Positions 1 through 64,000 of a DNA stretch of 64,000 nucleotides are shown here, in pieces. Source of the DNA: Minisyncoccota bacterium (GTDB lineage: Bacteria > Patescibacteriota > Minisyncoccia > Phycocordibacterales > PALSA-1337); the NCBI GenBank assembly GCA_028713005.1, contig JAQTPC010000004.1:2745-66744 (forward strand), given 5' to 3'. The notes under the pieces were generated by a model. The model did not search any database. It saw nothing but the letters and a program-made list of their open reading frames with translations, and was not told the origin of the DNA. Positions within the stretch are counted from its first letter, which is position 1. Each line of letters opens with the position of its first letter. Position numbers and translations under genes: made by a program.

Positions 1-420
1 TTCTTTTGGTATGACTGACCAATCGAGCAGAACTTCATTGAGTGGAACAGGGATATATTTACGCGCTTCGATGGCAACAACTTCACCAAGTTGTTTTTCT
101 GGTACCGGAGGAACAGTGATAAACGTGATGAGACTCGATGAGAGCGGCAAAGCTGTTCCACACGAAAGCGTAGTCGTTTTTGCTTCACGCAAAATATCCT
201 TGACTGCCTCTATAGTCTTTTCTGTCTGAAGCGAAACTGCACGTCCAACTTCTATATTTGCATAAGGACCAAGAGCAAGCTCACCGTATGTCTCGAGGAC
301 TGCGCGACCGCGCTTTTTCTTGATCTGCACGATCTTTATCGCCGATGAACCAATATCAATACCCAAGACACTTGTCTCTTTTTTAAAAAATGAACCGAAA
401 AGCGAACTGAGAGATGCCAT
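1..420 (-). CDS. pilM: Type IV pilus assembly ATPase-like protein PilM (actin-like/FtsA fold), C-terminally truncated at window edge
   Basis: Manual reverse translation from ATG at 420-418 gives MASLSSLFGSFFKKETSVLGIDIGSSAIKIVQIKKKRGRAVLETYGELALGPYA..., the typical PilM N-terminus (GIDIGS motif). The ORF stays open to nt 1. Confidence 0.6.
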   Translation of the reverse strand, partial: MASLSSLFGSFFKKETSVLGIDIGSSAIKIVQIKKKRGRAVLETYGELALGPYANIEVGRAVSLQTEKTIEAVKDILREAKTTTLSCGTALPLSSSLITFITVPPVPEKQLGEVVAIEARKYIPVPLNEVLLDWSVIPKE

Positions 421-515
421 ATCACTAGTGTACATTGAAAAGACAAAAGTGAAAAGTTGTTCTGATTGGATAAATCATTACAATAGTATGGCGTGCAGGC
501 GCATTTTTTATTTAC

Positions 516-1358
516 ATGAAAATATTCAACCTACTCTTTGAAACTATAATTGAGGCACTATTCCCTTTATCCGCAACTGAAAAGGAGCTTTTCTCATATC
601 CAATCACGGAAATTTCACAGATTCTACCTCCTGCACCGGATCACTCTGGCCTTGCAGTACCCTTACCTGAATGTACTTCTCTATTTGCATATAAGGACAA
701 GCGGGTTGAACAATTGATTTGGAATATTAAATATAAGAAGTCGAGGCGCGCTGTTGAGATTGGTGGGTATGCATTACATAGGAAATTAAATAGTATTGCA
801 GAGTCGTCTGGCCGTGAGTTTTCTCGGAACACGCCGTCAGAGCTTGCTAGCTCTGCGGCTAGTTCTCAGACGTCTACACGTCCTCCGAAATGTTCCTCGA
901 ATTCCTCACAGTCAGACGACCACCTAAACACCATATTTATTCTGCCAATACCAATCACAAAGCAGCGTCGACGAGAGCGTGGGTACAATCAGTGTGAGTT
1001 GTTAACGAATGAAATGAAACGATTGTACGAAAATGATTCAATAATCAATAATACAATGACCAATGTCCGTTTACTTTTTGAAAATGATTTACTTATTCGT
1101 ACTCATCATGATTCTAGACATACATTGAAAGGACGTACTGACAGAGTTGAGAGTGCAAAAGGAATTTTTGGAATAAATGAAAAAAAGTTAAGAGAGTTAG
1201 ATTTGAGATTTGAGAATGACAAAAAACAAACTATTGAAGATGTGTACGTGATTATCATCGATGATGTGATCACCACTGGTAGCACTATGAGAGAAGCAAT
1301 CGATACTATGAAAAAATCTGGGTTTATGAATGTGTCAGGGCTTTCGTTGGCGCACTAA
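516..1358 (+). CDS. comF: ComF-family phosphoribosyltransferase-domain competence protein, with Ser-rich low-complexity insert
   Basis: C-terminal PRTase signature VYVIIIDDVITTGSTMREA. The LPIPITKQRRRERGYNQCELL segment matches ComFC. Divergent from pilM. Confidence 0.7.
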   Translation: MKIFNLLFETIIEALFPLSATEKELFSYPITEISQILPPAPDHSGLAVPLPECTSLFAYKDKRVEQLIWNIKYKKSRRAVEIGGYALHRKLNSIAESSGREFSRNTPSELASSAASSQTSTRPPKCSSNSSQSDDHLNTIFILPIPITKQRRRERGYNQCELLTNEMKRLYENDSIINNTMTNVRLLFENDLLIRTHHDSRHTLKGRTDRVESAKGIFGINEKKLRELDLRFENDKKQTIEDVYVIIIDDVITTGSTMREAIDTMKKSGFMNVSGLSLAH

Positions 1359-2548
1359 ATGATCTTCACAAATCTCCTCTTGCCAATCTTCAAAATAGTT
1401 CCGCTCGCTGGCACATACGTTGGATCAGTTATCTTTTCATCTCTATCAGTTCTCACTGCAGTGTCAGTAACGAGACGTCGCCACTCTGTCTTTGATTCTA
1501 TGACACCAGCTTTGATGAGGACCTCGGCAAGCGTTGCACCGTCAAGCTTTATCTCGAGGATATCATCAGGCACACCCCCCTTTGCAAAGGTTGCTATGAA
1601 AGCCTCTTCTGCTGTAACAGACGCAGCCTCACCATGAATCCTTTTGACAATATCTTTTGCAATTAGTGCTTTTGCCATGCGTGGACCTTGAGCCATGATC
1701 ATATCTTTTTCACCCATAGGTATACGGGTGCAGTTCAGGAATAGTGGCTCGATCATCGGGTCAGGAAGAGACATAAGTGCTCCAAAAAGATCATTCGCGG
1801 ACTGATCGATGAAGACGCCAGTGCCATTTGACTTTGACATGAGCTGACCTGTCGCAGGGTTGGCGATAAGATTGAGGGCAATAACAAACTTTTCTTTATC
1901 TTTGAGCTTCTTCATGAGTGTGCGACCAGAAAGAGCGTTGAAGATCTGGTCGGTACCACAAAGCTCTGCATCGACATCCATAGCGACGCTGTCATACCCT
2001 TGCATGAGCGGATACATGAACTCATGAAGATGGATCGGTGAACCCTCTTTGAGACGTTTTTGGAACATGTCACGTTCTATCATCTGTTGGACCGTGAAGT
2101 TTGAAGAGAGACTGAGAACGTCTGCAAAAGAAAGTTTGGCGAGCCACTCTGAATTGTGACGGATGGTTGCAGGATTGGTCTTGTCATTGAAATCAATAAG
2201 CGGACTGATCTGTCTGACCCAATCAGCCATATTGCGAGTAACATCTTCTTCACTCAAAGCTTTTCTTGTTGATGCTTTATCAGGATCACCTATTCGTGCA
2301 GTAAAATCTCCGAACAAAATAATCACCTCATTACCCAACTGGCGAAGCTCTTCCATGAACATGATATTCTTTGCATGACCGAGATGTATAGCAGTATGAG
2401 TCGGATCAAGACCGAGATATATTTTTATCTTTTCACCAGCGAGTAATTTCTTCGTCAAGGCCTCCTTTGAAGGAAAAATATCCGTGACGGTGCCACGCGC
2501 AAAAAGTTCATCAATTCTTTTTTGGTCTACCTTATTCATAAAAGCCAT
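1355..2548 (-). CDS. tyrS: Tyrosyl-tRNA synthetase
   Basis: Class I aaRS HIGH motif (HLGH) and KMSKS-like LMSKS. The C-terminal S4-like domain and length fit TyrRS rather than TrpRS. Confidence 0.85.
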   Translation of the reverse strand: MAFMNKVDQKRIDELFARGTVTDIFPSKEALTKKLLAGEKIKIYLGLDPTHTAIHLGHAKNIMFMEELRQLGNEVIILFGDFTARIGDPDKASTRKALSEEDVTRNMADWVRQISPLIDFNDKTNPATIRHNSEWLAKLSFADVLSLSSNFTVQQMIERDMFQKRLKEGSPIHLHEFMYPLMQGYDSVAMDVDAELCGTDQIFNALSGRTLMKKLKDKEKFVIALNLIANPATGQLMSKSNGTGVFIDQSANDLFGALMSLPDPMIEPLFLNCTRIPMGEKDMIMAQGPRMAKALIAKDIVKRIHGEAASVTAEEAFIATFAKGGVPDDILEIKLDGATLAEVLIKAGVIESKTEWRRLVTDTAVRTDRDEKITDPTYVPASGTILKIGKRRFVKII

Positions 2549-2636
2549 ATTAGCATTATTTTCCTAAACAAAAAATACCTCCCGCCAATAGTTCGAGAGG
2601 TATTTTTATACCTTTTACAGCGTTGTAATTGTAGTG

Positions 2637-3269
2637 TTACACCGTAATAAAGAGGTCTTTCTTTGCACGACGAACCTTTTTGTACGATGCAGAGGCATCA
2701 TTTGTTGTATCACGATATCCAAGTGCCAATAAAACAACACTCTTTAATCCTTTTTCTTTGAGACCGAGAACCTCATCAAGTTTTGCAGGTTCAAATCCTT
2801 CCATAGGTGTTGAATCGACCTCTTCAGCTGCAGCGGCTACGAGACCTGTACCGAGAGCAATGTACGCTTGTTTTGATGCCCAGTTTATCTTCCCCGCAGC
2901 ATCCAAACTATTTACAGTACCCATAATGTATTGTTTGAATCCATCAAGTGCTTTGACATCCATGCCACGAGTATCAGCGACAAGCTTCATATAGTCATCG
3001 ACATTCTTTTCGGTGATATTGTCCCATGCTGCAAAGACGAGAAGATGTGAACTCTCTACTATCTGTGGCTGCATCCACGCAGTTGCCTGGATCTTTTTAC
3101 GAACTTCTGGATCAGTAATGACAAATACGTTATACGGAGTAAGACCATACGACGATGGAGCGAGACGGATTGCTTCCAAGATAGCATCGATCTTTTCTTG
3201 AGGAATACTTTGTCCATTCATTCTCTTTGTTGCATAACGCCATTCGAGCAGTTCTGTAAGTGTACTCAT
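2637..3269 (-). CDS. Nitroreductase-family NAD(P)H oxidoreductase
   Basis: N-terminal W-RYATKR motif, P-SSYGLTP and the overall length are typical of nitroreductase-fold proteins. Confidence 0.75.
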   Translation of the reverse strand: MSTLTELLEWRYATKRMNGQSIPQEKIDAILEAIRLAPSSYGLTPYNVFVITDPEVRKKIQATAWMQPQIVESSHLLVFAAWDNITEKNVDDYMKLVADTRGMDVKALDGFKQYIMGTVNSLDAAGKINWASKQAYIALGTGLVAAAAEEVDSTPMEGFEPAKLDEVLGLKEKGLKSVVLLALGYRDTTNDASASYKKVRRAKKDLFITV

Positions 3270-3403
3270 GTGTTTAAGTAAGTTTAATTATTTTGTTAAT
3301 TTGCTTAATATTTCTTAACGCTTTTTTAAGCTAGTCCACATATCTTACGCGCATTGCTTTACTTTGTAAAGTACTTTACATAGTACAGCACGCATGATAG
3401 CCT

Positions 3404-3742
3404 ATGTCTATGGCAACTACGTTATCTGCACGTAAAACTACTGCTTCATATATCCACTCAAAAAACACCTGCCCTGTCGCAGAAGTGGCTGAGCTTTTGT
3501 CAGATACGTGGACAATGCTCATCATCAGAGATTTACTCAATGCTCCAATGCGTTTTTGCGAACTTGAACGATCGCTCGAAGGCGTCAGCACGCGCACACT
3601 CACCCTCAAGCTCAAAAAACTGGTAACAGAAAAAATCATTTCAAAAGACGAAGAGTCTCACTTCTATTCCATAACTAAACAAGGTACACATCTTGGTGCA
3701 ATTGTTGATGCGATGAGAAATTACGGAAAAGAGTACCTGTAA
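3404..3742 (+). CDS. HxlR-family winged-helix transcriptional regulator
   Basis: CPVAEVAELLSDTWTMLIIRDLL...RFCELERSL matches the HxlR consensus. Divergently paired with a nitroreductase, a classic arrangement. Confidence 0.75.
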   Translation: MSMATTLSARKTTASYIHSKNTCPVAEVAELLSDTWTMLIIRDLLNAPMRFCELERSLEGVSTRTLTLKLKKLVTEKIISKDEESHFYSITKQGTHLGAIVDAMRNYGKEYL

Positions 3743-3744
3743 AC

Positions 3745-3778
3745 AAAAACCGCAAGGTTGAACCTTGCGGTTTTTTGA
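3745..3778. terminator. Bidirectional rho-independent terminator hairpin
   Basis: AAAACCGCAAGG-TTGAA-CCTTGCGGTTTT flanked by A/T runs, between convergent genes. Confidence 0.5.
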
Positions 3779-3787
3779 TTTTCTTTT

Positions 3788-4096
3788 TTACTGGGCAGGT
3801 GTGTGTGGATGATCGCCGTGATGAGTATGGCTCGTGCGCTTTTTGTGCCACTCTTTCACAAAGAAAACGATATATACTGCTTCGAGTAGACCCATCGTAT
3901 TCAAAAGAAGTATAGCGATGAACCACCACTTTTGATCGCGCTTTGCTGCTGTCCACAATGCATAACCCTTGAGAGCAATCAAAGCCATAAAAGCTACAGC
4001 GAGCAGTAAACTAAAAAATAGTGCTGGACCTTGTCCAAAGCCGTAAAACCACGGTGCACCCCACATATGACCATACGAAATTGATGAATTCATCAT
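3788..4096 (-). CDS. Small membrane protein (2-3 TM), His-rich C-terminus
   Basis: ORF with hydrophobic segments (FFSLLLAVAFMALIAL, WWFIAILLLNTMGLL). No recognisable family. Confidence 0.4.
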   Translation of the reverse strand: MMNSSISYGHMWGAPWFYGFGQGPALFFSLLLAVAFMALIALKGYALWTAAKRDQKWWFIAILLLNTMGLLEAVYIVFFVKEWHKKRTSHTHHGDHPHTPAQ

Positions 4097-4197
4097 AAAT
4101 ATAGAGATTAGCTAATATGCCTCTATTCTAGCATAGTTAAATGAGCAATAATCTGTTGTATAATAGTACGTATTAGCACCTAATTACATTCAAAATT

Positions 4198-4617
4198 ATG
4201 TTACCTATTAACTATGTAGCAGTCCTCGTCGCAGCAATTGTGGCCTTTATCATTGGTTTTCTCATGCATGGACCGGTTGCTGGCAAACTCTGGATGAAGC
4301 TTGCAAACATTCATCCTACGGGAAATGAAAAGTTCAAAGACATGATCCCTCAGATGCTCTGGAACTTGCTTGCAAACATTGTCACCGCATACGTTTTGGC
4401 AGTCGTCTATTTATTTGCATCTACCTCCCCTGTCATGGGTGGAGCGGGCGCTTGGAACGGTGTTGTCTGTGCATTCTGGGTATGGATCGGTTTTCTCGTT
4501 ACCAGTAGTTCTATCGAGGTCATCTGGATGGGACGTAGTGTCAAACTCTGGCTCTTTGAATGTGTCAGCTCACTCCTTGTCATGAGTGCTATGGGAGCAA
4601 TCATTGCAGCCTGGTAA
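4198..4617 (+). CDS. DUF1761-like integral membrane protein
   Basis: MLPINYVAVLVAAIVAFIIGFLMHGPVAGKLWM N-terminus resembles the DUF1761 family. Four predicted TM segments. Confidence 0.5.
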   Translation: MLPINYVAVLVAAIVAFIIGFLMHGPVAGKLWMKLANIHPTGNEKFKDMIPQMLWNLLANIVTAYVLAVVYLFASTSPVMGGAGAWNGVVCAFWVWIGFLVTSSSIEVIWMGRSVKLWLFECVSSLLVMSAMGAIIAAW

Positions 4618-4627
4618 TAGGTCGAAA

Positions 4628-5239
4628 TTATAGAGATTTAATACCAACACCTTTGTACATAAATCCCAAGGGCTTTGGACCTTGAGAGAATTTTTCTAGA
4701 TTCTGTATTTTAAAACCAGCATCACGGATAAGATGCTCAATATCTCTATTCAGATGACATCCGCCTGCGATACATTTTGAAATTGGAGTAAGTAAGTTTT
4801 GTATTCTCCAAATGAAAGTCTTTGGTGATTTTCCATGCTCAATGAAACAGAATTTTCCCCCAGGCTTCAGAACCCGGAACACTTCCTTAAGTGCGAGATC
4901 TGGGTGAGGAATAGTACACAATGTCCATGTTGAGACAACAAAATCAAGACTATTCTCAGGTAACGGAATATGTTCTGCTGAACCCAGAATCTGTTCTATA
5001 GGAAATGTAACAGCCTGAAGATTTTTATGTGCCATTTCATATAACTCTTTTGATGGATCAAGACCGTATAGTCTGGTGATACTTTTATAGTAAGGTAGAT
5101 TGAGCCCCGATCCAAAACCTATTTCAAGCCCAATACCAGACAACCCAGAAACAACATCGATTCTGTGTCGTTTAAAATCCTTACTCTGCATGACACAGTT
5201 AAGGTATATGGGTAAGATATATTTCTGATAAAGACTCAT
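4628..5239 (-). CDS. Class I SAM-dependent methyltransferase
   Basis: SAM-binding motif I GLEIGFGSG, motif post-I GLDPS, and LKPGGKFCFIEHG (Methyltransf_11-like). Confidence 0.75.
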   Translation of the reverse strand: MSLYQKYILPIYLNCVMQSKDFKRHRIDVVSGLSGIGLEIGFGSGLNLPYYKSITRLYGLDPSKELYEMAHKNLQAVTFPIEQILGSAEHIPLPENSLDFVVSTWTLCTIPHPDLALKEVFRVLKPGGKFCFIEHGKSPKTFIWRIQNLLTPISKCIAGGCHLNRDIEHLIRDAGFKIQNLEKFSQGPKPLGFMYKGVGIKSL

Positions 5240-5278
5240 GTTTAAATATATAAATCGTCTCCTGGATGCAGTACCTAG

Positions 5279-5365
5279 CGGAGAGAGTGGGATTCGAACC
5301 CACGGTTCCCGTAAGGGAACGGCGGTTTAGTAAACCGCTGCCTTAAACCACTCAGCCATCTCTCC
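5279..5365 (-). tRNA. Type-II (long variable arm) Ser-like tRNA; anticodon loop UUACUAA gives apparent anticodon ACU
   Basis: Reverse complement folds as acceptor GGAGAGA/TCTCTCC, D-arm, anticodon stem GCGGT/ACCGC, 18-nt variable arm, T-arm GTGGG-TTCGAAT-CCCAC and discriminator G. It aligns with E. coli tRNA-Ser. A34 is unusual. Confidence 0.6.
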
Positions 5366-5464
5366 AATCCTTTTATGGATGAAAATAGGTTAACACGAAT
5401 ATATTCTTTTGCAAAAAAAGTTTATTTTGATAAAAGCGTATTTTTATGCCAGAATGGCACGATT

Positions 5465-5551
5465 GGAACCGTGGTGGAGTGGTCTAACATACCTCTTTGC
5501 TAAAGAGGCAGGCCTTAACGGGCCTCGAGGGTTCGAATCCCTCCGGTTCCG
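5465..5551 (+). tRNA. tRNA-Ser (anticodon GCU)
   Basis: Acceptor GGAACCG/CGGTTCC, anticodon stem CCTCT/AGAGG with loop TTGCTAA, long variable arm, T-arm GAGGG-TTCGAAT-CCCTC, discriminator G. Confidence 0.8.
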
Positions 5552-5603
5552 CACACAATTTCTCGCTGAACCAAAAATCCTGTACATATCGTATAATACT
5601 CAT

Positions 5604-6026
5604 ATGACTAAAAATAAAAAGGCTGGCCTTACATTAGGCATCATAGTATTACTTATCTCATCTAGTGTGGCGTACTCACAATATCAGGAAAATCAGCCCC
5701 GCACATATCCAACATCAGCATCACGCGAGTCAATCAACCCGGGCACACAAACCAATTCATCAGCCAATAGTACAGATACATCAATCCTGAAAAAATACAC
5801 ACTCGCACACGTAGCAGCACATAACACCGAAACAAGTTGCTGGACCACTATCAATGGAGACGTCTATGATATTACTTCGTGGATTAGCCAACATCCAGGT
5901 GGCAAACAAGCCATCATCGGCCTCTGTGGTATCGATGGTTCAGATGCTTTCAATGGCCAACACGGTGGACAGCGACGTCCTGCGAGCGAGCTTGCTGGAT
6001 TCAAGATTGGTACACTTATAAAATAA
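5604..6026 (+). CDS. Secreted/membrane-anchored cytochrome b5-like heme/steroid-binding domain protein
   Basis: The start is trimmed to ATG 5604 (MTKNKK...) because the longer ORF overlaps the tRNA. The protein has an N-terminal hydrophobic anchor and an HPGG heme-binding motif (WISQHPGGKQAI). Confidence 0.55.
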   Translation: MTKNKKAGLTLGIIVLLISSSVAYSQYQENQPRTYPTSASRESINPGTQTNSSANSTDTSILKKYTLAHVAAHNTETSCWTTINGDVYDITSWISQHPGGKQAIIGLCGIDGSDAFNGQHGGQRRPASELAGFKIGTLIK

Positions 6027-6042
6027 TCTGTTACATACTGAC

Positions 6043-6459
6043 ATGAATACACTCAAATCATACATACCTCAACTCCCTTCTTTTGCACCAGTCGTACTTC
6101 GTCTTGGCATCGCAGGCGTTGTCATCTGGTTCGGAACCTCACAACTCTTGAGCCAAGCAATGTGGACTTCTTTTATACCAGATTGGGTCATATCACTCAC
6201 ACACCTATCAGCCACTACCCTCGTCTTCATAAATGGACTATTTGAAGTCGTTGCAGGTGGACTCGTAGCCCTCGGCTTTTGTGTACGACCACTTGCAACT
6301 CTTCTCTTCTTGCACATGATCGGCATCATCGCATCTGTCGGACTCAGCCCTATCGGCATCCGTGATATCGGTATTGCAACTGGACTCCTCTCTGTGGCAC
6401 TCTATGGGAACGACATACTCTCATGGAAATCACCCGCATCAACAAGTTCATCAGTATAG
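6043..6459 (+). CDS. DoxX-family membrane protein
   Basis: Four TM helices, with LRLGIAGVVIWFGTSQL typical of DoxX. Confidence 0.6.
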   Translation: MNTLKSYIPQLPSFAPVVLRLGIAGVVIWFGTSQLLSQAMWTSFIPDWVISLTHLSATTLVFINGLFEVVAGGLVALGFCVRPLATLLFLHMIGIIASVGLSPIGIRDIGIATGLLSVALYGNDILSWKSPASTSSSV

Positions 6460-7304
6460 TAGAAAAGTTCTATAGGGAAAATAAGCGCGGAATGCCGTGG
6501 CGTAGCGATACCAACGCATATTACGTTGTGGTCTCTGAGATCATGCTCCAACAAACACAGGTTCATCGTGTCACGAGTAAATTCGATTCATGGATCAAGA
6601 GATTCCCCAACTGGCACGCACTTGCTACGGCTTCAACAAAAGACGTGCTCGAAGAATGGTCAGGGTTGGGATATAACAGACGAGCGCTTTTCTTAAAAAG
6701 AATTGCCGAAGCTATTACAGATAATGGAAAGACAAAAGGCGTTCTCCCGAATACCATTGATGAACTGACTAAACTTCCCGGCATCGGACCAAATACCGCT
6801 GGCTCAATCCTCGCATTTGCATTCAATGTTCCCCGCCCTTTCATTGAAACCAATATCCGTTCAGTGTATATCCATCATTTCTTTGCTGAGATTGAAAAAG
6901 TAGAGGGTAAAAAAGCTTGTAAGAAGATCGACGATAAAGAAATATTTCCTCTCGTTGAGAAAAGTCTCACTCTTGTTACCAAAAAAGGTTTCTTCAAAGA
7001 CAACACTCGCGAATGGTACTGGGCATTGATGGACTATGGATCATTTTTAAAAAAGAATTTGCCAAACCCATCGCGACAAAGTGCACATCATGTAAAGCAA
7101 AAAGCTTTTAAAGGTTCGAATCGTGAGCTTCGTAGTAAGATTCTTAAACTTATTATGAAACAGGCTTCGACTCGTGAAATGGTTGAGAAACAATTAAAGA
7201 AGGAATCATATAAATGCACAAGGGGACGGATAGGAACAAATTTAGATGCTCTAGTAAGGGAGGGATTCATCATGAGCAATATAAATGTATATAGAATTAT
7301 ATAA
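6423..7304 (+). CDS. HhH-GPD base-excision DNA glycosylase (MutY/EndoIII-like, no Fe-S cluster or NUDIX domain)
   Basis: MPWR...YYVVVSEIMLQQTQV and LPGIGPNTAGSIL (HhH-GPD) are present. The C-terminus lacks the 4-Cys cluster. Confidence 0.7.
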   Translation: MEITRINKFISIVEKFYRENKRGMPWRSDTNAYYVVVSEIMLQQTQVHRVTSKFDSWIKRFPNWHALATASTKDVLEEWSGLGYNRRALFLKRIAEAITDNGKTKGVLPNTIDELTKLPGIGPNTAGSILAFAFNVPRPFIETNIRSVYIHHFFAEIEKVEGKKACKKIDDKEIFPLVEKSLTLVTKKGFFKDNTREWYWALMDYGSFLKKNLPNPSRQSAHHVKQKAFKGSNRELRSKILKLIMKQASTREMVEKQLKKESYKCTRGRIGTNLDALVREGFIMSNINVYRII

Positions 7305-7391
7305 CTAACGTATAAATTGGTTATTGATCATTGTTCATTGGTTATTTACGTCAACTATTCATTTTACATTTTTCACTGTAAACTTTACCTT

Positions 7392-9665
7392 ATGCCCGTC
7401 ATCACTCCCGAAATCACCGTATCTGAATATTTCCGCCTAACGCCCATACAAAAAGACGCCTTGAAAAAAATAGGTGTCATCACCCTTCGCGACCTCTTGT
7501 ATCATTTTCCCACTCGTTATGGTGATACCGCTGAAGCAAAAAATATTGAGACACTCAACAAAGGCGACACTGCTGTTATATTTGGAAGAATTACCAATCT
7601 CAAAGCAAGCAAAGGTTTCAAAACCAAGATGACTATGGCGACAGCAACAGTCGAAGACGAAACCGGCAAGATCCAGTGTGTCTGGTTCAACCAGCCGTAC
7701 CTCGCCAAGATGACACCTGAGGGAGCAATGGTTCGTATCGAAGGAAAAATTTCTCAGCGAAGAAATAAAAAAGAAACTTTAGACGTAACTTCAGGCAAGC
7801 TCGTCAAAGAAGAAACTGGTGTGCTCTACTTCTCCAACCCAAAAATCGAAGTCGTCGACAAGCTTCCTATCGGCGTTGGTGACTCCCTCTTTGGCGATGA
7901 TGGCGAAGCTCATACCCTCTACCCCGTATATCCCGAATCTCGCGGCATTACTTCAAGCTGGATGTACCATGCTATCCAAAAGCTCTTCAAGAGCGGCCTT
8001 ATCGACAATATGATCGACGTGCTCCCCGAACATCTCCTCGTCAAATATCATTTGCCGAGCCTCAAGACCGCACTCATCTGGATGCATACTCCACTCAAAC
8101 GCGAAGATGCGCTCTCGGCTCGCAAACGTTTTTCTTTTGAAGAAATATTCATTATCCAACTCGGCAAGCAACAAGCACGACGTGAATATGAAAAGCATCC
8201 TGCATTCGTCATAGAACCCGACGATGCCCATGTCCGCGAATTCATCAAACGTTTTCCTTTCACTGCCACTGAAGCACAAACCAGAGCGATTGAAATGATC
8301 CTGAGTGATATGCGTCGAGAATATGCCATGTCGCGCCTCCTCGAGGGTGACGTGGGTTCAGGTAAAACAGCTGTAGCCGCTTCTGCTGCATATGCCATCA
8401 TCACTTCACGTCCACCCAAAGTTCCACGTCTCGCTGGTTCAAATCCCAATCCTCTTGCAAAAGGTTTTGTTACAGCTGGGCAAGGAAATCTCCAAGTGGC
8501 ATATATGTGCCCAACTGAAATCCTCGCCACACAGCATTTCGAATCATTCATCCAATATTTTTCATACATGCCGATACAAATCGGCCTCATCACTGGTTCT
8601 GGTTGCCGTAAATTCCCTTCAAAGATAAATCCAAAAGGCTGGACTGACATATCTCGCGCTCAACTCCTCAAATGGGTCGAGAGTGGGGACATCCATGTTC
8701 TCATTGGTACCCATGCACTCATCCAAAAGTCAGTGAAGTTCAAGAACCTCGGCCTAGCCATCATCGATGAACAGCACCGTTTCGGTACTGCACAACGCGC
8801 CAAGCTCATTCGCAAAGACACTATCGCTCCACATCTCCTTTCAATGACCGCTACGCCAATACCACGCACGCTCGCTCTCACCATGTATGGTGACCTCGAC
8901 CTTACTCTCCTCGACCAATCCCCTGTCGGTCGCAAACAGATCATTACTGAACTCGTATTACCTAACGGTCGCGATGCAGTCTATGAAAAGATGCGCACTG
9001 AACTCCAATCCGGCAGGCAAGGTTATGTCATTTGTCCTCGCATCGACGAACCAGATCCTGACAAAGAACAAGCTCTCAATGCAAAGTCTGTTAAAGAAGA
9101 AGCCAAGCGTCTCCAGGCAAAAATATTCCCTGAATATGAGGTGGGTATCATGCACAGCAAAATGTCACCTCAAGAAAAAGATCGCGTCATGGGTCAGTTC
9201 AAGCGTGGTGAGGTCACCATACTCTGTGCTACCTCAGTAGTCGAAGTTGGCGTGAACGTACCCAATGCTACCGTCATCCTCATCGAAGGTGCTGAACGCT
9301 TTGGCCTCTCTCAACTCCATCAGTTGCGTGGTCGCGTCATGCGCAGTAGCCATCAGGCACACTGTTATGTCTTTACTGAAACCACATCAGAAAAATCAAT
9401 CGCTCGCCTCAAAGCTCTGCAAAATACCAAAAATGGTTTTGAACTTGCCGAACTCGACCTCATGGCTCGTGGTGCCGGCGAACTCTCTGGCATGCGTCAG
9501 TGGGGTGTTTCTGACATAGCAATGGAAGCTCTTAAAAATCTCAAGATGGTTGAAGCTGCTCGCGAAGAAGCAGGACGACTCATCATCGAAGATATCACTC
9601 TATCGAAATATCCTGAGCTCAAAAAAGAAGTGGCTTCGAAAAAGATTGAGACGCATTTTGAGTAA
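7392..9665 (+). CDS. recG: ATP-dependent DNA helicase RecG
   Basis: N-terminal wedge domain (LTPIQKDALKKIGVITLRDLLYHFPTRY), Walker A GDVGSGKT, DEQHRFG, and the full helicase C-terminus. A ~25-aa insert follows Walker A. The start is taken at an internal Met of the long ORF. Confidence 0.85.
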   Translation: MPVITPEITVSEYFRLTPIQKDALKKIGVITLRDLLYHFPTRYGDTAEAKNIETLNKGDTAVIFGRITNLKASKGFKTKMTMATATVEDETGKIQCVWFNQPYLAKMTPEGAMVRIEGKISQRRNKKETLDVTSGKLVKEETGVLYFSNPKIEVVDKLPIGVGDSLFGDDGEAHTLYPVYPESRGITSSWMYHAIQKLFKSGLIDNMIDVLPEHLLVKYHLPSLKTALIWMHTPLKREDALSARKRFSFEEIFIIQLGKQQARREYEKHPAFVIEPDDAHVREFIKRFPFTATEAQTRAIEMILSDMRREYAMSRLLEGDVGSGKTAVAASAAYAIITSRPPKVPRLAGSNPNPLAKGFVTAGQGNLQVAYMCPTEILATQHFESFIQYFSYMPIQIGLITGSGCRKFPSKINPKGWTDISRAQLLKWVESGDIHVLIGTHALIQKSVKFKNLGLAIIDEQHRFGTAQRAKLIRKDTIAPHLLSMTATPIPRTLALTMYGDLDLTLLDQSPVGRKQIITELVLPNGRDAVYEKMRTELQSGRQGYVICPRIDEPDPDKEQALNAKSVKEEAKRLQAKIFPEYEVGIMHSKMSPQEKDRVMGQFKRGEVTILCATSVVEVGVNVPNATVILIEGAERFGLSQLHQLRGRVMRSSHQAHCYVFTETTSEKSIARLKALQNTKNGFELAELDLMARGAGELSGMRQWGVSDIAMEALKNLKMVEAAREEAGRLIIEDITLSKYPELKKEVASKKIETHFE

Positions 9666-9750
9666 TGATTGACAGCATTTTCTGATTTATGTATTGTAAA
9701 TTCAGAGATACAGTAAACGAAACAAACCAATACAGAAAGGAATATCCTTT

Positions 9751-10167
9751 ATGAACACGCTTCCGTCCTTTGATAAAGCTCGGGGATCAATCAAGATCCA
9801 GCTCTTGGTCTTCATGCCCATCCTGATCCTCATCGCTGTCATGCAGACGATATGGTCACCTGCGGAAACAGATGACCCCATCGCACCAACGATACCCGGC
9901 GCGGCCCCCGCAAACCAGCTCGGAGCTTCTTTTCCAAATCAACTGATCGTGCTCGAATCTACAAATAAGAGCCAGCCCCGGACTGCTTATCTGTGGAATA
10001 GCGACCTCCAGATTTTGACCCTCGTCAGCCCGCAGAACAAAATTCCTGACGGTGAGGCACTGCATGCGGTTCAAACCTACAGGTATACCCGCACGAACTA
10101 TCCTCGGGCTGAATACACACTCATCCCGCGTATCAAACCGACGAACGCAGCACCAATCACACCCTAA
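9751..10167 (+). CDS. Hypothetical protein with N-terminal TM/signal; GC-rich relative to surroundings
   Basis: ORF only. Its composition differs from the flanking genes. Confidence 0.3.
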   Translation: MNTLPSFDKARGSIKIQLLVFMPILILIAVMQTIWSPAETDDPIAPTIPGAAPANQLGASFPNQLIVLESTNKSQPRTAYLWNSDLQILTLVSPQNKIPDGEALHAVQTYRYTRTNYPRAEYTLIPRIKPTNAAPITP

Positions 10168-10338
10168 GTTCAGCATCAAAAACTCCACTGAAACAATCGT
10201 TTCTTTGGGGTTTTATTTTTAAATAATAAAGTTTCGAAGGTCTTGACATATATCAAAAAGAGAGTAGCTTTTATATCTGGAGGTTCATCGGCGCACGGTG
10301 CGCAGAGAAACCAAAAAACATTGAAATAGGAGTAGCAC

Positions 10339-11010
10339 ATGAAAAACAGAAAATCCCGACCCGCCGGCACAAATCCCAACTATCGTTTGGGAAGAACCAA
10401 CGGGCACCACATGCAAATCCCCCGTTTGGATTTCCCGCGGATCAAGCTCGGCTCGAACAAATACTGGCCAGCAATCAGTCGCCGGATTCGTTCGCGAATC
10501 AAATCAATCAAGAATAGCACGCAGCGCTCATTGGCTGAGCAAGGTCGCAAAAATGCTGACCTCGTCGTGTCGAAATTGAACCGGGCAAACGTAAACCTGC
10601 TCCATCTCATCGGCCACACAAATGGCTTCATGATGAATATTGAGCGTTACACCGAACACCATTTCGAAAAACTGTGCAGCAAGAAGGAGTTGCAGCACAT
10701 TTCAGTTCGAAATGCTGACGTGCATACCGTGTTTGTCATCGAACGTTTTGGCGACATTCAAACATCAGGCACCATTTGCATCTCACTCATGGACATGCAA
10801 ATCGTGCTCACTCGACAAGAATGGTCTGACCGATTCCAAACGATGTATCACCGATTGCTCACAGCCGGTGAGCTGCGTTTCATTGATCAACCTTCCATTC
10901 TGGAAAAGCTCGACAAACTCAGGACCCCAAATATGATCTTTATGGAACTGCAGATACGAATCACGATTCAAGAAATCGAACGTCGCGAACGTGAAATCTG
11001 CTCAACTTAA
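10339..11010 (+). CDS. Hypothetical protein (orphan), GC-rich segment
   Basis: ORF only. A TTGACA-containing promoter-like sequence and a GCGCAC-G-GTGCGC palindrome lie upstream. Confidence 0.3.
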   Translation: MKNRKSRPAGTNPNYRLGRTNGHHMQIPRLDFPRIKLGSNKYWPAISRRIRSRIKSIKNSTQRSLAEQGRKNADLVVSKLNRANVNLLHLIGHTNGFMMNIERYTEHHFEKLCSKKELQHISVRNADVHTVFVIERFGDIQTSGTICISLMDMQIVLTRQEWSDRFQTMYHRLLTAGELRFIDQPSILEKLDKLRTPNMIFMELQIRITIQEIERREREICST

Positions 11011-11164
11011 TTATCTGTCTATCAACCCAACGCACGTGCGTTGGGTTTTTATTTTTACACGCAAGCCAATAATACATCTATTTGTCCGCCCTCCTGGATT
11101 CGTGTCTCCATCGACACGCTCCACTGAGCGCCAATGACCCCAGAGGGCTTTTAGTGATTGATTG

Positions 11165-11238
11165 TCCGCCCTCTTGGATTCGAACCAAGGACCCCAGAGG
11201 TATAAGCTCTGTGCTCTAACCAACTGAGCTAAGGGCGG
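11165..11238 (-). tRNA. tRNA-Ile-like with anticodon UAU (loop CUUAUAC)
   Basis: Reverse complement CCGCCCT-TA-GCTC-AGTTGGTTA-GAGC-A-CAGAG-CTTATAC-CTCTG-GGGTC-CTTGG-TTCGAAT-CCAAG-AGGGCGG-A forms a canonical cloverleaf. Confidence 0.7.
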
Positions 11239-11378
11239 ATTTGCCTCAGCTGTTTAACTAACCAAAACAGCTAAGGGCGGTGTTGGTTCAATCATCATAA
11301 TGTAAACCGACCAGAGAAACAACTGTAAAATATAGAAAGAAAAGAGCCCTAGAAAATCCAGAGCTCTTCGTGGAATAA

Positions 11379-11762
11379 CTATACTGAAATGAGCGGCGCA
11401 CGCAAAGAATTTTCTGGTGGCTCGAAAAGCTTCTGCGGACGAAGACACTCGACTAATTCTTGTCTAACTGCCAAAATCTTTCCTGAAAGACCGCTCGATT
11501 GCAGTGATGCTACAAAAACGAGGAGGGTAAACTCGTTCGGCAACTCCAAGACTTTTCCGGCTTTAATAAAATCTTTTTCAGACTGCGACCGAAAGCCAGT
11601 AACATCTTTAGCTACTGAACATAACGGATGGAATACCGAAACATCTTCACATACCAGCTCAATCTTGGAGCACAGATGCAACTCTCCTGAGGGCATCAAT
11701 CTACATTCCCAGCGATACTTAACCATGTCTCGGCAACAAGTAAAGAAATATGGAATTCTCAT
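11379..11762 (-). CDS. Hypothetical protein (weak call)
   Basis: ORFs overlap on both strands here. The minus-strand ORF has the more protein-like composition. No homology recognised. Confidence 0.2.
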   Translation of the reverse strand: MRIPYFFTCCRDMVKYRWECRLMPSGELHLCSKIELVCEDVSVFHPLCSVAKDVTGFRSQSEKDFIKAGKVLELPNEFTLLVFVASLQSSGLSGKILAVRQELVECLRPQKLFEPPENSLRAPLISV

Positions 11763-11821
11763 AAAGATCCTTTTGTTGATTGTTTAATGAAATCCTACTC
11801 CACTTACATAAACAGTCAAGG

Positions 11822-11852
11822 CAACAAAAAGCCACCCTACGGTGGTCTTTTT
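11822..11852. terminator. Bidirectional terminator downstream of ftsH
   Basis: AAAAAGCCACCCTACGGTGGTCTTTTT hairpin with flanking A/T runs. Confidence 0.5.
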
Positions 11853-11863
11853 AAATTTCCTAT

Positions 11864-13786
11864 TTAGACAACCTTTGCTTCCCTTTTGAGCGGGATACCC
11901 TGCGCAACGATGATTTTTTCATATTCTTCACGCTCGATTGTCTCTGTCTCAATGAGGCGCTTTGAAACTGCTTCAAAAGCCTTTTTGTGCTCTGCGAGCG
12001 TCGCAATCGCACGTTCACGAGCTTCAGTCATAATCTTTGAAACTTCACTATCGATCTCACTAGCAACTTTCTCTGAATATTCACGCTCAGCAACACCCAT
12101 TCCAAACATGACACGGCCTTGGGCACTCTCGAGAGCGATTGGGCCGATCTTATCTGACATGCCATACCGAGTGACCATATCGCGCGCGAGAGCAGTTGAG
12201 ACTTGGAGATCGTTCGATGCACCAGTAGTGATATCACCGAAGACCATTTTCTCTGCAACATATCCACCGAGTGACATAGCAATATCATCAAGGAACTCAT
12301 TGCGAGACTGGAGCTTACGTTCTTCAAAAGGCAATTTCAATGTATACCCTGCAGCACGACCACGAGAGATAATAGATATCTTGTGCACAGGATCAGCATG
12401 CGGAAGTACCGATGCGACGATAGCGTGACCAGCTTCGTGATATGCAGTAATCTCTTTTTCCTTTGGTGAGAGAACGTGACTCTTGCGCTCAGGACCGAGC
12501 ATAACTTTTTCGATAGAGCGGATGAGATCGAACTGACCGATCGTCTTTCTCTCTTCACGAGCAGCGAGGATAGCTGCTTCATTCATGAGACTAGCGAGAT
12601 CAGCACCAGAGAATCCTGGTGTACGTTCAGCGACTACTTTGAGATTGAAGTCCTCTGCAAACTGCTTTTTCTTTGAGTGCACGGTGAGGATAGCCTCGCG
12701 ATCAGCACGATCAGGAAGATCAATGGTTACGCGGCGATCAAAACGGCCTGGACGGAGGAGCGCAGGGTCAAGCACATCAGGACGATTTGTTGCAGCCATA
12801 ACTATGACTTTTTGATTCTGTTCAAAGCCGTCCATCTCGACGAGGATCTGGTTCAATGTCTGTTCACGCTCATCGTTGCCACCACCCGTACCTGAGCCAC
12901 GTGCACGACCGACAGCGTCGATCTCATCGACAAATACAATAGCTGGAGCCGCTTGCTTTGCCATATGGAAGAGGTCGCGGACGCGAGAAGCACCAACACC
13001 GACGAACATCTCGACGAACTCTGAGCCAGAGATAGAGAAGAATGCCACTCCCGCCTCACCTGCCACTGCACGAGCAAGAAGTGTCTTACCTGTACCCGGT
13101 GCGCCCATGAGGAGCACGCCCTTTGGAATCTCTGCACCGATATCGATGAACTTTTTTGGATTTTTGAGGAAGTCGACGATCTCTGAGAGCTCTTGTTTTG
13201 CTTCTTTTGCACCAGCAACATCCTTGAATGTTACCTTCTGCTTTGTATCATCTGGGAGCGTGATACGCGCCTTTGACTGACCAAACGACATCGCTTGCAT
13301 ACCTGCGCCACGCATCTGACGAGAGAGCATCCAGATAAAGAGTGCGAGGAAAAGGAGAGGAATTATAAATGGTGCGAGCTGTCCTACCCAATACCAGAAG
13401 CCAGATGGCGAGATAACACTGATAGTTGTAGAACCGAGGTCGGCAGAAGTTACACCAAAACGACTCAAACTGTCAGTGAGAGAGGCGTCGGTCTCACGCT
13501 GGGTTGTTTTGACTGTCTTGTCTTTGTACTGTGCGACAACTTCAGTGTCCTGGATGGTGAGTGAAGTAACCAAACCTTTCTTTATATCCTGCGCGAGTGA
13601 AGAAAGTGGTACTGATGTGCCTGTTGTTGATTTGCCGGAAAACTCCGCATAAAGCGTCGTAATGATCAAAAATATGATAATGACTGTAGCGATTGAATTT
13701 AAGAAATTCATCTTTGGGAAACCCTTTCCCTTCTTGCCTTGAGGCGCATTTTGGCTGTTTTTCGGTGTATTATTTTGGGGATTCAT
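11864..13786 (-). CDS. ftsH: ATP-dependent zinc metalloprotease FtsH
   Basis: Walker [19 protein letters not shown] zinc motif, and N-terminal TM segments. Confidence 0.9.
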
Positions 13787-13984
13787 AGAGGTTGATTATA
13801 GCCTCAAATGAGGACATGTGACAACTCGTTGGCACGATGTCCGAGTGCAGAGGCTATATGAGCAAAGCGAATATAGCCTCAAGTGAGGATTTGTGGAAGC
13901 TCGCTTACATGTTGTAATAAGGTAAAGGAAATAAAAAGAGCGCACACTATCAAATGTAGTATGCGCCTTGAAAAGACAACCTCA

Positions 13985-14512
13985 TTAACGAGAACGAAAG
14001 ATGACTCGGAGAATTGGAAGCTGCTCCTCAAGCCGGATAAAGAAAATCCGGAAAAGACTAAACTTCCGAACGTAGTCGAGTTCATTAACCCGAACAACAC
14101 CACATCGCGGACAAGTTGCGATACACCAGCACTCATGCCAGCCATGGCTGTGTAGATCATTTTGAGAACGATCAGTCGAATACTCCGGTGTCCCGAAGAG
14201 TATCCGCATGAACGGCGCCCGAGCGATGAACCAGCCAGCAGAACGAGCGTGTTTGATCCGCAACAACGGATCAGTTTCCCGAAGAGTGACCGATCGTCCA
14301 ACGCGCCATTCGCGTTCACGCTTCGATCCGCATGTAGGGCATTTCTTGGATGTTTTTCCTTCGATCTTGGTCGGTTCGGGTGGCAACTGTGTCGCCCGTT
14401 GACGATGATGCATTCGACTAGCTGCTGCCAGCGATTTCTTCAATGTATTATCGGAGACCATAAATAAGCCTCCCCTCTTTCTGGTGTGAACCAGATGAAC
14501 CAACGCCTCCAC
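13985..14512 (-). CDS. Hypothetical Cys-containing protein (two CPxCG motifs) in GC-rich patch; may be non-coding
   Basis: KCPTCGS...CPRCG lie 75 aa apart. ORFs overlap on both strands, and the DNA contains internal repeats (tcccgaagagt x2, atccgcatg x2). Confidence 0.2.
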   Translation of the reverse strand: MEALVHLVHTRKRGGLFMVSDNTLKKSLAAASRMHHRQRATQLPPEPTKIEGKTSKKCPTCGSKREREWRVGRSVTLRETDPLLRIKHARSAGWFIARAPFMRILFGTPEYSTDRSQNDLHSHGWHECWCIATCPRCGVVRVNELDYVRKFSLFRIFFIRLEEQLPILRVIFRSR

Positions 14513-14635
14513 GTGTGGTTATAATGTTCATAGTTTTTTGATGTAAATGTATCTAACTCCAAAATATAAATTACCACATGGAATGGTTATAGTCAATAAA
14601 AGAAAACACCGACTAAAGCCGGCTTTTTTAATGTG

Positions 14636-14999
14636 TGGAGATGGGCGGAATTGAACCGCCGTGCAATCGAAGTTCGTCGAGCGACTCTACGGTGATAGAA
14701 TCCTTTGAAGTTTAATGACTATGCTAACAAAGAAAACAAAGCACATAGTCACGATCTCATTGTTTCAGGAGATAGAGTGAGAAGCTCTATCTACCCTACA
14801 TCCAAGTTATTACGCCTTGCTTACTGTTAGGATCCCAGTGAGTAGACGGCCTCGTTAGACGAGAGCGAATTGAAAGTCTTTGACTCCAAAAAATGGAGAA
14901 ACAATAGATTTTGCAATTGGGTTTTCCAGCGGATTTACGAGTCACTGGTGCTCGCACCGCACGAACGAAAACTGTCGATTGTCGATGCCTTGCATCCCC
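14636..14999 (-). ncRNA. ssrA: tmRNA (SsrA)
   Basis: 5' GGGGATGCAAGGCATCGACAATCGACAG and 3' ...GGCGG-TTCAATT-CCGCC-CATCTCC-A. The acceptor stem GGGGAUG/CAUCUCC carries the G3:U70 alanine identity pair. It lies adjacent to smpB. The candidate tag frame GCA AAA ... GCU CUC GUC UAA runs from RNA nt 86. Confidence 0.8.
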
Positions 15000-15098
15000 G
15001 AATTTTGCACCTCAAAATTCGTGCCAAAAGACTTTTTATTGCGCGAGCAATTAAAAGTTTTTGGCCAGAATCACAGAGGTTAGTGGTATACTTAGTTT

Positions 15099-15539
15099 TC
15101 AACGATCCTTCATAGCCCTACCCATTTCCCTATCATCCTCACGTTTCTTTGTCGTCTCTCTCTTATCATACTTCTTTTTTCCTTTGACGACAGCGACCGT
15201 GACCTTGATAAGGTTGTTTTTAAGATACATTGAAATCGGCACTACTGTCAATCCCTTACTGACATCTGCAATTTGAGCGATCTCTTTCTTTCTCATGATC
15301 AAGCGGCGGTGACGACGAGGCTCATAGTCTTTAGGTGTATTTTTCTCCTGATATGGAGAAATGAGCATGCCCTGAATGAATGCTTCACCACCCTTTACCA
15401 ACACATATGCTCCATCGAGCGAACCACGCTTTGCTCTAAGCGACTTTACTTCAAAACCGAGTAGCTCGATACCTGCCTCGTATTTCTCGAGGATCTCGTA
15501 TTCAAAATGGGCTTTGCGATAATCAATCAAAACTGCCAT
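15099..15539 (-). CDS. smpB: SsrA-binding protein SmpB
   Basis: YEAGIELLGFEVKSLRAKRGSLDGAYV...ISPY...RRHRRLIMRKKEI matches the SmpB consensus. Confidence 0.85.
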   Translation of the reverse strand: MAVLIDYRKAHFEYEILEKYEAGIELLGFEVKSLRAKRGSLDGAYVLVKGGEAFIQGMLISPYQEKNTPKDYEPRRHRRLIMRKKEIAQIADVSKGLTVVPISMYLKNNLIKVTVAVVKGKKKYDKRETTKKREDDREMGRAMKDR

Positions 15540-15565
15540 AGTGGAAGTATAGTATACTTTTACCT

Positions 15566-16645
15566 ATGAATCACGAAACAACCTGGAACCTCTATTCATC
15601 AAACGAAGAAGCATGGGCAGCTATGCTCGCCGACTGCGCACAAGCAAAAGAAAGCATCGTCCTCGAACAATACATCTTTGTGGCGGACGACTTCGGCAAA
15701 AAGCTCATAGACATCTGCACCGAACGTGCGGCCCAGGGTGTCAAAGTCCGTTTCCTCTGGGATGCAGCTGGCAGTTTCACTCTCTGGGGTTCAAATATTG
15801 CCGAAGATCTCAAAAAGAAAGGTATTGAACTTATCTTCTGGAAGACACTTATCCCTGACTATTCAAAGATAGAAAATTTTCGTGCATGGTTCTTCCGCAA
15901 TCACCGCCGTACCCTCGTCATCGATGAACGCATCGGCTATACAGGCAGTATGTGCGTCTACGAACCAATGAAAAGTTGGCGTGATACGAACCTCCGTCTC
16001 GAAGGGTCAGTTGTGGAAGAGATGAGGAATGCATTTGATCGCATGTGGGCTCGGGCCACTCGTGCACAAGCCATGCCTGAACGTATCCATGTTCGTAACC
16101 ATGAATTCCGCTACATCACCAACTATCCTGCCCCCCGCAGACGTCATATATACACAGAACTCATCGAAGCTGTCCGTTCAGCGCGCAAATATATCTATAT
16201 TACCAATCCTTATTTTGTACCGACACGCCGGCTCGTGCGCATCTTTCGTTTGGCAGCACAACGTGGTGTCGATGTACGCATCATCATCCCAGAAAATTCA
16301 AACTATTACGCTGTGGACCTCGGGGCGCGATCATATTTCAATACCTTGCTCTCTTCAGGAGTACGTATATTTCTATATTCTGGGAATATGATCCATGCAA
16401 AGACTGCAGTCATTGATGGTGAATGGGCAACAGTCGGCAGCATGAACCTCGATCGTGTGAGCCTGCTCTACAACTTTGAAGCGAACATCGTCAGTCGCAA
16501 TGGGCGATTTGCAGAGGAGCTCGCCGCGCTCTTTGTGCGTGATATGCACGATTCCAAAGAAGTCTTGTACGAGGAATGGAAGAAAAGATTCTTCATCGAA
16601 AAGATACCTGAAAAGCTGATCACTCTCGTCCGAAAGTTTTTATAA
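15566..16645 (+). CDS. Phospholipase D / cardiolipin synthase-family protein (one degenerate and one canonical HKD motif)
   Basis: Second motif HAKTAVIDGEWATVGSMNLD. First motif is H-R-R-TLVIDERIGYTGSM. Confidence 0.7.
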   Translation: MNHETTWNLYSSNEEAWAAMLADCAQAKESIVLEQYIFVADDFGKKLIDICTERAAQGVKVRFLWDAAGSFTLWGSNIAEDLKKKGIELIFWKTLIPDYSKIENFRAWFFRNHRRTLVIDERIGYTGSMCVYEPMKSWRDTNLRLEGSVVEEMRNAFDRMWARATRAQAMPERIHVRNHEFRYITNYPAPRRRHIYTELIEAVRSARKYIYITNPYFVPTRRLVRIFRLAAQRGVDVRIIIPENSNYYAVDLGARSYFNTLLSSGVRIFLYSGNMIHAKTAVIDGEWATVGSMNLDRVSLLYNFEANIVSRNGRFAEELAALFVRDMHDSKEVLYEEWKKRFFIEKIPEKLITLVRKFL

Positions 16646-16682
16646 AATAAAAAACCACCTTACATAAGGTGGTTTTTTATTT
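16646..16682. terminator. Bidirectional terminator
   Basis: AAAAACCACCTTACATAAGGTGGTTTTTT. Confidence 0.5.
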
Positions 16683-16691
16683 TTACAAATT

Positions 16692-17471
16692 TTATTGTAC
16701 CGCTACTCCTTTTACGATCTGACCGGTCTCATCGATGATTCCTTTCTGGCGAGATGCGCTACACGTATAGAATTCGCTGGTCGACTTGTTATATGCCATC
16801 ACCTGACCCTTGCCGCCAACGCCGAGGTTGAAGTTTGACTGAACGCATGGTGAGCTGCCTGCACAAAGCGACGCTGGCGCATATGCCCAAGCACTATAGC
16901 CTGCTGTACCGGTCTTCAAGTGCGTATTATCGCCACAGGTGTGACTATCGTCACTGGTGATACCTGTTGTTCTCCATGTACAAGCCTCTTTACCGAGACA
17001 GATGCGTATAACGTGGCTACGACAGTAATATTCGATGGTATCACCGCCACCACTTGAGCCCCAGTCATTGATGTTACCGTCTGAAACTGTTCCCATTCTG
17101 CCATCACTACCACACTCTTGAGCAGCTGCACTTGGAGCTGACCATTTTACTTTTCCAGTACTGTCAGCAGCAGTGAGAAAATATCCTGCTGAAACTACTG
17201 AATTTGAAGTACTTGTTGAAACGATGAGGTTTGGTGCAATCAAGTTACCGACAACACCGAGACCACCGTCAATCTGAAGTGAATCTAATTTTTCTTGGAT
17301 GGTGGTATTACCATTGAATCCAACATTGATAGGTGCGAGAACGTTATTTGAAGGTGGGTTAGCTGGAGCATTGGTCCAGTTTGCAGCTGCAGCAACAAGA
17401 GCTGAAGCGCCGAGGAATCCACCAATAATGAGACTTGAAGCTGCGAGCACTGATTGACGAGTAAGTTTCAT
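16692..17471 (-). CDS. Secreted Cys-rich hypothetical protein (signal peptide)
   Basis: N-terminal signal/TM (LAASSLIIGGFLGASALVAAAA). Multiple Cys residues and a Gly/Ser-rich composition. No family recognised. Confidence 0.45.
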   Translation of the reverse strand: MKLTRQSVLAASSLIIGGFLGASALVAAAANWTNAPANPPSNNVLAPINVGFNGNTTIQEKLDSLQIDGGLGVVGNLIAPNLIVSTSTSNSVVSAGYFLTAADSTGKVKWSAPSAAAQECGSDGRMGTVSDGNINDWGSSGGGDTIEYYCRSHVIRICLGKEACTWRTTGITSDDSHTCGDNTHLKTGTAGYSAWAYAPASLCAGSSPCVQSNFNLGVGGKGQVMAYNKSTSEFYTCSASRQKGIIDETGQIVKGVAVQ

Positions 17472-17643
17472 AAATAAATAATTTAATATGCGATTAATAG
17501 CAACAATGAATATGCATATATTATACCCTATAAAAATGACTTGGAATAGAAACCTGTTGATAAATAGTGAATAGCCGAGGCCTACCCTCGGTGATACTTG
17601 CAGAAACGTCTACTTATATGCTATAACTATAGCCTGTAATCTA

Positions 17644-18150
17644 TTGATGAAAGCACGTATAAATCACCAAATAAAAGCGCCAGAACTGCGCGTTATCACA
17701 GCCGAAGGTGAAAACCTGGGTGTAATATCGACAGACAAGGCATTGGCAGAGGCCAAGGCTCGCGGATTTGATCTCATCGAGATCTCTCCGAACGCTGTAC
17801 CTCCTGTTGCCAAGATTATGGATTATGGCAAGTATCAGTACGATGAAAAAAAGAAAGAGAAGGTCGCCAAGGCTCGTACCCAGATTAGTGAACTCAAAAG
17901 TGTTCAGGTCAAGATAGGTACTGGCGAACATGACCTCGAACTCAAGGCAAAGAAGGCTTCTGAGTGGCTCGCCGAAGGAAACCGTGTCAAAGTTGACCTC
18001 TACCTCGTCGGACGATCAAAGTTCATGGATCTCAACTTCCTCAAGGAACGCCTCGAACGCATCTTGAAACTCATCACTGTCGAATACAAGATTGCCCAGG
18101 AGCCAGTCAAAGGACCAAAAGGTCTCACTGTCTATCTTGAAAAGAAATAA
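17644..18150 (+). CDS. infC: Translation initiation factor IF-3
   Basis: INHQIKAPELRVITAEGENLGVIS...ARGFDLIEISPNA...YGKYQYDEKKK matches the IF-3 consensus. It heads the infC-rpmI-rplT operon. Confidence 0.85.
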   Translation: MMKARINHQIKAPELRVITAEGENLGVISTDKALAEAKARGFDLIEISPNAVPPVAKIMDYGKYQYDEKKKEKVAKARTQISELKSVQVKIGTGEHDLELKAKKASEWLAEGNRVKVDLYLVGRSKFMDLNFLKERLERILKLITVEYKIAQEPVKGPKGLTVYLEKK

Positions 18151-18177
18151 TCACTTTTAATTTTAACTTTTAATACC

Positions 18178-18375
18178 ATGTCTACAACAAAAACAAATAA
18201 ATCATACTTGAAGCGCATCAAGGTTACCAAGAACGGTAAACTTATCGCTCGCAAGCCTGGACAAAACCACTACAATGCAAAGGAGCGCAGTGGAACGAGC
18301 ACAAGCAAGCGCCGCACACAGGTCATCATGATGGATAACAAAGCTCGCAGTCGTTTCCTTTCAACCAGTTTCTAA
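18178..18375 (+). CDS. rpmI: 50S ribosomal protein L35
   Basis: 65 aa, basic, KTNKSYLKRIKVTKNGK...NHYN pattern, positioned between infC and rplT. Confidence 0.75.
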   Translation: MSTTKTNKSYLKRIKVTKNGKLIARKPGQNHYNAKERSGTSTSKRRTQVIMMDNKARSRFLSTSF

Positions 18376-18419
18376 GCTTCCCTATTTATTCCCTTTATTT
18401 AATTACTTAATCTACTACT

Positions 18420-18770
18420 ATGGTACGTGTCAAAAAAGGTGTCAATGCATTAAAGAATCGCCGCAATATCCTCAAGCAGACAAAGGGTTTCCGTTTCCGC
18501 CGTTCAACAAATGAAAAGGCAGCTATCGAAGCTCTCCAGCACGCTGGTGCCTATGCCTTCGCTCACCGTCGTGACAAGAAGGGCGACATGCGCCGTCTCT
18601 GGAACGTCAAGATCAACGCTGGCCTCCGTGCTATCGATGCAAAGCTCTCATACAGCAAGTGGATGGGTGCAGCAAAGAAGGCTGGTATTCTCCTCGACCG
18701 CAAGGCTCTCGCTCACCTCGCTGAGTTCAAGCCAGAAACATTTAAGAGGGTTGTAACAAGTATAAAATAA
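18420..18770 (+). CDS. rplT: 50S ribosomal protein L20
   Basis: MVRVKKGVNALKNRRNILKQTKGF...LWNVKINAG matches L20. Confidence 0.9.
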   Translation: MVRVKKGVNALKNRRNILKQTKGFRFRRSTNEKAAIEALQHAGAYAFAHRRDKKGDMRRLWNVKINAGLRAIDAKLSYSKWMGAAKKAGILLDRKALAHLAEFKPETFKRVVTSIK

Positions 18771-18839
18771 TACTCAAATTATCCAATTACCAATGATGCA
18801 ATGATCAATAAAGGTCATTGCATCAATGATAATTGATCA

Positions 18840-20213
18840 TTAAACTGTATATTCTTTCATCCTCTCCGGCACTATTGCCTTCACATTGAGCTCGTCATTC
18901 AGACGCTGTGCGAGATGCATAGACGCTCCAGGTTCACCCATGACGACAAAAACTTCCTTGAGCTTATTTGTTCCCGTAGAAACAAACTCCACCAGATGAT
19001 CACCATCCTTATGAGCCGAGTAACCATACAGAGTTTCGATATGAGCCTTAACCTCGATCTTCTGACCGTGAATAGTGACCTTCTTTCCCCCATCAGCGAG
19101 CTCACGGCCGAGTGAACCTGACGCTTGATAGCCGACGAGAAGGATCGTACTCTTTGGATCAGTGAGAAAATGCTGTTCATGCCCGATGACACGTCCGCCA
19201 ACTGACATACCTGAACCTGCGAGGATGATTTTTGCACCATTCAAATGATCGATACCCTGAGACTCACGCTGTGACTCGACAAAAGTGAGATGCGGAAATG
19301 AAAAGACATCATCACCACCATTGATCTGCTTTTGAGCAGCTTCATTGAAAAACTCCGTACTTGCACGATATATAGCAGTAGCCTTCTCCCCCATCGGTGA
19401 GTCGAGAAATACGGGTACAGATGGAATCTTCTTATCTTTAACCAGATTATTTAATTCATACAAAAGTACCTGCGTACGATCTATAGAGAATGCGGGGATG
19501 ACGAGTGTACCACCACGTGCAAGAGTCTCAGTGATGACATGAGTGAATTCTTCCAAACGATTTTCACGAGTGTTGTGATTGCGATCGCCATAGACACTTT
19601 CCATGATGAGATAATCAACATCACCAACTGGCTCTGTATCACGGAGGAGCGGTGCTGGTGAATTGCCCAAATCACCAGTAAAAAGTATTTTCTTACCCTG
19701 ACCATTAGAATCTTTCACACTGAACTCAAACATGCTTGACCCAAGAATATGTCCTGCATCTTTGAGGAACACTGAAACACCTGGCGTCAGTTCAAACTTT
19801 TCATGATAGGCGATATTTTTCCAAAGTGGAAAGACCTGAGCAACATCATCGACGGTATAGAGTGGCTCAAGACCATTCTGTTCCGCTTCCATTGTGAGAA
19901 TATTGACCGCATCATTTAAAACAAGCAGAGCAAGCTCTTGCGTTTCAGGTGTTGAATAAATCACGCCCTTAAAGCCTTCTTTAACGAGCTTTGGGATACG
20001 TCCGACGTGATCGAGATGGGCATGCGTGATCATGAGAATATCGATCGATGAAGCCTCATAGCCAAATGGCTCGTAGTTCTGTTGTTGAGCCACTCTCTCT
20101 CCTTGGACCATACCACAATCAACGAGGATTCTTTTACCTCCAGCTTCAAAAAGAAAGTTTGCACCCGTTACTGTTCCTACGCCTGTGCAGAATGTGATTT
20201 TGTTTGGATTCAT
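18840..20213 (-). CDS. MBL-fold beta-CASP family ribonuclease/hydrolase
   Basis: HAHLDH metallo-beta-lactamase motif and the ILVDCG N-terminus. Its 457-aa length and C-terminal region are consistent with beta-CASP RNA-metabolising enzymes. Confidence 0.7.
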   Translation of the reverse strand: MNPNKITFCTGVGTVTGANFLFEAGGKRILVDCGMVQGERVAQQQNYEPFGYEASSIDILMITHAHLDHVGRIPKLVKEGFKGVIYSTPETQELALLVLNDAVNILTMEAEQNGLEPLYTVDDVAQVFPLWKNIAYHEKFELTPGVSVFLKDAGHILGSSMFEFSVKDSNGQGKKILFTGDLGNSPAPLLRDTEPVGDVDYLIMESVYGDRNHNTRENRLEEFTHVITETLARGGTLVIPAFSIDRTQVLLYELNNLVKDKKIPSVPVFLDSPMGEKATAIYRASTEFFNEAAQKQINGGDDVFSFPHLTFVESQRESQGIDHLNGAKIILAGSGMSVGGRVIGHEQHFLTDPKSTILLVGYQASGSLGRELADGGKKVTIHGQKIEVKAHIETLYGYSAHKDGDHLVEFVSTGTNKLKEVFVVMGEPGASMHLAQRLNDELNVKAIVPERMKEYTV

Positions 20214-20324
20214 ATAAACATTGTAAACGGTAAACAGTAATCGGTCTACCTGCGCAGACAGGTAAACAGAGCCATAAAGTAAAATACCTTCCCATCAGCA
20301 GATGAAAAGATATTTTACTAAGGA

Positions 20325-20450
20325 TTGCGAGAGTCAGACCTAGATATTCTAGGTGGGAGGTCTATCGCTGACATGCCTAAGCATAAGCGAATGCTAGCTT
20401 CAAGAGCCAATCGACTACCCGTTGAAAAGTTTAGGGTTTAACTCTCGCAA
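20325..20450. ncRNA. Candidate structured RNA element closed by perfect 10-bp helix (TTGCGAGAGT / ACTCTCGCAA)
   Basis: Seen in sequence. It lies within a 360-bp intergenic region. Internal hairpins include GACCTAGATATTCTAGGT and AGCAT-AAGCGA-ATGCT. The strand is undetermined. Confidence 0.25.
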
Positions 20451-20572
20451 CCTGAATTCATTGTATTCTTCTCACAGAGTAATGCAAGTGTGAATATTAT
20501 GTTACACCATTTACTTTGACAAAAAACAAAATAGATACTGCACTCGAGCTTTATTTACCTCGCTAAAATAAT

Positions 20573-21220
20573 TTACTCAAAAATACCGTCCATATGTGCA
20601 CTATACAAAACCTTTTCTTGTATAAGAATATAATCAATCAATTCGTCTTTTGAGAACCAGAGATCAATCTCTGAACGAGCTTCATCAACTGAACCAGATG
20701 AGTGGACGAGGTTACGGATCGAACGGTCCTCTGCATCAGAAAATTCATATGAATCAAGGACGAAATCGCCACGAATCGTACCGACATCTGAACTGAGTGG
20801 TTCAGTGCTACCTGTAATCTTGCGGACGATAGCAACTGCATGCAAACCCTGCCAAACCATAGCAATAACTGGCCCGGAAGTCATATATTTTGAGAGACGG
20901 TGAAGGATATGCTCACCCATTTTCACCGGATCATGAAATTTGATATTGAGCTTATGCGCTGTAGCATGAGCAATAAATTTTGCACCGGTTTTACTGACCC
21001 ACTCTGGATCGTTCATATAGTGCTTTTCTACAAGTTCTTTTGTCGGACGTACAAACTTGAGACCGACAAGCTTGAGACCGAGTCGCTCATAACGCTGGAC
21101 AACCTCTCCAATGAGCGTTCGCTGGATAGCATCTGGTTTTATAAGAACAAGAGTACGCTCGCGCTTGGGATGCATGTGATCGATTTTTGTATGTGTAGTC
21201 ATGAAGACATTGTAACGCAC
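20573..21220 (-). CDS. ndk: Nucleoside diphosphate kinase (with internal insertion and N-terminal extension)
   Basis: ERTLVLIKPDAIQRTLIGEV...NLVHSSGSVDEARSEIDLWF. The true start may be the internal Met (MHPKRE, about 21175). Confidence 0.8.
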   Translation of the reverse strand: MRYNVFMTTHTKIDHMHPKRERTLVLIKPDAIQRTLIGEVVQRYERLGLKLVGLKFVRPTKELVEKHYMNDPEWVSKTGAKFIAHATAHKLNIKFHDPVKMGEHILHRLSKYMTSGPVIAMVWQGLHAVAIVRKITGSTEPLSSDVGTIRGDFVLDSYEFSDAEDRSIRNLVHSSGSVDEARSEIDLWFSKDELIDYILIQEKVLYSAHMDGIFE

Positions 21221-21224
21221 TCCC

Positions 21225-21992
21225 TTAGGCCGTCAAAATCTCAGCATCTCCTTTTGTGATAAGCACGGTATGTTCAAAATGTGCGCTCGGACTGCCGTCA
21301 ACAGTTTTGTATGTATATCCGTCGAGATCAAGCTCAACATGTCTGTCACCGAGGTTGAAGATAGGTTCGATAGCGATGACCATGCCCGGTTTCAAAAGCG
21401 GACCTTTACCCTCTTCACCATAGTTGGGTATGAAAGGATCTTCGTGCACATGATACCCGACGCCATGACCAGCGAGCTCTTCGACGATGCCGAACTTCGC
21501 AGAAATACCAATGCGCTCGATAGCACTACTGATATCACCCACTTTCTTTCCCCCTTTGGCAGCCTTTATACCGGCCAAGAGCGCTTCTTTTGTCTTTGAG
21601 AGGAGTAATGTTCGTTCAGGAGTGACATTACCCACGGCAACCGTCACCGCAGCATCAGTGATGAGTCCTTTGTGAACCAGTCCGAGGTCGAGGGTGACGA
21701 TATCACCTTCCATGAGCACCTTATCATCTTCATTTGGAATACCGTGAACCACTTCATCATTTATCGAGAGACAGAGCGCCGCAGGAAATGGCCGATCAGC
21801 ACCAACGGGAGTGTAATTCAAAAAAGCCGCAGTATCACCACCCTCAGCGATCAATTCTCTCGTATAGTTTTCAAGATCGCGCGCATGCACGCCAGGTTTA
21901 ACCATGCTGGCCAGTTGACGCAAAATAGCCCCATGGCGGCGTCCACCTTCACGGAGAATAGCTATATCTTCCTTGGTCTTTATCTTGATCAT
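21225..21992 (-). CDS. map: Methionine aminopeptidase type I
   Basis: Metal ligands lie in a conserved context (DIVTLDLG, HGVGYHVHE, IEP). Confidence 0.85.
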   Translation of the reverse strand: MIKIKTKEDIAILREGGRRHGAILRQLASMVKPGVHARDLENYTRELIAEGGDTAAFLNYTPVGADRPFPAALCLSINDEVVHGIPNEDDKVLMEGDIVTLDLGLVHKGLITDAAVTVAVGNVTPERTLLLSKTKEALLAGIKAAKGGKKVGDISSAIERIGISAKFGIVEELAGHGVGYHVHEDPFIPNYGEEGKGPLLKPGMVIAIEPIFNLGDRHVELDLDGYTYKTVDGSPSAHFEHTVLITKGDAEILTA

Positions 21993-22031
21993 AGGAGCAG
22001 TCTACAAGGAAAAGCAGGCTACGGCAAATGA

Positions 22032-22625
22032 TTATTTGAGACCAAGTCTGTTCACGATGTCAGCGTGGATATCCTCGATTTTACCGATACCATTTATATC
22101 GAGGAAATCATATCTCTTGTTATTTCTAAAGAAATCGATCGACGGCTTCATGTCCTGCTCAAAACCGCTGAGGCGATTTTTGATGCCCTCATGTGTATCA
22201 TCTGCACGACCACGAGCAAGGAGACGATTGGTTGCTTCTTCATCATGGATATCGAGATATACGACCCAACACTTAGTGATGCCGTAAAAATCAAAAACAG
22301 AGTCGAGAGCGATAGCTTCAGGGAGTCTACGTGATGTGCCATCGAGGACCATAGACATACCTTTTTCATATGTATCAATGAAAACTTTTGACCAATTATA
22401 TATAGCGAGGAACGAGGGCTGGAATCCACCAGATGCCTGGATCTTATGAGCAAGCTGTTGAGTAAATGACGGTCCCTCAATGAATTTACGGAGCTCCTTG
22501 CCAGTTTCAACAGTAAAGATTTTGTGCGTTGGATCTTTTTGCTTGAGCACTTCTAACAGAAGAGATACTTGTGTACCCTTTCCGCTCCCTGATCTGCCAA
22601 CGAAGATAAATGCTTGTGGTTCCAT
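22032..22625 (-). CDS. adk: Adenylate kinase-family P-loop nucleotide kinase
   Basis: Walker A GRSGSGKGTQ, in the adk position next to map at the spc-operon end. Confidence 0.7.
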   Translation of the reverse strand: MEPQAFIFVGRSGSGKGTQVSLLLEVLKQKDPTHKIFTVETGKELRKFIEGPSFTQQLAHKIQASGGFQPSFLAIYNWSKVFIDTYEKGMSMVLDGTSRRLPEAIALDSVFDFYGITKCWVVYLDIHDEEATNRLLARGRADDTHEGIKNRLSGFEQDMKPSIDFFRNNKRYDFLDINGIGKIEDIHADIVNRLGLK

Positions 22626-22861
22626 ATGTATTAAATTAATTAGCCACAGTATAGCAGATGAGCTTCATTTACCTAAATCATACTCATTGACTGAAAAACT
22701 ACCCGTAGTGTATGCTTACGGTACAACAAAATAGTTATTCAGAGTGTGGCGAGAGAACTAGCTCAATGACCCACCAGCAACTCTTCGAAAGAAGTAAGTG
22801 CTCAATCTAGCCCGAAAGGGAAAGATGCTATATCTCGTATTAAAACGATATAAGAATAGTA

Positions 22862-22892
22862 TACGCTTTCCATTCGGAAGGCGTTTTGTTTT
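22862..22892 (+). terminator. Leader-embedded terminator/attenuator hairpin just upstream of the PLP-enzyme gene
   Basis: CGCTTTCC-ATTC-GGAAGGCG followed by TTTTGTTTT. Upstream hairpins with GAAA tetraloops are present. Confidence 0.4.
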
Positions 22893-24134
22893 ATGGTTCG
22901 AAGCCATATTTATTATGTAACATATATAACTATGTCTACAAAAACAAAAGACTCTTTTGAAAACAAGAGTCGGTTCGGGTTCGGAACATTAGCAATCCAT
23001 GCTGGCGAAACACCAGATGCAGAAACAGGTGCAGTTGCTCCAGTTATCGTCAGATCGAAAACCTTTGCCCAAAAACGTTTTGGCAAGGAGAGCGAATATC
23101 AGTATTCACGTGGTAAAAATCCCACGCGCGACAAGCTCATAGAGAAATTAGAAGCGCTCGAAGGTGGTGGTACCGCAACTGTATTCGGTTCAGGATTGGC
23201 AGCTGAGGCGGCATTCTTTCTCACTCTCTCCCCTGGTGATCATGTCCTTCTTTGTCAGGAGGTATATGGAGGAACATTTAGATTACTCGATGGCTTTCTT
23301 TCCCGTTTTGGTATTACTTACGATTTCGCTGATTTTTCTGCAGAAGAATCTATTTGGAAGGGCATAAAGCCAAATACCAAGTACCTCTTCGTAGAAACGC
23401 CGACCAATCCCTCTCTCCATATCATCGACCTTGCGCTTGTTGCGAAAGTATCAAAGAAAGCCTGTATACCGTTCGTTGTTGATGCCACATTCTCTCCTCC
23501 GTGCACCACCAAAGCATTTGAGTACGGCGCTGAGACCGTCATCCATAGTCTGAGCAAATATATCGCTGGACATAATGACATACTCGGCGGTGCTGTTATA
23601 ACGAAAAATACGAAATTAGCTGAGCGCATAAATTTTCTTCATCGAACGCTCGGAGCAGTTCTCTCTCCTGATGAGTGCTATCGGGTACTCCAAGGAGTGA
23701 AGACACTTGAGCTTCGTTGGAAGAGAGTAAGTGAAACGGCATTGACTGTCGCCCAATTCCTCAAAAAACAGAAAGTGATCACAAAGGTTTTTTATCCCGG
23801 CCTACTTTCACATGCTCAACATTCAATAGCTAAAAAACAACATCAAAATGGCTTCGGTGGCGTAGTTTCTTTTGAGCTACGCGAGCATAGTTTCAAAAAA
23901 CTAAAGAAATTTGTCGACACAGTTCGCGCCCATAGCCCTATCATCTATGGCGAAAGCCTCGCTAGTCCAGAAACAATCCTCGCATATCCTCCACTCATGA
24001 GCCATAAGAGTCTACCGAAAAATGTACGCGAATCACTTGGCATCACTGATGGATTCTTTCGGCTATCGGTTGGCTTTGAGGATGTAAAAGATATCTTGGA
24101 GGGATTGAGGAAAGGGCTTGCTGTACTTAATTAA
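22893..24134 (+). CDS. Cys/Met-metabolism PLP-dependent enzyme (cystathionine gamma-synthase / beta-lyase / methionine gamma-lyase family)
   Basis: HAGE..., YSRGKNPTRDKLIE, and the PLP-lysine motif HSLSKYIAGHNDILGG. The start may instead be ATG 22932. Confidence 0.8.
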   Translation: MVRSHIYYVTYITMSTKTKDSFENKSRFGFGTLAIHAGETPDAETGAVAPVIVRSKTFAQKRFGKESEYQYSRGKNPTRDKLIEKLEALEGGGTATVFGSGLAAEAAFFLTLSPGDHVLLCQEVYGGTFRLLDGFLSRFGITYDFADFSAEESIWKGIKPNTKYLFVETPTNPSLHIIDLALVAKVSKKACIPFVVDATFSPPCTTKAFEYGAETVIHSLSKYIAGHNDILGGAVITKNTKLAERINFLHRTLGAVLSPDECYRVLQGVKTLELRWKRVSETALTVAQFLKKQKVITKVFYPGLLSHAQHSIAKKQHQNGFGGVVSFELREHSFKKLKKFVDTVRAHSPIIYGESLASPETILAYPPLMSHKSLPKNVRESLGITDGFFRLSVGFEDVKDILEGLRKGLAVLN

Positions 24135-24165
24135 TATATTAAATAACACAACTAATATTAAACGT

Positions 24166-24200
24166 GACGCAAAAATCTCAAGGCTAAACCTTGAGATTTT
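24166..24200. terminator. Bidirectional terminator between convergent genes
   Basis: AAAATCTCAAGG-CTAAA-CCTTGAGATTTT. Confidence 0.5.
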
Positions 24201-24232
24201 CTGTTTACTATTTTCTGATTACTGTTTACTTC

Positions 24233-25504
24233 CTAGTACTCCCTCATACTTACCTGAGCATCGATCTTCTTGAGCAAATCAAGAACCACAGACACAACGA
24301 TCAAGAGAGATGTACCACCGATAGCGAGTGTCTGAACACCCGTGAGATGCTGCATCGTGAGTGGCAAGATAGCAACAACACCAAGGAAGACTGCACCGAC
24401 GAGAGTGATGCGAGTAACAATAGCTGCGAGATAGTCACGTGTATGGTCGCCAGGACGAACACCTGGGATGAATGCTCCACCCTGTTGGAGGTTCTGCGAG
24501 ATCATCGTTGGATCAAACGTAACTGCAGTATAGAAGTAGGTGAAGAGAACAACGAGGATAAAGTAGAAACTACCATAGACCCATGCATTGTTGAAGAATG
24601 TTGCAAATGATGAGGCATATGCTGCTACAACCGCATTTGAAGCGTGTGAGAGGAAGTTAGCGATAATCTGAGGAAACAAAAGGATAGAAAGGGCGAAGAT
24701 GATTGGGATAACACCTGCTTGGTTCAAGCGGAGTGGAAGATATGTTGAAACACCACCGTATACCTTATTGCCACGAACTTGCTTTGCATACGTAACTGGA
24801 ACTGAGCGTTCAGCCTCTGTAACAAAAACAACACCAGCGATAACGATAATAGCCACCGCAAGAACTGCAAGGTATACCGTGATCTGACTTGCATCGAATG
24901 TTGAAAGGAACTGGATTGTGCTCTTTGGCAAACTTGCAACGATACCTGCAAAAATAACAAGTGAAACGCCATTACCGATGCCGAACTCTGAGACGAGCTC
25001 ACCGATCCACATAAGGAGAATTGAACCAGCTGCAACCACAAGAACATTGATAGTAAGTTCAATACCTGTCACATGTGCGATGACATTTTGGTTTTCAAGA
25101 AGGATAATAAAACCGATAGCTTGGACGATAGCAAGTGGCACCGAAAGGAGACGTGAGTAGTTCGAGAGCTTCATGCGGCCAGCTTGTCCCTCTTCATGCA
25201 TGAGAGCCTTCCACTTTGGGAACATCATTGTGAGGAGTTGGATGATGATAGATGCAGTGATGAATGGTCCTACACCGAGCATAACAATAGAAAGGTTTGA
25301 AAGACCCCCACCTGAAAAGATGTTAAGAAAGCCAAAGAATTGACTTGATGAAAGAAGATTTGAAAGGTTAGCTACATCAACACCAGGAATTGGAATTGCA
25401 GCCAATAGACGAAATACGATAAGCGCACCAATAGTGAAGCCGATTCTCTTACGGAGAATTGGATCCTTGAGAGCTGTTGTGAATTTTTGCCAGAAGTTTT
25501 GCAT
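24233..25504 (-). CDS. secY: Preprotein translocase subunit SecY
   Basis: 10 TM helices, LRKRIGFTIGALIVFRL N-terminus, in the conserved position after rplO. Confidence 0.9.
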   Translation of the reverse strand: MQNFWQKFTTALKDPILRKRIGFTIGALIVFRLLAAIPIPGVDVANLSNLLSSSQFFGFLNIFSGGGLSNLSIVMLGVGPFITASIIIQLLTMMFPKWKALMHEEGQAGRMKLSNYSRLLSVPLAIVQAIGFIILLENQNVIAHVTGIELTINVLVVAAGSILLMWIGELVSEFGIGNGVSLVIFAGIVASLPKSTIQFLSTFDASQITVYLAVLAVAIIVIAGVVFVTEAERSVPVTYAKQVRGNKVYGGVSTYLPLRLNQAGVIPIIFALSILLFPQIIANFLSHASNAVVAAYASSFATFFNNAWVYGSFYFILVVLFTYFYTAVTFDPTMISQNLQQGGAFIPGVRPGDHTRDYLAAIVTRITLVGAVFLGVVAILPLTMQHLTGVQTLAIGGTSLLIVVSVVLDLLKKIDAQVSMREY

Positions 25505-25554
25505 GATATTTCGATTACTTACTTCTTAATGGTAACTCAACTAGTATATCCTAC

Positions 25555-26175
25555 TTATTCAGCCTTTGCTTTCTTTACTGGAGCTTTCTTTTCTTTTGCT
25601 GGAGATTTTTCTGTTTTTCCTTCTTCCTTCTTTGCTTTCTCCTTTTTGACAGCCTTCTTTGGCTCTACGACAACCTTTGGTGTACCTACAATACCAGCTG
25701 CACCGGTATTTTTTACAACAACCTTTGGTGTGATAGCAGTGACAGTGCCACCTGCCTTTTCTATCTTTTCTTTTGCACTTGCTGAAAATGCACAACCTGA
25801 AACTTTTACTGCTTTTGTGATCTCACCGTCACCGAGGATCTTGATAGGAGGGATATTTCCTGAGAATGTAGCAACTGCACCTTTTTCGACGAGAGTTGTA
25901 GGAGTGACCATGTCACCTGCATTGAAAATAGTCTCAATCAAGCTGACATTGATAGCCTTGAATGCTTCTTCGACAGCTTTGTGTGAATTGACACCACGAC
26001 CACGCAACTTTGGGAGACGCTTGATAATGTCACGCCATTCTGGACGGCGCTTGTTACCTGCACGAGCAGACTGACCCTTGCCACCACGGCCAGATGTCTT
26101 TCCACGCTTGCCACCACGGGCAACCGTCATGCGCTTCTTGTTCTTGTGGACTCGTTTAAGTTGATGGAATTGCAT
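25555..26175 (-). CDS. rplO: 50S ribosomal protein L15 with Lys/Ala-rich C-terminal extension
   Basis: L15 core (GRGGKGQSARAG...), followed by a ~60-aa KAEK-rich tail. Confidence 0.85.
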   Translation of the reverse strand: MQFHQLKRVHKNKKRMTVARGGKRGKTSGRGGKGQSARAGNKRRPEWRDIIKRLPKLRGRGVNSHKAVEEAFKAINVSLIETIFNAGDMVTPTTLVEKGAVATFSGNIPPIKILGDGEITKAVKVSGCAFSASAKEKIEKAGGTVTAITPKVVVKNTGAAGIVGTPKVVVEPKKAVKKEKAKKEEGKTEKSPAKEKKAPVKKAKAE

Positions 26176-26186
26176 AGTATTAAAAA

Positions 26187-26876
26187 TTATTTAGCAGCTA
26201 CCTTTGGTGCCTTGTTCTGGAGTGTACGGCGGTTGATCCTACTCAAGTTATCGAGAGCAAGGATGATAGCGCGAGCAATGTTCACCTTGTTCTTTGAACC
26301 AGACATGATCTTTGCACAGACATCTTTGATACCTGCGAGCTCGATAACAGTACGTGCTGAACTACCTGCAACGATACCACTACCACGAGCTGGGAATACC
26401 ATGATGCGAGCACTGCCAAACTTTGCTGAAGTAGCATGAGGGATAGTCATCTGCGCTGAAAGTGGAACTTTGACGAGATGCTTCTTTGCTTCGCGTGTGG
26501 CCTTTTCGATAGCGAGTGACGTGTCACCTGCTTTGCCGAGACCAACACCGACGCGGCCCTTGCGATCACCCGCAACGACAGCCACACTGAAACTATAACG
26601 ACGTCCACCTGATGAGACACGAGTAACACGGCGAATATCAATCATCTTTGCATCAAACTCTGGCTTAACACGCTCACGAGGCTCACTACCACGTCCTCCG
26701 GTACGTCCACCACGACCGCGAGTATCACTACTACTGCGAGCACCTGGTGTGCTTGCACGAGCAGAATCACGCATCTTGCGCCCTGGGGTGACTTTATTTG
26801 CAGCAGCAGGAACAGCTGTTGCTGAAACAACTGGTACTGGAGCTTGTGTATTAACCTGTGTGTCTTTGTCTTGCAT
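26187..26876 (-). CDS. rpsE: 30S ribosomal protein S5 with ~70-aa Arg/Gly-rich N-terminal extension
   Basis: S5 core RVTRVSSGGRRYSFSVAVVAGDRKGRVGVGLGKA. Directly adjacent to rplO, with no L30 between. Confidence 0.85.
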   Translation of the reverse strand: MQDKDTQVNTQAPVPVVSATAVPAAANKVTPGRKMRDSARASTPGARSSSDTRGRGGRTGGRGSEPRERVKPEFDAKMIDIRRVTRVSSGGRRYSFSVAVVAGDRKGRVGVGLGKAGDTSLAIEKATREAKKHLVKVPLSAQMTIPHATSAKFGSARIMVFPARGSGIVAGSSARTVIELAGIKDVCAKIMSGSKNKVNIARAIILALDNLSRINRRTLQNKAPKVAAK

Positions 26877-26890
26877 AGTAGTTATTAAAA

Positions 26891-27244
26891 TTAGAATTGA
26901 AGTCCTCCTTCACGAGCACCCTCAGCCACGATCTTGATCTTTCCGGCATAGAGGTAGCCTCCGCGATCAAAGACGACCTGAGTGATCTTTGCTGCAAGAG
27001 CTTTCTTTGCGATACCTGTACCGACTTCCTTTGCGCGATCTGCTGGACTCTTTGCCTTTACGTCCTTTGATGAAAAAGCGGCGAGAGTGTTGCCTTTTGT
27101 ATCATCGATGATCTGAGCGTAGATATAACGATGAGATTTGAAAACAGAGAGACGTGGGCGCTCTGATGTACCACTGATCTTGGCACGAGTACGCGCATGA
27201 CGGCGAGCAAATTTCTTGTTTTGAGTTTTGATAATTGATTTCAT
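26891..27244 (-). CDS. rplR: 50S ribosomal protein L18
   Basis: [18 protein letters not shown] pattern. Confidence 0.85.
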
Positions 27245-27259
27245 ATAAGTAAATTATGT

Positions 27260-27793
27260 TTATGCCGCCTTCTTACCCTGCTTTCTGCGGATAACTTCAT
27301 CAGAGTAACGGATACCCTTTCCGAGATATGGTTCAGGCTTCTTTGTAGCACGAGTAACTGCTGCGAACTGGCCCACAACTTCACAGTCAATACCTGAGAC
27401 GATGATGTTGGCCTTTTCTGTAGTTACCTTGAGGCCAGCAGGGATAGGAAGAGTGACCTGATGTGAGAAACCGACGTTGAGAACAAGGTTTGTACCTTTT
27501 ACATCAGCCTTGAAACCGATACCTTCAATAACAAGTCTCTTTTCATATGCTTTGTGAACACCAGCAATCATGTTACGGATGTGTGAAGCATACGTACCGA
27601 GCATAGCTGCAGCCTGGAGCGTGTTACGGTTCTTTGCGAGAACGATCTCACTGTTTGCAATAGTGACTGAAACATCATCACGGAGGTTTTTCTTGAGCTC
27701 GCCGAGAGGACCTTTGACAGACAAAACACCGTTAACAAAAGTAACTTCTGTCTTGGCTGGGATCACTATAGGTTTTTTGGCAATTCTTGACAT
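27260..27793 (-). CDS. rplF: 50S ribosomal protein L6
   Basis: MSRIAKKPIVIPAKTEVTF... Confidence 0.9.
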   Translation of the reverse strand: MSRIAKKPIVIPAKTEVTFVNGVLSVKGPLGELKKNLRDDVSVTIANSEIVLAKNRNTLQAAAMLGTYASHIRNMIAGVHKAYEKRLVIEGIGFKADVKGTNLVLNVGFSHQVTLPIPAGLKVTTEKANIIVSGIDCEVVGQFAAVTRATKKPEPYLGKGIRYSDEVIRRKQGKKAA

Positions 27794-27811
27794 AGTAGTA
27801 TTGAAATATTA

Positions 27812-28198
27812 TTACCAAATCTTAAAGAGGATTTCTCCGCCAAGTTTGAGCTTTTTTGCATCGACGTCAGTCATGATACCCTTTGAAGTAGTGAAGATGG
27901 TGTTACCAAAACCACTACGGAATGAGCGAATGTCTGCTGCTTTCTGATAAAGACGGCGTGATGGCTTTGAGATACGTTCTACACCGTTGATACGTGGTAC
28001 GCCATCAAAATAGACGAGACCAAGCTCAATCTCACGCTTTGTCTTACTCTTTTCTACAGAAGAGATATAGCCGGCCTTCTTGAGAACATGAGCAACATTC
28101 TCAGAGAGCTTCGATGCGATAACAGTGACTGATGCTTTCTTTGCATCACTGCTATTCTTGATACGTGTTATGAGGTCTGAAATAGGGTCTGTTACCAT
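27812..28198 (-). CDS. rpsH: 30S ribosomal protein S8
   Basis: [13 protein letters not shown] motif. Confidence 0.9.
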
Positions 28199-28377
28199 GA
28201 TGATTTCTTTATGCCTGGGATAATACCTTCATTGGCGAATTCACGGAAACAAATACGGCAGAGGTCAAAATCACGCATATAACCGTGCTTACGACCACAA
28301 CGGAAACAACGACGAACAACACGCGAAGCAAACTTCGGTGTTCTCTTTGAGCGTGCAATGACTGCTTTGGTTGCCAT
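28192..28377 (-). CDS. rpsN: 30S ribosomal protein S14 (zinc-binding type Z)
   Basis: 61 aa, [23 protein letters not shown] (C4 zinc ribbon). Confidence 0.85.
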
Positions 28378-28504
28378 AATTTGTATTAGGTAAAATGAGT
28401 GAAATTTTGAAAATAAAATTTCGATTGGTTAGCTTAGCCATTAATTTAGGCGTTTGCTTCCAATCACTGCCTCAGAACGAGCTTTTATTGAGGTAGGTAT
28501 GATA

Positions 28505-28547
28505 CTAGCAGATGATAGGAAATGAGTCAAATAAAAACCACCCTGCT
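28505..28547 (-). terminator. Rho-independent terminator after the NlpC/P60 gene
   Basis: Minus strand reads CCACCCCACTCATAGAGCAGGGTGG followed by TTTTTATTT. Confidence 0.5.
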
Positions 28548-28943
28548 CTATGAGTGGGGTGGCTGAGATGCTAATGCGTATATTTCGAGGAAATCAATTT
28601 TAGAAGTAACTGTCACTTTACATCCAAAAAACCGTGAACAATGTATCAACTCATTTGGCGAAGCAATTATAGCCATATGTGTCCAAATGAGATTTGAGGT
28701 ATTTGCTCTCCTTTTGAAAAACACACTATGACCAACTGGCATGAGATTAAACTCTTCCGGCGAGAGATGAAAATCTGTAGGCGGATACCCGGCATCAGTA
28801 AAAGCGGGCATTTCGATACCAGCTTCACGATACACTTCAATAACGAAATGAACGCAATGGAATGTATGCCAATCAAAAGGTTTTCCAAGATAGTTATGTG
28901 CAATTGTAACGATAGAGTTCGACAATGATGGTGAAAGAATCAT
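28548..28943 (-). CDS. NlpC/P60-family (papain-like) peptidase/amidase, small standalone
   Basis: The catalytic Cys context FHCVHFVIEVY and His context THMAII...ELIHCS are consistent with the C40 Cys-His-His architecture. Confidence 0.5.
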   Translation of the reverse strand: MILSPSLSNSIVTIAHNYLGKPFDWHTFHCVHFVIEVYREAGIEMPAFTDAGYPPTDFHLSPEEFNLMPVGHSVFFKRRANTSNLIWTHMAIIASPNELIHCSRFFGCKVTVTSKIDFLEIYALASQPPHS

Positions 28944-29137
28944 ACTTTCCTTTCTCTTTGATTATTTAATGAACAAAAAACCTGCCGATTAAGGCAGGTT
29001 TAGTACTTACACGCGTAAATACCTACCTGCCCTTAATGAGAGAAGCATAAACAAAACCTGACCACGTCTGAATGTGTTTATTTATAAGCATAGGTAGAAA
29101 TTATCACACAAATTACATATTTGCCAGGATTATTACT

Positions 29138-30220
29138 TTAGATATTAGTACTATTTAACGATGACGACATTATCTTACATGAAGCTGTAGATCCATCGTC
29201 AAACGCAACACCATCTCCGCTCACGGCAGCACTGTCATAACAATAACTTGAGCCAGAAGAATTTAAAACTGCAGAGATAGCATACGTCTCTCCTTCCGCA
29301 TAACAGGTAACAACATTTTTATCTTTTAACTGAACAAATACTGAAGCAAATGATGCGTCCGCAAACATTCCTTGTGAACAGCTTCGAGTCTTTGAATATG
29401 TATTATTATCTCCATAATAAACTTCTGCTTGAGTTCTTAACTGACTAAGCACTGTTCTGACTTGAGCATCTTGTCCTTTTTGGCGAGCAGAACTCAGTGC
29501 AACAAGTACAACCGATGACATGATACCGAATATTGCAATCATTGGGAGAATGCAAGCGATGATAATACCTACGACTAGACCAGCAGTATGAGGTTTAGCT
29601 GGATCTTTATATATCACAACACTATGTGCGAACATATCATGCAATCCTTGTTTCTTTGCCGTAAATCCAGCAATAATAAAACCGATACAAAGAATAATTT
29701 GAGAAACAAACTTGCCAAGAGTTTCGCGTAACAAAACTTTACCGAATGAAAGTTTTTCAAAGCTATCTGACTTAACAGTAATACCAACCAGCATTTTTCC
29801 AAGGGTCGCGCCGGAATAATATGTCATCAAAGTGAAATATGTCCATGTCAGAAGCAATGAGACAACATAAGATAATGCCCCGGCAGTCTGTGTAGCAGAT
29901 CCTGGGTTTTTTATTAAAATCAATCCTAAAAGAAACTGCGTCATGGCAATCGGTATAGCAATAATCAAGCTATCAACCATGATCGCGACAAATCTAACCC
30001 AAAAACCAGCATATTTTACATTTACAGGAGGAGTTGGAACAGTACCTGTAGGTGCAACTGGATTGTGAGCTGGCTGATTGAGTTCGAGAGTTGCAAAAGC
30101 ATCATTTACATCGACAAGATTCCATCCACCAGCACTTACGAGATTTTGTTGTATAGACTCTTTTGTTAAACCTTGTGCTATCTGTTGTTTGACGTACTCA
30201 AGCAATTGCGTATTTGCCAT
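29138..30220 (-). CDS. Membrane protein: conserved N-terminal helical domain + RDD-family domain + C-terminal type IV pilin-like region
   Basis: The N-terminus is paralogous to the next gene. RDD core runs RFVAIMVDS...YYSGATLGKMLVGITV. The C-terminal hydrophobic helix is followed by SSARQKGQDAQVRTVLSQLRTQAEVYYGDNNTY (pilin-like) and a Cys pair. Confidence 0.5.
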   Translation of the reverse strand: MANTQLLEYVKQQIAQGLTKESIQQNLVSAGGWNLVDVNDAFATLELNQPAHNPVAPTGTVPTPPVNVKYAGFWVRFVAIMVDSLIIAIPIAMTQFLLGLILIKNPGSATQTAGALSYVVSLLLTWTYFTLMTYYSGATLGKMLVGITVKSDSFEKLSFGKVLLRETLGKFVSQIILCIGFIIAGFTAKKQGLHDMFAHSVVIYKDPAKPHTAGLVVGIIIACILPMIAIFGIMSSVVLVALSSARQKGQDAQVRTVLSQLRTQAEVYYGDNNTYSKTRSCSQGMFADASFASVFVQLKDKNVVTCYAEGETYAISAVLNSSGSSYCYDSAAVSGDGVAFDDGSTASCKIMSSSLNSTNI

Positions 30221-30264
30221 AAAAATATATTAAGACTTGTAATTAGTGCCCTGATAATAGCACA

Positions 30265-31467
30265 TTATTTAAATGTAAAACTTGAGACAATACTCTCAGC
30301 ATCCTTTATCAAACTTAAGCCTCTATCTAGACTTGATTTGAATACAACACTGTATAGTGTGCCTCCATGCACTGCACTATATTGTAATATAGCCTCTCTT
30401 GCCGACTGATCTGAACCTGTACTGCTAACTGTAAAGGCTATCACAACCGCCTTTTCACCACTCAATGTACTTGAACTTACTTTACCCAATACTGCACCTG
30501 CAAATTCTGATTTTATAATCGTATCTACATTTTCAGAAGTGATGATTTGGTCAACCGAATCGATCAGTCCGGATGTATCAGGTATAGGTGTTATAGCAAC
30601 ACACATGATATAGCCTGAAGCAGAACTCGAGGCTTGCACACCCTGTCCCCCATTTGAGGTTACACTTGGTTTCCAACCTCTAGGTAGAGTAAACGAGTAC
30701 AATGCATTATCAACAATGCTCGATTTAGATTTTAAAGGAGATACCTGGGTATTCACTACTGGCACTTGACTGGTCTTTTTTGTAAACCTATCAGTAACTG
30801 ATTGAACTAGGTTTGGTTGGAAAAAATAAACATATGCACCAGCGCCGACAAAAGCACATATAATAAACACGAAAATCAAAATAAGAATACCTGAACGACG
30901 TGGTGAAGATGATTGCTGCGGAACAACAAACGCTTTTGATGCCACAGTTTGTGGCATCGAAGAAAAGCTTGGTGGTGGAGTAAATGTTCGTGGTGGTGTT
31001 GGAATTGGACTTGTCTGATATTGTTGAGCAAATGTTGCAGGTGGTGGCTTGGGAAAGCTAGCAATCGGTTGACTTGTCTGAACAGGATTTGATGGATACT
31101 GTGATACGGATGATACTGGTGGTTTTGGTGTTGAGATAGGTGTAGGAGTAATCTTGATTTCAATAGGTGGTTTAGGTGCGATCGGAGGTGCAGTGAATTG
31201 TGGTTTTGGAGCTATAACTGGCGTTGATACGGGCACAGAAACTACTGGTATTACTGGGGCTGGAGTTGTGGGCACAAAAACTTTTGGACTTATTGTCGCT
31301 GTTGGCGTTTGACTAGTAACTACACTATGACCGAGTGCTATAAACGCCTCTTTGATATCAACTGCACTCCAACCACCTTCCGCAATAAGTTTTTGTTGTA
31401 CAGCTTCTGCACTCGAACCATGTGCCAGTTTATATGAAATGTAATCAAGTAATTGTTTATTTGTCAT
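30265..31467 (-). CDS. Single-pass membrane protein with same N-terminal domain, Pro-rich linker and extracellular C-terminal domain
   Basis: MTNKQLLDYISYKLAHGSSAEAVQQKLIAEGGWSAVDIKEAF is about 50% identical to the N-terminus of 29138..30220. It has a PT-rich spacer and a TM segment ILILIFVFIICAFVGAGAYVYFF. Confidence 0.45.
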   Translation of the reverse strand: MTNKQLLDYISYKLAHGSSAEAVQQKLIAEGGWSAVDIKEAFIALGHSVVTSQTPTATISPKVFVPTTPAPVIPVVSVPVSTPVIAPKPQFTAPPIAPKPPIEIKITPTPISTPKPPVSSVSQYPSNPVQTSQPIASFPKPPPATFAQQYQTSPIPTPPRTFTPPPSFSSMPQTVASKAFVVPQQSSSPRRSGILILIFVFIICAFVGAGAYVYFFQPNLVQSVTDRFTKKTSQVPVVNTQVSPLKSKSSIVDNALYSFTLPRGWKPSVTSNGGQGVQASSSASGYIMCVAITPIPDTSGLIDSVDQIITSENVDTIIKSEFAGAVLGKVSSSTLSGEKAVVIAFTVSSTGSDQSAREAILQYSAVHGGTLYSVVFKSSLDRGLSLIKDAESIVSSFTFK

Positions 31468-31533
31468 AGGAATATACTAAATATACACAAAGTATATCCT
31501 AGTACTGACACAATAACAGCTCCCACCTGTTGA

Positions 31534-33378
31534 TTACAGAAATAACCTCACCAACCTGATCTCCTCAAAGGTGAAACTACTGCCGAGGATATTTTTGACC
31601 GGCGAAAGTGCTCTACCACCCCCCTCTTGCATGCCCACTGCATGAAACGCCATAGAAATCTTTTTGAAACGTGTAACGGGGAGTGCATCACGAAGATGTG
31701 AAATATTCCATGTAGGATCTTCTCTTTTCTCATGTTCTATATGATTGAGGATAGTATCAAAAGATAGACCGCGCTCCGTTGCTACTTCACGGACAGATTT
31801 TCCCATGTCGATGAGGCTGCGAGTCACCTCTGCAGTAGGTATCTTTGGTTTTTTACCTTTTCTGGTTCGTTTAACCGCCTTTGCTCGATCTGCAAAATCT
31901 TCATCAGACTCACCGTCTTCTTTTGTCACCGGATCAGGGCCAAGGAATTTCTTTTGTCGAACATTGAGATCATCAGCTGATAACCCCATAAAATGGGCTT
32001 GGGCTTTTTTTGATTGTTCACGAAAGTGCTTATCGAATTCATATGCTTCCGGATGGATATGCAGGGCCATATCATTGAGTCCTGCCAAGGTAAGGCCGAG
32101 GAGCGACCGTACACGCGAGAGCGCTACATAACCCATACCCTTCTCAAAAGAACGTGACAGGTCGATATGTGCAGCGTCGAGAGACATGCCCTGACTCTTA
32201 TGGATGGTTATAGCCCATGCGAGGCGTAGAGGATACTGTTCAATCTCAGCCAACGTCCTATCTCCCTCATCGACACGCCAGCTTTCGAGTGGTACATCTA
32301 TCTCTCTACCATCAAGCGTTTTGACGACGATACTGTCATAGGTACATTCAGCGACAATGCCACGTGTGCCGTTGGCATATCCAACTTCCCAATTATTTTT
32401 TACAAACATGACTTGTGCGCCAACTTTAAGCCTGAGAACCTCAGGCGCCAAGCAAGATTTCTTTAAACCTTCAATGAGCTTTTTGTTCCCGTGTGAAATC
32501 ATCTTATACTCCAAGAATCCCCCAGGAACTGCATTGAGCTCGCGATCATTTTCGGCATCAACATCGCTATTGTGAGAATAGAGTCGTGTTGCTTTTATGT
32601 TTTCAGTTAAAATCGTAGGAATTTCAATAGGAATATCTGTTTCGCTTTTCTTTTTAACTTCATCTTCATCACCGATAAAGACCACGTCTTCTTCAGAACC
32701 CATGTGCTCATCAGTTAAAAACTCTATGCCATCATCCTCTTTTTTATTACGAGAAATAATACGGCCATTTAATAAGTCCATCATATCTGTTGAGAGCGAC
32801 TGGGCACGAATACCATTTAAAATTCCAACATACTCCTTGTCCAACTGACGATGTTGCTCTTCGAGATAACAGACAACAAAGTTAGCCTCCTTCCAAGCCT
32901 TTGAATGATACGCGAAATACGCATCAGGCTCGCCCCCACGAGATATTGGAGGCAATTGGAAAAAATCTCCACACACCACAACCTGTAAGCCTCCGAATGG
33001 CGCGTCTGACTTACGAATCTTCTTCACGATTTCATTTATGAGATCCAAACGAAAATGATGGAGCATGGATATCTCATCGATGATAAGAACTTTGGCCGCT
33101 TCTATCTTTGTCTTTACATAACTCTTTTCTGATATTTCCTCGAGATCTTGTTCTGAGAGAGTGTCGCGTACGCCGACACCAGACCATGAGTGGATCGTGA
33201 CGCCGCCCATATGGGTCGCTGCGATACCAGTAGAAGCTGTGATACCAACGGGTATTTCTCGTTCACGTAAGCACTGTAGATATTCTCGAAGAACATAGGT
33301 TTTGCCGCTGCCCGCTGGTCCGGTCAGAAAAACGTTCGCTCCTGTTTTGAGGATATTTAATGCTTCAGCTTGGGTCAT
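31534..33378 (-). CDS. Pif1/RecD-family 5'-3' DNA helicase with C-terminal HTH-like extension
   Basis: Walker A GPAGSGKTY, Walker B LIIDEISM, the GDFFQLPPI motif, and C-terminal ITIHKSQGMSLD...YVALSRV. Confidence 0.75.
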   Translation of the reverse strand: MTQAEALNILKTGANVFLTGPAGSGKTYVLREYLQCLREREIPVGITASTGIAATHMGGVTIHSWSGVGVRDTLSEQDLEEISEKSYVKTKIEAAKVLIIDEISMLHHFRLDLINEIVKKIRKSDAPFGGLQVVVCGDFFQLPPISRGGEPDAYFAYHSKAWKEANFVVCYLEEQHRQLDKEYVGILNGIRAQSLSTDMMDLLNGRIISRNKKEDDGIEFLTDEHMGSEEDVVFIGDEDEVKKKSETDIPIEIPTILTENIKATRLYSHNSDVDAENDRELNAVPGGFLEYKMISHGNKKLIEGLKKSCLAPEVLRLKVGAQVMFVKNNWEVGYANGTRGIVAECTYDSIVVKTLDGREIDVPLESWRVDEGDRTLAEIEQYPLRLAWAITIHKSQGMSLDAAHIDLSRSFEKGMGYVALSRVRSLLGLTLAGLNDMALHIHPEAYEFDKHFREQSKKAQAHFMGLSADDLNVRQKKFLGPDPVTKEDGESDEDFADRAKAVKRTRKGKKPKIPTAEVTRSLIDMGKSVREVATERGLSFDTILNHIEHEKREDPTWNISHLRDALPVTRFKKISMAFHAVGMQEGGGRALSPVKNILGSSFTFEEIRLVRLFL

Positions 33379-33437
33379 GGGTGCTAGTATATCACCTCAA
33401 ATAAAAAATCCCGACACAACCTGTGTCGGGAGCGATA

Positions 33438-34607
33438 CTAGCAATTCTTCCAAAGCGAGCTCAGGCTCGGATTGCGTGCCAACGAATAATTTGAATAATC
33501 GAGATCATCCGTCACATCTCGCGATTTTCCGAGAAAATCCGGAAGCGAGACTTGGTCGTTCGCATCCGTCAGCTCGATCTCGAGCATAACCAACCCTTGA
33601 TGTAGGCCTAAGAATACATCCAGCTCAAAATACTGATCTTTGTAAACAAAGGTTTTACGAGTCTTTGTGACAGGACAGCAGTCGGGCTTGGCGAATCTCA
33701 GCAACCGAGTGAACTCTGAAGCAGTAATGATGCTTTCAGTTTCATAACGCCCGAAACTACCAGAAAATCCTGGCAGCGTCTTTTTGATCGTCCGATAGCA
33801 CGTCGTTATCCCGCGCCAGGTGCGCATGCGGATTCGTTCATCCCCTTCTGGAGTCTTGATGTAATACTGAACGATTGAGACGTTCTCGTGAGGAACCGAA
33901 ATCAGAGGCTCATTTTTAAGATGGAACTTCCGTTCAATCTCAATCGGCACTGGGATACCGAGAATATGAGTGATCGCTGCAACAGACTTCCGCACCTTAG
34001 TCTGCAGGTCGATGAAACCACCGTTACCATCTGTATTACTGATAACGACGAGATGAGGATGATGGATCCACGAACGTAACGTCCTTTCATCAAGCTCTTT
34101 CGCTTCCTCGACTGTTTCTCGGCGAGCAATGTTATTGGCGCATGTGTAAAGATGTGGCGCATCATATGCCAAACTGCGCAGATAGATGACGCCCTTATAC
34201 GGAACTTCCCCAAGCAAAGCGGCATCATAGCCCAACTTTTCGGCCATTTTAAAGAATACATCGGGTGAGATATAAGCCGAACCATCGAGACGACCTCGAT
34301 CGGTCAATATAACCTTGTGTTTTGCCTTGATACACTTCATCGCTTGGTGGTAGCGATATTCGCGTTCGACGGAAGCGAGAAGTATCTGCGTTTGGAAATC
34401 TTCTGGTGAACCGAAATCACCGAAAGAAAGCCCGTGAGTCGCAAATTCAGTTGCGATCTCAGGAACAACACAGGCATGAACCCCTTTGTCTTGAAGATGA
34501 CGGGTAGACTGCGCTAAGACGGTTGATTTTCCAGCACAAGCGCCACCTGTTTCAGCAATTGTCGTAATGTCACTTAATGCTAATGGATGAACGATTTGGT
34601 TGAGCAT
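33438..34607 (-). CDS. Fusion protein: AAA_28/NadR-like P-loop nucleotide kinase domain + CYTH (triphosphate tunnel metalloenzyme) domain
   Basis: N-terminal P-loop ETGGACAGKST, with a C-terminal domain opening on the CYTH hallmark EIERKF (ExExK). Confidence 0.55.
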   Translation of the reverse strand: MLNQIVHPLALSDITTIAETGGACAGKSTVLAQSTRHLQDKGVHACVVPEIATEFATHGLSFGDFGSPEDFQTQILLASVEREYRYHQAMKCIKAKHKVILTDRGRLDGSAYISPDVFFKMAEKLGYDAALLGEVPYKGVIYLRSLAYDAPHLYTCANNIARRETVEEAKELDERTLRSWIHHPHLVVISNTDGNGGFIDLQTKVRKSVAAITHILGIPVPIEIERKFHLKNEPLISVPHENVSIVQYYIKTPEGDERIRMRTWRGITTCYRTIKKTLPGFSGSFGRYETESIITASEFTRLLRFAKPDCCPVTKTRKTFVYKDQYFELDVFLGLHQGLVMLEIELTDANDQVSLPDFLGKSRDVTDDLDYSNYSLARNPSLSSLWKNC

Positions 34608-34705
34608 ACTACGATCCTTTCGTTGTGAGGGTTTATTTCAAAAAACTAAGACTGATCTGAGACTACTACAGCAGTACGTACCTGTAAACCCTGAACTTGA
34701 GAAAC

Positions 34706-34735
34706 AAAAAAACCACTCAAGGTGGTTTTTTCTTA
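34706..34735. terminator. Terminator after rplE
   Basis: AAAAAACCAC-TCAAG-GTGGTTTTTT. Confidence 0.5.
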
Positions 34736-34750
34736 CTTAAAAAAGTGAAA

Positions 34751-35323
34751 CTATTTCTTTCCTTTCTTGTCATCCTCCTTCTTGAGTGGGAGACCGAGGT
34801 ATTCGAGGAAACCGAGAGTCTGTGCTCTGTCACTTGAAGTTGTGACGAGAGTGATAGCAAGACCGAAAACATCCTTGAGGTCTTCATCTGATGTTTCTGG
34901 GAAGATAGTGTGCTCCTTGATACCGATCGTATAGTTGCCCATAGCGTCAACAGAGTTGCGTGAGAGACCGCGGAAGTCCTTTGTACGAGGGAGAGCGATG
35001 TTGATCAAACGATCCATGAAATCAAACATGCGTGGACCACGGAGAGTAATCTGATAACCGAGCGGATCGCCAACACGAGTCTTGAAAGTAGCGATGGCTT
35101 TCTTTGCGGCACGGGGAGCTGGCTTTTGACCAGTAATGCGTGCGAGACGCTCTGCAATGATCTCGATCTTTTTCTTATCCTTCACAGAACCGAAACTACT
35201 ACTGACAACCACCTTCTTGAGCTGTGGAGCCTGCATAGCGTTTTTGATATTCAACGTATCTTTGAGAGCTTTGAATGATTCTTTGTTGAGTTCGAGAACT
35301 GTTTTTTTGTGAGTAGTAGTCAT
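34751..35323 (-). CDS. rplE: 50S ribosomal protein L5
   Basis: L5 consensus throughout (PRMFDFMDRLINIALPR...). Confidence 0.9.
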   Translation of the reverse strand: MTTTHKKTVLELNKESFKALKDTLNIKNAMQAPQLKKVVVSSSFGSVKDKKKIEIIAERLARITGQKPAPRAAKKAIATFKTRVGDPLGYQITLRGPRMFDFMDRLINIALPRTKDFRGLSRNSVDAMGNYTIGIKEHTIFPETSDEDLKDVFGLAITLVTTSSDRAQTLGFLEYLGLPLKKEDDKKGKK

Positions 35324-35345
35324 GGCAATATATTAAAATGAAATG

Positions 35346-35564
35346 TTATTCAGTCTTTGCAACCTTTGAAGCATGCATAGGCATAGCACGGTCAACGATC
35401 TGACCCTTTGTTCCCTGCTTGCGAGACTTCTCGTGACGCTTCATCATGTTCATACCTTCGATGAGAACCTTTCCTGTAGCAGGAAAAGCCTTCATGACCT
35501 TACCTGTCTTGCCCTTGTCATCTCCTGAGAGTATTTTAACTGTGTCGCCTTTTTTGATATGCAT
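35346..35564 (-). CDS. rplX: 50S ribosomal protein L24
   Basis: MHIKKGDTVKILSGDDKGKTGKV (KOW motif). Confidence 0.85.
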   Translation of the reverse strand: MHIKKGDTVKILSGDDKGKTGKVMKAFPATGKVLIEGMNMMKRHEKSRKQGTKGQIVDRAMPMHASKVAKTE

Positions 35565-35575
35565 GGTAGTAGAAG

Positions 35576-35947
35576 TTATACGATTTCTGAAGCTTTTGAA
35601 GCGATAGTTTTGAAGCCAGCTTCTGCAATCTCACGTGGGATTGGGCCGAAGATACGTCCAGCGATAGGTTCTTTCTTGTCCTTTTCAATGATAACAACTG
35701 CGTTCTCATCAAAACGAATGTATGAACCGTCCTTTCTACGAGTAGCTTTGCGCTGACGAACAACAACAGCATGGAGAACATCCTTTTTCTTTACTGCCTT
35801 ACGAGGTTCTGCCTTTTGAACTGAGAGCACAACGACTTCACCAATCTCAGCATAACGTTTGTGAGATGCGCCGAGAACTTTGAAAATACGTCCGATCTTT
35901 GCACCAGAGTTATCAGCGATATTGACGATTGAGCGTGGTTGAATCAT
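35576..35947 (-). CDS. rplN: 50S ribosomal protein L14
   Basis: MIQPRSIVNIADNSGAK... Confidence 0.9.
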   Translation of the reverse strand: MIQPRSIVNIADNSGAKIGRIFKVLGASHKRYAEIGEVVVLSVQKAEPRKAVKKKDVLHAVVVRQRKATRRKDGSYIRFDENAVVIIEKDKKEPIAGRIFGPIPREIAEAGFKTIASKASEIV

Positions 35948-35964
35948 AGTAGTATATTAAAAAT

Positions 35965-36225
35965 TTAGGCAATAACCTTGAAAGATTTGTTCTTTGAGAT
36001 TGGACGGCACGCCTCGACTGTAGCTTTGTCACCTATCTTCTTTGTGTTACCGATATCTGAAGCCATAATCTTTGTTCTCTTGTTGATGAACTTCTGATAC
36101 TTTGGGTGTTTGACGAAGCGACTAACAACCACAACGACCGTGTCCTTCATTTTGTCAGAACTAACAACACCAGTGAATGTCTGGGGTGTGAGCTTCTTTT
36201 CTGCTGTTGTTGTAGTTGCTTTCAT
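35965..36225 (-). CDS. rpsQ: 30S ribosomal protein S17
   Basis: TFTGVVSSDKMKDTVVVVVSRFVKHPKYQK. Confidence 0.85.
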   Translation of the reverse strand: MKATTTTAEKKLTPQTFTGVVSSDKMKDTVVVVVSRFVKHPKYQKFINKRTKIMASDIGNTKKIGDKATVEACRPISKNKSFKVIA

Positions 36226-36266
36226 AAGAGTTGTGATATTACTTGAAATTAGGTGATTTGTCTAGT

Positions 36267-36467
36267 TTATGCTGTTTTCTGCGCATTCATTGCAGTCAAA
36301 ATGCGTGCGATATCCTTTCTGATTGACTTACCCTCTTTGACATTCTTTGCCTTTGCACCAGCTGTGCCAAAACGAAAGAGACGGAGAGCTTCACGCTTGT
36401 CCGCAACCATCTTTGCGAGGTCAGCATGTGTCTTGTGTGCGATGTCTTTATTGAGAGTAGATTTCAT
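36267..36467 (-). CDS. rpmC: 50S ribosomal protein L29
   Basis: Start trimmed to an internal Met (MKSTLNKD...). About 66 aa, positioned between rplP and rpsQ. Confidence 0.7.
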   Translation of the reverse strand: MKSTLNKDIAHKTHADLAKMVADKREALRLFRFGTAGAKAKNVKEGKSIRKDIARILTAMNAQKTA

Positions 36468-36486
36468 AATAGTATATATAAAGTAT

Positions 36487-36912
36487 TTAGATACGTGTGA
36501 CAACCTTTGTCTTCATAGGAAGCTTTGTGCCTGCCTTACGGAGAGCTTCGCGGGCAACCTCTGCATCAACACCGTCAATCTCGAACATGACACGTCCTGG
36601 CTTAACCTCACATACGAAGCCGACTGGTTCACCCTTTCCCTTTCCCATTTTTACTTCGGCAGGCTTTTGGGTATATGGACGATCTGGAAAAACGCGGACC
36701 CAGACCTTGCCAGACTTGGTAGCATAACGAGCCATAACTTTACGAGCTGATTCAATCTGGTTTGAAGTGATGCGGGCATACTTCATAGCCTTGAGACCGT
36801 ATGAGCCAAAAGAGACCTCGACGCCACGAGTTTCATTTTTTGCAGCTTCCTTAACGCTGTTCTTGCGTTTGGTGAACCACTTGCGGTGTTTTACTTTCTT
36901 AGGGAATAGCAT
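36487..36912 (-). CDS. rplP: 50S ribosomal protein L16
   Basis: MLFPKKVKHRKWF...GKGEPVGFVCEVKPGRVMFE. Confidence 0.9.
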   Translation of the reverse strand: MLFPKKVKHRKWFTKRKNSVKEAAKNETRGVEVSFGSYGLKAMKYARITSNQIESARKVMARYATKSGKVWVRVFPDRPYTQKPAEVKMGKGKGEPVGFVCEVKPGRVMFEIDGVDAEVAREALRKAGTKLPMKTKVVTRI

Positions 36913-36930
36913 GGTAGTAAATTAAATGAT

Positions 36931-37608
36931 TTATTTCTTTGCAGCGACGTCTTTTGCGAAGATTTCGCCCTTGTATATCCAAACTTTGATACCGATATCA
37001 CCATAGGTCATGTGAGCCTTTTCACGAGCAAAATCGATGTCAGCACGAAGTGTCTGGAGAGGAACCTGTCCCTTCTTGAGCTCTTCACTGCGAGCGATCT
37101 CAGCACCACCGAGGCGACCACCGAGGCGGATACGAATACCCTTTACCTCCTTGTTGGCCATCACCTTTTCAATTGTCTGCTTGAGCACACGACGGAATGG
37201 AAGGCGCTTTTCGAGAGCTTCAGCAATCATCATGCCAGTGATAGCGGCATTTGACTCTGGAGTACGGACTTCTTCAATATCAAGTTTGAGTTCCTGTGTT
37301 TTGAGGTCGATCTTTGCCTTGCGGATGAGAGTCATAACCTTTGCACGGAGCTTGACGATACCGTCACCAGACTTGCCGATGAGCATACCTGGACGTGATG
37401 TCTTAATGACAACACGGAGTACTTTTTGTGAACGTTCGATCTCAACACCACCTACATAAAATGTACGAAGTTCCTTCTGGAGGAATTCGCGGATGATAAC
37501 GTCAGTCTTGAGAGCTGTGCGGTATCCTTGATCTGTTCCAAACCAACGACCTTTCCAATCGCGGATGATACCAAGTCTATGAGAATAAGGGTGTACGGTG
37601 TGTGACAT
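36931..37608 (-). CDS. rpsC: 30S ribosomal protein S3
   Basis: HPYSHRLGIIRDWKGRWFG, KH domain. Confidence 0.9.
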   Translation of the reverse strand: MSHTVHPYSHRLGIIRDWKGRWFGTDQGYRTALKTDVIIREFLQKELRTFYVGGVEIERSQKVLRVVIKTSRPGMLIGKSGDGIVKLRAKVMTLIRKAKIDLKTQELKLDIEEVRTPESNAAITGMMIAEALEKRLPFRRVLKQTIEKVMANKEVKGIRIRLGGRLGGAEIARSEELKKGQVPLQTLRADIDFAREKAHMTYGDIGIKVWIYKGEIFAKDVAAKK

Positions 37609-37612
37609 ATGA

Positions 37613-37990
37613 TTATTTTTTAGCTGTAGCCTTCTTTACGGTCTTTTTCGACTTCTTTGCAACTCCTGGAGCAAGAACAACGAGGATATGACTTGTACGA
37701 AGTGCAATAGGGTGAGCTGAACCACGTGATACAGGCATTGAACGCTTCATGACAAAGCCCTGATCAACACGAATCTCTTTGACGATGAGTCCTTCTGGAC
37801 CGATCTTGAAATTGTGAGATGCGTTTGCAACAGCTGAGTCGATGAGGACTGAGATAGGGTGACGAGCCTTCTTTGCAGCAAAACCGAGGATAGTCTGTGC
37901 GTCTACAACACTCTTGCCGCGGATCATGTCAGCGACGACACGAACTTTACGAGGAGCGATGCGAGTATTTTTGAGTGAGGCAGTAATCAT
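37613..37990 (-). CDS. rplV: 50S ribosomal protein L22
   Basis: RIAPRKVRVVADMIRGKSVVDAQTILGF. Confidence 0.9.
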   Translation of the reverse strand: MITASLKNTRIAPRKVRVVADMIRGKSVVDAQTILGFAAKKARHPISVLIDSAVANASHNFKIGPEGLIVKEIRVDQGFVMKRSMPVSRGSAHPIALRTSHILVVLAPGVAKKSKKTVKKATAKK

Positions 37991-37999
37991 ATAAATGTA

Positions 38000-38347
38000 T
38001 TATTTCTTTGTAGCAGTAGTAGCGGCTTCCTTTGCTGATTTTGCAGCTGAAACTTCTGCTTCCTTTGCCTTGAGCTCAATCTCCTTTTGCATCTTACCAC
38101 CGTGACGTACGAACTTGCGTGTAGGTGAGAATTCACCGAGGCGGTGTCCAACCATATCCTCGGTGACTAGAACTTCAATATGAGCACGACCGTTGTGTAC
38201 GCCAAAAGTAAAACCGAGCATCTCAGGAGAGATCTGACTGCGACGTGACCATGTCTTGATAACGCCAGTAGTAGCAGGCTTTTTGCCAGCTATTTTCTTG
38301 AGGAGTCTTTCCTCGACATATGGACCTTTCTTGAGTGATCGTGCCAT
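38000..38347 (-). CDS. rpsS: 30S ribosomal protein S19 with Ala/Lys-rich C-terminal extension
   Basis: [19 protein letters not shown]...[27 protein letters not shown]. The start is taken at the internal Met of the longer ORF. Confidence 0.85.
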
Positions 38348-38548
38348 GGAATAAGTAAATGTAGAATTAAAAAAGCTCAAATGAGCGTGAGAGGTATAGT
38401 AGCAGAGCCAGATTTCGAAGTCAAGCATTTAGGGCTTATTTTCATAAATATTAGAAAATGTGGCGGACTTTCGTAGAGCTTTAATAGAAGTAAGATAATA
38501 AAAAACCGGACTTCCCTGTGAAGGAGGTCCGGGTGTGCGAAATGAAGA

Positions 38549-38908
38549 TTAATCATTGTAACTGAATTTTCCAAAGCACAAACATTCAGATGTAAAACCA
38601 ATATTAATTTGATCAAATGATACTCCAGCAAACTGCTTTCGCACACCTTGCAAAAAGTGTTCGAAAACACAGCCTGGTTGTAGTGGGTCCACTGGATGAT
38701 TGTTCAGTGGCGGTATTTGCTCGTCTGTGAGTGGTGCATGATAATCGCAGGGCTCAAAATATAGATAGTAGTTTTCAATGCGCATAGTTAAGGCACAAAA
38801 GTGATTACCCTTGTAACTCCTTTGAGCGAACTCGACGATTTCAAAAACTGTAGGCCCTGAATCAAGACCTACATATATTAACATCGGAAATTCTTCATCT
38901 GCATTCAT
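38549..38908 (-). CDS. Hypothetical protein (119 aa) inserted between rplB and rpsS
   Basis: ORF with natural-looking composition and no family recognised. The L2 terminator precedes it. Confidence 0.4.
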   Translation of the reverse strand: MNADEEFPMLIYVGLDSGPTVFEIVEFAQRSYKGNHFCALTMRIENYYLYFEPCDYHAPLTDEQIPPLNNHPVDPLQPGCVFEHFLQGVRKQFAGVSFDQINIGFTSECLCFGKFSYND

Positions 38909-39002
38909 ATCGAAATCCTTTCTGTTAAGGTTCCTTGGTTTAAGTCACTGTAATCTGGTACCAATATTAAGTCAAACACTCAGTAAGTGATTTTTCGAAA
39001 GC

Positions 39003-39040
39003 AAAAAACACCCTTTCGGGTGCCTTTTGCTTTTACCTTA
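39003..39040 (-). terminator. Rho-independent terminator immediately downstream of rplB
   Basis: Minus strand reads GCAAAAGGCACCC-GAAA-GGGTG-TTTTTTGCTTT. Confidence 0.55.
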
Positions 39041-39160
39041 AATTGACTGGGTTTTAACCAAGAAATTCTTTGGTGATAACTATCATCGTAACCTTTTCCA
39101 TAACTGCCTTCGTTACTTTGACAAAAATCTTGTGTAATCCATGAGCTACGTTTCTCATAA

Positions 39161-40012
39161 TTAGAGCTTTGTACTCTTCTTACCAACCTGACGGCGAGAA
39201 ACAATAAAGACGTTTGAGTATTTCTTTGGTGTACGTGTCTTCTGACCCTTACCTGCTGGCTTACCCCAACGTGTCTTGAGACGGCGGAGACCACGACCCT
39301 GACGCTGTTCACCACCACCGTATGGATGATCCACTGGGTTCTGAGCAGTACCACGAACTGTTGGGCGGATACCCATCCAGCGTGAGCGACCTGCTTTACC
39401 AATGTTAACAAGGCGATTTTCTTCATTTGAAACAGCACCGATACTTGCCCATGCATCTTCGTGAATCTTGCGAACTTCTGTTGAAGGCATCTTGATGTGA
39501 GTATAACCTGCATCATTAGCGATAACCTGAGCAAATGAGCCTGCTGAACGAACGAGCTTTGATCCTGAGCCTGGCTTTACTTCGATATTGAAAACGAAAG
39601 CGCCGACAGGGATCTTTTTGAGCGGGAGACGGTTACCTGTTGTAACAGGAGCGTTTTGACTTACGATAAAAGAATTACCTACTTTCATTGTCTTTGGGAG
39701 GAGAACGTAACGTTTCTCACCATCCTTGTATGCAACAAGACCAATATAACCCGTACGGAATGGATCGTATTCAATGGTCTTCACAGTTGCATTGATGTCC
39801 TTTTTGTCATACATGAAATCAATCTCGCGATAGAGTTTCTTGTGACCGCCACCCTGGTGACGAACTGTAATGCGACCATGCGCATTGCGTCCTACGTCAC
39901 GCTTGAAACCGTGAGTAAGAGGCTTATATGGTTCACTGACTGTGAGGTACTCCTTGAATGGGAGAACAGTCATGTGTCGACGTGATTTTGAGGTTGGGCG
40001 GAATGATTTCAT
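39161..40012 (-). CDS. rplB: 50S ribosomal protein L2
   Basis: L2 consensus (GGGHKKLYR, VRGTAQNPVDHPYGGGE). Confidence 0.9.
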   Translation of the reverse strand: MKSFRPTSKSRRHMTVLPFKEYLTVSEPYKPLTHGFKRDVGRNAHGRITVRHQGGGHKKLYREIDFMYDKKDINATVKTIEYDPFRTGYIGLVAYKDGEKRYVLLPKTMKVGNSFIVSQNAPVTTGNRLPLKKIPVGAFVFNIEVKPGSGSKLVRSAGSFAQVIANDAGYTHIKMPSTEVRKIHEDAWASIGAVSNEENRLVNIGKAGRSRWMGIRPTVRGTAQNPVDHPYGGGEQRQGRGLRRLKTRWGKPAGKGQKTRTPKKYSNVFIVSRRQVGKKSTKL

Positions 40013-40040
40013 GTTAATAAATTAAATAATTGAAAAATGA

Positions 40041-40442
40041 TTATACAAAGTCGATCTTATCCCCTTTCTTCAAGGTAACGACTGCTTTGCGCATACCAGA
40101 TACAACACCCTTCTTGCCACGAACAAAGACATTTTTTGAAGGAAGATTGACAACAGTCACTTTGACTGGAGTTACCTTATAAAGTACTTTGACTGCTTGA
40201 GCGATCGAAGGCTTGTTTGCACCTTTTGTAACAACGAACGTGTACACACCACCTTGACTGAGGATACCTGCCTTCTCTGTGATATGTGGACGAAGGATGA
40301 TAGACGCCGCTGACATTGGCGCAACATGTACCACAGCTGGAGCAACTGCAGTCGATTTCTTTTCAACAGCTTTCTTTGCAGCTGGTTTTACAGTCTTCTC
40401 TACTACTTCTGTCTTTGTCTTTTTTGAACCGAATATAGCCAT
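40041..40442 (-). CDS. rplW: 50S ribosomal protein L23 with N-terminal extension
   Basis: IILRPHITEKA...YTFVV...KVTVVN. Confidence 0.85.
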   Translation of the reverse strand: MAIFGSKKTKTEVVEKTVKPAAKKAVEKKSTAVAPAVVHVAPMSAASIILRPHITEKAGILSQGGVYTFVVTKGANKPSIAQAVKVLYKVTPVKVTVVNLPSKNVFVRGKKGVVSGMRKAVVTLKKGDKIDFV

Positions 40443-40451
40443 AATAGTAAA

Positions 40452-41120
40452 TTAAGCTTTTGTAACCTTAGCTGATAATGCCTTGAGTGAATTCTCAGGA
40501 TTGACGACGATAAGATATGAGTGATTCATCAAAGAAACTGGGTTAATGTTACGGAATTCTTCGATAGAAACATTGCCAAAGTTCTTGAAACTCTTGTCGA
40601 CAGCCTCTGTTCTCTTATCGAAAGCGATGAGTGCTGCGTTCTTTTTCTTTGTAGCAACTTTCTCAAAGCCCTTGATACCACCAAAAGCGGTAAGAATAGC
40701 ACGCGCATCCTTTGCCTTTGGCTTTGCAAGAGAAATAGCATCGACAAAGAGGATTTCACCATCTTTCCACTTGCGTGAGAGAACTGTGAGAAGAGCCTTA
40801 TCCTTGACCTTCTTGTTGATCTTGCGATCGAAATTCTGATCATTGCGTGGACCATGAGTAACACCACCACCAACCCAGATAGGTGAGCGTGATGAACCGT
40901 GACGAGCACGACCTGTACCTTTTTGCTTCCATGGCTTCTTGCCACCACCACGAACTTCACCACGTGTTTTTGTATGAGCGACGTTTGTGCGTGAATTTGA
41001 ATTCATAAGACGAACAACTTCGTGGACGAGGTCAGCATTCCATGGCATGTCAAAGATACCGACAGGAAGTTTGAACTTTCCTGCTTCTTTGCCTGTTTGA
41101 TTGTAGATTTTTGTTTCCAT
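40452..41120 (-). CDS. rplD: 50S ribosomal protein L4
   Basis: KPWKQKGTGRARHGSSRSPIWVGGGVTHGPR. Confidence 0.9.
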   Translation of the reverse strand: METKIYNQTGKEAGKFKLPVGIFDMPWNADLVHEVVRLMNSNSRTNVAHTKTRGEVRGGGKKPWKQKGTGRARHGSSRSPIWVGGGVTHGPRNDQNFDRKINKKVKDKALLTVLSRKWKDGEILFVDAISLAKPKAKDARAILTAFGGIKGFEKVATKKKNAALIAFDKRTEAVDKSFKNFGNVSIEEFRNINPVSLMNHSYLIVVNPENSLKALSAKVTKA

Positions 41121-41134
41121 GATGGTATAAATGA

Positions 41135-41740
41135 TTAACCTACGATCTCCACTAATGTACCTCTCTTTCCTGGGATTGCTCCAGCAACATACATGACATT
41201 TTCGTCTGCGTCAATGTGAGCGACCTTGAGGTTCTTGACTGTAATACGATCACTTCCCATACGGCCTGCCATGCGCATACCGACTGGAACACGAGTACGG
41301 AGACCGCCACCGATAGAACCTGGTTCACGTTCTGAGTGCTTTTGACCGTGTGAACGTGGTCCACCACCGAAACCATGGCGCTTAACAACACCTTGGAAGC
41401 CTTTACCTTTTGAAATAGCTGATACCGTGATGACATCCCCTACTGCAAATTGTGAAAGCTCTACTTTGTCGCCAGTCTTAACTACTGGAGCATCAACACG
41501 AAACTCTGCAACTGCTGCAAAATTACCCATATCCTTGAACTGGCCTTTTTGAGCCTTATTGATGCGTCCTGGATTGCGTGTACCTTCACCAATCTGGACA
41601 GCCTCATAGCCATCTACGTCCTTTGTTCGGACTTGAGTGACGACATTACCGCGTACCGTGACGAGAGTCACTGGTATAACAGCGCCAGAAGCGTCATATA
41701 TCTGGGCCATATTCAGTTTTCTTCCTAGAATGAATTTCAT
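41135..41740 (-). CDS. rplC: 50S ribosomal protein L3
   Basis: Start trimmed to MKFILGRKLNM. Contains KGKGFQGVVKRHGFGGGPRSHG. Confidence 0.85.
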   Translation of the reverse strand: MKFILGRKLNMAQIYDASGAVIPVTLVTVRGNVVTQVRTKDVDGYEAVQIGEGTRNPGRINKAQKGQFKDMGNFAAVAEFRVDAPVVKTGDKVELSQFAVGDVITVSAISKGKGFQGVVKRHGFGGGPRSHGQKHSEREPGSIGGGLRTRVPVGMRMAGRMGSDRITVKNLKVAHIDADENVMYVAGAIPGKRGTLVEIVG

Positions 41741-41747
41741 GTCAGTA

Positions 41748-41830
41748 TAATTAGTAATCGGTAAACAGTAATTAGTAATCAGAAAGAAGTCCAGCTTCTG
41801 TTTACTGATTACTATTCTCTGTTTACTTTT
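41748..41830. repeat. Cluster of GTAAACAG / TAATCAG direct and inverted repeats between rpsJ and rplC
   Basis: taatcggtaaacagtaattagtaatcag...ctgtttactgattact...ctgtttact; copies of the same motif occur at 20222-20270 and 24201-24230. Confidence 0.5.
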
Positions 41831-41834
41831 CAAG

Positions 41835-42224
41835 CTACATCATCTTTACGTCTATATTGACTCCAGATGGTAGACTCAAGTTCGTTAGGGCTTCGATAAC
41901 TTTTGGATTTGGGTTGATAATATCTATGAGACGCTTGTGAACACGCATTTCGAACTGTTCACGACTGTTCTTGTCGATGAATGATGAACGGTTAACGGTG
42001 TACTTTTTGATCTCTGTTGGGAGAGGTACTGGACCGTTGACTGTTACGTCATATCTCGAAGCGATATCCATGATCTGACGAAGTGAAGCGTCGAGGATCT
42101 TGTGCTCATAGGCACGAACACGGATGCGAAGATGAGAGACTTCCCCTTCTGCCTTAACCTTCTTTGCGCGAGGCGCAGCCTTGGTTGCAGGAGATTTCTT
42201 TGTTGTTTCTTTAGCGGTAGTCAT
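41835..42224 (-). CDS. rpsJ: 30S ribosomal protein S10 with Lys/Ala-rich N-terminal extension
   Basis: LRIRVRAYEHKILDAS...HKRLIDI. Confidence 0.85.
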   Translation of the reverse strand: MTTAKETTKKSPATKAAPRAKKVKAEGEVSHLRIRVRAYEHKILDASLRQIMDIASRYDVTVNGPVPLPTEIKKYTVNRSSFIDKNSREQFEMRVHKRLIDIINPNPKVIEALTNLSLPSGVNIDVKMM

Positions 42225-42249
42225 GATAATCAGTCTCTATAAAGAGGAT

Positions 42250-43440
<1,191 letters not shown>

Positions 43441-43600
43441 AGTATTATTTGTTTAGTGCTTTACCTTTTTACGTTTAGGCGTGATGCCAAACATCAAAAG
43501 ATAAAGATAAAGTTATTAATAGTTTATAAAACCGCCGGGTAGGCGAATAGGAAAGAGCATATCATATGTCTATAATATGTGCAAATATTCTACGCTTTAC

Positions 43601-45373
43601 CTAATACGATGGCGTAGGAGCACACGAGTAACCAGTTGGGCACGGAGGTAAACCTATTGTGAAGTAGGCATCACTATAATCGTACGCTTGCATGGTTACT
43701 CCTTTGTTGAGGGTCACGTAAAGCCGGTACAAGCCCGGTGCTGTAAAATATGGCAACGAAACATTGACTAACAAACTGAAATTTTTAATTCCAGGCGATG
43801 CTACATGCTGCGTTGACATAAGTGTCTGCTTATTCAACGAATCTACAGCGTAAACATATACAGTATCACCAATCAGAGCAGAATCCCCTGTTACATTTAG
43901 TGTAACTGTCTTGTATGTTGATGTTTGCCACTGCTCCCCACCGTTTGGCGAGATAATATTGATATCCGGTACATTTGATGTTTGAGTTGAACTAATCGTA
44001 AACACATTGTCGCTTGAGTCACAGTTAGTTGTGCCCGTCTCGCAAATTTGAACAGTATATTGTCCATCGGGCATTGTTTGTACTATTCCTGAATAATTGA
44101 GAGCGGTGCCTACATTCCAACTATATGAATTTTGGTTAATCGGGATATTCGTAGCTATAGTATATGGCGCATAGGCAATAGCTGGACAAAATTGAGTAGT
44201 ACACACAAATTTCTGCATAATCTTGAGATCGGCATATGTGGCACGGAAATAGTAAGGAGATGACCATGTTATGTTTTGCGTCGTTCCTCGCACCCATGCT
44301 TCCCCGCCATTTGGAGAGATAATTTTGAGTGATCCGGCCGTTGTTCCACTAGTTACAACTATAGTTGAAGTAGTTTGAACCTGCTGACCAGAACTATTCA
44401 TAACTATAACCGTAACTGTGTATGTCCCCGGATTTATATATGAATGTGTAAATGTAGTCATTTGAGAAAACGTTGCCAGAGGATCAGCTACGCCTGCAGG
44501 CACATAATATGATGGCTCATCGCCCCAGCGAATACGATAACTCAACGTACCATTCAAGGGATCTGTAGCGCGCACAGTCCATGTCCCTGTTTGTCCAACT
44601 GCGAGAGTAGTTGGCGCATCGACACCGTTTATTACTGGAGCGTTACCTGTAGTAACCGGGTTGGATGTAATCGTAAAGTTTGAATCACTTTCAGCACACG
44701 TTGATCCATCTGCTGGGCAAATTTGTACTTTATATTGACCTTCTGTGATAGCACTTGAATCAAGTGGACACGATGAATCATCAATTGATGTGAGACACCA
44801 ATTTGCTCGTGCTGTACCCACGTTCCACGAGTATGATTTTGCACTCAAATTAACTCCTTTTGCAATAGTAAGAGGCGCACGAACCATAACCATACATTTA
44901 ATAGGTTGCCCTGGTTGTGCGCAGGCTGGAGTTGGGAATACAAGTTTAATATCTCCTTTTTGAGCCAGAACATTCGCTGAACCACTCCAGGTAATGTTTT
45001 GTATAGTACCCTTTACCCATGTTTCGCCACCATTTGGAGAAGTTACCTTAAATGAAGCGTTGTTCGGATTGCTATGACCATTGATATAGCCACGCGTCAT
45101 CGGTCCAAAATATCCAAATGCAGGAAAGCCTAATGACAGTTGATAGCGTATTAACGCCAACTTTGTTTGTGAACCAAAATATCCTTTGACTGCAACACCT
45201 GAACTGACAGATGGAATATCAAAACCATTTGATATCAGCCATGTCTGAAGATTTGTAACATCTGACCCAGAACTACCAACTGATAGATCATTTGAAAAGA
45301 CGAAGTTCTGCGCATGAGCATTCGCAAAGACAACTGTACACGCAATGATAGTTAAGATAATGTATTTTTTCAT
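43601..45373 (-). CDS. Secreted surface protein: N-terminal peptidoglycan-binding-like domain + three SPNGGE-W beta-sandwich repeats
   Basis: Signal peptide, PG_binding_1-like GSSGSDVTNLQTWLISNGF...GYFGSQTKLAL, and three repeats containing SPNGGE(T/A/Q)W..G....ITW. Confidence 0.55.
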   Translation of the reverse strand: MKKYIILTIIACTVVFANAHAQNFVFSNDLSVGSSGSDVTNLQTWLISNGFDIPSVSSGVAVKGYFGSQTKLALIRYQLSLGFPAFGYFGPMTRGYINGHSNPNNASFKVTSPNGGETWVKGTIQNITWSGSANVLAQKGDIKLVFPTPACAQPGQPIKCMVMVRAPLTIAKGVNLSAKSYSWNVGTARANWCLTSIDDSSCPLDSSAITEGQYKVQICPADGSTCAESDSNFTITSNPVTTGNAPVINGVDAPTTLAVGQTGTWTVRATDPLNGTLSYRIRWGDEPSYYVPAGVADPLATFSQMTTFTHSYINPGTYTVTVIVMNSSGQQVQTTSTIVVTSGTTAGSLKIISPNGGEAWVRGTTQNITWSSPYYFRATYADLKIMQKFVCTTQFCPAIAYAPYTIATNIPINQNSYSWNVGTALNYSGIVQTMPDGQYTVQICETGTTNCDSSDNVFTISSTQTSNVPDINIISPNGGEQWQTSTYKTVTLNVTGDSALIGDTVYVYAVDSLNKQTLMSTQHVASPGIKNFSLLVNVSLPYFTAPGLYRLYVTLNKGVTMQAYDYSDAYFTIGLPPCPTGYSCAPTPSY

Positions 45374-45451
45374 ATATTAATGATGACGGATGAGATCTTT
45401 AATCCTTTCATGGTATAACAAAACCGACCAAACGTACATTTATATACGTAA

Positions 45452-45485
45452 AAGCCCGAAACATAGTGTTTCGGGCTTTTTTTGA
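45452..45485. terminator. Bidirectional terminator
   Basis: AAAAGCCCGAAACA-TAGTG-TTTCGGGCTTTTTTT. Confidence 0.5.
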
Positions 45486-45509
45486 TGTATATAAGTAATA
45501 TATATTGAA

Positions 45510-46061
45510 TTACATAATAGTTGTCGACGTAGATACTGGTGGAAGTGGCGGGTTCTCAACTTGAGGAGGCAATTTACGAGTACTTGTGGCTGTTTTATTC
45601 TTAATTTCTTCACGAATAATCTTGCCTACAGTTGATGTCCCCATCTGTGCGCCATTGATAAGCTTTCGTGCTATATCAAGCTTTTCTTGTGGAATAATCC
45701 CTGCTTTGAAAAGAATAGTGACGACTTGTTCAGGTGTGAGACGATGTTCCTGTTCCTTTTTTTCATCATCAAGCTTATCTTTCATCGGGCGTGTTGATGA
45801 CGCAAATGGCATCATCGGACGAGTACTACTACCTACATCTCTTCTCACTGATGTACTCGCAACTCTATCCTTCACTTCAACCTTAAATATATTGCCGAAG
45901 CCAAATCCTGGACGTCCCTGCTTAAAAACATCCCCTGCTGCAGCTTGCTGTTGTGTATATGCCATACCACTTGATACAGCCTCAAGTACAGCTGGATTTG
46001 TGAAGGTGAGAATCGAGAGACCGCCAAGAACAAGAACGTATTTGAAGTTTTTTCCAAACAT
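45510..46061 (-). CDS. Secreted hypothetical protein
   Basis: N-terminal signal peptide. No family recognised. Confidence 0.4.
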   Translation of the reverse strand: MFGKNFKYVLVLGGLSILTFTNPAVLEAVSSGMAYTQQQAAAGDVFKQGRPGFGFGNIFKVEVKDRVASTSVRRDVGSSTRPMMPFASSTRPMKDKLDDEKKEQEHRLTPEQVVTILFKAGIIPQEKLDIARKLINGAQMGTSTVGKIIREEIKNKTATSTRKLPPQVENPPLPPVSTSTTIM

Positions 46062-46074
46062 AGATAATAATTAA

Positions 46075-49000
46075 TTATTGATTAAATGAAGCCCCGAGCC
46101 AGTTGATATTTCCGACCGCATCCCACACTGCAGCAGATGGCATATTCTTTGTGACAGTAAAGTTGATTGTATTACTACTCTGCTTTTCTCCGTACACTTG
46201 GAGTGAATATACTCCTGGTGTTGCAAATGATGGCACTACCCCGACCACCTGAGTTCCACTAATTGATTTTGGCGTTATCTTTGTAGTGAAACCACCGACA
46301 GTCGCCTTGATCACTGAACCTGTAACAAAGCCATACCCAGTTATTGTGACCGTAGTTCCTGCAGGACCACTCGTTGGACTGATTGAGTTGATCGTAGGAA
46401 GGATGACTGGAGCAGGAGTTGAAACAGTTGGAGTCGTAGGATTACTAACTATAGTAGTAATTGTAGTCGCTGTTGGGATTGTCGCGGTCGGAGATGATCC
46501 TCCGCCTGAACTACCACCAGTTGACGTCACAGGTTGCGGTGAGTTTGTAAATCCAAGTGACACAACCTCTTTGTCAGACCCAAAACTACTTCCATTTGCG
46601 TCATACCCAGTAAGTACAAATGTTACATTTGGATTTGTCGACTGAATTGTTCCGTTATTATTTGCATCAACAGTCAACAAGAGAATATCTTGCGTTACAT
46701 CATAGTAGTAGCTTGAGTAATACGTCTGTACTGTATTACAAAGTTCTTTTTGATCCGGCGTTCGCATAGTTATCCCTGATGAACAAGTGATATCAAGAGC
46801 CCACTTTGATATATTTTTGTTATTTGCATCACCTTTTATCGCAGCCCAGATACCAACAGTTTGATTTCCATTACTATAAGTTGGGCTGACGAGTAGGTTA
46901 ACGAAAGGTGTGACTGGAGGTACAACTACTCCGCCCACAGTAACTTGTGCAGGTTCACTGACGCGACCGGCATTTACCACATATAGATTTACCTTTGTAC
47001 CTACCGGTAGATCTGATGGTGCAATTGCTCCAATAAGAGTGTCTCCGATTTGTGTTACCTGAGCGACATCTTTTCCGTTATAGGCAAAATATACAGTTGT
47101 ATCACCTTTATTTGCCATGGCAAAATTCTTACCTTCAATGAAGAAACTTTCTCCAGGATAAACAGTGAAGTCTTCTGCCGCTTTAGCTGAGACGCGTGTG
47201 ATGACTGGCTGAGCACTTGCTGGTGAATTCACAATCTGAAAATAACCACTTGTGCCCTGGACACTACCCCCTTTTGACCATGCATCGTAGACTTGGATCG
47301 CATATGTGCCGTTTGGAATAGATGCATCATACTTCCAATCAAATGTTCCTGTATTTGGTGCAGTTGCAACAATTGTTTTTGCAATTGAAGTGTTGTTTGC
47401 ACTAGGGTTTACAAGAACAATTCCCACCATGTGATCACCGAGACCTTTTGAATTCCATTTGATACGTGCGATAAGACCAGAATCTTTTGCTCCACTATTA
47501 TCAAGTACGTTTCCAGCTTGAGGATAAGTTACATTGATAGAACCTGTACTAATTCCTACATCTGGTGCAATTATCGTAAATGGCTTAGCACTTGCATCAG
47601 CTATTGCATTACCCTTATTTGTTGCCCATGAATGAAGAATTATTTTATATACTGGTTTATCGGTAACTGTAAGATCCATTGTTCCCTGCATTCTTGGGAT
47701 AGCCCAATCGTAAGAACCAGTATTTGGAATTGAATAAGCAATTATTTGTTCAGGTCTTTCCCCAGCTTCCGTACTGTATCTAATGTCAATTAACCCTATT
47801 TGCACATTTGCAGTTTCTGCAGCACCTGTACTCTTCCACTTGATAGTCACCTTACCATCACCTTTATTTGCATTAAGTACTTCACCACCGTTTAAATTCA
47901 ACAACTTAATTGATGAATTTTCATTTTTTGTCGATGAAGCAGTTGAGAAAAATTCTGAATACCCTATACCACTCACAGCAACTTGACCCTTTGCTCCATT
48001 ATTTACCTGACTGATAGCAAGCTGATACTTACTTGAAACAATTTTTGGTGTCCAACTATATACACATGAACCCTTACCAAGACCATAGCACTTCACTTGG
48101 TCTCTAGTGAGATTCTCAGCAATATTACCTTTTCCATAATCATTGAACTCTGTGATAGTAAAAGTAGAATCGTTTGCTACTTTATCTGAGAACCAGATCA
48201 CGTTGTACTTCTGACCAACCTTGAGTACATCACCTTTCTTTGGAGAGTAGAAACTGATTTTGATTGGATTAGTAGTTGTTGTCGTACCACCAGCAGCACA
48301 TGAAGCATTTAGTTTTTGAATTGTCAGTGGACCTACAAAACCATATGATGGCAATCCGACACTTGTTTGATACAACTTAACTGCCTCTAGTGTTTGAGGA
48401 CCAAAGTATCCGGTTATAAATTCTTTTGAAAGAAAACCGTTAGTAGCGAGAAACTGCTGGAGAGCGGTAACATCTGCACCAGTTGAACCAGTAGTCATAT
48501 TCAAACTGAATACGTAACAAGGTGTTCCTGTACTTCCACCTCCGCCGCCACCTCCAGTTGAAATTGGCGCTACAGTGATCGCGTCCTTATCAGAGCCAAC
48601 AGTAACGGAGTCCATCTGTGCTGTTACTGAAAGACCAATAAGATGTGATACTGAATCTTTGACCTTATAGCCAATATTCAATACATAACTATTGGCAGCT
48701 TGTAAAAGACCATTCGTTAAGACCTCACCGCAACTGCCACCTCCTTTTGTACTGACATCTATTTCTGAAGAATTACATGAGATTGTAAAAGTTACAGAAT
48801 TAAACTGCTGAGATGAAGAAATTGTGTAATCAAAAAACTGATATCCGTCCGTTGTGCCTTTTGATACGGAATTCAATGTGATACCAGATGTTGGTGGATA
48901 CGAGATGTTTGGATAATTTATATAAATCTGACCACCAGCACCAATCGTTTCAACATATATTTTGTTCTGAGAATTGGAGAACTTAAAATCTGCTGGCACC

Positions 49001-49380
49001 GCCCAACTTACGCCGTTTTGTCCTTTAAAAATAGGACTTACAGACGCGATGTCAGTCACTTTGACCCATTGTGACCCGACAAGATTATACAATGAGACAT
49101 TTACTGGATTTACTGTTCCAGACTCATACCAACTAATATTATACGTATTACCAGGCTGTACATTTGTAACTGACTGATTGCCTGAATACACTAAAACATT
49201 ATCAATCGAAACAACCGGCGTTGTCACCTGTGCCTGTGTCGACACTGTCGATATAAAGGCGATACTAAAAAGAATAACAAGAGAAAGTAAACTGAGTGTG
49301 ATTTCTTTTTCCAGGTGCTTGTACATAGATGTGATGGATGATTTTAATAATATTTTTAATACGAACATGTAACGAGACAA
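46075..49380 (-). CDS. Giant (1101 aa) secreted/cell-surface protein with PG-binding-like domain, poly-Gly linker and C-terminal IPT/TIG-like domain
   Basis: N-terminal TM/signal, GSTGADVTALQQFLATNGF...GYFGPQTLEAVKLYQ (PG_binding_1-like), GGGGGGGSTG, and C-terminal PTINSISPTSGPAGTTVTITGYGF (IPT/TIG-like). Confidence 0.55.
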   Translation of the reverse strand: MSRYMFVLKILLKSSITSMYKHLEKEITLSLLSLVILFSIAFISTVSTQAQVTTPVVSIDNVLVYSGNQSVTNVQPGNTYNISWYESGTVNPVNVSLYNLVGSQWVKVTDIASVSPIFKGQNGVSWAVPADFKFSNSQNKIYVETIGAGGQIYINYPNISYPPTSGITLNSVSKGTTDGYQFFDYTISSSQQFNSVTFTISCNSSEIDVSTKGGGSCGEVLTNGLLQAANSYVLNIGYKVKDSVSHLIGLSVTAQMDSVTVGSDKDAITVAPISTGGGGGGGSTGTPCYVFSLNMTTGSTGADVTALQQFLATNGFLSKEFITGYFGPQTLEAVKLYQTSVGLPSYGFVGPLTIQKLNASCAAGGTTTTTNPIKISFYSPKKGDVLKVGQKYNVIWFSDKVANDSTFTITEFNDYGKGNIAENLTRDQVKCYGLGKGSCVYSWTPKIVSSKYQLAISQVNNGAKGQVAVSGIGYSEFFSTASSTKNENSSIKLLNLNGGEVLNANKGDGKVTIKWKSTGAAETANVQIGLIDIRYSTEAGERPEQIIAYSIPNTGSYDWAIPRMQGTMDLTVTDKPVYKIILHSWATNKGNAIADASAKPFTIIAPDVGISTGSINVTYPQAGNVLDNSGAKDSGLIARIKWNSKGLGDHMVGIVLVNPSANNTSIAKTIVATAPNTGTFDWKYDASIPNGTYAIQVYDAWSKGGSVQGTSGYFQIVNSPASAQPVITRVSAKAAEDFTVYPGESFFIEGKNFAMANKGDTTVYFAYNGKDVAQVTQIGDTLIGAIAPSDLPVGTKVNLYVVNAGRVSEPAQVTVGGVVVPPVTPFVNLLVSPTYSNGNQTVGIWAAIKGDANNKNISKWALDITCSSGITMRTPDQKELCNTVQTYYSSYYYDVTQDILLLTVDANNNGTIQSTNPNVTFVLTGYDANGSSFGSDKEVVSLGFTNSPQPVTSTGGSSGGGSSPTATIPTATTITTIVSNPTTPTVSTPAPVILPTINSISPTSGPAGTTVTITGYGFVTGSVIKATVGGFTTKITPKSISGTQVVGVVPSFATPGVYSLQVYGEKQSSNTINFTVTKNMPSAAVWDAVGNINWLGASFNQ

Positions 49381-49470
49381 GCACGTGCCTGAATGGCACG
49401 TGCTTGGGTAGATAGGAACAGTATAGCGTGATTAAAGATTCACGCAAACTAAGTTATCCCCAATCGAGAT

Positions 49471-49905
49471 CTAATTTGCTGTTACTACAACTAGGTTTGA
49501 ACTTGGGTATAGACTCATCTGATTCCCCTTTGATATATAAGGGCGAACACTATATGAATATGTCATACCAGGAACTATCTTGGTATCTACGAATTTTGTA
49601 ACATTTGCTCCAACCTTCGCATACTGCGGTTGCAAAAGATAATTATCACCTGAGCCACGGAAGATCATGTAGCCGCTCTCCTTACTATTTGGGTCGGTCC
49701 ACACAAGCTCAAAAGTTGATGTGGATGTCTGCATTACAGAGATGATTTCAGGTGGAACAATACTACTGCCGGAAAAACCTTTTGCAGCAGCTAGATTTGA
49801 TTCATTGTTCTCTGTGGTCAGCGCAGGCGAACCAGACGTAAAATAGAACAAGGCGACGATAACAGCTATGACGATCACGATGAGCAAGATGTATATTTTT
49901 TTCAT
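49471..49905 (-). CDS. Small secreted fibronectin-III-like domain protein
   Basis: Start trimmed to MKKIYILLIVIV (signal anchor). Contains FELVWTDPN...GYMIFRGSG...YSYSVRPY. Confidence 0.4.
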   Translation of the reverse strand: MKKIYILLIVIVIAVIVALFYFTSGSPALTTENNESNLAAAKGFSGSSIVPPEIISVMQTSTSTFELVWTDPNSKESGYMIFRGSGDNYLLQPQYAKVGANVTKFVDTKIVPGMTYSYSVRPYISKGNQMSLYPSSNLVVVTAN

Positions 49906-49945
49906 ATAAATATGAAGACAATGATAATAGTCATAATGTAACACA

Positions 49946-49972
49946 AAAGCCGCCTGGTATCAGACGGCTTTT
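49946..49972. terminator. Terminator downstream of fusA
   Basis: AAAAGCCGCCTGGTATCAGACGGCTTTT. Confidence 0.5.
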
Positions 49973-49991
49973 GCACAGCCCATTTAGGCTA

Positions 49992-52157
49992 CTACTTCTT
50001 CTTCTCAATAATCTCAGTCTCAACGTTCTTTGGAACCACATCGTAGTGATCGAACTCCATCTGAGCACTTCCCTGACCTGAAGTCATAGAACGGAGATCA
50101 GTGGTATAACCGAACATTTCTGACAATGGAACCTTTGCGTGAATAGCGAGATTCATACCCTTTGGTTCTGAACCTTCGATGAGACCACGCTTTGATGAGA
50201 TAGAACCGATGACGTCACCCATGTATTTTTCTGGACAGACAACTTCGAGCTTCATGATAGGTTCGAGGATGACTGGCTTTGCGCGCTTACATGCAGCTTG
50301 GAAAGCGATAGATGCAGCGATCTTGTAGGCGATTTCTGATGAGTCGACATCGTGGTATGAACCATACGTCAATTCACATTCAATATTAACAAGTCTGAAT
50401 CCTGCGAGGATACCGCGATCCATAGCTTCATGAACACCCTTTTCAACAGCAGGAATGAACTCGCCAGGGATAGCGCCACCAGTGATAGAGTTGATGAAAC
50501 GGAAGTCATCGTAGTTACTAACGTTCTTTGGAACCTTCTCACCTTCTGGCCATGGCAACATCGGCTTGATGTTGAGTTTGACGTGACCATACTGACCTTT
50601 ACCACCAGTCTGTTTGACGTACTTCTCTTCAGCTTCAGCTTCACCGAGAATCGTTTCGCGATATGCCACTTGAGGCTTGCCAACATTTGCTTCGACGGTG
50701 AATTCACGCTTCATACGATCAACCATGATTTCAAGGTGGAGTTCTCCCATACCTGAGATGATTGTCTCACCTGTCTCTTGATTACTTGAGACACGGAATG
50801 TTGGATCTTCATTACCGAGCTTACGGAGAGCAAGACCCATTTTCTCTTGATCAGCCTTTGTCTTTGGTTCGATACGGAGAGAAATAACTGGTTCCATGAA
50901 TTTGATCTTTTCGAGGATGATAGGCTTTTCTTCATCACAGAACGTATGTGAAGTAAGTGCATCTTTGAGACCAACGGCTGCAGCGATCTCGCCTGCAAAA
51001 ACTTTCTTTACCTCTTCACGCTTGTCAGCTTGGAGGCGGACGATACGACCGAGGCGTTCTTTCTTGCCTGTTGTTGAGTTATAGATATATGTACCTGCTT
51101 CGATGGTACCTGAGTACACACGGAAGAATGTGAGCTGTCCGACGAATGGATCGTTCTGGAGTTTGAAAGCGAGAGCTGAGAAAGGTTCACTGTCATCAGC
51201 GTGACGTGCAATCTCTGCACCTGTGTTTGGGTCAATACCTTTGATCGCTGGCATATCGAGTGGTGATGGGAGATAGTCGACAACGGCGTCGAGTACGAGC
51301 TGAACACCAACGTTCTTGAGAGCTGAACCAGTAAACACTGGGAAGATCTTGTTTGCGATAACAGCCTTGCGACAAACTTTCTTGAAATCATCTATAGAGA
51401 TTTCTTTTCCGTCAAGGAAGTTCTGCATAGCAGCATCATCTGTTTCGACAACCTTTTCGATCATCTCTGCGCGATATTTCTTTGCATCTTCGAGCATATC
51501 AGCAGGAATTTCACTTTCGATGATATCGATACCCTTTTCACCTGAGAAGGTATACGCCTTCATACGGAGAAGGTCGACAACACCATGGTGATCTGCCTCT
51601 GTTCCAATAGGAAGCTGGAAACGGACGGCATTCTTATTCAAACGTTCAAGGATAGATTTGTATGACTTTTCGAATGATGCACCCATGCGATCCATCTTGT
51701 TGATGAAACAGAGACGTGGAACATTGGCTTCATCGGCGTAACGCCAATTTGTCTCTGACTGTGGCTCAACACCTGCCACACCGTCGAAGACCACAACCGC
51801 ACCGTCGAGCACGCGGAGAGAACGCTTCACTTCTACGGTGAAATCGATGTGTCCTGGTGTATCGATGATATTGAAACGAACTTTCTGTGAGACATCATCT
51901 TTTCCTGCAGCATCTTTGAGGCCACGTTGATATGTTGGGTTCCAGAAACACGTGATTGCAGCAGCAGTGATAGTGATACCACGTTCACGTTCCTGTTCCA
52001 TCCAGTCAGTAGTTGTTTCACCTGTGTGCACTTCACCGATCTTGTGGATCATACCGGTATAGTAAAGGATACGCTCTGATGTCGTAGTCTTACCAGCATC
52101 GATGTGGGCAATGATGCCGAAGTTTCGCATTCTCTCAAGTGGGTAATCGCGTTGCAT
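49992..52157 (-). CDS. fusA: Elongation factor G
   Basis: AHIDAGKTTTSERIL, DTPGHIDF, 721 aa. Confidence 0.95.
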   Translation of the reverse strand: MQRDYPLERMRNFGIIAHIDAGKTTTSERILYYTGMIHKIGEVHTGETTTDWMEQERERGITITAAAITCFWNPTYQRGLKDAAGKDDVSQKVRFNIIDTPGHIDFTVEVKRSLRVLDGAVVVFDGVAGVEPQSETNWRYADEANVPRLCFINKMDRMGASFEKSYKSILERLNKNAVRFQLPIGTEADHHGVVDLLRMKAYTFSGEKGIDIIESEIPADMLEDAKKYRAEMIEKVVETDDAAMQNFLDGKEISIDDFKKVCRKAVIANKIFPVFTGSALKNVGVQLVLDAVVDYLPSPLDMPAIKGIDPNTGAEIARHADDSEPFSALAFKLQNDPFVGQLTFFRVYSGTIEAGTYIYNSTTGKKERLGRIVRLQADKREEVKKVFAGEIAAAVGLKDALTSHTFCDEEKPIILEKIKFMEPVISLRIEPKTKADQEKMGLALRKLGNEDPTFRVSSNQETGETIISGMGELHLEIMVDRMKREFTVEANVGKPQVAYRETILGEAEAEEKYVKQTGGKGQYGHVKLNIKPMLPWPEGEKVPKNVSNYDDFRFINSITGGAIPGEFIPAVEKGVHEAMDRGILAGFRLVNIECELTYGSYHDVDSSEIAYKIAASIAFQAACKRAKPVILEPIMKLEVVCPEKYMGDVIGSISSKRGLIEGSEPKGMNLAIHAKVPLSEMFGYTTDLRSMTSGQGSAQMEFDHYDVVPKNVETEIIEKKK

Positions 52158-52357
52158 GTGTTTGTTTGATAATTGTCGGGCCGTTTATGATAAATGTGGC
52201 CTAAGAATTGATGATAAATTAAAAAAGCGAGTCGCCTTTAGTAAGGGATAATGTACAGGAAAAGGCTGAAATAATCAAATAGATGAGTGCCTGCAAATAA
52301 ACACCGTAATAGACCACCTCCTTCCCCGTCATTCTATATATGTAGTAAGATAATCAC

Positions 52358-52615
52358 ATGCAAACACTTATTCATGCAGACATATTCTTCTTTATTAGCA
52401 CAATCGCACTCGTTATTATCAGTATCGGCATAGTCATTGCACTCATCTTTATCATCTTGATCCTCAAAAATCTGCACCGACTCTCGGAAACAGTTCGTAC
52501 AGAAGCTGGACATATAGCAGAAGATATCGATGCTATGCGCGCAAAAGCTAAAGGTTTTAGTTGGGGCATAGCGTTCAAGATATTTAAAAGTCTTTTTACT
52601 AATAGAAATAAATAA
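52358..52615 (+). CDS. DUF948-like small membrane protein
   Basis: One N-terminal TM helix followed by a coiled-coil region. Paired with a YtxH-like gene. Confidence 0.45.
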   Translation: MQTLIHADIFFFISTIALVIISIGIVIALIFIILILKNLHRLSETVRTEAGHIAEDIDAMRAKAKGFSWGIAFKIFKSLFTNRNK

Positions 52616-52627
52616 TACTCATACATT

Positions 52628-53002
52628 ATGAATAAAATCCCTGAACACAAACACTCGCACGCTCTCGGTATCGGAGTTGGTATTGCTGCTTTGGCTGCTG
52701 CAGCCGCTGGAGCCTACTATCTCTATGGTTCTGATAAGTCAGCGAAAAATCGTAAACATGTCAAAAGCTGGATGCTCAAAATGAAAGCAGAGGTTATGGA
52801 TCATGTCGAAAACATGAAAGATCTTAGTCAAAATGCCTACAATAAAATTATAGACGAAGTCAGTGATAAGTACTCAAAGATAAAAGATATTGATACAGAC
52901 GAACTCAAGTCCCTCGCCGAACGAATGAAATCGCACTGGAAAGAAATTCAGGCTGACATCAGCGAAACAGTTGGCCCGGAAATTGAAAAGGTAATAAAAT
53001 AA
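52628..53002 (+). CDS. YtxH-like general-stress-type membrane protein
   Basis: N-terminal GIGVGIAALAAAAAGAYYL (GxxxG TM), followed by charged helical regions. Confidence 0.45.
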   Translation: MNKIPEHKHSHALGIGVGIAALAAAAAGAYYLYGSDKSAKNRKHVKSWMLKMKAEVMDHVENMKDLSQNAYNKIIDEVSDKYSKIKDIDTDELKSLAERMKSHWKEIQADISETVGPEIEKVIK

Positions 53003-53012
53003 ATATCTTAAG

Positions 53013-53042
53013 CAAACAAAAATCACCCCGCCGGGGTGATTT
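53013..53042. terminator. Bidirectional terminator
   Basis: AAAAATCACCCCGCCGGGGTGATTTTTG. Confidence 0.55.
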
Positions 53043-53078
53043 TTGTTTATCCTAATTAAATGAAAATACGAGATTCCA

Positions 53079-53549
53079 TTACCAAGCAAAGTGAGCAAAA
53101 GCCTTGTTGGCTTCAGCCATCTTATGAACGTTTTCACGTTTCTTGACTGCTTCACCTTCATTCTTTGAAGCGGCAATGATCTCATCAGCGAGCTTGAGGT
53201 GCATAGGCTTTCCCTTCTTGCCACGAGCAGCTTCAACGATCCATTTCATTGAGAGAGCATTTTTGCGCTCTGGACGAACTTCACGAGGAACCTGGTAGTT
53301 TGCACCACCGACACGACGTGAGCGAACTTCCATAGCTGGAGTAGTGTTCTTGAGAGCCAATTCGAAGACTTCGATTGGGTTCTCAACCTTTGCCATATCT
53401 TTGATCGCAGTCATACAATCATAGACGATTGTGCGTGCAACGTTCTTCTTACCCTCTTGCATGACGTAGTTGATGAACTTTGAGACTTTGAGAGAATCAA
53501 ACTGTGCATCTGGTCTAAGGTCGCGCTTTATATTTCTTTTTCTTCGCAT
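53079..53549 (-). CDS. rpsG: 30S ribosomal protein S7
   Basis: MRRKRNIKRDLRPDAQFDS... Confidence 0.9.
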   Translation of the reverse strand: MRRKRNIKRDLRPDAQFDSLKVSKFINYVMQEGKKNVARTIVYDCMTAIKDMAKVENPIEVFELALKNTTPAMEVRSRRVGGANYQVPREVRPERKNALSMKWIVEAARGKKGKPMHLKLADEIIAASKNEGEAVKKRENVHKMAEANKAFAHFAW

Positions 53550-53580
53550 AGTAGTATGTTAGTTAAATATTAGAGTGGTA

Positions 53581-54000
53581 TTAAGCCTTCGCTGCCTTTG
53601 GCTTCTTGTTACCATATTGACTGCGACCTTTGCGACGCTTTTCTACACCTGCTGCATCGAGCACGCCACGAACAACTGAATAACGGAGACCGACGTCTTT
53701 GACGCGACCACCACGGAGGAGAACAACTGAGTGTTCCTGGAGGTTGTGACCTTCACCTGGGACGTATGCGGTAACTTCGATACCATTTGAAAGGCGAACA
53801 CGAGCGATCTTGCGGATAGCTGAGTTAGGCTTCTTTGGTGTCTTTGTTGTTACTTTGACACATACACCACGCTTGAATGGCGCTGGATAAAATGATGGGC
53901 GGTTTTCAATACTGTTGAACGTACGAGTGAGTGCAATAGACTTACTCTTACGCTTGAAACTGACACGACCACGCTTTGTGAGCTGGTTAATTGTAGGCAT
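53581..54000 (-). CDS. rpsL: 30S ribosomal protein S12
   Basis: MPTINQL...[21 protein letters not shown]...[10 protein letters not shown]. Confidence 0.9.
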
Positions 54001-54056
54001 TAATATGCTTAGTTAAATTGTGGCAAACTGAATTCTTCACCGCTCAGAGCTTGAGT

Positions 54057-54074
54057 GTCCTTATATATAAGGAC
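54057..54074. promoter_or_regulatory. Perfect 18-bp palindrome GTCCTTATATATAAGGAC upstream of rpsL
   Basis: Seen in sequence. It lies about 57 bp upstream of the rpsL start, and a GCCCGGGGC palindrome follows. Confidence 0.35.
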
Positions 54075-54165
54075 TGCCCGGGGCGATTACTCACTTTGCC
54101 TTGATAATGTACCAATCTTTCAAGTTTTAGGACCCAAAAGACAGTGGAGGGACTATAACATAGAG

Positions 54166-54777
54166 CTAAAGGCCTGTAAACAACCTAAACACATACGGCA
54201 CGATCGGTGAGATAAACTGCCAAACAAATAACACAACAATAAGCACCCAGATAGGCGCATAAGCTTCGAGAAGATGACGAATGCGACCATATTGATCAGG
54301 TAATACAGTAAAAAGGAGCTTAGAACCATCAAGTGGTGGCAATGGGATGAGATTGAAAACGGCCAAAACAATATTGATGACTACTATATATGATGCTACA
54401 TCGACAAATGATGCTACCCCTGAGGTAACCGTCATGCTTGTTGCAATATAACGAATAATCAAACTGAAAATAAGTGCAATTGAAATATTGGAAGCTGGTC
54501 CCGCAAGAGCAATGAGGAACTCCCCTATCCTCCTGTTCTTGAGATTGTATGGGTTATAAGGAACAGGCTTCGCCCAACCAAAGGTAAAACCTGACAAAGA
54601 GGTAATGAGTGGAACAACAATAGAACCTATCGGATCAATATGTTTTATCGGGTTGAGGGTCAGTCTCCCCTGTAGACGTGCTGTTGGGTCACCGAGATAG
54701 TTGGCCATATAACCGTGAGCGACCTCATGGATAATAACTGAGAATATAAGGATGACAATTGAAATAAGTGTAATCAT
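54166..54777 (-). CDS. Site-2-protease (M50) family membrane zinc metalloprotease
   Basis: HEVAHG (HExxH) in the first TM region, polytopic, with an NLIPLPPLDG motif. Confidence 0.7.
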   Translation of the reverse strand: MITLISIVILIFSVIIHEVAHGYMANYLGDPTARLQGRLTLNPIKHIDPIGSIVVPLITSLSGFTFGWAKPVPYNPYNLKNRRIGEFLIALAGPASNISIALIFSLIIRYIATSMTVTSGVASFVDVASYIVVINIVLAVFNLIPLPPLDGSKLLFTVLPDQYGRIRHLLEAYAPIWVLIVVLFVWQFISPIVPYVFRLFTGL

Positions 54778-54857
54778 ATTGAGACTCTATTGTACCAGCA
54801 CTTGCAGAATATAGAAATAATGCTATGATGTCCGGACACAACTTTTAAACAAACTAT

Positions 54858-55103
54858 ATGGCCAGAATCTGTCAAATAACTAAAGTAGGATCAGTCGTCG
54901 GAGGACGATACTCAAACCGCACTCGTGCGACTCAGTTCAACCCATGCGGCAATATCCGCCGTTACCCAAATCTTCAGAAAAAGAAGATCTATGTTCCTGA
55001 ACTAAAGAAGTCATTCCCCCTCGTTGTTTCAGCTCGTGGACTCCGCACTATCCAGAAGAAAGGACCATTCAAAGCTCTCCGCGACGCAGGTATCATCAAA
55101 TAA
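54858..55103 (+). CDS. rpmB: 50S ribosomal protein L28
   Basis: MARICQITKV...YSNRTRATQF.P..., 81 aa and basic. Confidence 0.7.
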   Translation: MARICQITKVGSVVGGRYSNRTRATQFNPCGNIRRYPNLQKKKIYVPELKKSFPLVVSARGLRTIQKKGPFKALRDAGIIK

Positions 55104-55106
55104 CCA

Positions 55107-56021
55107 CTACCTAACCTCCACGGACTCTCCGTCAGAAAGCACCCTTATGGTGTTTTTTTGTTTTAAATTCAAGCGATGATCATCGAGAATCATATAAAGT
55201 GGGTCAACATTTTTAATCTTTGAAACACGGCTTGATATTTTACTTGAAGATTGGGCGCTTGTGATAGCCTGGGTATAGACAATAAACTCTGGCTGAACTG
55301 CATTCACTAAATCCAATGAGAGAGCGCTGGCTGATGCGCTATGTGGAATAATTAAAACATTTGCCATGGGCGAAGCTTTTGCAATAAACTTTTGTATCTT
55401 TGTACTTACATCCCCTATCAACAGGAAAGCTGTACGGCCATAAGTTATTTTTAAAACTAACTCAGGCACCGAAGCTTTTGAATAGCTAAATTGTTTTGAG
55501 GTTGTCGAATGCATCGACGCAACATCCTCGCTATCAAGAGCAGGAAAAAGAACATCTACCTTGAAATGAGAGTGCTCGATAGTATCCCCCATTTTTACTT
55601 CTTTAATAGGAATATGTGATGCACTGACTGTGTTCATAAATGTCTCGTAAATCTCATCTGTTGAGCTAGCTAAACCAAGACTTCTGGTTGTGATAGCAGG
55701 AATAATAATTGACCCCACCTTATATCTATTTATGACATCTATGAGTCCAGTAACATTATTTGCATCATCATTTGTAAGCACAACCATATCAATCCGTCTT
55801 GAATAGAAAGGGATGACTTTTGTTATATAGCGAATAGCATCACTATTTGCTCCGCCATTTATCAACACCCTTTCATCTTGGGGAGTACGAATAAAAATTG
55901 CTGGTTTACCTTTCGTATTAAAAACGTACAATTCAAAACGTAGAGGCACGACACTGATATGCCATATGTACGCACTGATACTGGCAACTATTACTATTGA
56001 TATAAGAAGATATTTGATCAT
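55107..56021 (-). CDS. ComEC/Rec2-related MBL-fold domain protein (stand-alone, N-terminal TM, degenerate metal motif)
   Basis: The KPAIFIRTPQDERVLINGGANSD...RIDMVVLTNDDANNVTGL pattern parallels the ComEC C-terminal lactamase_B domain. The HxHxDH motif is replaced by TNDDAN. Confidence 0.55.
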   Translation of the reverse strand: MIKYLLISIVIVASISAYIWHISVVPLRFELYVFNTKGKPAIFIRTPQDERVLINGGANSDAIRYITKVIPFYSRRIDMVVLTNDDANNVTGLIDVINRYKVGSIIIPAITTRSLGLASSTDEIYETFMNTVSASHIPIKEVKMGDTIEHSHFKVDVLFPALDSEDVASMHSTTSKQFSYSKASVPELVLKITYGRTAFLLIGDVSTKIQKFIAKASPMANVLIIPHSASASALSLDLVNAVQPEFIVYTQAITSAQSSSKISSRVSKIKNVDPLYMILDDHRLNLKQKNTIRVLSDGESVEVR

Positions 56022-56024
56022 CTG

Positions 56025-56039
56025 CTAGGTCCGACCTAG
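56025..56039. repeat. 15-bp perfect palindrome CTAGGTCCGACCTAG (copy 1)
   Basis: Seen in sequence. It lies 4 bp upstream of the start codon of 55107..56021. Confidence 0.8.
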
Positions 56040-56112
56040 ATGCAACAAGTAGATTAACAAGTCAAAATAAAATATATATAAAAAACATCTCAAGAATAGA
56101 TAAAGGTTTTTA

Positions 56113-56127
56113 CTAGGTCCGACCTAG
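56113..56127. repeat. 15-bp perfect palindrome CTAGGTCCGACCTAG (copy 2)
   Basis: Seen in sequence. It lies 44 bp upstream of the sod start. Confidence 0.8.
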
Positions 56128-56170
56128 CAAAAAATGGTAAAATAAACTTAATAATTAACTTAAAAAATAT

Positions 56171-56770
56171 ATGAAACTATACACAGCAAAAAAATTTGAA
56201 ATACCTACTCTCAAGGGCATATCTGCAAAGTCTATCGGTGAGCACATAAACCTTTATCTTGGCTATGTAAAAAACCTAAACCTTATTGATGAAAAGCGTC
56301 TTGAGTATAAAAAAGATCGTGAAGCAAATGCATATGTTTTAGGCGAACTCAGACGTAGACTTAGTTTTGAATACAATGGTATGCGTAACCATGAAGTATA
56401 TTTTTCTTCCCTTGAAGGTGGTCCAAAAGACATAGATCCAAGTGGAGATCTCAAAAAAGCTATTGAAACTGATTGTGGACCGTTCGATGAATTTCTTAGT
56501 GGATTCAAGTCTGTCGCATCAACTGTTCGTGGTATCGGTTGGATGGTGCTCTGGTATGACAAAAAAGATGATCGTTTGCTCACCTCATGGATAGATGAGC
56601 AACATTTGGGTCAACTCAATGGTTGCGACATGATACTTGCGATCGATATGTGGGAACACTCATACGTCGCTGATTATCAGCCATCAGGAAAGAAACAGTA
56701 CGTGGAAGACTATTTCGCCAACCTTAATTGGTCAGTGATTGAGGAGAATTTCAAGAGAGCAAAGAAGTAA
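56171..56770 (+). CDS. sod: Fe/Mn superoxide dismutase-family protein
   Basis: C-terminal DMWEHSYVADY (D-x-W-E-H-A-Y) and the overall SOD architecture. The N-terminal His pattern is partly divergent. Confidence 0.7.
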   Translation: MKLYTAKKFEIPTLKGISAKSIGEHINLYLGYVKNLNLIDEKRLEYKKDREANAYVLGELRRRLSFEYNGMRNHEVYFSSLEGGPKDIDPSGDLKKAIETDCGPFDEFLSGFKSVASTVRGIGWMVLWYDKKDDRLLTSWIDEQHLGQLNGCDMILAIDMWEHSYVADYQPSGKKQYVEDYFANLNWSVIEENFKRAKK

Positions 56771-56791
56771 GCCGGTCAATAATATCTATAT

Positions 56792-56832
56792 AATAAAAAA
56801 CCGTGTGCTGATAATTGGCACACGGTTTTGTT
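56792..56832. terminator. Bidirectional terminator
   Basis: AAAACCGTGTGC-TGATAATTG-GCACACGGTTTT. Confidence 0.5.
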
Positions 56833-56847
56833 TTTACTCAACAACTT

Positions 56848-57258
56848 TCAAATGAGGGGCATCCGACAGACCGGACAAACACGAAGCCCGCTACCGTCAG
56901 GTGAATCGAGCCCCGACGTTCCCCAGTTACACACCATGCACGTTTTGGGAATAATGGGCCCCGAACTTTTTTCCCCTTGCAATAACCGAGAAGCCCCGAT
57001 AATCATCCTGAAGGGATAGAGGATAATAGTAGGTGGAACATTATTCTTTTTAGCGACAGTAACGAACGCTGCCATTTGGTTTGCTTCGCGATTCGAGTCG
57101 TGAACCTGCAAGTTGTGACGTGCCTTAACCTCGCCAACAAGCTTCACGTGTCCGTAGCGCTTGCAGAGCAATTCGGCAATTTGAACATCAATCTCATCGA
57201 TATTGTGACGTTGCACTGCAATGAGAGTATGCGGATCTTCGGCAATAGTCTGACTCAT
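56848..57258 (-). CDS. Chorismate mutase (AroQ)-like domain protein with C-terminal CxxC...CxxC zinc-ribbon tail
   Basis: IDEIDVQIAELLCKRYGHVKLVGEVK resembles the AroQ helix 1. C-terminal CMVCNW...CPVCRMP. Confidence 0.4.
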   Translation of the reverse strand: MSQTIAEDPHTLIAVQRHNIDEIDVQIAELLCKRYGHVKLVGEVKARHNLQVHDSNREANQMAAFVTVAKKNNVPPTIILYPFRMIIGASRLLQGEKSSGPIIPKTCMVCNWGTSGLDSPDGSGLRVCPVCRMPLI

Positions 57259-57272
57259 AATTAGATATAGTT

Positions 57273-58703
57273 TTAAATGGTTCCAGTTGTTTCTGATGAA
57301 AAACTACTACTTAAGGTGAACTTAGTCAACAGTTTATACAATTTAAACTTAATCACGAAAAACACCACATAAAACCCAACTACCCACCAGCCTGAAAACT
57401 GCGGAAATGTCAGTGACGCATATGGCACTCGAGCAAAACTCTCAACAATGAACAGTTCATACGTGAGGAGAAGGTGTGCGCCCCACGCACATATTTGTGA
57501 AACAACTGAAGATATGAGACCGAGCGCACCGGTAAGGAAGACGGCAAGCATTGTAAGCGGTATAAATGGCAATACAAGAATATTTGCGACCACTCCTATG
57601 ATCGAGATCTGTCCCATCATATATAGTATAAAGGGTGAAACGAATATTTGAGTGGCGAACGTAGCAGCAAATATTCCACGCATACCGAACTTTTCTGGCA
57701 CAAAATAAAATACTTTTTCGAGCGGTGTTGCAAGAAGTATGAGTCCGAGCGTTGCCAGAAATGAAAGTTGAAATGAGGGATCATGCAGGAGAATTAGTGG
57801 ATTTTGTATGAGCATGAGGCAACCAGCAAATAGTAATGCTCGAGCTACATGATAATCTCTACGAATGATATTTGCCCCAAGTGCTATGCTCGCCATGAAA
57901 CAAGAACGCACCACAGTTGCGCCACCACCTACAAGTACGCCGAACAAAATCATACCGATACCTCCAATCACGATACCCCATAATCTAGGTAAGCGTGCGA
58001 GAAGTCGACGCAAAGCATCTGCAACTATGGTGATATTGAATCCTGAAAGTACTACGATATGAATGAGCCCAACAGTCCGAAAATCATTGAGTAAATCTTT
58101 TCCGAGGGCACTTTTTTCTCCGACCACTAGACCTGCGGCCAAAGCTGAATGTGGTTCACCAAGAGTTTGGTTTAGGTTATTTACAAAACTTCTTTTTATT
58201 TTATACAGTACTGAAGTTATCCATTGTGATACTCCTGCAACATTCGCATTCTCATTTGCATCGCTTATGACCTGTGCACTCTTTATCTCGTAAAAAATAT
58301 CTTCTTTTGCAAGATACCCTTTGTAGTCAAAAGCTCGACCTGTATTACTTTTAAAATTAAATGGCGCGGACAGATTACCTGAAAAATAAATCTGATCCGC
58401 ATAATGAAACCGGGGATATAATTTTGTTTTCATTCGAATCAAAATATTTCCGGAACATGTTTCAACCTTTGCAGTATCATCTATAGATGAACTTAATTGA
58501 TCCAAAGAAATATTCTGCGCTTTCACTACAAGCACCTGGCCACTCTCAGAAAATGAAGGATCTTTCACTATAGTTCCATATCCATAAACAGTATGTTTTA
58601 AACAGGAACCAATATCAGAAATATATTGGTGTAGTGATAACGATACTCGAAGTCCTGCAAGACCAATAATGATTGTCCAAAATATAATAACTCGTTTATT
58701 CAC
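57273..58703 (-). CDS. comEC: ComEC/Rec2 competence channel protein (DUF4131 + competence domain), lacking the C-terminal MBL domain
   Basis: Polytopic. GLIHIVVLSGFNITIV...FQLSFLATLGLILL matches the ComEC competence domain. Confidence 0.75.
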   Translation of the reverse strand: MNKRVIIFWTIIIGLAGLRVSLSLHQYISDIGSCLKHTVYGYGTIVKDPSFSESGQVLVVKAQNISLDQLSSSIDDTAKVETCSGNILIRMKTKLYPRFHYADQIYFSGNLSAPFNFKSNTGRAFDYKGYLAKEDIFYEIKSAQVISDANENANVAGVSQWITSVLYKIKRSFVNNLNQTLGEPHSALAAGLVVGEKSALGKDLLNDFRTVGLIHIVVLSGFNITIVADALRRLLARLPRLWGIVIGGIGMILFGVLVGGGATVVRSCFMASIALGANIIRRDYHVARALLFAGCLMLIQNPLILLHDPSFQLSFLATLGLILLATPLEKVFYFVPEKFGMRGIFAATFATQIFVSPFILYMMGQISIIGVVANILVLPFIPLTMLAVFLTGALGLISSVVSQICAWGAHLLLTYELFIVESFARVPYASLTFPQFSGWWVVGFYVVFFVIKFKLYKLLTKFTLSSSFSSETTGTI

Positions 58704-58773
58704 AACGAGTCATAGTACAACTGCAAAATAAATTTTTGATGAAATAATAATCAAGAACCGATGAAGGAATTTC

Positions 58774-58788
58774 CTAGGTCCGACCTAG
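58774..58788. repeat. 15-bp perfect palindrome CTAGGTCCGACCTAG (copy 3)
   Basis: Seen in sequence. It overlaps the rnhA stop codon and lies 71 bp upstream of the comEC start. Confidence 0.8.
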
Positions 58789-59504
58789 AAGGCGCTGAAC
58801 TCGCGAATAATACTCGCCTCATCTTCTCTGCTCAATGATTTTCTGTAACGTGTACCTTTTACGCCCTTTACCCTCTTTTCACACTCTGCCCATGTCTTAT
58901 GTGTCTCGATAACTCCGCCAACCATACTGATATATGAATAGGCTTTTGCGCTCGACTTTAATGAACTCGATTTTTTCTTTTTTAAATCCGCTTCATTATG
59001 TGAAACATTAAGAATATCAGGTAGATCATATTGAGAGAGTGCTCCTTTGTAGAGTTTAGTATCCTGTCCATCAGCAAAGCTTGTTGCTATATGATCACAA
59101 CGTTCATTGCCGAGGATGCCGATATGACCGCCGACATATTTCCATTCAACTTTTCTACCTGCAACACATGCATCCAGTCTCATCCAAAGATCTTTGTTGA
59201 GTACATCTTCTTTTGCTTTGGTGATCCACTTATTTTTCTTCCAGCCATGGATCCATTTGGTGATGCCATTGATCACATATGACGAGTCAGTGTGAACTAA
59301 AATATGAGAATCTTTTGCTGTAGATGAGATACCCTCAACACATGCCGTGAGTTCCATTCTGTTATTTGTCGTATGTTTTTCATCTCCACCTAGTTCGTTA
59401 ACCTGATCACCCGCAACTACAACAGATCCCCATCCCCCAGGACCAGGATTGCCTCTCGATGAGCCATCGGTAAAGATCGTTATTTTTGTTTCAGTGTTAT
59501 TCAT
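58785..59504 (-). CDS. rnhA: Ribonuclease HI with C-terminal hybrid-binding (Cauli_VI-like) domain
   Basis: DGSSRGNPGPGGWG, the TNNRMEL and HTDSSYVING motifs, and a C-terminal YSYISMVGGVIETHKTWAECEKRVKGVKGTRYRKSLSREDEA resembling the RNase H1 dsRHbd. Confidence 0.8.
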   Translation of the reverse strand: MNNTETKITIFTDGSSRGNPGPGGWGSVVVAGDQVNELGGDEKHTTNNRMELTACVEGISSTAKDSHILVHTDSSYVINGITKWIHGWKKNKWITKAKEDVLNKDLWMRLDACVAGRKVEWKYVGGHIGILGNERCDHIATSFADGQDTKLYKGALSQYDLPDILNVSHNEADLKKKKSSSLKSSAKAYSYISMVGGVIETHKTWAECEKRVKGVKGTRYRKSLSREDEASIIREFSAF

Positions 59505-59596
59505 GGGTATTGCTTATGGGTACTATTTTAGCATATCAGTATTAGGTAAATAAAAAGCGCACCAACCGGAGCTGGTGCGTTGTGATTAAGAAACTA

Positions 59597-60220
59597 TCAG
59601 TGATTTTTAGTGTCACTAGACGGAGATCCTGTGCGCCTAGAGATAAGTAGCAACTGTTCAATCGCATCTGAGCGCAGTCTGGCTACGCTCGCGATCATTG
59701 ATTCACGACTCGAAATAGAACCTTTCGTCCATTCATCAATAGCTGACCAAAAGACAATGCTAAAATCTTCCGCCGGCTTGACGACGGCATAGAATTCGTC
59801 ATCCTTGCCACTCAAGGAATTAATCTCAGACTTCCAACAATCAAAATAGGATTCTTCGTGAGGTGACACTGGACGAAACCAGGACCGTTGAAAATACCAA
59901 AGACCATATGTCCCACCCATCTCCGAAAGCTTGAGAAGAAATTGTTCAATGTAGATATGGTCAACCTTTCCATCTAAGCTTCTTCCTGAATTGACCAGGA
60001 TTGGAAAAGCAAAAACTCGATCCTTCACCGAAAAACTTAATGGTGCACGAATCGCACCATCGTAAAATCTCAAGTGACGGTTGACCCCTTCAATCTCCAC
60101 CGTAGGATTATTTAATATGCTGATATATTCCCGAAACGGTTTAAACGGAAGCACCTTGAGGTGAGGACGAATCATTTCACCGGCTTTTTCTAATGAGAAC
60201 TTGGACGTATCCTTACTCAT
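59597..60220 (-). CDS. Hypothetical protein
   Basis: ORF with natural-looking composition. No family recognised. Confidence 0.4.
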   Translation of the reverse strand: MSKDTSKFSLEKAGEMIRPHLKVLPFKPFREYISILNNPTVEIEGVNRHLRFYDGAIRAPLSFSVKDRVFAFPILVNSGRSLDGKVDHIYIEQFLLKLSEMGGTYGLWYFQRSWFRPVSPHEESYFDCWKSEINSLSGKDDEFYAVVKPAEDFSIVFWSAIDEWTKGSISSRESMIASVARLRSDAIEQLLLISRRTGSPSSDTKNH

Positions 60221-60335
60221 AACTTTATTCTTTCTCTTTTATTTGTTTGTGATGTTCATCATGGTTATCGAGGCGTACCCCTCAAACCAGAACCTGTTCA
60301 CAGACTACTCTTTTGAAAAGATAAGTCAAACCACC

Positions 60336-62156
60336 TTAAACAATATCAACAATCCTCAATCGCAACTCGGTCCTTCCTGCAAAGAGTGACTTCTCGATTG
60401 AAGCAATGAGATCGATGGGTTTACCAGGCACAAAATCTTTTACCCATTGTTCATTCGCCCCAAAGAAAGAAATAGCAGGAATCTTTTGACCATTTGATTT
60501 GGCAAAGCTTACTTCGACATGCTCTTTTGTTTTACCAAATATCTTGAGCGCAACGGGGGCAACTTTCTTGAAGAGAAAAACGGGCTTTGGATTATCCATG
60601 CCAAAAGGAGCGAGCTTGGCAATGTCGTTATACAAAGTCCAATTCAACTCATCCATCGAAAGTTCCATGTCGATCATTTCATCATCTGATAAAGTATTCA
60701 TTCCTCGTGACTCCTGATTTGTTTCTTGTATCTTGGTTTTTGTATCTTGGATTTTCTTCTGTGCTTCATTCAAATGCGTATCAAGGAAATGCACCTGCTC
60801 TTTGGTTACTTCAAATCCGCCCGAATGCTTGTGTCCTCCGTATTTAATGAAGACTCCTTCTGGCACACCGCGCATAATCTCGACAACGCTCGATACTCCC
60901 TCTGAACGACATGATCCTTTGAGCATACCGTCGCCATCACGGCCCCAGAGAAAAACAGGACGTCTCAATTGTTCTGCACACGTATTTGCGACAAGCCCGA
61001 GGAGTGATGGTCGCCATTCTGGATTACCGAGAACAATCGCAGCTGGAAGCAGTGACTCATCAGCACCATATCGATCATGCAAAATCTTTTTTATCTCTTT
61101 CGAGAGTGCTGCAACTACGCCTTTGCGTTCATTATTAATAGTATCCAAATGATCAGCGTATGTTCGTGCATCTTCGTCAGTTTGTGCTGACAATAGACTA
61201 AACGCATCCATTGGCAAACCCATGCGAGAAGCCGCATTGATACGTGGTGTGATCATGAAACCAATATCATCTTCAGTGAGATGCTTCTGGGGAATTTTTA
61301 GTTTTTCCAAAAGTCGTATGAGGCCTTTGCGGGGACTTTGACGCAAGACATTCAGTCCATAGTATGCAAAAACTCTATTCTCCCCTTTGAGAGAAACCAT
61401 ATCAGAAAGCGTAGCAATGCCGACCATATCAAGTAACCATTTTTCATGTCCTTCTTTCCAACCATTTTTTAAAATTGTTTGCGTTTCATTCGCGTCATTC
61501 GCATGCATTTGTAATTTGCATCGCTCTTTCTCTTTCTTTATAACCGCTTGAATAAGCTTGTACGCCACCCCAGACCCACAAAGATTCTTGTCCGGATACA
61601 GACAATCATTTTGTTTATGATCAATGATAGCGAAAGCGGGTGGCAAGAACGCCGGCGGTTCATGATGATCGGTAATGATAACTTCTATCCCCTTCTCAAC
61701 AGCACGCTCAACAGGTTTCACATCAGTGATGCCACAATCGAGAGTAATGAGTAGTTTCACTCCTTCACCGGCAAGTTGTTCAATCGCTTCAAGATTGAGT
61801 CCGAACCCTTCATTATGGCGATGCGGAATATATATAGAAAAATTCTTGTACCCAATACGTGTAAAAAAATCATTCCAAATGACAGCACCAGGGATGCCAT
61901 CAGCATCATAGTCTGAGTACACTGCTATACGTTCATCCTTTTGTATCGCGGTGATAATTCGTAAAGCGGATTTTTCCGCATCTTTCAAAAGAAAAGGATC
62001 ATGAGTGTGTAAATCATAGTCAGGTAAAATGAAAGCTTGAGCATCGGCAGCATCAGTAAAACCACGATGAAAGAGTATGTGCGAGAGTACCGGAGAAAAA
62101 GCGGCAAGCTTTGTCTGCTCGTCGTTGGTGATACTGCGTCGGATAGCGTACGGCAT
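60336..62156 (-). CDS. recJ: Single-stranded-DNA-specific exonuclease RecJ
   Basis: DHH motifs (YSDYDADGIPG, ITDHHEPP) and a DHHA1-like region. Confidence 0.85.
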   Translation of the reverse strand: MPYAIRRSITNDEQTKLAAFSPVLSHILFHRGFTDAADAQAFILPDYDLHTHDPFLLKDAEKSALRIITAIQKDERIAVYSDYDADGIPGAVIWNDFFTRIGYKNFSIYIPHRHNEGFGLNLEAIEQLAGEGVKLLITLDCGITDVKPVERAVEKGIEVIITDHHEPPAFLPPAFAIIDHKQNDCLYPDKNLCGSGVAYKLIQAVIKKEKERCKLQMHANDANETQTILKNGWKEGHEKWLLDMVGIATLSDMVSLKGENRVFAYYGLNVLRQSPRKGLIRLLEKLKIPQKHLTEDDIGFMITPRINAASRMGLPMDAFSLLSAQTDEDARTYADHLDTINNERKGVVAALSKEIKKILHDRYGADESLLPAAIVLGNPEWRPSLLGLVANTCAEQLRRPVFLWGRDGDGMLKGSCRSEGVSSVVEIMRGVPEGVFIKYGGHKHSGGFEVTKEQVHFLDTHLNEAQKKIQDTKTKIQETNQESRGMNTLSDDEMIDMELSMDELNWTLYNDIAKLAPFGMDNPKPVFLFKKVAPVALKIFGKTKEHVEVSFAKSNGQKIPAISFFGANEQWVKDFVPGKPIDLIASIEKSLFAGRTELRLRIVDIV

Positions 62157-62241
62157 AGAAAAAAGTATAGCATGTAGGTTTTTTTCACCGCATTGACGAA
62201 GCGTGATTTAATGCGTCATTTATTTGACAAATGGATAAAAA

Positions 62242-62784
62242 GTGTTATGTTTTCTGCTGGATTACTTATTTATGAACATTCCCATAACATATCGCGGAGG
62301 GTCAAAGGAGGCCCAACCGCATATCACTCAAGCCATTGAAGCACTGCCATCACATTGGAGTGAGGCAGTTCCCCCTCGGACAAGCATCGAGATCGTATCG
62401 CGCGAGCGACTACCCCATGTCGAAAATACGTGGGGCAAAACAAGCACTGTGCCGCGCTTTTGGTTTGTTAAGATGGTGAGCACTGAGCAGTTCCAGCCCA
62501 TCCGTATTTGCATCTGTCTACAGAAGATGCCGGATAAAGAGTATGCGCGTCTTTTCAAACGCGACATCCTCACAGGTATTCTGCTCAGCACCTTTACTCA
62601 AAAGCACATATACAATACCGTCAAAGAAACGCTCGACGAGTGGGTGCCTATGCGATATCAGATGGGTGCAGTAGTTGCAGAAGATCTCGCCTCATTGATC
62701 CTTGATCCCGAAGCTAACCCTCGCCTCGAACGCTTCGATAAAGAGCTGACAAAAAAGCTCAGAGAGCTTATTGCGGCAACGTAA
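62242..62784 (+). CDS. Hypothetical protein
   Basis: ORF only. Confidence 0.35.
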   Translation: MLCFLLDYLFMNIPITYRGGSKEAQPHITQAIEALPSHWSEAVPPRTSIEIVSRERLPHVENTWGKTSTVPRFWFVKMVSTEQFQPIRICICLQKMPDKEYARLFKRDILTGILLSTFTQKHIYNTVKETLDEWVPMRYQMGAVVAEDLASLILDPEANPRLERFDKELTKKLRELIAAT

Positions 62785-62856
62785 TTACAGACAGTCTTCA
62801 TCATTTGGTGAAGACTGTTTTTTATTTTGTTAATTTTCTTATGTTAAAATAACCCT

Positions 62857-63231
62857 ATGAATATAACTGATGACAACTGCATCTTCTGTAAAATAGTCAA
62901 AAAAGAAATTCCAGCGCATATAGTCTATGAGGACGATTCTTTTCTTGCTTTTCTTGATATCCGCCCTATATCTCCGGGACATACGCTCATTATTCCGAAA
63001 GATCATTACCGTTGGGTATGGGATGTACCTGAGCTTGGCTCGTATTTTGAAGTTGCGGGAAAGATTGCAAAGGCACAACAAAAATCATTTGGACAACAGA
63101 TGGTGCAGAGCAAAATCATTGGCGAAGAAGTACCTCATGCTCATATCTGGATATACCCTGCCGAAGGGACACCTGGTGACAAAAAAGATTTTGAGGCGAA
63201 TGCGGAAAAAATTCGAGATTATTTGAAATAA
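62857..63231 (+). CDS. HIT-family (histidine triad) nucleotide hydrolase
   Basis: CIFCKIV...AFLDIRPISPGHTLIIPKDH and the histidine triad HAHIWI. Confidence 0.8.
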   Translation: MNITDDNCIFCKIVKKEIPAHIVYEDDSFLAFLDIRPISPGHTLIIPKDHYRWVWDVPELGSYFEVAGKIAKAQQKSFGQQMVQSKIIGEEVPHAHIWIYPAEGTPGDKKDFEANAEKIRDYLK

Positions 63232-63235
63232 AAAG

Positions 63236-63262
63236 CACCCATACACGGGTGCTTTTTATTTA
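63236..63262. terminator. Bidirectional terminator
   Basis: AAAAGCACCCATACACGGGTGCTTTTTATTT. Confidence 0.5.
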
Positions 63263-64000
63263 AGCCTTACTATCATTTAGGGCTTCAATACCAGGCAGAG
63301 TTCCTTGGGCTAGAAAATCAAGCATTGCTCCACCGCCCGTTGAAACAAAAGTAAACTTATCTTCTATGCCAAGTTTCGATATCGCTGACAATGTATCCCC
63401 TCCTCCAATCATTGATGTAGCACCGGCAGTCGTTCGTTCAGCCACCATCTCAGCGAGTTTAATTGTCGCCTCAGTAAATCCTTTTTAAAAAAGACCAAGG
63501 GGTCCGTTCCAGAGTATGAACTGGGCACTATCGATCCTTTTCTTTAGCTCAACCATGGTCTTTGGTCCTGCATCATATATTGCATCAAAATTTCCGACTT
63601 CGCTTGCACCTTTGACTGAATGATCCTGAATAATTACATCAGCAGGAATACTTACTTGAGCCTGACTGACTACGCTCGATATATTCATGTCACCTTTTGA
63701 AACCTTCGACATGCCAACATTGAATCCTTTTGCTTTGAGGGCGTCATTGGCCAGCGCGCCACCAATGAAGATCGTATCCGCGGTCTGCAAAAACTTATGT
63801 ATCAGAGGAAGTTTGGTATCAAATTTTGCACCACCAAGGATAAAGAGGAATGGGTGAGCGGGATTGAACGCTGCGCTCAGGTTCTCTACTTCTTTCTGAA
63901 GCTGAAGACCTGCATAACTCGGCAAAAACTGCGTGATAGCACATACAGATGCATGTTCGCGATGTGAGACCGAAAAAGCATCATTTACATATATATCTGC
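63260..64000 (-). pseudogene. pgk: Phosphoglycerate kinase interrupted by a single in-frame TAA (63485-63487); 5' end beyond window
   Basis: The two ORFs (63485..63925 and 63260..63448) are in the same frame. The translation across reads ...WNGPLGLF*KGFTEATIKLAEMVAERTTAGATSMIGGGDT, and upstream YVNDAFSVSHREHAS matches PGK. The stop sits at the conserved Glu codon position. Confidence 0.55.

Follow-up and report, generated by a model that had tools for sequence, protein, structure and literature searches.

The window is a 64-kb stretch of DNA from a Patescibacteria (Paceibacteria) MAG and contains a locus at which ComEC is encoded in two halves. The ComEC-N gene (57273..58703, minus strand) encodes 476 aa with DUF4131 and Competence channel domains (Pfam) and without an MBL domain. 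It has 2538 homologues and, among the best 120 of these, most are ~440-500 aa long. An MBL-like protein of 304 aa (55107..56021, minus strand) is the detached C-terminal module of ComEC, matching the C-terminal region of TIGR00361 ComEC_Rec2 (positions 479-628, E 1.5e-7, NCBIfam); a Pfam search of the same protein gave no match. Between the two halves are a Fe/Mn superoxide dismutase gene (sod; 56171..56770, plus strand, Pfam Sod_Fe_C E 9.7e-22) and, 3′ of ComEC-N, a chorismate mutase type II-like gene (56848..57258, minus strand, Pfam CM_2 E 1.4e-16), which among related loci was found by tblastn in L002 and L004 only. The RNase H gene (rnhA; 58785..59504, minus strand, Pfam RNase_H E 1.9e-43) lies on the other side of ComEC-N. 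The gene order recJ-rnhA-comEC-sod-MBL is kept, partly or fully, in 20 of 21 loci from more distant GTDB species (L002-L022). The MBL-like gene is present in 18 of these 21 and in the closest sampled relative (L023), and lies downstream of sod save in L008.

Exactly three copies of a 15-bp perfect palindrome, CTAGGTCCGACCTAG (arms CTAGGTC and GACCTAG around a central C), occur in the window, at 56025-56039 (copy 1), 56113-56127 (copy 2) and 58774-58788 (copy 3). All are exact matches with the centre C on the plus strand, and both the positions and the gene contexts given for them in the first-pass annotation (at the MBL ATG, before sod and on the rnhA stop) were accurate. A search tolerating ≤2 mismatches revealed no site besides these three in the 64 kb, with 0.05 expected (dinucleotide-shuffle mean), and the observed palindrome count was reached in 0 of 100 dinucleotide shuffles. 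The 15-mer is the sole palindrome with arms of ≥7 found more than once in the window, where CTAG has just 55 occurrences. All three copies fall in a 2.8-kb segment, and the rest of the window (61 kb) has none. All three are extragenic, one sharing 4 nt with a stop codon, and all are near a promoter or start.

Copy 1 is part of the MBL-like gene's leader, ending 3 nt short of the ATG, and is downstream of a putative -10 element (TAATCT, 56051-56056, minus strand) that was read from the sequence. Sod and the MBL-like gene are divergent, and copy 2 lies in the space separating them, with 43 nt left to the sod ATG (56171). The -35 position of a putative extended -10 promoter of sod (TGgTAAAAT, 56135-56143, plus strand) falls within copy 2, which also adjoins the upstream edge of a putative MBL promoter array and can be extended to an imperfect palindrome of 27 bp (56107-56133). 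On the minus strand, rnhA stops at the first TAG of copy 3 (58785-58787); the copy lies 70 nt before the ComEC-N GTG (58703) and adjoins the upstream edge of a putative ComEC-N promoter array.

By-eye alignment of the MBL and ComEC-N upstream regions, with each other and with orthologous loci, points to a promoter module common to the two genes. The putative MBL module (56040..56112, minus strand) comprises ~11-bp phased TTTATC / TTCTTGAG-type repeats, and the putative ComEC-N module (58704..58773, minus strand) is a repeat array of the same kind. The putative ComEC-N -10 (TACTAT, 58712-58717, minus strand) is only 8 nt before the GTG start, which suggests that the comEC-N mRNA is leaderless or near-leaderless. 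The three copies were originally described as having no extended flanking similarity. This is only partly true, as on the minus strand copies 2 and 3 are each followed, 7-8 nt on, by a related A/T-rich array of ~55 nt. The region upstream of ComEC-N was also compared with ~20 kb of sequence in 20 other species loci, and in 10 of these it has a single further match, which is the MBL upstream region. In sister species the module is near-identical between the two genes. A promoter module common to the two ComEC halves offers a lead on competence gene control in these organisms.

The closest sampled relative, L023 (ComEC-N 83% identical), carries the palindrome at all three orthologous sites. The orthologue of copy 3 (at 9889) is identical, centre included, that of copy 1 (at 12130) matches in both arms but has the centre flipped, and that of copy 2 is a perfect 13-1-13 palindrome, TTTTTGCTAGGTC C GACCTAGCAAAAA. 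Thus 42/42 arm positions are identical and the centre is flipped C/G in two of three copies, whereas the surrounding intergenic DNA has diverged by 14.9% (P ~0.001). The 73 bp that separate copies 1 and 2 run in the same direction in both genomes; therefore only the centre base differs, and an invertible promoter was rejected. L023 also has a fourth, decayed copy, within a 32-bp insertion of the sod leader. No further intact site was found in the 64-kb window or in 21 kb of L023, and a tblastn search of the same sequences revealed no RAYT-like gene. The palindrome is absent from all 21 of the more distant loci. Absence from orthologous promoter regions, which the first-pass annotation had named as refuting its proposal, is thus seen in every species but the closest.

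In a metagenome scan with the exact 15-mer as query, eight contigs (L057, L066, L074, L099, L100, L101, L110, L135) were found to contain a gene for a RAYT-like protein (HUH/Y1 transposase) of 219-236 aa in which N-H-x-H and Y-x-H-x-N are invariant. The palindrome brackets this gene in seven of the eight, provided that a copy with 1 mismatch (L100) and one with centre A (L074) are included; in L135 one copy is upstream of the gene and one within the ORF. The top NCBIfam match of these proteins is NF047646, REP-associated tyrosine transposase (E 1e-7 to 7e-12). However, they score 30-46 bits and miss the curated cut-off of 80 bits, and are therefore distant relatives of the curated RAYT model. 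For Pfam Y1_Tnp the L057 protein falls just under the cut-off, and a match is precomputed for many family members. The family numbers at least 6495 members, named from Patescibacteria, Paceibacterota, Nomurabacteria and Moranbacteria, one of which was named ‘REP element-mobilizing transposase RayT’ by JGI. The MraZ of L066 falls into a 90%-identity cluster with proteins from Paceibacterota and Nomurabacteria. In 34 of 135 metagenome hits the 15-mer core caps A-tract/T-tract hairpins that resemble terminators. Hairpin apices are palindromic, which cuts the information of a 7-1-7 palindrome to ~8 nt, so these hits are possibly unrelated and were discounted as independent evidence. Part of the metagenomic signal is therefore expected by chance, the RAYT-flanking and multi-copy loci being exempt.

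As an unbiased check, six RAYT loci were fetched via the protein alone (L152, L154, L155, L157, L158, L159), and two of them contain the exact 15-mer. In L159 exact copies bracket the RAYT gene and a third follows rpoD, while L158 has an exact copy upstream of the gene and an A-centre copy downstream. A compensatory variant, TTAGGTCGGACCTAA, is found upstream of the gene in L157, L152 and L155 carry CTAGGTCTTGCCTAG, and L154 has three copies of a different palindrome. The palindrome type thus varies between RAYT loci, each of which contains 2-4 copies or near-variants per 15-20 kb. The upstream palindrome lies against a -10 box and the downstream one at or in the stop codon, which it supplies at the RAYT genes of L074, L155, L158 and L159. 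The promoter-edge positions of the palindromes in the window mirror the palindrome adjoining the -10 box of the RAYT genes. The gene neighbourhood is also conserved, with rpoD-RAYT-dsbA common to L155, L158 and L159, and aaRS-RAYT-mraZ common to L066 and L154.

The palindrome has a single open reading frame, x-R-S-D-L-x, and is also found inside genes. It constitutes an in-frame indel in three of the eight RAYT genes, and occurs at a different site in a fourth. In-frame RSDL insertions were found in a XerC-like integrase, Sua5, GatB, UvrA, ThyX, RecG, HolB and TsaD. As read from the sequences, these indels and insertions are mobility signatures of the element.

Taken together, these data make it probable that the three palindromes are orphan copies of a REP-type element whose associated enzyme is the Patescibacteria RAYT-like HUH/Y1 transposase family. 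The first-pass annotation had offered a REP-like hairpin as its second suggestion, and this is supported by the identical 15-mer flanking RAYT-like genes in other Patescibacteria and lying in frame in unrelated genes. Under the REP/RAYT reading, the element would have reached the rnhA / comEC-N / sod / MBL locus before the window genome and L023 split. Copies 2 and 3 hold an equivalent position, 7-8 nt upstream of the module that the ComEC halves appear to share, and one insertion may have been copied onto the second module by homogenisation of the modules, presumably through gene conversion. Since the modules of sister species are near-identical, one insertion plus homogenisation would account for copies 2 and 3. 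Copy 1 lies between the putative MBL promoter and the current ATG. A RAYT of the host genome would bind, move or maintain the copies. In related bacteria, orphan copies are found at gene ends and, via the x-R-S-D-L-x frame, within genes. Counted against this reading are the lack of a RAYT-like gene in the sequence searched (64 kb of the window, 21 kb of L023), the occurrence of just three copies in 64 kb, all near a promoter or start, and the unchanged arms, because a selected operator would give the same pattern. The low, clustered copy number weakens strict REP membership and leaves the mechanistic analogy intact.

The main proposal of the first-pass annotation was that the palindromes are duplex operators at which a dimeric transcription factor jointly controls a lineage-specific regulon made up of comEC-N, the MBL-like gene and sod. 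The 7-1-7 geometry would suit a dimeric operator, as would the placement of copy 2 over the putative sod -35 position and of copy 1 between the putative MBL promoter and the ATG, and both the conservation of the arms against diverging flanks and the confinement of the motif to these sites in the 64 kb and 21 kb are consistent with it. However, the motif is missing from the same promoters in 21/21 distant loci, 20 of which keep at least part of the gene order, and the 10 of 20 tested distant loci that share the ComEC-N/MBL promoter module do so without it. Moreover, the copies are all perfect and identical, whereas typical operator sets are degenerate, and in other Patescibacteria this 15-mer flanks RAYT-like genes and also lies inside unrelated ORFs. 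Nor was a linked regulator found, either encoded close to the copies or co-occurring with the motif. The gene for hyp207 (59597-60220) is inserted between recJ and rnhA and, among close relatives, is present only in the motif-bearing lineage; it was rejected as the cognate binder because L019 and L029, which lack the motif, have homologues at the equivalent position. Hyp207 has no family match, no PDB sequence match and no HTH, and its AF2 model (pLDDT 93) gave no PDB match at E ≤ 0.001, the best weak fold matches being NTF2-like (TM-score ~0.24 over ~70 residues). An HxlR-type regulator (gene at 3404-3742) was rejected too, as its gene has no motif-like site near it. A LexA/SOS-type box was likewise rejected, as a literature search gave nothing relevant and clade-wide conservation would be expected. 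An operator function for the palindromes is therefore unlikely. It is equally doubtful that function at the RNA level has been selected, with the origin of the sequence secondary, whether the short hairpin terminates or insulates transcription after rnhA or, in the MBL 5′ leader, acts on stability or translation. Copy 3 is at the 3′ end of rnhA and copy 1 is 3 nt before the MBL ATG, and REPs of other bacteria are known to stabilise upstream mRNA. The frequent capping of hairpins resembling bidirectional intrinsic terminators by the core (34/135 metagenome hits) points in the same direction. However, with 6 bp, a triloop and -5.1 kcal/mol the hairpin in the window is weak, and its in-context folding z-scores are 0.12, -0.83 and -0.48 for the three copies. 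No U-tract or T-run follows the hairpin at any of the three, and the T-run and A-run flanking copy 2 are in the wrong order for a terminator. An intrinsic terminator or stable RNA hairpin was rejected on its energy and the missing U-tract, and copy 2 is probably upstream of both transcription starts.

Another improbable alternative to REPs served by a domesticated single-copy RAYT is that the palindromes are IS200/IS605-type ends or miniature derivatives thereof (PATE/MITE-like). The flanked gene has Y1/HUH motifs and weak IS200 matches (Pfam Y1_Tnp; NF033573, E 0.029), the copies are few and clustered around the gene, as for an IS with few orphan ends, and in L152 two family members occur within 4 kb. 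Against this, the gene positions are conserved across species (rpoD-RAYT-dsbA and aaRS-RAYT-mraZ), the best curated-family match is to RAYT rather than IS200, and orphan copies occur without any gene fragment. Furthermore, where both flanks were resolved, the ends bear one palindrome core rather than distinct left and right ends, apart from L074, L100, L157 and L158, where the two differ in the centre base or by one to three bases. A phage origin was rejected, the 15-mer being present in only five viral contigs, just one of which has two copies, and that one is from an unrelated high-GC phage whose hairpin repeats are longer.

REP/REPIN elements and RAYT (TnpA_REP) transposases are known from Proteobacteria such as E. 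coli and Pseudomonas (PMC5581495, which summarises the work of Nunvar 2010, Bertels & Rainey 2011 and Ton-Hoang 2012). The Patescibacterial element resembles them in having a short palindromic repeat on both sides of an HUH/Y1 transposase-like gene, which itself occupies a syntenic, housekeeping-like position and has its best curated protein match in NF047646; in its intergenic orphan copies, often at gene 3′ ends; and in a palindrome type that differs by RAYT locus. It differs in that the conserved unit is merely 15 bp, a perfect 7-1-7 palindrome, and that copies lie in frame inside ORFs, the RAYT ORF included. Moreover, the proteins are below the curated RAYT cut-off, the host is a reduced-genome Patescibacteria lineage, and three clustered copies are found in 64 kb, whereas classical REPs are dispersed in tens to hundreds. 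Classical REPs also carry a 5′ GTAG head, which is missing here. Rickettsia palindromic elements (RPEs) are similar in that in-frame insertions are tolerated in housekeeping proteins, at linkers and termini. However, RPEs are ~100-150 bp long and have no known cognate transposase, whereas here a RAYT-like gene goes with a core of 15 bp. IS200/IS605 elements and their miniature derivatives share a Y1 HUH enzyme with hairpin-forming sequences at both gene ends, but the genes here are syntenic and apparently single-copy, with the same palindrome core at both ends. Fur-family-type 7-1-7 operators have the same 7-bp arms and 1-bp centre, and the copies near the sod promoter recall them; yet the two are unrelated in sequence, no linked regulator is present, and the motif is not conserved in orthologous promoters and recurs in unrelated contexts. 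DNA uptake sequences of Neisseria and Haemophilus are comparable in their palindromic arrangement, here beside competence genes, and in that the core caps terminator-like hairpins elsewhere, but they occur about once per kb genome-wide, whereas none are found in the remaining 61 kb of the window.

REP/RAYT systems have so far been described mainly from Proteobacteria, and no paper linking RAYTs or REPINs to Patescibacteria was found in the searchable literature. The data presented here point to a very large Patescibacterial RAYT-like family (at least 6495 proteins), to a defined putative cognate palindrome, YTAGGTC-N-GACCTAR, with types differing between RAYT loci, and to an internal in-frame copy in the RAYT gene alongside RPE-like insertions in housekeeping proteins. 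They replace an unsupported regulon hypothesis with a concrete, testable motif identity for the window, and give a handle on how repeat elements persist in extremely compact genomes. The palindromes may have been co-opted for a regulatory role at sod, MBL or comEC. The specific case in which a RAYT-like protein of this genome binds the three hairpins, co-opted as shared control of the split ComEC halves and sod, has only a slim chance of being correct. It would explain the perfect conservation of the arms and the promoter-edge positions and, if true, would mean that DNA uptake in a reduced-genome Patescibacterium is regulated, at transcription or translation, by a domesticated transposase.

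Rfam gave no match at the three palindrome sites or at 20150-20650. The latter interval includes an inverted arrangement near 20339-20356 that had been thought related to the palindrome. It proved to be an ordinary stem of 6-7 bp (20337-20356) rather than a copy of the motif, and lies in a strongly structured intergenic region of 359 nt.

Three exact copies of CTAGGTCCGACCTAG are present at 56025, 56113 and 58774 (copies 1, 2 and 3), as the first-pass annotation had claimed, all with C as the centre base on the + strand. Their number does exceed chance (3 vs a mean of 0.05 matches in dinucleotide-preserving shuffles), and no further site with up to two mismatches was found in the whole window. 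CTAGGTCCGACCTAG is the sole palindrome with arms of at least 7 found more than once there, and each 15-mer holds two CTAG tetranucleotides, of which the 64 kb contain only 55. As RNA the 15-mer would form a weak hairpin (-5.1 kcal/mol), and no T-run lies 3′ of any of the three copies. The gene map originally drawn around them was also correct. On the minus strand the order is recJ, hyp207 (a 207-aa unknown protein, 59597-60220), rnhA (58785-59504, its stop codon within copy 3), the N-terminal part of ComEC (ComEC-N, 57273-58703, with DUF4131 and Competence), a CM_2 protein, the + strand Fe/Mn sod (56171-56770), copy 2, a 73-bp spacer, copy 1 and a 304-aa MBL-like protein (55107-56021), whose match to the ComEC model TIGR00361 is confined to the C-terminal MBL part. 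The two parts of ComEC, channel and MBL-like, are encoded separately (55107-58703), with the divergent sod in between.

The ComEC-N homologues of the window belong to Patescibacteria (names including Pacebacteria, Taylorbacteria and Paceibacterota). A scan of GTDB species representatives, which do not include the source genome, gave 21 loci at 53-79% identity (L002-L022). Of these, 20/21 keep the order recJ-rnhA-comEC(N)-sod-MBL-L28-M50-S12-S7 in part or in full. Both ComEC-N and MBL-like genes are found in 18 of the 21, and in the closest sampled relative, L023 (GCA_040384245.1; ComEC-N 83%); sod lies between them in L023 and in 17 of these 18, L008 being without it, and the remaining three loci, where the pair was not seen, are short or rearranged. 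Since this order is largely kept across L002-L022, the split comEC with sod in between is ancestral for this clade. Neither the palindrome nor a CTAGGT-N3-ACCTAG variant was found at any of these 21 loci. L023 has the palindrome at all three orthologous positions, and a 32-bp insertion in its sod leader holds a decayed fourth copy. Between the window and L023, 33 of 222 aligned intergenic positions outside the palindromes differ (14.9%), whereas the palindrome arms are identical at 42/42 positions (neutral probability ~0.001); at two of the three centres C has switched to G. The element is therefore older than the window/L023 split and lineage-restricted, with arms that are constrained or homogenised.

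A closer inspection of the orthologous loci revealed that ComEC-N and the MBL-like gene are both preceded by the same kind of array, made of ~11-bp phased TTTATC / TTCTTGAG-type repeats and terminating in a putative -10-like hexamer only 6-8 nt 5′ of the start codon. In 10 of the 20 other species loci tested (L003, L005, L009, L011, L013, L014, L015, L018, L019 and L021), the sequence in front of ComEC-N recurs exactly once in ~20 kb, namely in front of the MBL-like gene, over 19-67 bp and with 85-100% identity. Both minus-strand arrays are present in the window (ComEC-N, 58704-58773; MBL, 56040-56112) and are more diverged (~65% identity by eye). The ComEC-N array is preceded by copy 3 and the MBL array by copy 2, in each case 7-8 nt before the first repeat, and the earlier statement that the copies have no extended flanking similarity needs qualifying to this extent: these two sit equally on related arrays. 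Promoters and transcription starts were inferred from sequence alone; on this basis, copy 1 separates the MBL -10-like box (56051-56056) from the ATG, and copy 2, on the + strand, covers the -35 position of a putative sod extended -10 (TGgTAAAAT, 56135-56143). The modules are alike within species and different between species, which would point to concerted evolution or to an unknown activator binding direct repeats, and the proximity of the predicted -10 box to the start codon suggests leaderless mRNAs for ComEC-N and the MBL-like gene. Another palindrome, the 8-1-8 ACCATGTC-W-GACATGGT, is found twice in L021 (~9820-9890 and 12470-12540) just upstream of the two arrays, where copies 3 and 2 are situated in the window; the shared module may have captured it as an independent palindromic element.

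The exact 15-mer was found at no fewer than 135 sites on at least 120 metagenomic contigs, with no orthologous comEC locus among the matches listed. It forms the apex of a longer palindrome at 70 of the 135 listed sites (vs ~2 expected), and 34 are flanked by an A-tract and a T-tract, like bidirectional terminators. These matches were mostly discounted as evidence, because a 7-1-7 palindrome carries only ~8 nt of information among hairpins and chance occurrences are expected in a collection of such size. The GC-rich, unrelated viral contig L025 (IMG/VR; 1680-1800) contains the 15-mer twice, topping a repeated 31-bp hairpin (GACGAAAGG-core-CCTTTCG), and also a near copy; these hairpin repeats are probably coincidental. 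In eight multi-copy contigs (L057, L066, L074, L099, L100, L101, L110 and L135) the palindrome is associated with an ORF of 219-236 aa, and lies on both sides of it in seven, counting a one-mismatch copy in L100 and an A-centre copy in L074; L135 has one palindrome upstream and one within the ORF. A TATAAT-like box follows the upstream copy after 4-24 nt; downstream, the palindrome is located at the stop codon or overlaps it. The encoded proteins are pairwise only 32-83% identical, and both N-H-x-H (the HUH motif) and Y-x-H-x-N are present in all eight. Among curated families they score best against NF047646, ‘REP-associated tyrosine transposase’ (RAYT), at E 1e-7 to 7e-12, below its cut-off; Pfam Y1_Tnp is marginal for the L057 protein and precomputed for many relatives. 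This RAYT-like family has at least 6495 members at E <= 1e-10, those named being from Patescibacteria, Paceibacterota, Nomurabacteria and Moranbacteria, with one JGI name reading ‘REP element-mobilizing transposase RayT’. Clustering at 90% identity groups the MraZ of L066 with proteins of Paceibacterota and Nomurabacteria. REP-type palindromes in L054 (5540-5660) and L154 (9950-9990) are preceded, at a distance of 3-8 nt, by perfect DnaA boxes (TTATCCACA); L054 contains two of these box-and-palindrome units, 79 bp apart.

Because these loci had been found via the motif, six RAYT-like loci were fetched through the protein alone. L159 has exact palindromes upstream and at the stop codon, with a third directly after rpoD; L158 has an exact palindrome upstream and CTAGGTCAGACCTAG downstream. 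L157 has TTAGGTCGGACCTAA upstream, its outermost pair changed on both sides with the palindrome kept, and TTAGGTCGGACTTAG downstream, while CTAGGTCTTGCCTAG lies on both sides of the gene in L152 and L155. In L154 the palindrome is an unrelated one, GCGGAAGC-N-AGGCTTCCGC, present on both sides of the ORF and also within it. Bracketing of the gene by its own palindrome is thus general for the RAYT-like family, YTAGGTC-N-GACCTAR being one common type. Gene positions are conserved, as rpoD-RAYT-dsbA in L155, L158 and L159 and as aaRS-RAYT-mraZ-rsmH in L066 and L154, matching the housekeeping-like behaviour described for RAYTs (PMC5581495). Literature linking RAYTs or REPINs with Patescibacteria was not found within our incomplete coverage.

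Several signs of mobility were seen. The palindrome has a single open reading frame on either strand (nCT AGG TCS GAC CTA Gnn, x-R-S-D-L-x). A ‘PPRSDLG’ insertion follows the HUH motif in 3/8 RAYT-like proteins (alignment A2), and the L135 protein has a separate SPRSDLG insertion near its C-terminus. In one RAYT clade a third, in-frame palindrome lies inside the ORF just after the HUH motif (all three copies: L154 at 9967, 10276 and 10738; L066 at 4712, 5017 and 5442; L057 at 780, 1192 and 1500; L110 at 1263, 1568 and 1996). It matches the flanking copies even where the palindrome type is completely different (L154), so the three copies appear to evolve together. In-frame RSDL insertions also occur in an XerC-like integrase (between the SAM-like and catalytic domains), GatB (between its two domains), UvrA (between the two ATPase halves), RecG (near the N-terminus), TsaD (near the C-terminus), Sua5, ThyX and HolB, resembling Rickettsia palindromic elements. 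The comEC locus itself shows presence/absence polymorphism, the fourth copy and its 32-bp indel being found only in L023.

The first-pass annotation had proposed either a dedicated regulon, with the palindromes as dimeric HTH operators coupling DNA uptake to sod, or a REP-like hairpin. By the refuting condition which that annotation had itself set, the regulon fails: orthologous promoters lack the palindrome in every species but the closest, L023. The 15-mer also turns up in unrelated genomic contexts, and a linked regulator was sought and none could be tied to the palindrome. Most likely, the three sites are orphan copies of the REP-type element that brackets the RAYT-like genes. It is improbable, in our judgement, that a RAYT-like protein binds them and that they have been co-opted for regulation. 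A local cause for their clustering is plausible: copies 2 and 3 are equivalently placed on two promoter modules that are kept alike by homogenisation in sister species, so a single insertion could have spread from one module to the other by copying. The 3′ flank of copy 1 (CAGATGATCAA) resembles that of the fourth copy of L023 (CAGACTATCAA), which suggests local segmental copying. By comparison with the ComEC-N module and L004, copy 1 would interrupt a formerly near-leaderless MBL start; the palindrome's TAG is now followed, 3 nt on, by the ATG, and ~8 N-terminal residues seen in L004 are missing from the protein.

As a cognate regulator, hyp207 was at first an attractive candidate, since its gene separates recJ from rnhA in both the window and L023 but is missing from that position in L002 and L004. 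It was rejected, as the family occupies the same position in L019 and L029, both without the motif. Its AF2 model (pLDDT 93) predicts a long four-stranded beta-sheet and a 45-residue helix, with no HTH and only weak NTF2/cystatin-like fold matches. The unannotated family (~190-210 aa, ~40 representatives at 50% clustering, conserved N-terminus M-x-x-D-x-S-K-F-S-L) recurs between recJ and rnhA in several Paceibacteria (L019, 8354-8926; L029, 10001-10600; L023, 8459-9079). In L029 a reverse transcriptase (RVT_1) adjoins a bAvd gene (15872-17266) between the M50 peptidase gene and rpsL, such a pair being the hallmark of a diversity-generating retroelement. Elsewhere in the window, a candidate HxlR-type winged-helix regulator (3404-3742, +) is divergent from a nitroreductase-like gene (2637-3269, -); the pair, identified by sequence appearance only, has the same arrangement as redox-sensing HypR/HypO-type pairs. 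The 359-nt intergenic region at 20214-20572 folds at -115.4 kcal/mol on the minus strand (z -6.6 vs shuffles; plus strand z -5.3), has no Rfam match at E <= 1, and probably represents a structured RNA, either undescribed or highly divergent. One of its local stems is the GACCTAG...CTAGGT hairpin noticed earlier.
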